Translations under genes and position numbers: made by a program
From: Zymomonas mobilis subsp. mobilis ATCC 10988
Lineage (GTDB): Bacteria > Pseudomonadota > Alphaproteobacteria > Sphingomonadales > Sphingomonadaceae
Direction of reading: 5' to 3'
DNA: 32,000 bases
Assembly (NCBI RefSeq): GCF_000175255.2
Contig: NC_017262.1
Location: 660,001 to 692,000, forward strand
The notes under the pieces: model-generated
Database searches by the model: none
What the model was told of the DNA's origin: nothing
Seen by the model: only the letters and a program-made list of their open reading frames with translations
Part shown: positions 1 to 32,000 of the stretch, piece by piece
Layout of the letters: every line of letters begins with the position of its first letter
Position numbering within the stretch: position 1 is the first letter of the stretch

Positions 1-1338
1 GACATTGCCAGCCAAATCATCACGAATAATCGTCAAACCGGTATAGTCGCGCCATTTATCAGGATAGCCGATTTTCGGGGTAAAAGAAGCCATTTTCAAA
101 TGGGCTCTTTTCTTCGATTCCGGCGACATCCAAGTCAAATTATCAATCCGGCGATTCATCGCTGCCATGATATTTTTGACCAACTGGTCAGCCGCAGCCT
201 TGGTCTCTGGCGGGAAGTAACGGGCAACATAGGTTTTACCGATATCTTCACCCAAGGCCGTATCGACCAAACCGACGGCTTTTTTCCAGCGCGGCAATTC
301 TTTAGGCTGTCCGGTCAAAGCCTGACCATGGAAAGCAAAATGCGCATCAGAGAAAGGCTGCGAAAGATAGGGTGCCATCTGGTCAAGAAGATGAACCAGC
401 AGATAATCTTTCAACGTCTGAATGGGCGTTTTCGAGATATTCAGAGCCATACCCGCAAAAGCGCTAGGTTCACCGACCAAAAATTCAGACTGATTATTGA
501 TCTGGGCAGAAGTCAGGAAAGCATTCCAGTCGAAATTCGGGGCTTTCTTTTCAAAATCGGCACGCTGCCATTTGTTATAGGTGCGGTCGATATTGCGAAG
601 GTCTGCCCTTGCCCACTGAACAGTCGCCAAATTGGTCTCGAAAGCCATCAAATTGGCAGCACGCTGTTCGGCATAAGCCTCACCTGAAAGCTGTAACAGC
701 TTGGTCAGATAAGCGACATAAGCCTGACGGATGCTTTCAAGCTTGGGGTCTTTATTCAAATAATAGTCACGGTCAGGCAGTCCCAGACCGGATTGCTGGA
801 AATTGATAATATAGCGATCCGGCTGACGATCATCCTGCGCAACCCCAAAAGCAAAAGGTGCATCGCCACCGATCGGCAACATCGCGCCCAACTGGCGAGC
901 AAAATCATGCTGATTTTTGACCGCTTTAATGGCATTAATCGTCGGTTTTAAAGGGCTAAGGCCTTTTTGATTGATCGTTTTTTGATCCATATAGCTGGCA
1001 TAGAGATCACCGCTTCTATTGCCCGGCGTTTTAACCGCTTCGTCTAAAATGTCTTTCATCCGCTGAAGCGAAAGATCAGCCAACTGGGTGAACATACCAT
1101 AACGGGCACGGTCATCAGGAATAGGGGTTTTCTGATCCCATCCGCCATTTGCAAAATCATAGAAGCTGTCACCCGGATTGACCGAACGGTTCATACCGCT
1201 TTCATCAAAACCGAACAGGCCAATGGCCGGTTTATTGGGTAAAAGCGTCTCACCGGCTGCCAAAGCCGGAACAGCGACTGATGCCATAGCGGCCATCGCC
1301 ACAAATGCCCGTCCGATAGAAAAACGAGGATGTTTCAC
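1..1338 (-). CDS. M13-family zinc metallopeptidase (PepO / endothelin-converting-enzyme-like), N-terminal 446 codons; the 3' end lies beyond the window start
   Basis: Missing from the ORF track because it runs off the window edge. My minus-strand translation from GTG (1338-1336) stays open to position 1. It starts MKHPRFSIGRAFVAMAAMASVAVPALAAGE (signal peptide), then NPGDSFYDFANGGWDQKTPIPDDRARYGMF, LPDRDYYLNKDP and MSPESKKRAHLKMASFTPKIGYPDKWRDY, which are typical Peptidase_M13_N blocks. The + strand ORFs 100..687 and 609..806 are antisense artefacts. Confidence 0.85.
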   Translation of the reverse strand, partial: MKHPRFSIGRAFVAMAAMASVAVPALAAGETLLPNKPAIGLFGFDESGMNRSVNPGDSFYDFANGGWDQKTPIPDDRARYGMFTQLADLSLQRMKDILDEAVKTPGNRSGDLYASYMDQKTINQKGLSPLKPTINAIKAVKNQHDFARQLGAMLPIGGDAPFAFGVAQDDRQPDRYIINFQQSGLGLPDRDYYLNKDPKLESIRQAYVAYLTKLLQLSGEAYAEQRAANLMAFETNLATVQWARADLRNIDRTYNKWQRADFEKKAPNFDWNAFLTSAQINNQSEFLVGEPSAFAGMALNISKTPIQTLKDYLLVHLLDQMAPYLSQPFSDAHFAFHGQALTGQPKELPRWKKAVGLVDTALGEDIGKTYVARYFPPETKAAADQLVKNIMAAMNRRIDNLTWMSPESKKRAHLKMASFTPKIGYPDKWRDYTGLTIIRDDLAGNV

Positions 1339-1532
1339 AAAAAACCTTCCTTAAGAAAACCAGACTATTGTCTTTGTCTTTTTTTCAAAAAACGGAGCCT
1401 ACCACACTTTAGACGCAAGGATAAAATAAAAAGAAGCAATTTATTTCCCGCAAAAATCTGTAAAATTACCAAAAGATAATCACTTGCAGATAAGGGACAG
1501 CTTCTTTTTTTGTTAAGAGTGATAGAATATTA

Positions 1533-2015
1533 TCACCCTTTATCCCGTAACAGCCTTGCCTGATCGCGTTTCCAATCCCGTTCTTTGATCGTAGCACGCT
1601 TATCATGGGTCTTTTTACCACGTGCTATAGCCAACTCCAGCTTGGCTTTCCCCTTGTTGTTAAAATACAAACTGACCGGAATAACGGTCATCCCTTCACG
1701 AGAGACGGCTGTCTGCATCTTACGGATTTCCCGTTCATGAAGCAGCAATTTTCTGGGTCGTTTTGGTTCATGATTGAACCGGTTGCCATGACTAAATTCC
1801 GGAATATTGGCATTAATCAGCGTTACTTCGCCATTTTTAACCTCGGCATAGCTTTCAGCAATCGACCCCTGCCCGAAACGTAAAGATTTCACTTCGGTTC
1901 CGGTCAAAGCAAGACCAGCCTCGTAAAAATCTTCAAAAGCATATTCGTAACGGGCGCGCCGGTTCTCGGCGAGTATCTTTGATTTTTTAAACTGAGGTGG
2001 ACGAAAAGCAGCCAT
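1533..2015 (-). CDS. smpB: SsrA-binding protein SmpB (trans-translation)
   Basis: 160 aa. Contains [20 protein letters not shown] and the basic C-terminal tail [22 protein letters not shown], all typical of SmpB. Its start lies 3 nt after the dapA stop, so the two are probably co-transcribed. Confidence 0.95.
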
Positions 2016-2018
2016 CTT

Positions 2019-2894
2019 TTAAATCAACCTTGCATGGGAAAGCGCCGCATCAACCAAAGCCTTGCTATGATCGCTTGGCTGAACCAAAGGCAGACGCAAT
2101 TCAGGCGAGAAATCAGGATACAGGCGGGACAAAGCATATTTGACCGGAGCCGGAGAGGAATCGCTAAACAAAGCAGAATGCAAAGGATAAAGACGATCCT
2201 GCAAAGCCAAAGCATCCTGATAGCGATTTTCAGCACAAGCCTTCTGGAAATCCGCAGAAAGTTTCGGCGCAACATTGGCCGTTACCGAAATACAACCAAC
2301 ACCACCCATGGCATTAAAGGCCAAAGCCATATCATCATTACCTGACAACTGGCAGAAATCAGAACCACAAGCCAATCTTTGTGCAGAAACCCGCGCAATA
2401 TGCCCGCTAGCATCTTTCATGCCCACAATAGCAGGTAAACGCGACAGACGCGCCAAAGTTTCAACCGAGATATCGCTGCTGGTGCGCCCCGGAACATTAT
2501 AAATCAGGATAGGAATCGGACTATTTTCAGCCAGATAGCTATAATGGGCATAAAGCCCTTCCTGACTAGGTTTGTTGTAATAAGGTAATACCACCAGACC
2601 CGCAGCGGCTCCGGCTTTGGCCGCATGGCGCAAATGGGCAAGTGACACCTTGGTATCATTCGATCCACATCCGGCAATTACCGGCACTCGACCTTTGGTC
2701 TGATCAATACAAACCGCCATAACATAGTTATGTTCTTCGATGGTCATCGTGGCACTTTCACCCGTGGTGCCACAGGGGACAAGCGCTGATGATCCGCCTT
2801 CAATCATCCGGTCAACATGCGCTCTGAAAACCACTTCATCAAACTTTCCGTTGCGAAACGGTGTCACAAGAGCAGGAATTGAGCCCGTGAACAT
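2019..2894 (-). CDS. dapA: 4-hydroxy-tetrahydrodipicolinate synthase (DapA)
   Basis: MFTGSIPALVTPF...GTTGES...YNKP...IVGMKDASG are DapA/NAL-family motifs. The ORF track extends to 2957. I prefer ATG 2894 because GGAAGGAG lies 6 nt upstream and it gives a typical 291 aa; ATG 2900 is also possible. Confidence 0.9.
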   Translation of the reverse strand: MFTGSIPALVTPFRNGKFDEVVFRAHVDRMIEGGSSALVPCGTTGESATMTIEEHNYVMAVCIDQTKGRVPVIAGCGSNDTKVSLAHLRHAAKAGAAAGLVVLPYYNKPSQEGLYAHYSYLAENSPIPILIYNVPGRTSSDISVETLARLSRLPAIVGMKDASGHIARVSAQRLACGSDFCQLSGNDDMALAFNAMGGVGCISVTANVAPKLSADFQKACAENRYQDALALQDRLYPLHSALFSDSSPAPVKYALSRLYPDFSPELRLPLVQPSDHSKALVDAALSHARLI

Positions 2895-2915
2895 TATCAT
2901 CTCCTTCCCTTTGGT

Positions 2916-5009
2916 ATGAAGCTGTCTCATATAGTAAAGACCATGGCCCATAACCAAAATTTACTATCGTCTGATAAAGACGTTAAGCCACGGCTGTCCA
3001 GACAGCCCAAGCAACGCAGACAGTTTCTTAAGCTGTGTGCGTCCATCATACCGGCTGGCCTGTTCCTTTCCGGGCAGAGTTACGGGCAACGCAATAGCAT
3101 TGCCATCGTCAATCAGCCAGCAGAGACAGACAGTAAAATTGCAAAATGGCAACTATTACGTTCTGGCACATCATTATCTTTTCAGGATTATGCCTCTTTT
3201 CTGATAGAAAATCCTCACTGGCCTGCTGAAAACATTCTAAGAAAAGCCGCTGAAAAGAATTTAGCCGATGCTTTGACGGCTATAGGGGAAAAACCGCAAC
3301 AAGCCTTGCGTTTTTTTCAACTCTATCCTCCAGTCTCCAATAATGGCCGCGCGGCTTATGCATTAATTCTGGATCAATATAATCAGCAAGCCGAAGCCAT
3401 CACACAGGCCAAGGCCGCATGGACAGAAGGTTATCTGTCTCCAGATATCGAAAACAAACTTTTTGCCCGTTTCAATAACAGCTTCACAGCACAGGAGCAG
3501 GCGCTCCGAGAAGACCGGTTGTTATTTGGACATAATATCGAAGCCGCCCGTTTACAGCTTAATCGGGTCAGCGAAGATCAAAAGCCCGTTTTTGAAGCTC
3601 GCATTGCACTCCAGACAGGCGCCCCCGAAGCCGAAGCCCTTGTCTCGGCATTGGGGGCTGATGCTGACAATAATCCGGGTTTTCTGGCAGATCATGCTCA
3701 GTATTTACGAAGCAAAGCCCGCCCCTTTGATGCCCGATCTTTGCTGGCTGCGCCGCGACAATGGAAACAAGCTCCCAGCGATGCCGGAGAATGGCTCAAT
3801 CTCCTGCTTACCTTTGCCAGGGCTACCGCAAATGACAAACAATATGCCCAGACCTTGGCGATTGTCCGGCAGGTTTACAGCCTCTATCCTGATAGCCGAA
3901 AGGTAAAGGAACAATCCTTCACGATCAGGGATCGCTATACCGATCTTCTTTTCTTGGGTGGTCGGACAGCTTTAAAATACCTCAACCAGCCCAAAGAGGC
4001 GTTAGGCTTTTTCAGCAATTACGCCGCCGCTTCCAAAAGCCCTCAAAGCCGTAGCCGAGGCTATTATTGGGCAGGTCGTTCGGCTTTAGCCATGCGGGAT
4101 GATACCCTTGCCCGCCGCTATTTCGCAGCAGCAGGCCAATCCCCTGACCAGTTTTACGGCCAGCTTTCCCTTGAATTATTGGGACAGAGCGTACCAATCC
4201 CCCCTTATGGGGCTGCTCTGCCCGATTCTTCGCAGCAGAATATTTTCTACAGCAGCTCTCTGGTGCAAGCGACCATCCGCTTGGGACAGCAACAAAATTG
4301 GCGGGATCAAAGCCTGTTCTTGCGCGCGCTTGCAAACAGCCTAACCCGCCCCGAAGAATACGCGCTGGCCATTGATCTTAGTCAGCGCATCGGTAGACAA
4401 GACCTAGCCGTCATGGCCTGTCGTTCTATGCGGAATAGCGACCTGATTACCTATAATCGCAGCGGTTATCCAAGCTATTCCCTTCCCAATGAAAGCGAAC
4501 CGAGCTGGGTGATGGTGCATGCCCTTTCCCGTCAGGAAAGCCAATTCGACCGCCACGCAAAAAGCAGCGTTGGCGCGCTTGGCTTGATGCAGCTCATGCC
4601 GAAAACGGCCAAAGATCAATCCCAGAAATTAGGCTTAGCCTATGACCCTGCGCGTCTGGTAAATGATCCGGCCTTCAACCTGACCTTAGGTGCCAGCTTT
4701 TACGAAAGAATGCGCAGCTATTATCAAGGCAGCCATCTTTTAGCGGTTGCCGCCTATAATTCAGGGCCCGGCAATGTGAATCGCTATCTTTCAAGCTATG
4801 GCGATCCTCGGATGCCTCATGCGGATGTCGTCGACTGGATCGAAGATTTTCCCTTAGATGAAACCCGTAACTACATCCAACGCGTCTTAGAAAATGCAGT
4901 TGTCTATAGTCGGATTGACCCCGACACCAATCGCAGCCGCGTTGGAGGTCAGGCCTTATCCGATTATCTAGGTGGCATGGATCACATCGGGCCCACCCTT
5001 TCGCGCTAA
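2916..5009 (+). CDS. slt: Soluble lytic murein transglycosylase (Slt70-like: long helical N-terminal region plus C-terminal SLT domain)
   Basis: C-terminal SRQESQFDRHAKSSVGALGLMQLMPKTA and AAYNSGPGNV are SLT-domain motifs with the catalytic Glu in the ES context. The N-terminus carries QRRQFLKLCASIIPAGLFLSG. The start is uncertain (ATG 2916 or ATG 2943), and either sits very close to the divergent dapA start. Confidence 0.85.
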   Translation: MKLSHIVKTMAHNQNLLSSDKDVKPRLSRQPKQRRQFLKLCASIIPAGLFLSGQSYGQRNSIAIVNQPAETDSKIAKWQLLRSGTSLSFQDYASFLIENPHWPAENILRKAAEKNLADALTAIGEKPQQALRFFQLYPPVSNNGRAAYALILDQYNQQAEAITQAKAAWTEGYLSPDIENKLFARFNNSFTAQEQALREDRLLFGHNIEAARLQLNRVSEDQKPVFEARIALQTGAPEAEALVSALGADADNNPGFLADHAQYLRSKARPFDARSLLAAPRQWKQAPSDAGEWLNLLLTFARATANDKQYAQTLAIVRQVYSLYPDSRKVKEQSFTIRDRYTDLLFLGGRTALKYLNQPKEALGFFSNYAAASKSPQSRSRGYYWAGRSALAMRDDTLARRYFAAAGQSPDQFYGQLSLELLGQSVPIPPYGAALPDSSQQNIFYSSSLVQATIRLGQQQNWRDQSLFLRALANSLTRPEEYALAIDLSQRIGRQDLAVMACRSMRNSDLITYNRSGYPSYSLPNESEPSWVMVHALSRQESQFDRHAKSSVGALGLMQLMPKTAKDQSQKLGLAYDPARLVNDPAFNLTLGASFYERMRSYYQGSHLLAVAAYNSGPGNVNRYLSSYGDPRMPHADVVDWIEDFPLDETRNYIQRVLENAVVYSRIDPDTNRSRVGGQALSDYLGGMDHIGPTLSR

Positions 5010-5019
5010 CACAGCTAAG

Positions 5020-5052
5020 AAAGCCTGTTACAGGATAGCAGGCTTTTCTTTC
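5020..5052 (+). terminator. Rho-independent terminator after slt
   Basis: AAAGCCTG (5020-5027) pairs with CAGGCTTT (5039-5046) and is followed by TCTTT. It begins 11 nt after the slt stop. Confidence 0.6.
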
Positions 5053-5083
5053 ACGGCCTTAAATCAAACAGGACAGACGTCCC

Positions 5084-5581
5084 GTGACAACGAAGAACCC
5101 TAACTACATCACACCACAAGGCTTGGAAAAGCTAAAGGAACGCTACCATCATCTGATGAATACCGAACGCCCCAAAATCGTTGAGATTGTCAGCTGGGCA
5201 GCCGGTAATGGAGATCGCTCTGAAAATGGCGACTACATCTATGGCCGGAAAAAGATGCGTGAGATTGACCGCGAATTATCATGGTTGTCACGCCGATTAA
5301 AAGCCGCCCGCGTTGTTGATCCCTCGGCAGTAGAAGATCGGTCAAAAGTCTGGTTCGGAGCCACCGTCACCATTGCTGACGAAGACGACAATCAACGCCA
5401 AGTCGCATTAGTCGGGGAAGATGAAGCCGATGCCAGCCAAGGCAGAATAAGCTGGAAGTCCCCATTAGCACGAGCATTGCGGGGCGCAGCTTTAGGCGAT
5501 CTTAGAATTGTCCGCCTACCAGCCGGTGAAAAGGAATGGGAAGTTATAGAAATTGGCTATCCCGCTCCGACCTCAAAATAA
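5084..5581 (+). CDS. greB: Transcription elongation factor GreB
   Basis: GTG start, 165 aa. VSWAAGNGDRSENGDYIYGRKKMREIDRE matches the GreB block (E. coli VTWAASLGDRSENADYQYNKKRLREIDRR) better than the GreA block. The gene ends in three in-frame stops, TAA TAA TAG (5579-5587). Confidence 0.85.
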   Translation: MTTKNPNYITPQGLEKLKERYHHLMNTERPKIVEIVSWAAGNGDRSENGDYIYGRKKMREIDRELSWLSRRLKAARVVDPSAVEDRSKVWFGATVTIADEDDNQRQVALVGEDEADASQGRISWKSPLARALRGAALGDLRIVRLPAGEKEWEVIEIGYPAPTSK

Positions 5582-5592
5582 TAATAGAGGGA

Positions 5593-5620
5593 GGGATGCC
5601 CCAATCATCGGGCATCCTTC
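5593..5620. terminator. Bidirectional hairpin between convergent greB and ppk2
   Basis: GGATGCCC (5594-5601) pairs with GGGCATCC (5610-5617). It sits between the two convergent stop codons. Confidence 0.55.
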
Positions 5621-5629
5621 CAATAGGAT

Positions 5630-6415
5630 TTATTCGCCCAGATCAATACCCAATTTTTCTTTAGCCAACAAAACGATTTCAGGATCAAGCGGCGGCGGCG
5701 CAGTAGGAAGATTTTTTTCCAACTCATCCGCAATCAACCCAAGTGATTGGATACGAGCATCCTGCTTATTATTGGCATCAATAATATGCCAAGGCGCCCA
5801 ATGCATGTTGCATTGATCGAACATATCCAAAAAAGCCTTCTTATATTCATCCCGCTCGTCACGGGCATGAAAATCAGCCGGGCCAATCTTCATATGTTTC
5901 CAAGGATGCATCAAACGCCGCTTAAAACGCTCATCCTGCGTCTTATCAGAGATATGACAGAATATTTTAATGAGACGGGTGCCATTTTCACATTGCAGTG
6001 ATTCAAAGGCATTGATCTCATCATAGCTACGCTGCCATTCTTCGTCACTAGCCAGCTTGTCGACCCGTTCAACGAGAACACGGCCATACCAGCTCCGATC
6101 AAAGATAGCGACTTCACCATTTCCGGGCATTTTTGTCCAAAAACGCCACAGGAAATGATGTGCTTTTTCTTCTTCAGTCGGAACACCGATAGGCCATACT
6201 CTGAAATGGCGCGGGTCCCATCCTGTCACCAATCGCTGGATAATACCGCTTTTTCCTGAGCTATCCGGCCCTTCGAATAAGATAATAGCCTTCCGACGAT
6301 AGACGATATAGGCCACTAAAAGGTGAGCTAGTCTCTTTTGAAGCTGCACCAGTACTTTATCGTAATCGCCGCTAAACGGCTTTCCCTGTTCGTAATCAGC
6401 AAGATTGACAGACAT
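5630..6415 (-). CDS. ppk2: Polyphosphate kinase 2 family protein (single-domain PPK2; polyphosphate:nucleotide phosphotransferase)
   Basis: 261 aa. Contains FEGPDSSGKSG (the PPK2 Walker A variant), FDRSWYGRVLVERV and WHIIDANNK. GAGGGG lies 9 nt upstream of the ATG, and the gap to the aspS stop is only 32 nt. Confidence 0.85.
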   Translation of the reverse strand: MSVNLADYEQGKPFSGDYDKVLVQLQKRLAHLLVAYIVYRRKAIILFEGPDSSGKSGIIQRLVTGWDPRHFRVWPIGVPTEEEKAHHFLWRFWTKMPGNGEVAIFDRSWYGRVLVERVDKLASDEEWQRSYDEINAFESLQCENGTRLIKIFCHISDKTQDERFKRRLMHPWKHMKIGPADFHARDERDEYKKAFLDMFDQCNMHWAPWHIIDANNKQDARIQSLGLIADELEKNLPTAPPPLDPEIVLLAKEKLGIDLGE

Positions 6416-6447
6416 GCGGCATTACCCCTCTGTTGGCATTATCAGAT

Positions 6448-8238
6448 TTACGAAGCTGATTTCTGGGTAGGTTTCACCGCAATACGCAAAGACAGTTCTT
6501 TCAACTGCCGTTCACTTACGGCCGCCGGAGCGCCCATCATCAAGTCTTCTGCTTTTTGGTTCATTGGGAATAGAACGACTTCACGGATATTAGGTTCACC
6601 CGCCAACAGCATCACCATACGGTCAACACCCGGAGCAGCCCCACCATGCGGCGGCGCACCATATTTAAAGGCGTTAATCATACCGGCAAAGTTTTCATCA
6701 ACCATAGCCTGATCATAGCCCGCGATTTCAAAGGCTTTGTACATGATCTCCGGCCGATGGTTACGGATAGCACCAGAAGACAATTCGATACCATTACAGA
6801 CGATATCATATTGATAAGCCAAAATATCGAGCGGATCTTTCGTTTCCAAGGCTTCCATGCCACCCTGCGGCATCGAGAATGGATTGTGACTAAAGATGAC
6901 CTGCTTGGCTTCTTCGTCATATTCGAACATCGGGAAATCGACGACCCAGCAGAAACGGAAGCTATCTTTTTCGATCAGATCGAGCAATTCACCAACGCGA
7001 TTACGGGCAAGCCCTGCTAAACGAGCGGCCTCGCCTTCCTTACCGGCGGCAAAGAAAACGCCATCATTTTCACCAAGGCCAAGATCAGCCAACAGCTTTT
7101 GGGTCGCTTCTTCGCCGAGATTGCGGGCAATCGGGCCACCTGCTTCGCCATTTTTGATATTGATATAACCCAGACCAGCAAAACCTTCTTCGCGCGCCCA
7201 GTTATTCATATCATCAAAGAATTTGCGGCTATTTTTACCTGCTTCTGGTGCCGGAATAGCGCGAACAACGCCGCCTTTTGCGACCATACCAGCAAATAAA
7301 CCGAAACCGGAATCACGGAAATGTTCGGTTACATCGCTAATTTTCAAAGGATTCCGCAAATCAGGCTTGTCGGAACCATAATAAAGCATAGCATCACGAT
7401 AAGCGATACGCGGGAAAGGCGCAGGGGTAACAGTCTTACCGCCGCCGAATTCTTCAAAGACACCGGCTAAAACGGGTTCGATAGTCGCAAAGACATCTTC
7501 TTGGGTGACAAAGCTCATTTCAAAATCGAGCTGATAGAATTCACCCGGAGAACGATCGGCGCGGGCATCTTCATCACGGAAACAAGGTGCAATCTGGAAA
7601 TAACGGTCGAAACCAGCAACCATCATCAACTGCTTGAACATCTGCGGAGCCTGCGGCAACGCATAGAATTTACCGGGATGAACGCGGCTTGGTACCAGAT
7701 AATCGCGCGCGCCTTCTGGGCTGGATGCCGTCAAAATCGGGGTCTGATATTCGTTAAAGCCCTGCTCGATCATCCGGCGACGCAGGCTGGCGATGACATT
7801 GGAGCGTAAAACGATATTGCGATGTAAACGATCACGACGCAAATCAAGATAGCGATAACGCAAACGGATATCTTCAGGATAATCAGCTTCACCGGCGACC
7901 GGCAAAGGCAATTCTTGGGCAAAAGACTGGACATCGACTTCCGAAGCACGGATTTCGATTTCACCGGTTGCAAGATTGGGATTAACGACTTCCGGCGCTC
8001 TTTCAACGACTTCACCGGTAACGGTGATAACCGACTCGAGTCGTAATTGATCCAGTTTTTCGAAAACAGCCGAATCACTATCGGCAACAATCTGGGTCAA
8101 ACCATAATGATCGCGAAGATCGACGAAAAGTAATCCACCGTGATCGCGTTTGCGATGCACCCAACCGGAAAGGCGGACTTTTTCGCCAACATTGGCGCGT
8201 CTAAGGGCTGAACAATTATGGGTGCGATAGGCATGCAT
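6448..8238 (-). CDS. aspS: Aspartate--tRNA ligase (possibly non-discriminating)
   Basis: 596 aa. Contains [46 protein letters not shown]-like ([19 protein letters not shown]) and [14 protein letters not shown], covering class II aaRS motifs 1-3 in the AspRS arrangement. Confidence 0.97.
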
Positions 8239-8339
8239 GTATTAAATTTCCTGATTGCACGAGATTTTTGTTTACTGTTGCGCTTCGCTCGGACAGCTTG
8301 TCTTTGTCAAGGCACACAATCCGGTTAATAGTAGGCTTA

Positions 8340-9512
8340 ATGCAGATTCATCCTCTTATCACAGATAGCGCAACGCTAGCCGCTCTTTGTTCCCGCTTAT
8401 CCCGGGCTGACTTTATTGCCATAGATACCGAGTTTATTCGGGAAAACAGTTATTGGCCGGAGTTATGCCTGATTCAGATCGCGGATGATAAAGAAGCCGC
8501 AGCCATTGATCCACTGGCTCCTGGCCTGGATATGACCCCTCTTACTGATTTGTTGGTCAATAATGAAGATATTCTTAAGGTTTTTCATGCCGGAGGGCAG
8601 GATCTTGAAATTATTCTTCATCACACCGGCAAAATGCCCTTTCCTCTTTTTGACACACAAATTGCCGCTATGGCCTTGGGTGTTGGTGAACAGGTCGGCT
8701 ATTCAAATCTGGTAGAAAGATATCTTTCTATCAAATTAGACAAAGGCGCAAGATTTACAGATTGGTCACATCGCCCGCTTGACCGGCGGCAGTTGGATTA
8801 CGCCATTGCCGATGTCACCCATCTTGCGACTCTTTTCCCCATGCTGTTGAAAGAATTGCGGGATAAAGGGCGCGGCGCATGGCTCGATCAGGAAATGGAA
8901 CGGCTGGCCGATCCTTCACAATATATCAATGATCCCGAAAAATCATGGCTTCGTATCCGAATGCCGAACCGGAAAGCGGATATCCTCGGTCGTCTCAAAG
9001 CCTTGGCCGCATGGCGCGAAATCGAGGCACAAAACCGTAATATTCCAAGGGGTCGTATCGCCAAAGATGAAACCTTGGCTGATCTGGCTATTCACCCCCC
9101 TCGCCGTCAATCCGATCTGGTAAAGGTGCGCGGACTTTCGGGCAGCTGGGGCAGTAATGACATTGGCCAAAGGCTGATGGAAGCAATCGAAAATGCCGAG
9201 GCTTTAAGACCCGAAGAAATTCCGCAACGCAATGACCGAAAATTATGCATCGGAAAAGACGGTGCAATGATTGCCGATTTGCTGAAATTATTGCTTAAAA
9301 TGCGCGCTCGTGATGCCGAAGTTGCCGCCCGCCTTATCGCAAAAAGCGACGATATCGAGGGAATTATCGCGGGTGAACGCGAAAATAATCCGGTTTTGAC
9401 TGGCTGGCGCTACGATATTTTTGGGAAAGAGGCCATTGCCTTGATTGAAGGTAAAATGGCTTTCAGCGTCCAAAAAGGCAAAATCGCCATGACCCTGATT
9501 GAAAAAGAATAA
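8340..9512 (+). CDS. rnd: Ribonuclease D
   Basis: The DEDD exonuclease block is present: IAIDTEF, HAGGQDLEI, LDYAIADVTHL. An HRDC-like region follows. I prefer ATG 8340 (MQIHPLITDS, 390 aa) over the TTG 8268 given in the ORF track. Confidence 0.9.
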   Translation: MQIHPLITDSATLAALCSRLSRADFIAIDTEFIRENSYWPELCLIQIADDKEAAAIDPLAPGLDMTPLTDLLVNNEDILKVFHAGGQDLEIILHHTGKMPFPLFDTQIAAMALGVGEQVGYSNLVERYLSIKLDKGARFTDWSHRPLDRRQLDYAIADVTHLATLFPMLLKELRDKGRGAWLDQEMERLADPSQYINDPEKSWLRIRMPNRKADILGRLKALAAWREIEAQNRNIPRGRIAKDETLADLAIHPPRRQSDLVKVRGLSGSWGSNDIGQRLMEAIENAEALRPEEIPQRNDRKLCIGKDGAMIADLLKLLLKMRARDAEVAARLIAKSDDIEGIIAGERENNPVLTGWRYDIFGKEAIALIEGKMAFSVQKGKIAMTLIEKE

Positions 9513-9520
9513 TTGTAACC

Positions 9521-9558
9521 AAAACCTCTGCTATTCATCTGAATAGCAGAGGTTTTTT
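9521..9558. terminator. Bidirectional rho-independent terminator shared by convergent rnd and ppx
   Basis: A 17-bp perfect palindrome: AAAACCTCTGCTATTCA (9521-9537) and TGAATAGCAGAGGTTTT (9540-9556). A T-run follows on the + strand and an A-run precedes it, giving a T-run on the - strand. Confidence 0.8.
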
Positions 9559-9589
9559 ATACCGCTTTCAATAAATAAAGGCGGCGATC

Positions 9590-11116
9590 CTATAAAAATT
9601 CGACCACTTCGCTGGCTTCAAAACTATTCGCCAAAGACCGCAATCGGCGCAGGACGGTCTCGCCTTTTAATTTATAATTACCGGAAAATTGCAGGATAAT
9701 TTTGTTATTCCGATAAAGAATAGTGCTTTTTTTCAGGCTAGTCGTTACACCGCCTGACAAACGCATACCCAAACGAATGGCTTTACCCCAACGCACAGCG
9801 CGGATCGTATCCGCTTCACTCAACAAATTATTAGTGATTTTCTTATCCATTGCACCGTCATAGCTGACGGCTAAAGCCTGACCGATCAAAGCCCGTCCAT
9901 AGGCATCCAATCCGACCCAACGCCCATGTAGAATAATACTCAAAATTTGTTCAGCCCGAAAATCGGGATTAGCCTGCCAGGCGCTATCTGCCAATAAACA
10001 AGCCGCATGACGTAAACGGTGATAAGCGGGCGGATCTTGAGCAAAAAGGGTCGACATCCAATCGTAAAGCGCCTCACCCTGCTGATAAAAACGACCTGCC
10101 GTTTCACCGCGCTGATTGGCACTCCATAAAAGCGGGTCTAACTTGCGGGTTGCCTTATCAAGGCTAAGATAGAGCAAACCTTCCCTTAATCCATAAGCCG
10201 AAGTCACCAAGGCTCGGCTATGAAGATGACGGCTCACCACGGCTAACAACGCAGCTGCATCCGAAAGCTGCTCGACACGCGAAGTTGAAATATTCGCCTT
10301 ATTTTTCAACTTCTTGGGACTATTGCGCTGAATAACCCGTATCAATTTGGAAGGTCGATCGGGCGACATGATATAATTATGTAAAACAGGGATCGGATAA
10401 TGCCTGACATGCATATCCAATTTAGCCAAAGACCGCCAAGCGCCGCCGACCATATAGAAAGGCAAATCGCGGGCATCGGCCAGCCAATCAATCTTCTTAA
10501 AGGCTTCCGATATAAAGTTATCCAAAGCATTGCGGCTTTTTTTACGAATATCCGCAATTCTTAAAACACCCAAGGGCAAAGAAACTCTGTCCTTCACCCG
10601 CCCTTTCGATATACGGATCAGTTCAAGACTACCGCCACCCAAATCGCCAACAATTCCGTCTGCATCGGGGATAGCGGACAAAACGCCATAACCGGAAGCA
10701 TAGCCCTCTTCTTCGCCCGACAAGACTTCAACTTCTAGCCCGATTTTGGCTATTTCACCGAGAAGGAAAGCTCCATTTTTAGCATCTCTCACCGCGGCTG
10801 TCGCAACCGTTCTAAGAGAGCTAAGTTCCATAATTTGCGCTAATTTCCAAAAACGCGTTAATTCGGATATTGCCAGCTCAATCGCTTTTTCATCAATTCG
10901 GCCATCTACTGGAATATTGCGGCCTAATTGGGCTGAAATCTTTTCATTGAACAGGATTCTCGGGGCGCGACTTAACTGGTCATACACCACCAGACGGATG
11001 GAATTAGAACCAATATCAATGATACCGATAGGTCCCGATTTGCACCATTTTTTCTGTTTCGGCATCGGGCATTTTTTATCCACGTCGTTCGATCCCTGCC
11101 TGTTATTCAATATCAT
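9590..11116 (-). CDS. ppx: Exopolyphosphatase (Ppx/GppA family)
   Basis: IGIIDIGSNSIRLVVYD and DLGGGSLEL are Ppx/GppA ASKHA-fold phosphate-binding motifs. The start is uncertain; an internal ATG at 11065 or a GTG a few codons upstream of it are alternatives. Confidence 0.9.
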   Translation of the reverse strand: MILNNRQGSNDVDKKCPMPKQKKWCKSGPIGIIDIGSNSIRLVVYDQLSRAPRILFNEKISAQLGRNIPVDGRIDEKAIELAISELTRFWKLAQIMELSSLRTVATAAVRDAKNGAFLLGEIAKIGLEVEVLSGEEEGYASGYGVLSAIPDADGIVGDLGGGSLELIRISKGRVKDRVSLPLGVLRIADIRKKSRNALDNFISEAFKKIDWLADARDLPFYMVGGAWRSLAKLDMHVRHYPIPVLHNYIMSPDRPSKLIRVIQRNSPKKLKNKANISTSRVEQLSDAAALLAVVSRHLHSRALVTSAYGLREGLLYLSLDKATRKLDPLLWSANQRGETAGRFYQQGEALYDWMSTLFAQDPPAYHRLRHAACLLADSAWQANPDFRAEQILSIILHGRWVGLDAYGRALIGQALAVSYDGAMDKKITNNLLSEADTIRAVRWGKAIRLGMRLSGGVTTSLKKSTILYRNNKIILQFSGNYKLKGETVLRRLRSLANSFEASEVVEFL

Positions 11117-11282
11117 GAAAAATCCGTTTTAAAGGGTCACTAGGACATAAAACTGGCCGCTAGGCAGGGAAAAACCTCCCTAATCCTATAATGCTCTTAT
11201 CCTATCACAGAAAAAAATCATTCCTTTTTATAGAAATATCGCCAGCCCATTATTAAAAAACAACAGGCTGGCTTATTCCATG

Positions 11283-13436
11283 CTAGATCTCTTCTCTAAG
11301 CTGCAATTTCGGAATTTTATTTTCAATCAAGGCCGTGCCACGCCCTGACAAGGATGGATTGGTCATAAAATAATGATGCAGATTGAACAAATGTTCGGGG
11401 TCTTTAATGCGTTCATAGCGGCCATCTGGTAACAAACGCCAACTCTGTTCGCTATCCAATAAATTGGCGACCATAATCTGATCTAATACCTGCGCATGAA
11501 CGGTCGGATTTTCGATCGGAACCAAAGTTTCAACGCGCCGGTCAAAATTCCGCTGCATCCAGTCAGCCGATGAAATAAAGACCAAGGCATCTTTATGGGG
11601 CAATCCATGTCCATTCCCGAAACAGACAATCCGGCTATGTTCCAAAAAGCGCCCGACAATAGATTTTACCCGAATATTATCGGACAACCCTGGCACTTGA
11701 GGCCGCAAGCAACAGATACCACGGACAATAAGGTCAATATGAACACCAGCCTGAGATGCCCGATACAGGCTTTCAATAATGGCCGGATCAACCACTGAAT
11801 TTAATTTAGCCCAGATGACACCCGGCCGCCCTGCTTTGACATGCTCGATTTCAGCATCAATCAACTTCTGTAATTTATCCCGCAAACCATGCGGCGACAA
11901 AGACAACATTTCAAGATGCGGCGGCTCGACATAACCGGTGACATAATTAAAAAGCTGGGCGGCATCACGCCCTGCCCGCTGATCGGCGGTAAAGAAACTC
12001 AAATCAGTATAAATACGCGCCGTTACCGGATGGTAATTGCCGGTTCCGAAATGGCAATAGGTGCGATAACTGTTGCCTTCGCGACGAACAACCATCGAAA
12101 CCTTGGCATGGGTTTTCCAGTCAATAAAGCCATAGACAACCTGAACCCCTGCCCGTTCCAATTGGGTCGCCCATTTCAAATTCTGTTCTTCATCAAAACG
12201 GGCTTTCAACTCAACCAAGGCCGTTACCGATTTCCCCGCATCAGCCGCGTCAACCAGCGAGCGAATAACCGCGGATTGTTTACCAGCGCGGTATAATGTT
12301 TGCTTGATAGCCACGACATCGGGATCGGCGGCTGCTTGCTGTAAAAAGGCCAAAACGACGTCAAAGGTTTCGTAGGGGTGATGGACGATGATATCTTTTG
12401 CGCGAATAGCTGCGAAGCAGTCGCCGCCATATTCCATAATCCGTTCGGGAAATCGAGGCGTGAAAGGCGCGAATTTTAAATCCGGCCTCTCTTCTTCCAC
12501 CATTCGACTTAAATCAGAAATAGCGAGGAAACCGCTGCTCTGGAATAAAATTGCATCACCGCTAATCTCATCACAAACCAGTTTTTCCAAATCCGGCGGC
12601 ATATCTTTTTCCATTTCCAGCTGGATAACACGCCCTTTGCGGCGCATTTTCAACGCAGAATGGAAAGACAGAACAAGATCTTCGGCCTCTTCCTGAAATT
12701 CGATATCACTATCACGGATAAGACGGAATGCACCGTGACTGATGACATCAAAACCGGGGAAAAGAATAGAAACAAAACGCCGGATCAAGGTCTCAATCGC
12801 AACATAACGCGCCGGATTTTGCGGTGAACTGGCACCAGAAGGTAAACGGATAAAACGCGGCAAGGTCGACGGAATCATCAATAATTCACGCACCGGAATT
12901 TTATCAACCTGCCGCACCAGATCAAAAACAAGGCTAAAGCCTTTATTCGGAATAAAGGGGAAAGGATGCGCTGGATCAAGCGCTTGCGGTGTCAAAACCG
13001 GAAAAACCTGTTCCCGAAAATGATTTTCCAAAATTTCGGCATCTTCGCCGTTAATTTCGTCGATATTCAACACTTGAATACCAACGGTTTTCATCTCTTC
13101 ACGCAACGACAACCAACATTCTTGCTGGCTTGCCATCAATTCGCGGGTGCTCTCTGTCAACGCCGCTAATTGCTGACCAATCGTCATACCGTCATTGGAA
13201 TACGCATTCAGGCTTTGCAGTTGCTGGCCTTTTAATCCGGCCACGCGAACCATGAAAAATTCATCAAGATTATTGCCGGAAATAGACAGGAAACGTAACC
13301 GCTCCAATAACGGATGAACCTTGTTGCCAGCCTCTTCAAGGACGCGATGATTAAAGGACAACCATGACAATTCCCGATTAAAAAAACGTTCATTCAGAGG
13401 TAGTTGGGCAATAAGGGACATATTATTTTCTTTCAT
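11283..13436 (-). CDS. ppk: Polyphosphate kinase 1
   Basis: 717 aa. FFNRELSWLSFNHRVLEEA is the canonical PPK1 N-terminus. WKTHAKVSMVVRRE contains the autophosphorylated-His context, and there are two PLD-like C-terminal domains (FLEHSRI). An alternative start is the sixth codon (ATG 13421). Confidence 0.95.
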   Translation of the reverse strand: MKENNMSLIAQLPLNERFFNRELSWLSFNHRVLEEAGNKVHPLLERLRFLSISGNNLDEFFMVRVAGLKGQQLQSLNAYSNDGMTIGQQLAALTESTRELMASQQECWLSLREEMKTVGIQVLNIDEINGEDAEILENHFREQVFPVLTPQALDPAHPFPFIPNKGFSLVFDLVRQVDKIPVRELLMIPSTLPRFIRLPSGASSPQNPARYVAIETLIRRFVSILFPGFDVISHGAFRLIRDSDIEFQEEAEDLVLSFHSALKMRRKGRVIQLEMEKDMPPDLEKLVCDEISGDAILFQSSGFLAISDLSRMVEEERPDLKFAPFTPRFPERIMEYGGDCFAAIRAKDIIVHHPYETFDVVLAFLQQAAADPDVVAIKQTLYRAGKQSAVIRSLVDAADAGKSVTALVELKARFDEEQNLKWATQLERAGVQVVYGFIDWKTHAKVSMVVRREGNSYRTYCHFGTGNYHPVTARIYTDLSFFTADQRAGRDAAQLFNYVTGYVEPPHLEMLSLSPHGLRDKLQKLIDAEIEHVKAGRPGVIWAKLNSVVDPAIIESLYRASQAGVHIDLIVRGICCLRPQVPGLSDNIRVKSIVGRFLEHSRIVCFGNGHGLPHKDALVFISSADWMQRNFDRRVETLVPIENPTVHAQVLDQIMVANLLDSEQSWRLLPDGRYERIKDPEHLFNLHHYFMTNPSLSGRGTALIENKIPKLQLREEI

Positions 13437-13617
13437 CCATTAAGCGGAAAAGAACCACTGGCAGCTATCTCGACAAAAACGATCAGGCGCTTTCTCAACT
13501 TTGTATAGTGACAGATCTGATTTTCGAATCAACTCTATCAAAGATATGTGATATTTTTATAAAACCGCTTTTCTTTCTTCCGGTTGCCCCATAACGACAA
13601 AAAAAGACGACCCCGAA

Positions 13618-14262
13618 TTATATTTTTCGGCCACGTCTTTCTTCATCGGGGATTTCTTCACCGGCCATAATCGCGCGCACCATATTCAGGGTAATCGGGC
13701 CCCGTCTTTTCAAGGCCGCCTGATCCAACTTGTCGATCCAGTCCAAAACCGCAATATAATTATGCTCGATACGCGGCGTTACCCATTCCAATATTTCGGT
13801 TGAAACTGGCAATCCACGTCGCCCCAAACGCCTTTCAATCAAGGCCGCAATCAACGAATCGTCCGGTGCCTTAATCACCAAATGGGGGCTCGCTATCATT
13901 CGAGAACGTAAATCCGGCAATCTAATTTTCCAAAGCGGCGGCGGTTGATCGGCAATCACCAACAAAGGTCGCTTTAATCGCTCCGCCCTATTCCATGCAT
14001 GGAAAATAAATTCTTCTGACCGTCTTTCCGCATTATCAATCAATTCGCCGCCGGTGCGGGCAACAAACAGTCGCCCCAAAAGGCTGCGCCCCGATTTACG
14101 CATACCTGTTAAAAGCGCCGATTTTACAGGCCATTTCTGCCACAAACGCAACTGCTCAACGGCGATATTATTGGCGTCACTGACAATAAAATCTCCATCA
14201 TTTTCTGGCTCTGGCCAGATCAGAGGCAATGCCATCTGGGTGACAGGAGGAGAAGAGGTCAT
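13618..14262 (-). CDS. hdaA: DnaA-related regulatory protein HdaA (Hda homologue)
   Basis: 214 aa. N-terminal QMALPL resembles the beta-clamp-binding motif. The central part is an AAA+-like core. LPDLRSRM and the C-terminal PITLNMVRAIM match the Hda/DnaA domain III layout. The position between ppk and purM matches alphaproteobacterial synteny as I recall it. Confidence 0.75.
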   Translation of the reverse strand: MTSSPPVTQMALPLIWPEPENDGDFIVSDANNIAVEQLRLWQKWPVKSALLTGMRKSGRSLLGRLFVARTGGELIDNAERRSEEFIFHAWNRAERLKRPLLVIADQPPPLWKIRLPDLRSRMIASPHLVIKAPDDSLIAALIERRLGRRGLPVSTEILEWVTPRIEHNYIAVLDWIDKLDQAALKRRGPITLNMVRAIMAGEEIPDEERRGRKI

Positions 14263-14265
14263 CGG

Positions 14266-15363
14266 TCAGGGCGTGGGCGCCAAGGGCGCCTCCTTTCTTT
14301 TTTCGGGGCTGGATAAGCCAGCTTGGTTATCATTTTTCAAAACAGCCTTCCCTTGCGGGGAAGAAACCGGCGTTGGGGTTATCGTTCTTTGCGTAAATGT
14401 CGACACTTCCGAAGCCGGAGCCTCGATAGAAATAAAGGTCTGATCATTTTCAAGATTACCGCCAAACAAAGCCATCATATAGATCGCATCTATATGCTCA
14501 ACACCTTGTTTTAATAAGACAGGTAAATTCTCTACCGAAGCCGTTTTTAAAGTAAAATGGCCTAATATTTTTTGATCAATACCGTATTTCGCTAAAAAGG
14601 AAACAGAAACAGGGCCTCCCGGCCAACTATAATGCAACCGTATTTCAGGAGTCAAAAGACCACTCGCGCCATATTGCTCCAAAATATTTTGCCATTGTGC
14701 CTTATTATGGCTGCCAAGCTGGGTCGCATTCAACAAAACTGGATCAAGATTATCGCCAGTCGGCCTGACATAGGCAATGTGACTATGGCTGGTTTTGAAT
14801 TCTGCCCAGGCTTTTTGCCAGGCATTCCGCCATTCAAAACTAATCGGCGCTCCGGCTGTCCATGTCAAAGGCACCAATAACATCGGCGAAGAATGGTGAT
14901 GATTCTTGCGAAGGCCAAGTAACGCCCCACCCCGCGCCCGATCGAACTCTACCCCCAAAGTAGCAATATAACGATTCGCGCTAATCTCTTCTTTTTCAAC
15001 CACTACCGAAGACACAATCGAATCCAGCTTTTTGTCAGAAAAAGGCGTGGTTGGATCTTTCAGATTATCATCGCGGTCAAAATCATTCCGCTTGTCCCAC
15101 AATAATTGCCAGGCTTTTCTCTCTGCCAAACGCCATCCAATCAATCGGGCATTTTCACCTGATGAAGCACTGACATCGACACGAATACCGGTGACCAACA
15201 AATTTTCGGTTGTCTCAACTGGCGGAATACCTCTATCTCCCGGTTCAAGCTGGGCATAGGCAATGGTCGGGAACAAACTGTAACCGGTTATTATGGCCGG
15301 TAACAATCCGAAGAAAAAACGGGAAACTCCGTCAAAAAATGCTAATCTCCGCTTCACATGCAA
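14266..15363 (-). CDS. Hypothetical exported/membrane-anchored protein of unknown function, translationally coupled to hdaA
   Basis: 365 aa. The N-terminal hydrophobic segment FFFGLLPAIITGYSLFPTIAYAQ looks like a signal peptide or anchor. The C-terminal tail is Pro/Ser/Lys-rich. I recognise no catalytic motif. Its stop (14266-14268) lies 3 nt before the hdaA ATG (14262-14260). Confidence 0.6.
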   Translation of the reverse strand: MHVKRRLAFFDGVSRFFFGLLPAIITGYSLFPTIAYAQLEPGDRGIPPVETTENLLVTGIRVDVSASSGENARLIGWRLAERKAWQLLWDKRNDFDRDDNLKDPTTPFSDKKLDSIVSSVVVEKEEISANRYIATLGVEFDRARGGALLGLRKNHHHSSPMLLVPLTWTAGAPISFEWRNAWQKAWAEFKTSHSHIAYVRPTGDNLDPVLLNATQLGSHNKAQWQNILEQYGASGLLTPEIRLHYSWPGGPVSVSFLAKYGIDQKILGHFTLKTASVENLPVLLKQGVEHIDAIYMMALFGGNLENDQTFISIEAPASEVSTFTQRTITPTPVSSPQGKAVLKNDNQAGLSSPEKRKEAPLAPTP

Positions 15364-15417
15364 CCTTTTGAACAGTTCAGCTTAGAAATCCAAGTCTGAT
15401 GGTGTAGGGCTTTTTTT

Positions 15418-16518
15418 ATGACTAATAACAGCACGCAAAAATACAGTTATGCCGATGCCGGCGTTTCTATCGCAACCGGTAATGCGCTGGTCAAAGCCAT
15501 TGCACCCCTTGCCCGTGCGACGGCGAGAGCCGGAGCCAATGCCGATCTCGGAGGTTTCGGCGGCTTTTTTGATTTAAAAGCAGCCGGCTTCAATGATCCG
15601 TTACTGGTCGCGGCGAATGATGGTGTCGGAACCAAGGTAAAATTGGCGATTACCGGCAACCGTCACGATCATGTAGGCATTGACCTTGTGGCGATGTGTG
15701 TCAATGACCTGATTGTCCAAGGTGCCGAACCTTTATTCTTTTTAGACTATTTTGCTTCAGGTCATCTCGATCCCGAATTAGCCAAAAGAGTCATCGCAGG
15801 TATTGCCGAAGGCTGCAAGATTGCCGGCTGCGCTTTGATCGGTGGCGAAACGGCTGAAATGCCCGGCCTCTACGCCGATGGCGATTACGATCTGGCGGGT
15901 TTCTCTGTTGGTGCCGTCGAACGTTCTCAAGTGTTGGAAGCAGGTCGCGTCCGTGCGGGTGACATCATTCTGGGTATGGCCTCTTCCGGTGTTCACTCCA
16001 ACGGTTTTTCGCTTGTCCGCAAATTAGCCGACGGCCAAAAATGGGATTTAAAGGCTCCAGCGCCTTTCAAAAAGGACACGCTTCTTATTGATGTCTTGAT
16101 GGAACCGACCCGCATTTATGTCCGGTCACTATTACCTCTCATCCGCCAGAATGTCATTGCAGCCTTGGCACATATCACCGGCGGCGGTTTGCTTGAAAAT
16201 ATTCCGCGCACGCTTCCCGACAACTGCCATGCCGTTATTGATGCCAATCGTTGGGAACAGCCGGATTTGATGCAATTCTTGCAGCAAGAAGGCAATCTTG
16301 ATCCCGCCGAAATGGCGAGAACCTTTAACTGCGGTATTGGCATGGCGGTAATCGTCCATCCCGAAGATGCTGCCACCGTCCAAGCCGCTTTACATGAAGC
16401 AGGCGAAAGTGTTTATTCCATCGGAATAATCGAAGAAGGTCAGAAAGGCTGCACAGTTGCAGGCAAAGCCGGAAGCTGGAACAGCACTTCAGACTGGAAA
16501 GTAACCCATAATGGCTAA
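15418..16518 (+). CDS. purM: Phosphoribosylformylglycinamidine cyclo-ligase (AIR synthetase)
   Basis: 366 aa. Contains [24 protein letters not shown] and [11 protein letters not shown], which are PurM motifs. Confidence 0.97.
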
Positions 16519-17137
16519 TAGCCCAGCAAAGAAGAAGGTCGGTGTTTTAATCTCCGGCCGTGGATCGAATATGGAAGCCTTGATCGAGGCTTCCAACCGC
16601 CCCGATTGCCCTTATGAAATCACCTTGGTCTTCTCCAATATTGAAGATGCCCAAGGCCTCAAAATCGCCGAAGAGGCTGGCATCAAAACAGCTTTTCTCG
16701 ATCATCGCGGACATGGCGGACGGGCAGCTTATGATCAAAAAGTGCTGGCTATCTTACAGGAAGCCAAACTCGATATCGTGGTTCTCGCCGGTTATATGCG
16801 GATTGTAACGCCGGAATTTGTCTCAGCATGGGAAGGCCGGATGCTCAACATCCACCCCGCCCTTTTACCGAGCTTTACTGGACTTGATACCCATAAACGC
16901 GCGCTAGAATCTGGGGTCAGATGGCATGGCTGCACCGTGCATTTTGTCACTTCCGAACTAGATGCTGGGCCCATCATCACACAGGCGGCCGTTCCGGTCT
17001 ACGAAGACGACACCGAAGATAGCTTGGCAAAAAGGGTGTTGAAAGAAGAACACCGCATCTACGCCGAGGCGCTAGAAGACCTTGCTGCCGATCGTCTTAT
17101 TCTCAAAGATAACCGCGTTTTTCATAAGAAAGGATAA
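16511..17137 (+). CDS. purN: Phosphoribosylglycinamide formyltransferase
   Basis: 208 aa. Contains [24 protein letters not shown] and [14 protein letters not shown], which are PurN motifs. It overlaps purM by 8 nt. Confidence 0.95.
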
Positions 17138-17141
17138 TCTT

Positions 17142-17906
17142 ATGACAAAGGAATCTTCTGTCAAAATCGGTTTGATTGGCGCGGCTGGCCGGATGGGGAA
17201 AGCCATTCAAGAAGCCGCATCACAGCAAGACATTCAGCTATCTGGTGGCATCGGCCGGAAAGGTGCCGAATTCGGCAGCTATAACGATAGCGAAAGTCTG
17301 GCCAAGGCCTCTGATGTTTTGATCGACTTTTCAACGGCGGCGGCTCTTAAAGATAATATCGAAGCCGCCCTCCATCACAAAAAACCGATTATTATCGGCA
17401 CGACCGGCCTTACGGAAGCCGATCACCAACTGATTGAGCAAGCCGCTTCTAAAATTCCGGTTATCTTGGCCGCTAACACCTCGCTTGGGGTCAATATGCT
17501 GGCTGCTTTGGTCAAACAGGCTGCCGCCAAATTAGGCAGCGATTGGGATATCGAAATTGTGGAGATGCATCATCGCCACAAGAAAGATGCTCCATCAGGC
17601 ACAGCTTTATTACTAGGACGTGCCGCCGCCGAAGGCCGTGGCGAAAAATTGGAAGACATCGCCGATTTACAGCGCTGCCCCGCCACCGAACCGCGCGAAA
17701 CAGGCCGGATCGGCTTTGCCAGCTTACGGGGTGGCTCGGTTGCAGGCGACCATATGGTTGTTTTTGCGAGCGAAGGTGAAAGAATCGAATTAGGCCACCG
17801 CGCCGAAAGTCGGATTATTTTTGCCCGTGGTGCTTTGAAGGCCGCGCTTTGGCTTGCCGATCAATCTGCCGGATTTTACCAGATGAAGGACGTTCTTGGT
17901 TTATGA
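17142..17906 (+). CDS. dapB: 4-hydroxy-tetrahydrodipicolinate reductase
   Basis: Contains IGLIGAAGRMGKAI (Rossmann motif) and EIVEMHHRHKKDAPSGTA (DapB signature). I prefer ATG 17142 (MTKESSVKIG), 4 nt after the purN stop, over the extended start at 17082 in the ORF track. Confidence 0.93.
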   Translation: MTKESSVKIGLIGAAGRMGKAIQEAASQQDIQLSGGIGRKGAEFGSYNDSESLAKASDVLIDFSTAAALKDNIEAALHHKKPIIIGTTGLTEADHQLIEQAASKIPVILAANTSLGVNMLAALVKQAAAKLGSDWDIEIVEMHHRHKKDAPSGTALLLGRAAAEGRGEKLEDIADLQRCPATEPRETGRIGFASLRGGSVAGDHMVVFASEGERIELGHRAESRIIFARGALKAALWLADQSAGFYQMKDVLGL

Positions 17907-18550
17907 CCCCCGATTCTGTTGAAGAATTTTATCGGCGCTTAGCCAAGGATAATCCCAATCCGCGTTCGGAATTGGTTTTCAAAAATCCTTATACTTTACT
18001 GGTATCGGTTGTCCTGTCCGCACAGGCAACCGATGTCAGCGTTAACAAGGCGACTGAACCGTTATTCAAAATTGTCGACACCCCGCAACAGATGGTTAAC
18101 CTCGGGGAAGATCGCTTGAAAGACTATATCCGATCCATCGGGCTTTATAATAACAAAGCCAAAAATATCATTGCCCTGTCGCATATTCTGGTTGAAAAAT
18201 ACCAAGGACAAGTGCCTGCCGATCAAAAGGCATTGGAAGCGTTACCGGGGGTTGGACGGAAAACTGCTTTGGTCGTTTTGAATGTCGCCTTCAATCGTCC
18301 TACCATCGCGGTCGACACCCATATTTTTCGGGTTGCCAACCGGACAGGACTTGCCCCTGGCAAAGATGTCCGCGCTGTCGAAAAGGCATTAGAAGACGTC
18401 ACGCCCGAAAAATATCGCCTTCATGCGCATCATTGGCTCATTCTTTTCGGACGTTATATCTGTAAGGCCAGAAAACCCGAATGCCTGCGCTGCTTCGAAT
18501 CTGACCTTTGCGCCGCCGTCAAGGAAACGGGTATTCCCCTTCAATCCTGA
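17903..18550 (+). CDS. nth: Endonuclease III (DNA glycosylase / AP lyase)
   Basis: Contains the HhH-GPD block LPGVGRKTALVVLN, the catalytic D in VDTHIFRV, and a C-terminal 4Fe-4S cluster loop C-x6-C-x2-C-x5-C (CKARKPECLRCFESDLC). ATG 17903 overlaps the dapB stop as ATGA. The start at 17849 in the ORF track is probably too long. Confidence 0.93.
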   Translation: MTPDSVEEFYRRLAKDNPNPRSELVFKNPYTLLVSVVLSAQATDVSVNKATEPLFKIVDTPQQMVNLGEDRLKDYIRSIGLYNNKAKNIIALSHILVEKYQGQVPADQKALEALPGVGRKTALVVLNVAFNRPTIAVDTHIFRVANRTGLAPGKDVRAVEKALEDVTPEKYRLHAHHWLILFGRYICKARKPECLRCFESDLCAAVKETGIPLQS

Positions 18551-18558
18551 TGCATCGC

Positions 18559-19167
18559 CTAGGATTCGAGGTCTTCAATATTGATCTTGAATATTCGGGC
18601 GATCACATCGGCTGAATGCCCTGCCCTTGCCATAGCCGCAAAATGCCGCCTTTTAATTTTGATATCATCCCGATCCTCTTTTTCATAAAAAGGGCCCAGA
18701 TGGCGTTTTTTGGCATAATGCAAAGCCGTTTCCATGGCTGAATCGTTATTTTCTGTCAGACTATCAATAATCTTTTCATCAATACCAGCTGCTTTTAAAG
18801 CCGATTTCACCCTAATTTTGCCATATCCTCGTCTTTTAAAGGCATTATATTTCATTTCTGCAAATAGGGGGTCATTGATATAGCCAAGATTGATACAATA
18901 AGAAATAATCGCATAAATATCAGGGGGTGCGGTGCCAATCCACCCAGACTGATTTATTTTTCGTTTCAAATACTCTGACAATTTTTTCGAAGATGTTGCA
19001 TAACGTCCAACATAATATAAAGCGAGTTGACGTAATGAATCCTCATCAAGAGGTTTGCGTTGCTTGTCTTTTAAATGGTGATGCACGACTTGCGTCTCTG
19101 TCATAGTTTGATAAAGAATTGGGCAGTTATTATCCCGGGATATGGGCGGGATATTTTCTGACAGCAT
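18559..19167 (-). CDS. recX: RecX-family regulatory protein
   Basis: LRQLALYYVGRYATSSKKLSEYLKRK plus repeated helical units (FKRRGYGKIRVKSALKAAGI, ALHYAKKRHLG) fit the three-repeat RecX fold. An alternative start is ATG 19104 (MTETQ). That would leave a more realistic 98-bp divergent promoter region. Confidence 0.7.
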   Translation of the reverse strand: MLSENIPPISRDNNCPILYQTMTETQVVHHHLKDKQRKPLDEDSLRQLALYYVGRYATSSKKLSEYLKRKINQSGWIGTAPPDIYAIISYCINLGYINDPLFAEMKYNAFKRRGYGKIRVKSALKAAGIDEKIIDSLTENNDSAMETALHYAKKRHLGPFYEKEDRDDIKIKRRHFAAMARAGHSADVIARIFKINIEDLES

Positions 19168-19202
19168 ACTCTAAAAAGGTATGCCCCGGGGAGGAATAAA
19201 CG

Positions 19203-20972
19203 TTGTCGACTTTGGTCGGAAAGAAAAATGCTGTGGGCGATCAAGAACCAGTTTTAAAACCTACGCCTACCAATGATGATCAGGTAGCACGCCGCCGCTG
19301 TGATTTTGATACGATGGGCGAAGCCTTGGATTACGCGGCGTTATCCAAAAAAGGCATGAATTTTCATGATGCGCGTGGGTCACTTATCAGACCCTATCCC
19401 TTCAGTGAATTGCGTGCCGATGCTCTAAAGATGGCTTCAAGGCTGATTGCACGGGGGATGAAACCCGGTGACAGATTGGCTTTAATTGCAGAAACCTGTC
19501 CAGAATTTGCGGCTTTGTTTTTTGGGGCGATTTATGCCGGTGTTTGGCCGGTGCCGCTTCCTTTACCGACATCTTTTGGCGGGAAAGAAGCCTATATCGA
19601 CCAATTGGCGATCCAGCTTAAAAGCAGTGATCCCAGCCTGATTGCCTATCCAAAGGAATTATCGGAATTTGCCGAAAAAGCCGCTGCCAAAAATGGCGTG
19701 AAGGCGATGGCATGGGATGATCTTCTACTCGAAGATGCCCCCGTTATTGAATTACCCAAGGCGAAGAAAGACGATATCGCCTATCTTCAATATTCCAGTG
19801 GTTCCACGCGTTTCCCGCATGGCGTTATTATTACCCATCAAGCGTTGCTCAGCAATTTGAACGCGCATGGCTTGGGCATGAATATGCGGAATAATGACCG
19901 CTGTATTTCATGGCTGCCTTGGTATCATGATATGGGTCTGGTCGGCTGTATGCTGTCGATCATAGCCAATCAGATTTCAACCGATTATCTAAAAACCAAT
20001 GACTTTGCCCGCCGACCGCTGGCATGGCTTGATTTAATCACGCGGAATGAAGGCTATTCGATCAGCTATTCTCCGACTTTTGGCTATGATATTTGCGCGC
20101 GCCGCATGTCCAGCCAAACGAAAGCCGCTGACCGCTTTGACCTGTCCCGTTGGCGGGTTGCGGGTAATGGCGCGGATATGATCCGGCCTGATGTTATGCA
20201 GAAATTTGTTGATGCCTTCTCCGAAGCAGGCTTCAACCCCAATGCCTTTATGCCTTCCTATGGTCTGGCCGAAGCAACCCTTGCGGTTTCCTTGATGCCA
20301 TTGAACGAAGGTATTCGGGTCGAAATGGTCAAGGAAAGCCTTCTTTCCGGTAGCCAAGCAGATGAAAACCAACCGGAAAGATATCGTTCGATTGTCAATT
20401 GCGGCAAACCCGTCAAAGACACGACGATTTCTATCCGTAATGCCGATGGCAAAGATTTACCGGAACGCGAAGTTGGCCAAGTCTGGGTCAAAGGCCCCGG
20501 CATCATGAGCGGCTATTTTCGTGACAAAGAATCAACCGATGCCTGCATGGTCGATGGTTGGCTTGATACGGGCGATATGGGCTATATGTCCGACGGCTAT
20601 ATTTATATTGTTGGCCGGGCCAAAGATATGATCCTCGTCAATGGTTGTAACTATTGGCCACAGGATATCGAATGGGCCGTTGAACAGCTCCCCGGTTTCA
20701 AAGGGGGCGATATCGCCGCTTTTGCGATCACGACCGAATCTGGCGAAGAAATGCCAGCGGTTTTGGTGCAATGCCGGATGTCCGATTCCGAAGAAAGAAA
20801 GAAACTGCACGCTGAGATCAATCAGAAAGTGCGGACGATGATCGGGATGCCCTGCATGGTGGCCTTGGTGCCACCGCGTTCATTGCCTCGTACCAGCTCC
20901 GGTAAATTAAGCCGTGTGAAAGCACGGAATATGTATCTGACCGGTGCAATCAAGGCCTATGATCTGGACTAA
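19203..20972 (+). CDS. Fatty acyl-AMP ligase (FAAL, FadD32-like adenylate-forming enzyme)
   Basis: TTG start with GGAGGA 7 nt upstream. YLQYSSGSTRFPHGV, WLPWYHDMGLVG and WLDTGDMGYMSDGYIYIVGRAKDMILVNGCNYWPQDIE match FAAL-type blocks rather than CoA-ligase blocks. Confidence 0.8.
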   Translation: MSTLVGKKNAVGDQEPVLKPTPTNDDQVARRRCDFDTMGEALDYAALSKKGMNFHDARGSLIRPYPFSELRADALKMASRLIARGMKPGDRLALIAETCPEFAALFFGAIYAGVWPVPLPLPTSFGGKEAYIDQLAIQLKSSDPSLIAYPKELSEFAEKAAAKNGVKAMAWDDLLLEDAPVIELPKAKKDDIAYLQYSSGSTRFPHGVIITHQALLSNLNAHGLGMNMRNNDRCISWLPWYHDMGLVGCMLSIIANQISTDYLKTNDFARRPLAWLDLITRNEGYSISYSPTFGYDICARRMSSQTKAADRFDLSRWRVAGNGADMIRPDVMQKFVDAFSEAGFNPNAFMPSYGLAEATLAVSLMPLNEGIRVEMVKESLLSGSQADENQPERYRSIVNCGKPVKDTTISIRNADGKDLPEREVGQVWVKGPGIMSGYFRDKESTDACMVDGWLDTGDMGYMSDGYIYIVGRAKDMILVNGCNYWPQDIEWAVEQLPGFKGGDIAAFAITTESGEEMPAVLVQCRMSDSEERKKLHAEINQKVRTMIGMPCMVALVPPRSLPRTSSGKLSRVKARNMYLTGAIKAYDLD

Positions 20973-20985
20973 CCGTTTTTGAAAT

Positions 20986-21019
20986 ATATCCTTGCCGCTT
21001 TTTCTTCAGGCAAGGATAT
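20986..21019 (+). terminator. Hairpin terminator after the FAAL gene
   Basis: ATATCCTTGCC (20986-20996) pairs with GGCAAGGATAT (21009-21019), an 11-bp perfect stem. The following T-tract is weak (CTTCTC). Confidence 0.55.
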
Positions 21020-21070
21020 CTTCTCATAATTTGGCTTTCTCATCCTTTTCTTCTTCCTTACAAGGAAAGG

Positions 21071-23293
21071 ATGATGAAACGCCTTTTTTCTCTTCTCCCC
21101 AAAATAGATACTGTCCGAAATAACCGGAATTTCGGAAGAAAAAAGACCAAGGCTTGGCTAGCCTCTCTACTCCTTCCTATCAGCCTTGCAGTTTCATCAC
21201 CCTACCCGCTCTGGGCATCATCTGCTCTTTCCAAAACACCCGTTTCCTCTTCCCAAGAGACGCTCTTAGCCGCTTTAGAAAAATGGATGGCTTTACCTCG
21301 GGATAGCCAACTGACGGCCGCTCATCATCATAAAGAATGGGCTTTTGTTCGGTACCAAGCCGGACAACATCAGCTCCTCTTAACCCGTCCCGATCCCCAA
21401 GCCGACAGCTTGCCGCTAGATTGTATTCTGGCACATTATAAGGAAGATGACGGGCAAGCGCTCTATAACCTCACCTTCTCGCCGGATGACAGCCAACTGG
21501 CTTATGTTCGCGGCGGTGATCCTGAATTTCCAGATGCCCCACCACCGAACCCGACTTTCCAACCGCAAGCCCCCGAAGCCACAATTCATCTGATTGATCT
21601 GACTTCAGCCTCGGATAACATTATCGCCTCCGGCTATAATCCGGTCTTTTCGCCTGATGGCCAATCTCTCGTCTATATCTCGAAAAACAGCTTGTGGCTG
21701 TATAAACGGGACAGCCAAACACCTCCTCAAAAACTTTTTACGATTAAAGGGCATATTCGCGATCTTAGCTGGTCACCTAATGGTCAATCACTGGCTTTTG
21801 TCGATGATCGCATCGACCACGGCTTTATTGCCTTATATCGCATAACAAGCGGCCAATTAGAGTATTTACCCGCCGCTTTTGGTAATGACCTTTTTCCGGT
21901 TTTTTCGCCGGACAGCCAAAAACTCGCTTTTATTCGTGCCTATGAACCGCCTCAGTCCATATCTTCCCCTGACCGTGAAAAGGGTTGGTGGTCGCTGATT
22001 ATTGCAGATATAAACGATCTCACCCTTACTGAAAAATGGCATGCTCCCAAAGGCCAAGGCGAGGCCTATGCCGGAACCCGTCATCAAAATCTTTATTGGA
22101 CAGAGCAAAACCAGATTTTATTCCCTTGGGAGCAAGATGGCTGGCTCCATATCTACAGCCTCAATCCCGATAACGGGAAAGTCTCGCCTTTAATGCAGGG
22201 TGCTTTTGAGGTAGAACAATTCATCGTCGATAAGGCCAAAAACAGGCTCATCTATAGCGCTAATCGTGATAACCGCGATCATTACAGCCTTTGGGCGCGC
22301 TCTCTATCTTCAGAAAAAACGGAAAGATTGGGCAGTCAAGAGTCTCTCGCTTTTCAACCCGCGATAGCCAACGGAGCCTTGGCGGCTTTAATCAGCAATA
22401 ACTTCCAACTTCCCCATCCGGCGCTTGTGACCGAAAATAGCTTTCATAGCCTGACCTCGGAAAAGGCGTGGGATATCGCCCGCCAAAACTTTACACCCAT
22501 TGAAAGCGTTCATTTTCTGGCCTCTGATGGGAAAGAGAGTTACGGCCAATTTTTTGCAGCACGCCATAACCGCAATAAACCGCATCCGACCCTCCTCTTT
22601 CTGCATGGCGGGCCCCGACGGCAAATGCTGGACGGTTTCCCAGCGCAAAATTATTACCAGAATGCTTATATCTTTAATCAATTCCTCGCCAATAACGGCT
22701 ATAATGTCCTAAGTGTCAATTATCGCGGCGGCAGCGGCTATGGCCACGACTATCGCGAAGCCCCTGAAACTGGGCGGCAAGGTGCCAGTGAATATCGCGA
22801 CATTATGGGGGCAGTTCGCTACCTCCAAAACCGCCCTGATGTTGATAAGGCGCATATCGCGCTATGGGGTGGCAGTTGGGGCGGTTATCTGACCGCTTTG
22901 GCTCTGGCTCGAAACAGCGATATTTTTAAAGCCGGTGTCGATTTCCATGGGGTGCATAATATGCTGCGCCCCGCTCCGGCTAACCTCTCGCCCGATGCCC
23001 AAAGAGAATCTCAAAAGCTAATGTGGCAATCGTCACCCTTGGCTAATCTCGATCAATGGCGCGCGCCGGTTTTGGTCATTCACGGGGATGACGATCACAA
23101 TGTGCCCTTCACACAGTCAGAAGAACTGACCCATTTGTTACAAAATCGCGGGATTCCGCATGAAGAACTGGCCTTCCCGAATGAAAGGCATGGCTTCCTT
23201 CTTCATCGCCATTGGTTGACCGCATATAACAAAAGTTTTCTTTTTATATCCCGCTATCTATATGAAAATGCAGGAAAAAATGTTAATGAGTAA
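21071..23293 (+). CDS. S9-family serine peptidase (prolyl oligopeptidase / acylaminoacyl-peptidase type) with N-terminal TolB-like beta-propeller
   Basis: 740 aa with a signal-like N-terminus. Propeller-type repeats are present: FSPDDSQLAY, FSPDGQSLVY, WSPNGQSLAF, FSPDSQKLAF. The catalytic triad contexts are WGGSWGGY (Ser), HGDDDHNVP (Asp) and ERHGF (His). Confidence 0.88.
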   Translation: MMKRLFSLLPKIDTVRNNRNFGRKKTKAWLASLLLPISLAVSSPYPLWASSALSKTPVSSSQETLLAALEKWMALPRDSQLTAAHHHKEWAFVRYQAGQHQLLLTRPDPQADSLPLDCILAHYKEDDGQALYNLTFSPDDSQLAYVRGGDPEFPDAPPPNPTFQPQAPEATIHLIDLTSASDNIIASGYNPVFSPDGQSLVYISKNSLWLYKRDSQTPPQKLFTIKGHIRDLSWSPNGQSLAFVDDRIDHGFIALYRITSGQLEYLPAAFGNDLFPVFSPDSQKLAFIRAYEPPQSISSPDREKGWWSLIIADINDLTLTEKWHAPKGQGEAYAGTRHQNLYWTEQNQILFPWEQDGWLHIYSLNPDNGKVSPLMQGAFEVEQFIVDKAKNRLIYSANRDNRDHYSLWARSLSSEKTERLGSQESLAFQPAIANGALAALISNNFQLPHPALVTENSFHSLTSEKAWDIARQNFTPIESVHFLASDGKESYGQFFAARHNRNKPHPTLLFLHGGPRRQMLDGFPAQNYYQNAYIFNQFLANNGYNVLSVNYRGGSGYGHDYREAPETGRQGASEYRDIMGAVRYLQNRPDVDKAHIALWGGSWGGYLTALALARNSDIFKAGVDFHGVHNMLRPAPANLSPDAQRESQKLMWQSSPLANLDQWRAPVLVIHGDDDHNVPFTQSEELTHLLQNRGIPHEELAFPNERHGFLLHRHWLTAYNKSFLFISRYLYENAGKNVNE

Positions 23294-23299
23294 CGGTCT

Positions 23300-23491
23300 T
23301 CAAGGTAAGTCGCCGTAAAGCGCATAACTATAGAAGAGGTCAGCCCGCATAATAATTTCAACAGAATCGCCGCCAAGATCAATAGAACGATCGAGCCAAT
23401 AGCTTCTATGCTCAACAAGTTGATTTTTTAAAGTGCGGTCGGCTTCAAGACGAAGGTTTTCTGCATAGTTAACTTCTTTTTTATTTTCCAT
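23300..23491 (-). CDS. Hypothetical small acidic protein (63 aa)
   Basis: The only ORF of 60 aa or more in the 334-bp gap after the peptidase gene. It is divergent from the XRE regulator. The Shine-Dalgarno sequence is weak (TAGGG) and I recognise no family. Confidence 0.4.
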   Translation of the reverse strand: MENKKEVNYAENLRLEADRTLKNQLVEHRSYWLDRSIDLGGDSVEIIMRADLFYSYALYGDLP

Positions 23492-23666
23492 GCCGCCCTA
23501 CTCATTAAAAAATTATTATCTCACTCAATATGAAATTTTAGAATAAATCTGGGAAAATTTCTTTTTGTTTGCGAGCATTGTCAGGAAGTATTTGTATTAA
23601 ATTTTAACACATAGAACAACCAATATTTTGCAAAGACTTGGTCTCAAATTTTCGCATTGTGCATTC

Positions 23667-24134
23667 ATGCCCTCCCCATGTAACAAACTGAAATTATTGC
23701 GAAAAGCGGCCAAGCCTCCGATCACGATCAGAGCCTTAGCTGAAGCCATAGACATGCCTGCTTCCAGCTATGCCTTTTATGAAGATATGAATCGTTTCAA
23801 GAAAAAATATCTGCCCTTGGAATTGACCCGAAAAATAGCCGCCGTTTTAATGAATCACCAAATCAACCCAGAAGACATTTTGGCACTTTCCGGCCTGACC
23901 AGTTATGAATTAAAAACCGAAATCTCGGCCATCCGGCAAATCATGCCCCCCATACAATTTGTAAAAATGAATATGGCGTTACCCAATGAAACGCTGCTGG
24001 CCGAAATGTTTGAAGACTTGCTGGCCGATCTTGACCTAAATGCCCCCAAAAAGGAAATCGCCTATAATCTGGCACAACATCTGCCAGAAGCCCTTTCCGA
24101 GACCGCCCGAAAAATCCCTGATAAAATCCACTAA
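23667..24134 (+). CDS. XRE/Cro-CI-family helix-turn-helix transcriptional regulator with uncharacterised C-terminal half
   Basis: NKLKLLRKAAKPPITIRALAEAIDMPASSYAFYED fits the HTH_XRE pattern (helix, turn, recognition helix). I could not assign the C-terminal ~90 aa. I prefer ATG 23667; the ORF track starts at TTG 23628. Confidence 0.65.
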   Translation: MPSPCNKLKLLRKAAKPPITIRALAEAIDMPASSYAFYEDMNRFKKKYLPLELTRKIAAVLMNHQINPEDILALSGLTSYELKTEISAIRQIMPPIQFVKMNMALPNETLLAEMFEDLLADLDLNAPKKEIAYNLAQHLPEALSETARKIPDKIH

Positions 24135-24200
24135 TCAGGATGAATTTCTTTTCAAAATCTATAAAGGGGGAATGACCAAGCATAAAAAGGGGCATCATCG

Positions 24201-24524
24201 ATGGCATGGCTGGTCATTACTATTGCAGGTTTATTTGAAGTTATCTGGGCATATTTCATGAAACAATCCCAAGGCTTCACCCGTATCATTCCAACTATCA
24301 TCATGTTTGTTACGATGTTTACCAGCTTCGGCTTGCTATCATGGTCAATGAAATTTCTGCCTTTGGGAAGCGCTTATGCCGTCTGGACAGGTATTGGCAT
24401 TATTGGCAGCTTTATCGTCGGCATTGTTTTTCTGAAAGAACCCGCAAATTTTATCCGTATTCTTGCTGTCTCACTTATCATCGCAGGGATCATTCTCATG
24501 AAACTTTCAAACAAGAATGTCTGA
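24201..24524 (+). CDS. sugE: SMR-family small multidrug resistance protein, SugE/Gdx subtype (guanidinium / quaternary ammonium exporter)
   Basis: 107 aa with four TM helices. MAWLVITIAGLFEVIWAYFMK carries the conserved membrane Glu, and LGSAYAVWTGIG is present. This is a typical SugE/Gdx signature. Confidence 0.9.
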   Translation: MAWLVITIAGLFEVIWAYFMKQSQGFTRIIPTIIMFVTMFTSFGLLSWSMKFLPLGSAYAVWTGIGIIGSFIVGIVFLKEPANFIRILAVSLIIAGIILMKLSNKNV

Positions 24525-24647
24525 ATAGAGACTCCCCTATTTTCTAAAATCGGGCATTTTTTTGATTCCTGTCAGAAAATTTCGCCTTTCAATATAAAAA
24601 TCAGGGATGACTACAACTGAATATCTCGAAAGATATGGGCTTCAATA

Positions 24648-24676
24648 TTGACGATATGATGATGAAACTATAGAGA
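24648..24676 (+). promoter_or_regulatory. Putative sigma70-type promoter of tRNA-Arg
   Basis: TTGACG (24648-24653), a 17-nt spacer, then TAGAGA (24671-24676), 10 nt before the mature tRNA 5' end. The tRNA-Val promoter has the same architecture. Confidence 0.35.
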
Positions 24677-24686
24677 AATCACCCAT

Positions 24687-24763
24687 GCCCCCGTAGCTCA
24701 GTAGGATAGAGCGACGGTTTCCTAAACCGCAGGCCAGAGGTTCGAATCCCCTCGGGGGCACCA
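24687..24763 (+). tRNA. tRNA-Arg (anticodon CCT), CCA encoded
   Basis: Manual cloverleaf: acceptor GCCCCCG/CGGGGGC, D arm GCTC-AGTAGGATA-GAGC, anticodon loop TTCCTAA, T loop TTCGAAT, discriminator A plus CCA. There are two A-C mispairs (27:43 and 51:63). Confidence 0.85.
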
Positions 24764-24879
24764 TCTTTTGATAAAAGCCTTTAATTTTCTCAAAAGTCTT
24801 TCCATTTAAAATTATTCTTTTTTGAACGCAGAATATCCCCCTTTTCTTTTCTTCAAAACCGACCATCCTTTTTTCTTTG

Positions 24880-24908
24880 TTGCCTATAAAGACAATATGT
24901 CGGATAAT
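24880..24908 (+). promoter_or_regulatory. Putative sigma70-type promoter of the large helicase gene
   Basis: TTGCCT (24880-24885), a 17-nt spacer, then GATAAT (24903-24908). This predicts a ~75-nt leader before GTG 24990. Confidence 0.4.
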
Positions 24909-24989
24909 TCGATCTCTTCTCAAGAATAGCTTTGAAATAAATCACTTTCTTTACTGAAACAAAAACGAATAAAAACGGATAGTCTTGGC

Positions 24990-27900
24990 GTGATAAAGAA
25001 AAACGAGCGACCTTATTCCCATTATTCCCTCTTACGGCTCAAAAATCTTTATCAGGAAAACCCTAGAAATCCGCATATTCTATCGCTTATCCACGATGAA
25101 CTAGGCTATAGAAACAGCGATTTCGCACAGGATTTAATCCAAAAAATCGAATGGGCTATTCAAAAAATAGACCGAGACGCCACTCAAAAAGAAGCCAGCT
25201 TTTCTTTTTTTGAAGAAGAAAAACCCCTTTCTCAAAAAGGGAATAAGAAATTTAACCTACTGGATAAATTGCTGCATTTCTTGCCCAGTTTTAAGGCTAA
25301 AAAAGCCAATGAACCCGCGGCTATTCTCGCGACATGGACAGCCGAAGAAGCGCTTTCACCTCAGACCTACCGCAATCCCGAAGATTTAGCCTCAGGCGAT
25401 AAAAAAGCGGTCGCCTCACTAACAAGAGCACAGCTTCCATGGGAAAATCGCGAAAGCCTGCCCCCTAAAAAAAGGCTCTATTATCAGATTATTCTTGGCT
25501 CTATCCCCATGCAGGAAGCAACAGAAAAACTGATCCAGCTTTTTGGCAAGGATGAAGAAACACGACAAAGAATAAAGGAAAAATCGGCTATTGCCGCTAT
25601 TCTCGTCGATGATCGCGGTTTTCTTGTAGAAGATAACAATGTTGCCATTTCCAGCTTTGCATGGGCGTTACCGCAAGCCTTAAAGGGAAAACTCGATATT
25701 CTAGGGGCTTGGCCGGATATCGAACCCCAAGTCACCGAATATCTCACCACTATCCTCCAGAATAACGGCACAGACGGGAAAAAGCAGCCTCTCGACAGAG
25801 GTATTTTGGAAGAAGCCTTTCAATGGATAACGGAACAATTTGGCTTGCCTTCCGATCTTATCGAAGCACCCAGCTTTGCGCTTCGGATCTACCACCCGTT
25901 GTCATCAGACAAGCCCCCGCAAGCTACGCTTCTTAATTCCTTTTTCTTGGGGGATCTTGCGCTGGCACGCAGTCTTCTTCAGCAGGGAAAGGCCAATTCC
26001 AGCCTAATCTATTATCTCGGTGATAAAAAAGCCGAAAATATTTTCAATTTGCTTACCGATCATGATGCCGTTGAAAAAGCCGTTTCGCCTGCCCTAATGC
26101 CGATCGCCCGTTGGCCTTCCGCTGGCGGTCATGCTCTGGTGCTATTGCAACAAGCCGCCGTTAATCTAACCCGTGACCAATTACAGGAAAAAGACGGCAT
26201 CATCGCCGTTAATGGGCCCCCGGGGACAGGGAAAACAACCTTACTTCGGGATGTTATTGCGGCAGCGGTGGTCGATCGCGCCACGGCCATGGCCGAATTT
26301 GATGACCCAGAACACGCCTTCATCCCGACTGGTAAAAAAATAACGATGGGCGAAAAGGCGTTTTTCCATCTTTACCGCCTCGACCCGTCGATCAAAGGGC
26401 ATGAAATTATTGTTGCTTCCAGTAATAACAAGGCGGTCGAAAATATCAGCCAAGAATTACCGGCTATAGAGGCTATTGGCCGCTCAACAGAAGAATTAAA
26501 CTATTTCCGTAGCATCAGCGATCAACTCCTCAACCCGCAAAGCTATTTTGAAAAAAATAACAGCGCAGATGATAAAAAAACGGAAAATAACAAAAGCTGG
26601 GGGTTAATCGCGGCCGCTTTGGGCAATGCCAAAAATCGACATCAATTTTTGCAAAGTTTTTGGTGGGATCAAGAATATGGTTTCAGAAATTATCTGAAAG
26701 CGGCTCGGGGCGATAAAGTCGTTCTTCCTACCCGAAATCCAACAACAAAACAGGTCATCGGTGAGCATCAACCCGCTATTGTCGAAGCCGAAAATCCCCC
26801 TTCCCCCCAAGAGGCCAAGACCCGTTGGCAAAAATCCCGAATTCACTTCAAAAACCTCAAAAATGAAATTGAGACGGAATTAAAAGACCTCCATACGGTG
26901 CGACATATCGTTCAGGAGATAACAAAATTACGCAAGCCGCTCACCGAAAGTGAAACCGCTTTTTCGCATCTGCAACGCCTTACAACCCAAGCCAAAGATC
27001 ATCACCGCTATTGCTTTAAACAACAGGCAAAAGCCAAAGCTATCCATGAAGGCGCGCTGGAAAATATAGCTCGCCATCAAAGCGAACGACCTTGGATATT
27101 TGCCCGCTGGTTCAAAACCAAAGGCTGGGAAGCATGGCTCCAAGCCTATACACGATTGGAACTTCTCGCCTCTCGTGCCGAAATTGACGAAAAGCTTGCC
27201 GATCAATCTTATAGTGAAGCAGCCCAGTCATTAGAAAAGCTACAATCTGAATATGAAGCACAAAAAAAACAGCTTGAACATTTGCAGCGGAAGCTTGCCG
27301 ACTACAATAATCGGATAGCGCCTTATCGTGCGTCTCTTGGCGATAGAATTATTGACGATTCATTTTTCAAAAAAAGCCATGAAGAGATCAATCTTACTTC
27401 CCCATGGCTCCCCGACAGCTTGCATCGGAAAAGAGAAGATCTTTTTATTGCGGCTCTGAACCTTCACCATGCCTTTATCGATGCTTCTGCACAAAAATTT
27501 CTACATAACCTAAGCATCTTCATCAAAATCTTCTCCTCAGGTTCGCCTTCGAACGAAGATGAAAAACAATATCTCGGCGACCTATGGTCAAGCCTATTCA
27601 TGGTCGTTCCCGTCATTTCAACCACCTTTGCCTCAATAGGCCGTATGCTGGGTAACCTTCCGCCTAATAGTATTGGCTGGCTTCTGATTGATGAAGCAGG
27701 ACAAGCCGTGCCACAAGCCGCCGCAGGGGCAATTCTGTGGGCAAAGCGTTCAGTCGTCGTCGGCGACCCTTTGCAAATCCCCCCCGTCGTTTCTTTGCCG
27801 GAGCAACTGACCTCCAAGATTTGCCAATTTTTCAAAGTTGATAAATCAATCTGGTCAGCGCCAGATGCTTCAGCGCAAAGTTTGGCCGATCAAGCCTCCA

Positions 27901-28565
27901 ATTTCCAAGCTGTCTTCAATTCGGATCAGGATGGTCGCCGCGTTGGCATCCCTTTATTGGTGCATCGACGCTGCCAGAATCCGATGTTCGAGATTTCAAA
28001 CCGAATTGCTTATGACAACCAGATGGTTCATGCTGCTGGCAATCCCTCCATTGGTGCTATCGGCAAGGTAATTGGCCGATCCCGTTGGCTGGATGTAAAA
28101 GGTGAAGCAGATACCAAATGGTGCGAAGCCGAAGGCCAAGTTGTTATCGATTTTCTAGAAAAGCTGGCAGCAGCAAGCATAACCTCCCCCGATTTATTTA
28201 TCATTACCCCCTTTCGCATTGTCTCAAGCGAATTAAAGCTGCGCCTTAGCCAAAAATCGAGCCTACTTGAAAGACTCCAAATCAAAAATAGTGAATGGAT
28301 TAGAAGCCATATTGGCACAGTTCATACATTTCAGGGGAAAGAAGCGGATTCTGTTATTTTGCTACTAGGGGCTCCTGCGAATAATCAAAACGGTGCGCGC
28401 CGCTGGGCAGCCGAAACGCCAAATATTTTTAATGTTGCAGTATCACGAGCCAAGCAGAATATTTACGTCATTGGCTCTTATGATGCATGGGCAAAAGTTG
28501 GTTATACACAAGATATTGCACATAGCCTGCCCTGTAATCGTAGCAATAACAGCCCTGCGGCATAA
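24990..28565 (+). CDS. Large (1191 aa) Upf1/DNA2-like superfamily-1B helicase (AAA_11/AAA_12-type core) with an uncharacterised N-terminal domain and a long coiled-coil insertion
   Basis: GTG start; there is no in-frame ATG for about 170 codons. Helicase motifs: Q-like LLQQAAVN; I GPPGTGKT (aa 409-416, nt 26214-26237); Ia VASSNNKAVENI (475-486); TTFAS (878-882); II DEAGQ (901-905, nt 27690-27704); III VVVGDPLQIPPV (922-933); IV HRRCQNPM (992-999); V VHTFQGKEAD (1111-1120); VI NVAVSRAK (1148-1155). I could not assign aa 1-385 or aa 487-871. Confidence 0.85.
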   Translation: MIKKNERPYSHYSLLRLKNLYQENPRNPHILSLIHDELGYRNSDFAQDLIQKIEWAIQKIDRDATQKEASFSFFEEEKPLSQKGNKKFNLLDKLLHFLPSFKAKKANEPAAILATWTAEEALSPQTYRNPEDLASGDKKAVASLTRAQLPWENRESLPPKKRLYYQIILGSIPMQEATEKLIQLFGKDEETRQRIKEKSAIAAILVDDRGFLVEDNNVAISSFAWALPQALKGKLDILGAWPDIEPQVTEYLTTILQNNGTDGKKQPLDRGILEEAFQWITEQFGLPSDLIEAPSFALRIYHPLSSDKPPQATLLNSFFLGDLALARSLLQQGKANSSLIYYLGDKKAENIFNLLTDHDAVEKAVSPALMPIARWPSAGGHALVLLQQAAVNLTRDQLQEKDGIIAVNGPPGTGKTTLLRDVIAAAVVDRATAMAEFDDPEHAFIPTGKKITMGEKAFFHLYRLDPSIKGHEIIVASSNNKAVENISQELPAIEAIGRSTEELNYFRSISDQLLNPQSYFEKNNSADDKKTENNKSWGLIAAALGNAKNRHQFLQSFWWDQEYGFRNYLKAARGDKVVLPTRNPTTKQVIGEHQPAIVEAENPPSPQEAKTRWQKSRIHFKNLKNEIETELKDLHTVRHIVQEITKLRKPLTESETAFSHLQRLTTQAKDHHRYCFKQQAKAKAIHEGALENIARHQSERPWIFARWFKTKGWEAWLQAYTRLELLASRAEIDEKLADQSYSEAAQSLEKLQSEYEAQKKQLEHLQRKLADYNNRIAPYRASLGDRIIDDSFFKKSHEEINLTSPWLPDSLHRKREDLFIAALNLHHAFIDASAQKFLHNLSIFIKIFSSGSPSNEDEKQYLGDLWSSLFMVVPVISTTFASIGRMLGNLPPNSIGWLLIDEAGQAVPQAAAGAILWAKRSVVVGDPLQIPPVVSLPEQLTSKICQFFKVDKSIWSAPDASAQSLADQASNFQAVFNSDQDGRRVGIPLLVHRRCQNPMFEISNRIAYDNQMVHAAGNPSIGAIGKVIGRSRWLDVKGEADTKWCEAEGQVVIDFLEKLAAASITSPDLFIITPFRIVSSELKLRLSQKSSLLERLQIKNSEWIRSHIGTVHTFQGKEADSVILLLGAPANNQNGARRWAAETPNIFNVAVSRAKQNIYVIGSYDAWAKVGYTQDIAHSLPCNRSNNSPAA

Positions 28566-28715
28566 GCGGCATAAACTGTCGTTATTCTTCATGCCTTCAG
28601 ATTAACGCATGCCGAGACATCGCTAAGTTAGCTGGCTGATTCCTAAGAACCTGATTTCGCCTCATCTTAGGTGATACTCAAAATATCTGGCTGTTTAGAT
28701 ATTGTGTTTAAGACA

Positions 28716-28748
28716 TAAAAAAACAGCCATTACTAAAAAGTAAGGCTG
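28716..28748 (-). terminator. Rho-independent terminator of tRNA-Val (minus strand)
   Basis: On the minus strand, CAGCCTTACT-TTTT-AGTAATGGCTG (one bulged base) is followed by TTTTTTT (the A-run at 28716-23 on the + strand). It begins 28 nt downstream of the tRNA-Val 3' end. It may also stop read-through from the helicase gene. Confidence 0.7.
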
Positions 28749-28775
28749 CTTGCTTCACTCCAAGAAGGAGAAGAT

Positions 28776-28850
28776 GGTGGACGCGGCAAGGATTGAACTT
28801 GCGACCCCTGCGATGTCAACACAGTGCTCTACCACTGAGCTACGCGTCCT
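28776..28850 (-). tRNA. tRNA-Val (anticodon GAC), CCA encoded
   Basis: The reverse complement folds cleanly: GGACGCG-TA-GCTC-AGTGGTA-GAGC-A-CTGTG-TTGACAT-CGCAG-GGGTC-GCAAG-TTCAATC-CTTGC-CGCGTCC-A-CCA. Confidence 0.92.
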
Positions 28851-28862
28851 CCGTGGAAGCGG

Positions 28863-28891
28863 CTTCTATGGGTAAAACGTTTCTCATGCAA
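28863..28891 (-). promoter_or_regulatory. Putative sigma70-type promoter of tRNA-Val
   Basis: On the minus strand: TTGCAT (28891-28886), a 17-nt spacer, then TAGAAG (28868-28863), 12 nt before the mature 5' end. Confidence 0.35.
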
Positions 28892-29084
28892 GCCTTTTTT
28901 TATATTTTTTTGAAAAAAGATATAAATTTTACGTCCTATGAGAAAATACTCCTTATAATTAGGGGATTTTTTTGATCTTCTTAAAAAATCAAAAACCTTG
29001 TTTCCATTAATCTCCATCATAAAAAAATCTTGGAATTTTTTTCCTCTCTATTTCTACAGAGAATCATCCCCGTTGATTCCTCTG

Positions 29085-29148
29085 GGAAAAGACCGCTTAG
29101 AGCAAAGCGATCTTTTCCTTAAAATAATTCTCTCAAGAGAATTATTTT
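29085..29148. repeat. Two adjacent strong hairpins/palindromes in an otherwise gene-free AT-rich spacer
   Basis: Hairpin 1: GGAAAAGACCGCTT (29085-29098) pairs with AAGCGATCTTTTCC (29104-29117), 14 bp with one mismatch. Hairpin 2: AAAATAATTCTCT (29121-29133) pairs with AGAGAATTATTTT (29136-29148), 13 bp perfect with a 2-nt loop, and a T-run follows on the + strand. Confidence 0.6.
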
Positions 29149-29277
29149 TGGCGTTACCAGCAATATAAAAATGCAATCGCCAATTAATTACAAATAGCAA
29201 ATATCATTATTGTAATATTTAAAGAAAATTACTTGAAATTAGATCAATCAAAATAAATATATAGCACAAGGAGGAGA

Positions 29278-30003
29278 GTGAAGAAGGAAATATTGATGCG
29301 TATTCTTGCCAAATCTATAGCATTAGCTATTCTAACAACCACCCCGATCTTGGCGGCAACTACAACAACATCACCTTTGCATTCTGTCCATACGAAATGG
29401 GAAGAGCATAAGGCTGACCGCGCTTTGGATCATCTTTCCCAGTCCGGACAATATGCAATGGTCGATATTCTGCAGGCCAAGCATATTTTAGATTCTGGAG
29501 AAAGTGCATCAGCCTTACCTTTGCTACTTCGCGCATCAAAACGCCTTGTCGCTGCTGGCAATGATCGTCAAAAATTCATCGCAGCAGAAAGTGACTTGCA
29601 TCCCGTTCCTCAACATCCGGCTTCATCTTCTCACACACCTATAATTGAAAAAACGGCATGGATTCCTGTCGGCGGTGAATTTATTGTTGGAGAAGAACTG
29701 GCTCCAGAAAAGAAAACCGCTATTGCGACAGCCAATAGCCAACTCAAATCAGGCCAACGACAAGAAGTTGTGGAAACCATGAAGGTTGTCGGAGAAGATA
29801 CTGATTTTATTGTGGCTCTTGCCCCCTTGGCTCAAACACAAAAGGCTATAAATCAAGCTATTGCTCTAGCTAAAAGCAATAAATCTCAAGAGGCGTCACA
29901 GGTTATCGATCATGTGATGGATAGCCTTGTTTTTATATCGGATAACGATGTTGAAACCATTATTCCAACAAGCAAGCATGCCTCAACTCCCCATAAGAAA
30001 TAA
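29278..30003 (+). CDS. YfdX-family periplasmic protein
   Basis: Signal peptide MRILAKSIALAILTTTPILAA. LSQSGQYAMVDILQAKHILDSGE and LAPEKKTAIATANSQLKSGQ...ALAPLAQTQKAINQAIALAKSNKSQEA parallel the E. coli YfdX blocks as I recall them (ISEQGLYAMRDVQVARLAL; TPEKEAAIKIANEKMAKGD...MPLKQTRNALADAQKLL). GTG 29278 has AAGGAGGAG just upstream; ATG 29296 is an alternative start. Confidence 0.7.
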   Translation: MKKEILMRILAKSIALAILTTTPILAATTTTSPLHSVHTKWEEHKADRALDHLSQSGQYAMVDILQAKHILDSGESASALPLLLRASKRLVAAGNDRQKFIAAESDLHPVPQHPASSSHTPIIEKTAWIPVGGEFIVGEELAPEKKTAIATANSQLKSGQRQEVVETMKVVGEDTDFIVALAPLAQTQKAINQAIALAKSNKSQEASQVIDHVMDSLVFISDNDVETIIPTSKHASTPHKK

Positions 30004-30019
30004 TTCCTATGCAAAGCAT

Positions 30020-30052
30020 TTCTATCGAGTAAGCCTTATGCTTACTCGATAG
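30020..30052 (+). terminator. Strong hairpin after the YfdX-family gene (no clear U-tract)
   Basis: TCTATCGAGTAAGC (30020-30033) pairs with GCTTACTCGATAGA (30039-30052), a 14-bp perfect stem with a 5-nt loop. Confidence 0.5.
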
Positions 30053-30273
30053 AAAACGCAGATAGTAATTGCGGTTACTGCTCTCGATTTCCAGCATCAC
30101 CTCATTATTCATTATTTCCACATTCAAAAAATAAAAAATAAAAATGATGGAAAGGGATAGCTCTTCAGGCGTTCATAAAAACAACGATCAAAATAACGGG
30201 GAATAAAACTCTTTTGAATAAAGAGCCTCGTTTTATTCAAAGCATATCGTTTTGAAGATAAGGAGTATACCGA

Positions 30274-30699
30274 ATGTCTGTTGATGCTAAATACCATGCA
30301 ACTGCCATAGCAACCGGTGGCCGTGATGGCCGTTCGCGTACGACGGACGGTTCCTTAGATATCAAAATGACGGTACCAAAAGAGCTGGGCGGTCCAGGCG
30401 GTGAAGGTAATAATCCGGAACAACTTTTTGCAGCGGGTTATTCGGCCTGTTTCCTTGGTGCAATGAAGGCGGTCGCGCCAAAACTCAATCTAACGGTGCC
30501 GAAGGATGCAACCGTTGAGGCTACGATTGGGATTGGCCCCCGTTCCGAAGGTGGCTTCGGGATCACTGCGGATCTCTCTATTCATCTGCCAGGTTTTTCT
30601 AAAGAAGATGCAAAAAAACTGGTGGAAACGGCTCATCAAGTCTGCCCTTATTCCAATGCGACCAGAAATAATGTCAATGTTGGCTTAAAAATCGTCTAA
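30274..30699 (+). CDS. ohr: Organic hydroperoxide resistance protein (OsmC/Ohr family, Ohr subtype)
   Basis: 141 aa. PEQLFAAGYSACF and HQVCPYSNA contain the two catalytic Cys in the canonical Ohr contexts. AAGGAG lies 8 nt upstream of the ATG. Confidence 0.92.
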   Translation: MSVDAKYHATAIATGGRDGRSRTTDGSLDIKMTVPKELGGPGGEGNNPEQLFAAGYSACFLGAMKAVAPKLNLTVPKDATVEATIGIGPRSEGGFGITADLSIHLPGFSKEDAKKLVETAHQVCPYSNATRNNVNVGLKIV

Positions 30700-30736
30700 C
30701 AAGATTGATTTTTCTTCATTTTTTCTAGATTTATCC

Positions 30737-30782
30737 GGCTTTCGGTGCCTATTCTTCACGATGTGGGGTGGCGCCGAAAGCC
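30737..30782 (+). terminator. Terminator hairpin after ohr
   Basis: GGCTTTCGGTGCC (30737-30749) pairs with GGCGCCGAAAGCC (30770-30782), 13 bp with one G-U pair, followed by TTCTT. Confidence 0.55.
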
Positions 30783-30854
30783 TTCTTACGTTACAAGAAG
30801 GCAAGCGTTTCCCAGACGCCTATTTATGTCCACTTAATCGGAAGATATGATCCC

Positions 30855-32000
30855 TTGGCCAGCGTATTGCCGTCCACAGACACCAACGATATTTCACCTG
30901 TTTCTATCATTGATGAAATGAAGTCGAGTTATCTCGACTATGCCATGTCTGTCATTGTATCCCGTGCCTTGCCTGATGTGCGTGATGGGCTAAAACCTGT
31001 CCATAGACGCATTTTATTTGCGTCACAGGAAGGTGGTTTTGTTCCAGGGCATCCCTATCGCAAATCGGCAAAAATCGTCGGTGAAGTGATGGGTAATTTC
31101 CATCCCCATGGTGACTCTGCCATCTACATGGCCTTGGCTCGTCTTACACAAGACTGGTCAATGCGGGTGCCTCTGATAGACGGTCAAGGCAATTTCGGTT
31201 CCATGGACCCAGATGGCCCGGCGGCCATGCGTTATACCGAAGCCCGCCTATCTCCGGCAGCGATGATGCTTCTCGCTGATATTGATCGGGACACGGTTGA
31301 TTTTTCGCCTAACTATGACGGCTCCAGACAAGAACCTCAGGTTTTACCAGCCCGTTTTCCCAATCTTCTGGTAAACGGCGCGGGTGGTATTGCTGTTGGT
31401 ATGGCCACCAATATTCCACCTCATAATCTCGGCGAAGTTCTAGCAGCCTGCCGTGCCTATATTGCTGATCCGGCGATTTCTATCGAAGATCTTATTCGCC
31501 TTGTCCCTGGCCCTGACTTCCCGACAGGCGGTGTTATGCTCGGTCAAGGTGGTGCAAGGTCGGCTTACCAAAATGGCCGAGGTTCGATTATCATTCGTTC
31601 TCGATATAATATCGAAGAGAAACATGGTGACCGTCGTTCGATCGTTTTAACTGAGATTCCTTATCAAATCGGTAAAAGCGCCCTTGTTGAAAAAATTGCC
31701 GAGGCAGCGAAAGACAAGCGGGTCGAAGGTATCAGCGATATTCGTGATGAATCCAATCGCGAAGGGGTTCGGGTTGTCATTGACCTGAAGCGCGATGCAA
31801 CGCCTGATGTTGTTCTGAACCAGTTATGGCGTCACACACCTGCACAAAGTAGTTTCCCAGCGAACATGCTGGCGTTGAATGGTGGGCGGCCAGAAACGAT
31901 GTCGTTAAAAGACATTATCGCTGCCTTTGTTCAGTTCCGCGAAGAAGTTATCACCCGTCGTTCCAAATATGATCTTTTCAAAGCACGGGAACGGGCGCAT
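30855..32000 (+). CDS. gyrA: DNA gyrase subunit A, N-terminal 382 codons (continues beyond the window end)
   Basis: Missing from the ORF track because it runs off the window edge. My translation gives ...DISPVSIIDEMKSSYLDYAMSVIVSRALPDVRDGLKPVHRRILFAS...HPHGDSAIY (QRDR)...AAMRYTEARL (active-site Tyr)...KARERAH at the window end, in frame. The start is inferred as TTG 30855 (GGAAGA 9 nt upstream, downstream of the ohr terminator); TTG 30867 is possible. Confidence 0.9.
   Translation, partial: MASVLPSTDTNDISPVSIIDEMKSSYLDYAMSVIVSRALPDVRDGLKPVHRRILFASQEGGFVPGHPYRKSAKIVGEVMGNFHPHGDSAIYMALARLTQDWSMRVPLIDGQGNFGSMDPDGPAAMRYTEARLSPAAMMLLADIDRDTVDFSPNYDGSRQEPQVLPARFPNLLVNGAGGIAVGMATNIPPHNLGEVLAACRAYIADPAISIEDLIRLVPGPDFPTGGVMLGQGGARSAYQNGRGSIIIRSRYNIEEKHGDRRSIVLTEIPYQIGKSALVEKIAEAAKDKRVEGISDIRDESNREGVRVVIDLKRDATPDVVLNQLWRHTPAQSSFPANMLALNGGRPETMSLKDIIAAFVQFREEVITRRSKYDLFKARERAH

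Follow-up and report, generated by a model that had tools for sequence, protein, structure and literature searches.

The window is a stretch of 32,000 nucleotides from Zymomonas mobilis subsp. mobilis ATCC 10988 (NC_017262.1, positions 660,001 to 692,000). Two convergent tRNA genes enclose a single large gene at the locus studied here. Its features, in window coordinates, are:

24687–24763, + strand: tRNA-Arg, anticodon CCT (ARAGORN; Rfam RF00005, 64.7 bits)
24880–24908, + strand: weak sigma-70-like hexamers TTGCCT-17-GATAAT, 82 nt upstream of the GTG (9/12 match)
24990–28565, + strand: whole open reading frame with GTG start, encoding a Upf1-like SF1B helicase of 1191 residues (ORF scan, Pfam, AF2)
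28565–28583, + strand: weak terminator-like hairpin immediately 3' of the stop codon (pattern scan; 7 pairs, 3 of them GC)
28775–28849, − strand: tRNA-Val, anticodon GAC (ARAGORN; Rfam RF00005, 67.6 bits)

A previous sequence-only reading had described this locus as a tRNA-bracketed islet with one gene and its own promoter. The arrangement was confirmed by ARAGORN and Rfam, with the 3' ends of both tRNAs pointing at the helicase gene. It is the single gene in the interval, as the remaining ORFs there are short antisense shadows. The product is the ZMO0695 orthologue and is identical to AEH62431.1/WP_014500598.1 of Z. mobilis ATCC 10988. Its GTG start is backed by the conservation of R7 and P8 among homologues. 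The proposed promoter could not be upheld. Its hexamers are present, yet the region contains 5 matches of the 9/12 grade compared with 7.8 ± 2.6 in shuffled sequences. Because shuffling yields as many sites of this quality, TTGCCT-17-GATAAT is not evidence for a promoter. Terminator-like hairpins number 12 in the region versus 6.4 ± 2.8 in shuffles, and the hairpin at the stop codon is only suggestive of a terminator. The helicase gene has housekeeping neighbours in the window (SMR, YfdX, OsmC, gyrA), and no defence genes were found adjoining it there.

Domain architecture of the helicase

Pfam, sequence motifs and fold all assign the protein to the Upf1-like SF1B helicases, in agreement with the Upf1/DNA2-like identity proposed earlier. 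The Pfam domains AAA_11 (59.6 bits, cut-off 27) and AAA_12 (47 bits, cut-off 27) both score above their gathering thresholds. The motif set is complete, and all seven motifs quoted in the sequence-only reading are at the positions given: GPPGTGKT (409–416), SSNNKAVEN (477–485), DEAGQ (901–905), GDPLQIPPV (925–933), HRRCQNP (992–998), FQGKEAD (1114–1120) and NVAVSRAK (1148–1155). Motifs I, Ia, II, III, IV, V and VI are more than 90% conserved across 71 homologues. The AF2 model of the 1191-residue protein has a pLDDT of 86.4 and a pTM of 0.79. A Foldseek search of the PDB returned Senataxin (8ftm) as best match with E 1.5e-14, and also Upf1, IGHMBP2, Dna2, Sen1 and ZNFX1; the matches 8ftm, 6ej5, 4b3g and 5ean lie at E 1e-14 to 1e-10. 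The ATPase/helicase core is intact and most like that of Senataxin, Upf1, IGHMBP2 and Dna2. The protein is divided as follows:

24990–25193, + strand: residues 1–68, N-terminal three-helix element (secondary structure, pLDDT)
25290–26144, + strand: residues 101–385, family-specific alpha/beta N-domain of unrecognised fold (pLDDT mostly above 85)
26145–26789, + strand: residues 386–600, first part of RecA1 with Walker A, motif Ia and beta elements of a 1B-type insertion (Pfam, AF2)
26790–27389, + strand: residues 601–800, antiparallel coiled-coil hairpin (AF2 secondary structure, pLDDT above 90)
27390–27794, + strand: residues 801–935, helical stalk and second part of RecA1 with motifs II and III (Pfam AAA_11, 874–934)
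27795–28499, + strand: residues 936–1170, RecA2 with motifs IV–VI (Pfam AAA_12, 1041–1163)

The three-helix element is followed by a disordered linker (residues 66–100; secondary structure and pLDDT) and occurs in about half of the family, the gap fraction over residues 1–100 being about 0.5 in the 71-sequence alignment. The N-domain behind it was found in 2309 cluster representatives and is N-terminal in every one. It gave no significant match in Pfam, NCBIfam, PADLOC, PHROGs or a PDB sequence profile search, and Foldseek returned best values of E 0.94 for the PDB and 0.15 for BFVD. On these searches the domain is specific to this family. Its residues W116, E120, P124, P150, W151, G170, G210, W225, S317, F318, D322, Y342 and W375 are conserved across phyla. 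As these are mostly Trp, Pro and Gly, with only E120, S317, D322 and Y342 being polar, nothing in the N-domain points to a catalytic site.

The sequence-only reading had left about two-thirds of the protein without a family. This stands for residues 101–385. It does not for residues 487–871, which fill the place in RecA1 where Upf1-type helicases usually have an insertion, enlarged here in the AF2 model to a long antiparallel coiled coil. The arm comprises roughly 180 residues, and its helices (606–697 and 711–786) lie between motif Ia and motif II. At its apex R700-P701 and W716 are conserved (local sequence SERPWIFARWFKTKGW). Pfam reported only chance matches of the coiled-coil type on the arm. 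The protein ends about 20 residues after motif VI and has no C-terminal effector domain. Neither an H.K....D motif anywhere in the protein nor a PLDc Pfam match at E ≤ 1 was detected, consistent with the earlier remark that a PLD or recognisable nuclease is missing.

The Zymomonas locus and the loci of its relatives

The gene was thought to be AT-rich together with its flanks. This holds only for the intergenic flanks (GC 0.30–0.40); the gene itself has a GC content of 0.461 compared with a window mean of 0.471 ± 0.021 (3.6-kb windows), and its GC3 of 0.434 is inside the range of the neighbouring genes. AT-richness of the degree seen in the flanks is usual for intergenic DNA. The inter-tRNA interval contains no integrase or recombinase, the helicase being its only ORF, and no att-like repeats that duplicate a tRNA 3' end; similarity between the two tRNAs is limited to the generic D-arm. 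A second Z. mobilis subspecies has the tRNA–helicase–tRNA order at this same locus, and the gene is present in every Z. mobilis strain listed. A recent tRNA-targeted island is ruled out by these data, and the islet interpretation fails for Zymomonas. Vertical conservation with core-like composition had been named beforehand as one observation that would refute the earlier reading. At genus level this is the situation found, because the locus is conserved, its composition is normal, and integrase, att repeats and defence neighbours are absent.

Between the two subspecies, dN/dS is about 0.07 overall and 0.04–0.17 per region, which indicates strong purifying selection and, being low in all regions, rules out a pseudogene or relic. 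The helicase shares 74% amino acid identity between them versus 85–97% for neighbouring core genes. In Zymomonas the gene is old, fixed and under purifying selection, and it behaves like a core gene. At the other family loci a tRNA was present within about 0.5 kb in only 4 of 60. This amounts to a weak enrichment at most, and tRNA adjacency was rejected as a family trait. The one Sphingomonas homologue inspected (locus L025) has no nearby tRNA and different neighbours.

Relatives occur in more than 10 phyla and, among the matches listed, in Alpha-, Beta-, Gamma- and Deltaproteobacteria, Acidobacteria, Verrucomicrobia, Bacteroidota, Firmicutes and Actinobacteria. A family member was found in at least a few hundred of 185,579 species genomes, in 2 of 5426 complete E. 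coli genomes, and on 23 plasmids whose copy spans 80% or more of the query. Among the matches listed, the Zymomonas protein is 46–47% identical to homologues from Proteus, Pseudoxanthomonas and Curvibacter and 39% identical to that of Sphingomonas sanguinis, and the phylogeny of the family is at odds with taxonomy. Judged by this distribution, the family appears to be rare, patchy and horizontally mobile.

The neighbourhoods of the relatives were compared by clustering 1257 ORFs from 81 family loci. A conserved partner gene was rejected, since no neighbour family is present in more than 7 of the 81 loci. This agrees, as does the isolated position between the tRNAs in the window, with the previous description of a stand-alone gene. 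A recognised defence gene lies at most three genes away in about one-fourth to one-third of the sampled loci (summary counts given without a background rate). In Pseudoxanthomonas a complete Shango system directly adjoins the family gene. The homologue of E. coli H6 lies near Shango, Hachiman HamA/HamB, DUF4238, integrases and IS elements, and the copy on a Klebsiella IncF plasmid is bordered by HNH+ATPase, DUF4145, Hxs and IS elements. PDC-S41 adjoins the gene in locus L016 and PDC-S28 in L011, a second Mko-like helicase does so in L014, and type I R-M is found at L047, L066 and L069. Further matches among neighbours of relatives are AbiE, LmuB, JetA/C, PDC-S06 and PDC-S33. A PADLOC match to ‘DpdF’ in L035 was discarded as evidence for defence, the protein being RecQ by Pfam.

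Shango genes are located within about 0–2 kb of the family gene at six or more unrelated loci (L008, L033, L036, L042, L056 and E. coli H6). They may indicate that the helicase does nothing alone and serves as an accessory or partner, either of Shango (TerB protein, ATPase, helicase) or of some other system of several genes. However, about 90% of the loci, including that of Zymomonas, have no Shango nearby, the orientation relative to Shango is variable (co-directional or convergent), and purifying selection persists in the Shango-less Zymomonas. We consider such a dependence very improbable.

Many relatives are also found amid housekeeping genes (DAHP synthase, catalase, cytochrome bd, RNR, glycosidases). 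Together with the fixation of the gene at one locus in Zymomonas, the dN/dS of 0.07, a GC content at the genome average, the lack of nuclease and partner gene, and Senataxin/Sen1 and Upf1 as nearest solved structures, this would suit a non-immune accessory helicase. Such an enzyme might remove R-loops in a Senataxin-like manner, resolve transcription–replication conflicts or serve RNA quality control; Zymomonas would have retained it on the chromosome much as it does housekeeping genes, and the defence neighbours of its relatives would be incidental to mobility. The family is far too rare and patchy for a general housekeeping function, however, and its phylogenetic conflict, plasmid-borne copies and divergence between the subspecies, faster than that of neighbouring core genes, also disagree with one. 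In unrelated taxa, moreover, the gene repeatedly adjoins Shango, Hachiman, R-M, AbiE and PDC systems. A purely non-immune role is therefore rather unlikely in our opinion.

A candidate surveillance or defence factor

The interpretation we prefer is that of a stand-alone Upf1-like helicase family, a candidate for surveillance of, or defence against, phages and plasmids by a single protein. We give it about an even chance of being correct. We infer a defence role of the family; a defence protein is plausible because relatives are encoded on plasmids and beside known anti-phage systems. A link to a proven defence helicase is provided by MkoC, the best PADLOC model (E 3.1e-72).

In the proposed mechanism the N-domain, possibly together with the coiled-coil apex, would sense an invader-specific protein or nucleic-acid structure; alternatively, it may keep the motor auto-inhibited. 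Once engaged, the motor is predicted to translocate 5'→3' with ATP on single-stranded RNA or DNA, and replication or transcription intermediates or R-loops are examples of possible substrates. Stripping or unwinding of these intermediates would block replication or gene expression of the invader, either without cleavage or through exposure of the nucleic acid to host nucleases. The protein would thus be a counterpart of the helicase half of Mokosh minus the PLD effector. This route from a helicase alone to immunity is speculative.

In its most far-reaching form, which we regard as possible though doubtful, the proposal is that of an unnamed, nuclease-free single-protein immune system in which a new sensor fold (residues 101–385) and the coiled-coil arm would gate a Upf1-like motor. 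ATP-driven translocation alone would disable replication or transcription intermediates of phages and plasmids. The system might cooperate with an adjacent Shango and would have been fixed permanently in the small genome of Zymomonas.

If the family defends alone, Upf1-type helicase immunity would be possible without an attached nuclease. The conserved N-domain, about 285 residues long and with neither a Pfam entry nor any structural relative that could be detected, would gain a function as well. Barriers against foreign DNA limit the engineering of Z. mobilis, which is used in industry (PMC8432527), and ZMO0695, which every listed Z. mobilis strain carries, is a candidate for such a barrier. 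In the searchable literature we found no paper which mentions ZMO0695 and none on Mokosh in Zymomonas; Upf1, AAA_11 and AAA_12 go unmentioned in a domain-centric screen of 2026.

Comparison with known helicase systems

The sequence-only reading considered the protein to be unlike every known system. This is true in that no full match exists in PADLOC-DB v2, NCBIfam, Pfam or PHROGs, but the helicase module is closest to MkoC. The MkoC model gave 242 bits with protein residues 387–1167, followed by MkoA as second-best model. A Upf1/COG1112-type SF1B core is shared with MkoC of Mokosh type II and with the MkoA module of type I (Millman et al. 2022). MkoC is likewise a single gene for a large protein of about 1100–1200 residues, and it is found in defence islands. 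The match covers profile positions 253–947 of 1136 and leaves positions 948–1136 unmatched, with 24 residues remaining at the C-terminus of the protein; true members of other PADLOC families scored 590–1050 bits in the same analysis. The C-terminal PLD nuclease with its HKD motif, a feature of MkoC, is absent from the Zymomonas protein. Conversely, the 385-residue N-terminal region has no counterpart in the MkoC model, and the long coiled-coil arm also differs. Mokosh type I has a serine/threonine kinase domain and an MkoB neighbour, both lacking here: there is no kinase or PLD Pfam match, and no recurrent PLD cluster exists among the neighbours in 81 loci. As the match is restricted to the helicase and PLD/HKD are absent, the protein is not Mokosh, and membership in MkoC was rejected. 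Going by the helicase match only, profile-based tools may nevertheless call it ‘Mokosh type II’, a misleading label.

A degenerate or split Mokosh, that is, a type II MkoC-like helicase which lost its PLD and uses a nuclease encoded elsewhere or the N-domain as effector, might explain why MkoC is the best match, also for the E. coli H6 homologue (E 3.9e-63), the COG1112/Upf1-like helicase being the defining component of Mokosh. The partial, low-scoring alignment that omits the N-domain, the protein end shortly after motif VI and the missing PLD gene alongside oppose this. In Mokosh, the helicase ATP-binding site is required for defence, and mutations in the PLD active site abolish it; a protein without PLD can therefore not use the Mokosh mechanism. 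We consider this origin improbable.

Like the Zymomonas protein, Nhi, Hhe, ProA and the PLuB helicase-like protein each consist of one large polypeptide that contains an SF1 helicase core. Their matches are weak and local, at motif II/III or the P-loop, covering 30–270 residues with E 1e-10 to 4e-3 and scores far below the curated cut-offs. The nuclease or DUF4011 domains that define them do not occur in the Zymomonas protein.

The coiled-coil arm, taken earlier as part of an architecture without precedent, has a parallel in CnuH of CoCoNuT, a Upf1-like SF1 helicase in which Walker A is followed by a large helical coiled-coil insertion and which has family-specific N-terminal domains (Bell et al., PMC10542128). 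Both proteins have this insertion, an insertion of the OB/stalk type and N-domains of their own. CnuH is nearly always encoded with a downstream CnuE (wHTH-nuclease) and McrBC-type CnuB/CnuC, often also with TerY-P (PMC10542128), whereas no neighbours of the CnuE/CnuB/CnuC type are conserved at the 81 loci and a tRNA lies downstream in the window. Foldseek matched the Zymomonas N-domain to neither an SmpB-like nor a RelE-like fold, and CnuH itself was compared by its published description.

The top structural matches are eukaryotic Upf1-like helicases (E 1e-14 to 1e-7), at an identity of only 10–20%. The CH domain, the Dna2 nuclease and the N-terminal HEAT domain of Senataxin are absent here, and the coiled-coil hairpin and N-domain are specific to the bacterial family. 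The RecA1/RecA2 fold with its RecA1 insertion is shared with Senataxin/Sen1, Upf1, IGHMBP2, Dna2, Aquarius and ZNFX1, and the SF1B motif set is complete with all seven motifs. If the preferred interpretation of a stand-alone defence factor is true, the link proposed between Mokosh-type helicases of bacteria and the eukaryotic RNA-surveillance helicases Upf1, Senataxin, MOV10 and ZNFX1 would become sharper.

Organization and history of the helicase locus

The helicase, an Upf1-like SF1B protein, is encoded by the one long ORF between two converging tRNA genes; the remaining ORFs of the interval are short antisense shadows.

Features of the interval and its downstream flank (window positions)
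24687-24763, + strand: tRNA-Arg(CCT), found by ARAGORN and Rfam
24880-24908: TTGCCT-17-GATAAT site, 9/12 match
24990-28565, + strand: helicase ORF, GTG start, 1191 aa
28775-28849, - strand: tRNA-Val(GAC), found by ARAGORN and Rfam
29278-30003: YfdX-family gene

The sequence-only reading had described a single gene towards which the 3' ends of both tRNA genes point, and ARAGORN and Rfam confirm this geometry. It had also assigned the gene a promoter of its own, but sites of the 9/12 type are fewer in the region (n = 5) than in shuffled sequences (7.8 ± 2.6). Nor is the gene AT-rich, as had been judged by eye: its GC content of 0.461 is less than 0.5 SD from the mean for 3.6-kb segments over the whole window (0.471 ± 0.021), and AT-richness is confined to the intergenic flanks (GC 0.30–0.40). 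A repeat and ORF scan of the interval revealed neither att-like direct repeats nor a recombinase gene. The 430 bp between tRNA-Val and the YfdX-family gene (28850-29277; GC 0.297) contain several A/T tracts, and sequences resembling promoters and terminators occur there on both strands.

The helicase matches AEH62431.1/WP_014500598.1 from Z. mobilis ATCC 10988 at every residue. Its orthologue in strain ZM4 is ZMO0695, and its 90% cluster (26 members) contains Zymomonas proteins only. The gene order of the window recurs in a second, divergent Z. mobilis genome (GCA_006715975.1).

Gene order shared by the two Z. mobilis genomes
Upstream side: purM-purN-dapB-nth-recX, AMP-binding protein gene, S9 peptidase gene, 63-aa and 155-aa ORFs, SMR gene
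Centre: tRNA-Arg, helicase, tRNA-Val
Downstream side: YfdX-OsmC-gyrA

Between these genomes the helicases are 74% identical and the core neighbours 85–97%, with S9 peptidase (70%) and YfdX (71%) about as diverged as the helicase. For the helicase, dN/dS is 0.07 overall; across five regions, the N-terminal domain and the coiled coil among them, it ranges from 0.04 to 0.17. Its SF1B motor is intact and under selection. Because the locus order recurs in the second genome and dN/dS is low, the gene is old, vertically inherited, fixed and functional in Zymomonas. These data rule out a recently acquired islet, and the islet part of the earlier interpretation was wrong for this genus.

The products of the two small ORFs between the S9 peptidase and SMR genes (23300-23491, - strand, 63 aa; 23667-24134, + strand, 155 aa) are 95% and 85% identical between the subspecies and have no Pfam match. 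Synonymous divergence between the window and the locus of the second subspecies (L004) is higher for the helicase (dS about 2.2, saturated) than for purM (0.7), gyrA (1.1) and the GFO gene (0.5), and resembles that of S9 peptidase (1.6) and YfdX (1.9). Differences in codon usage could account for this, as could an ancient allelic replacement here. The L004 helicase (10001-13456) is called at 1151 aa, 40 aa shorter than in the window, and the in-frame translation upstream of the called start departs from the conserved RPY..S...L N-terminus. Another Z. mobilis cluster member, P0276, has just 1018 aa. The short versions may come from miscalled start sites or, in some strains, from damage to the N-terminus.

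Domain structure of the helicase

Both AAA_11 and AAA_12 score above the Pfam threshold, all seven helicase motifs previously read from the sequence were recovered at their residues, and the protein ends about 20 residues past motif VI. For an AlphaFold2 model built from 37 homologues (pLDDT 86.4, pTM 0.79), the best structural matches in the PDB are Senataxin/Sen1, Aquarius, Dna2, Upf1, IGHMBP2 and ZNFX1 (E 1.5e-14 to 2e-7). The protein belongs to the Upf1-like branch of SF1B. Its description as a split helicase was correct as to the split, which is, however, the normal Upf1-type insertion in RecA1 in enlarged form. In the model, this insertion forms an antiparallel coiled-coil hairpin (helices 606–697 and 711–786) with a conserved apex (R700-P701, W716), P701 being conserved to more than 90% across phyla. 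At the hairpin tip (window 26790-27389, aa 601–800; apex aa 698–716) there is a conserved motif of aromatic and basic residues, RPGFFARLFRT..W..W in the family consensus and SERPWIFARWFKTKGW in the window. The hinges of SMC and Rad50 proteins are comparable interaction or dimerisation sites, and by analogy the conserved apex suggests such a site here.

The N-terminal 385 residues begin with a three-helix element (aa 1–68), which about half of the family shares. A disordered linker and an alpha/beta domain (aa 101–385) follow; the latter is conserved in phyla ranging from Proteobacteria to Actinobacteria and Firmicutes. This domain has no significant match in Pfam (best E 0.099), none ahead of residue 341 in NCBIfam and PADLOC, and none in PHROGs. 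The best E-values were 0.54 for a profile search of PDB sequences, 0.94 for a Foldseek search of the PDB with a dedicated model (pLDDT 80) and 0.15 for BFVD. Among 1.84 billion proteins, a profile of the domain retrieved 2309 cluster representatives, 361 of them at E <= 1e-30. Among the matches listed, it is N-terminal in essentially all and no protein is longer than about 1290 aa; from this placement and length we take the domain to be dedicated to the helicase architecture. Like the coiled-coil apex, it is conserved and family-specific. Across phyla, conservation falls mainly on Trp, Pro and Gly; the only polar residues so conserved are E120, S317, D322 and Y342. As this pattern does not resemble a known nuclease site, the domain may be a sensor or regulatory module.

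Distribution and gene neighbourhoods of the family

A word-indexed search found over 3600 relatives. Our description rests on the top 120, which are full-length (about 1000–1250 aa), 45–56% identical and without exception generically named; they occur in Bradyrhizobium, Rhodospirillum, Agrobacterium, Brevundimonas, Sphingomonas, Brenneria, Gilliamella, Desulfovibrio and many metagenomes. Scanning one genome per species confirmed at least 447 relatives in many phyla. Among the matches listed, the Zymomonas protein has greater identity to gamma- and betaproteobacterial homologues (46–47%) than to that of Sphingomonas sanguinis (39%), a conflict with taxonomy that indicates horizontal transfer.

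At least 23 plasmids carry a near-full-length member, with IS elements, an HNH and ATPase pair, and DUF4145 and Hxs genes as neighbours on a Klebsiella pneumoniae IncF plasmid. Only two of 5426 complete Escherichia coli genomes have one; that of E. coli H6, WP_073464713.1, is 46% identical to the Zymomonas protein from end to end. At four of 60 other loci a tRNA gene is found no more than about 0.5 kb away, at most a mild enrichment. A full-length member (44% identity; match 10001-13546) is also present in OK490421.1, an unannotated 45.5-kb record deposited as 'UNVERIFIED: Klebsiella phage Kp4866-6'; a prophage moron is one possible explanation, a mis-delimited chromosomal or plasmid segment another.

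ORFs were called in 81 loci and the 1257 proteins clustered. There is no conserved partner gene in this set, since the most widespread neighbour family apart from the helicase occurs in seven loci. The helicase gene stands alone, and its product has no recognisable nuclease. Defence genes are found within three genes of the helicase in an estimated quarter to a third of the sampled loci, a raw share without background control, and housekeeping neighbours are likewise common. In E. coli H6, the helicase has Hachiman (HamB 780 bits) on one side and a complete Shango system (SngA 340, SngB 618, SngC 938 bits) on the other; it is adjoined by a DUF4238 gene, and the island is rich in integrases and IS elements. 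The PADLOC candidate systems PDC-S41 (Novispirillum) and PDC-S28 (Breoghania) directly adjoin the helicase, as does a second Mko-like helicase in Puia. Neighbours at other loci include type I R-M subunits, AbiEi/AbiEii, LmuB, JetA/JetC, PDC-S06, PDC-S33, DUF4238, AAA_15 and zeta toxin. On the Agrobacterium vitis plasmid pAvCG412 (L086, 3377-7720), a DUF6088 gene and an ATP-binding protein/S8 peptidase pair precede the helicase, an arrangement that resembles ATPase–protease conflict modules. A neighbour scored by PADLOC as DpdF (L035, 14351-16279; 706 bits) contains RQC, HRDC and RecQ zinc-binding domains and is an ordinary RecQ; PADLOC helicase matches by themselves can therefore overcount defence genes.

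In Pseudoxanthomonas, a complete Shango system (SngA/B/C, 224–831 bits) lies 51 bp upstream of the helicase, and Shango clusters were seen in four further loci of the 81-locus set.

Shango genes beside family members (locus, positions)
L008: 3167-9874
L056: 13121-19430
L036: 7424-9619
L033: 14802-17051
L042: 18910-20922
L088: 20485-26318

These complete or partial clusters belong to unrelated hosts (Pseudoxanthomonas, Gluconacetobacter, two Verrucomicrobia, a deltaproteobacterium and E. coli H6), and the orientation varies (co-directional with a 51-bp gap, or convergent). The adjacency could simply result from clustering in defence islands, or it could point to a functional link; that the helicase is a Shango accessory seems to us very improbable.

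As a family, the helicase is mobile in its distribution and appears to be associated with defence islands. Beside this stands the core-like behaviour of the gene in Zymomonas, which speaks for a Senataxin-like housekeeping helicase, a reading we consider unlikely.

Proposed function and comparison with known systems

The original observation is real in its essentials, and the defence idea is a reasonable hypothesis that has gained some support at the family level. We propose a single-polypeptide surveillance or defence factor and, with its mechanism included, hold this proposal to be evenly balanced. The N-terminal domain and the coiled-coil arm would detect an invader cue or hold the motor auto-inhibited. 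The motor would then translocate 5'->3', driven by ATP, along ssRNA, ssDNA or R-loop-type intermediates of the invader, and could so block its replication or expression, directly or by exposing its nucleic acid to host nucleases. Nuclease-free immunity by one protein with a new sensor fold is a more doubtful, tentative reading.

The family has no name in PADLOC-DB 2023, NCBIfam 2026 or a 2025 copy of Pfam-A, and a literature search found no paper on it. The top PADLOC model is Mokosh MkoC (E 3.1e-72, 242 bits), with an alignment limited to residues 387–1167 of the protein and positions 253–947 of the 1136 in the profile. Type II Mokosh combines an N-terminal helicase with a C-terminal PLD nuclease, and mutants of the PLD active site lose defence (Millman et al.). 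Our protein has no PLD match in Pfam and, in a motif scan, no HKD motif (H.K....D). As this defining feature is missing, it is not MkoC; nor does it have the kinase domain and separate PLD gene of type I Mokosh. A degenerate Mokosh relying on a nuclease in trans, which the MkoC score might suggest, appears improbable. Matches to the Nhi, Hhe, ProA and PLuB helicases are short and weak. The CnuH helicases of CoCoNuT, which are defined by conserved CnuE, CnuB and CnuC partners (PMC10542128), likewise have an Upf1-like core in which a coiled coil is inserted after Walker A, but the family described here is without these partners. What we rate as new is an Upf1-like, defence-type helicase that has no nuclease and carries a new N-terminal domain.
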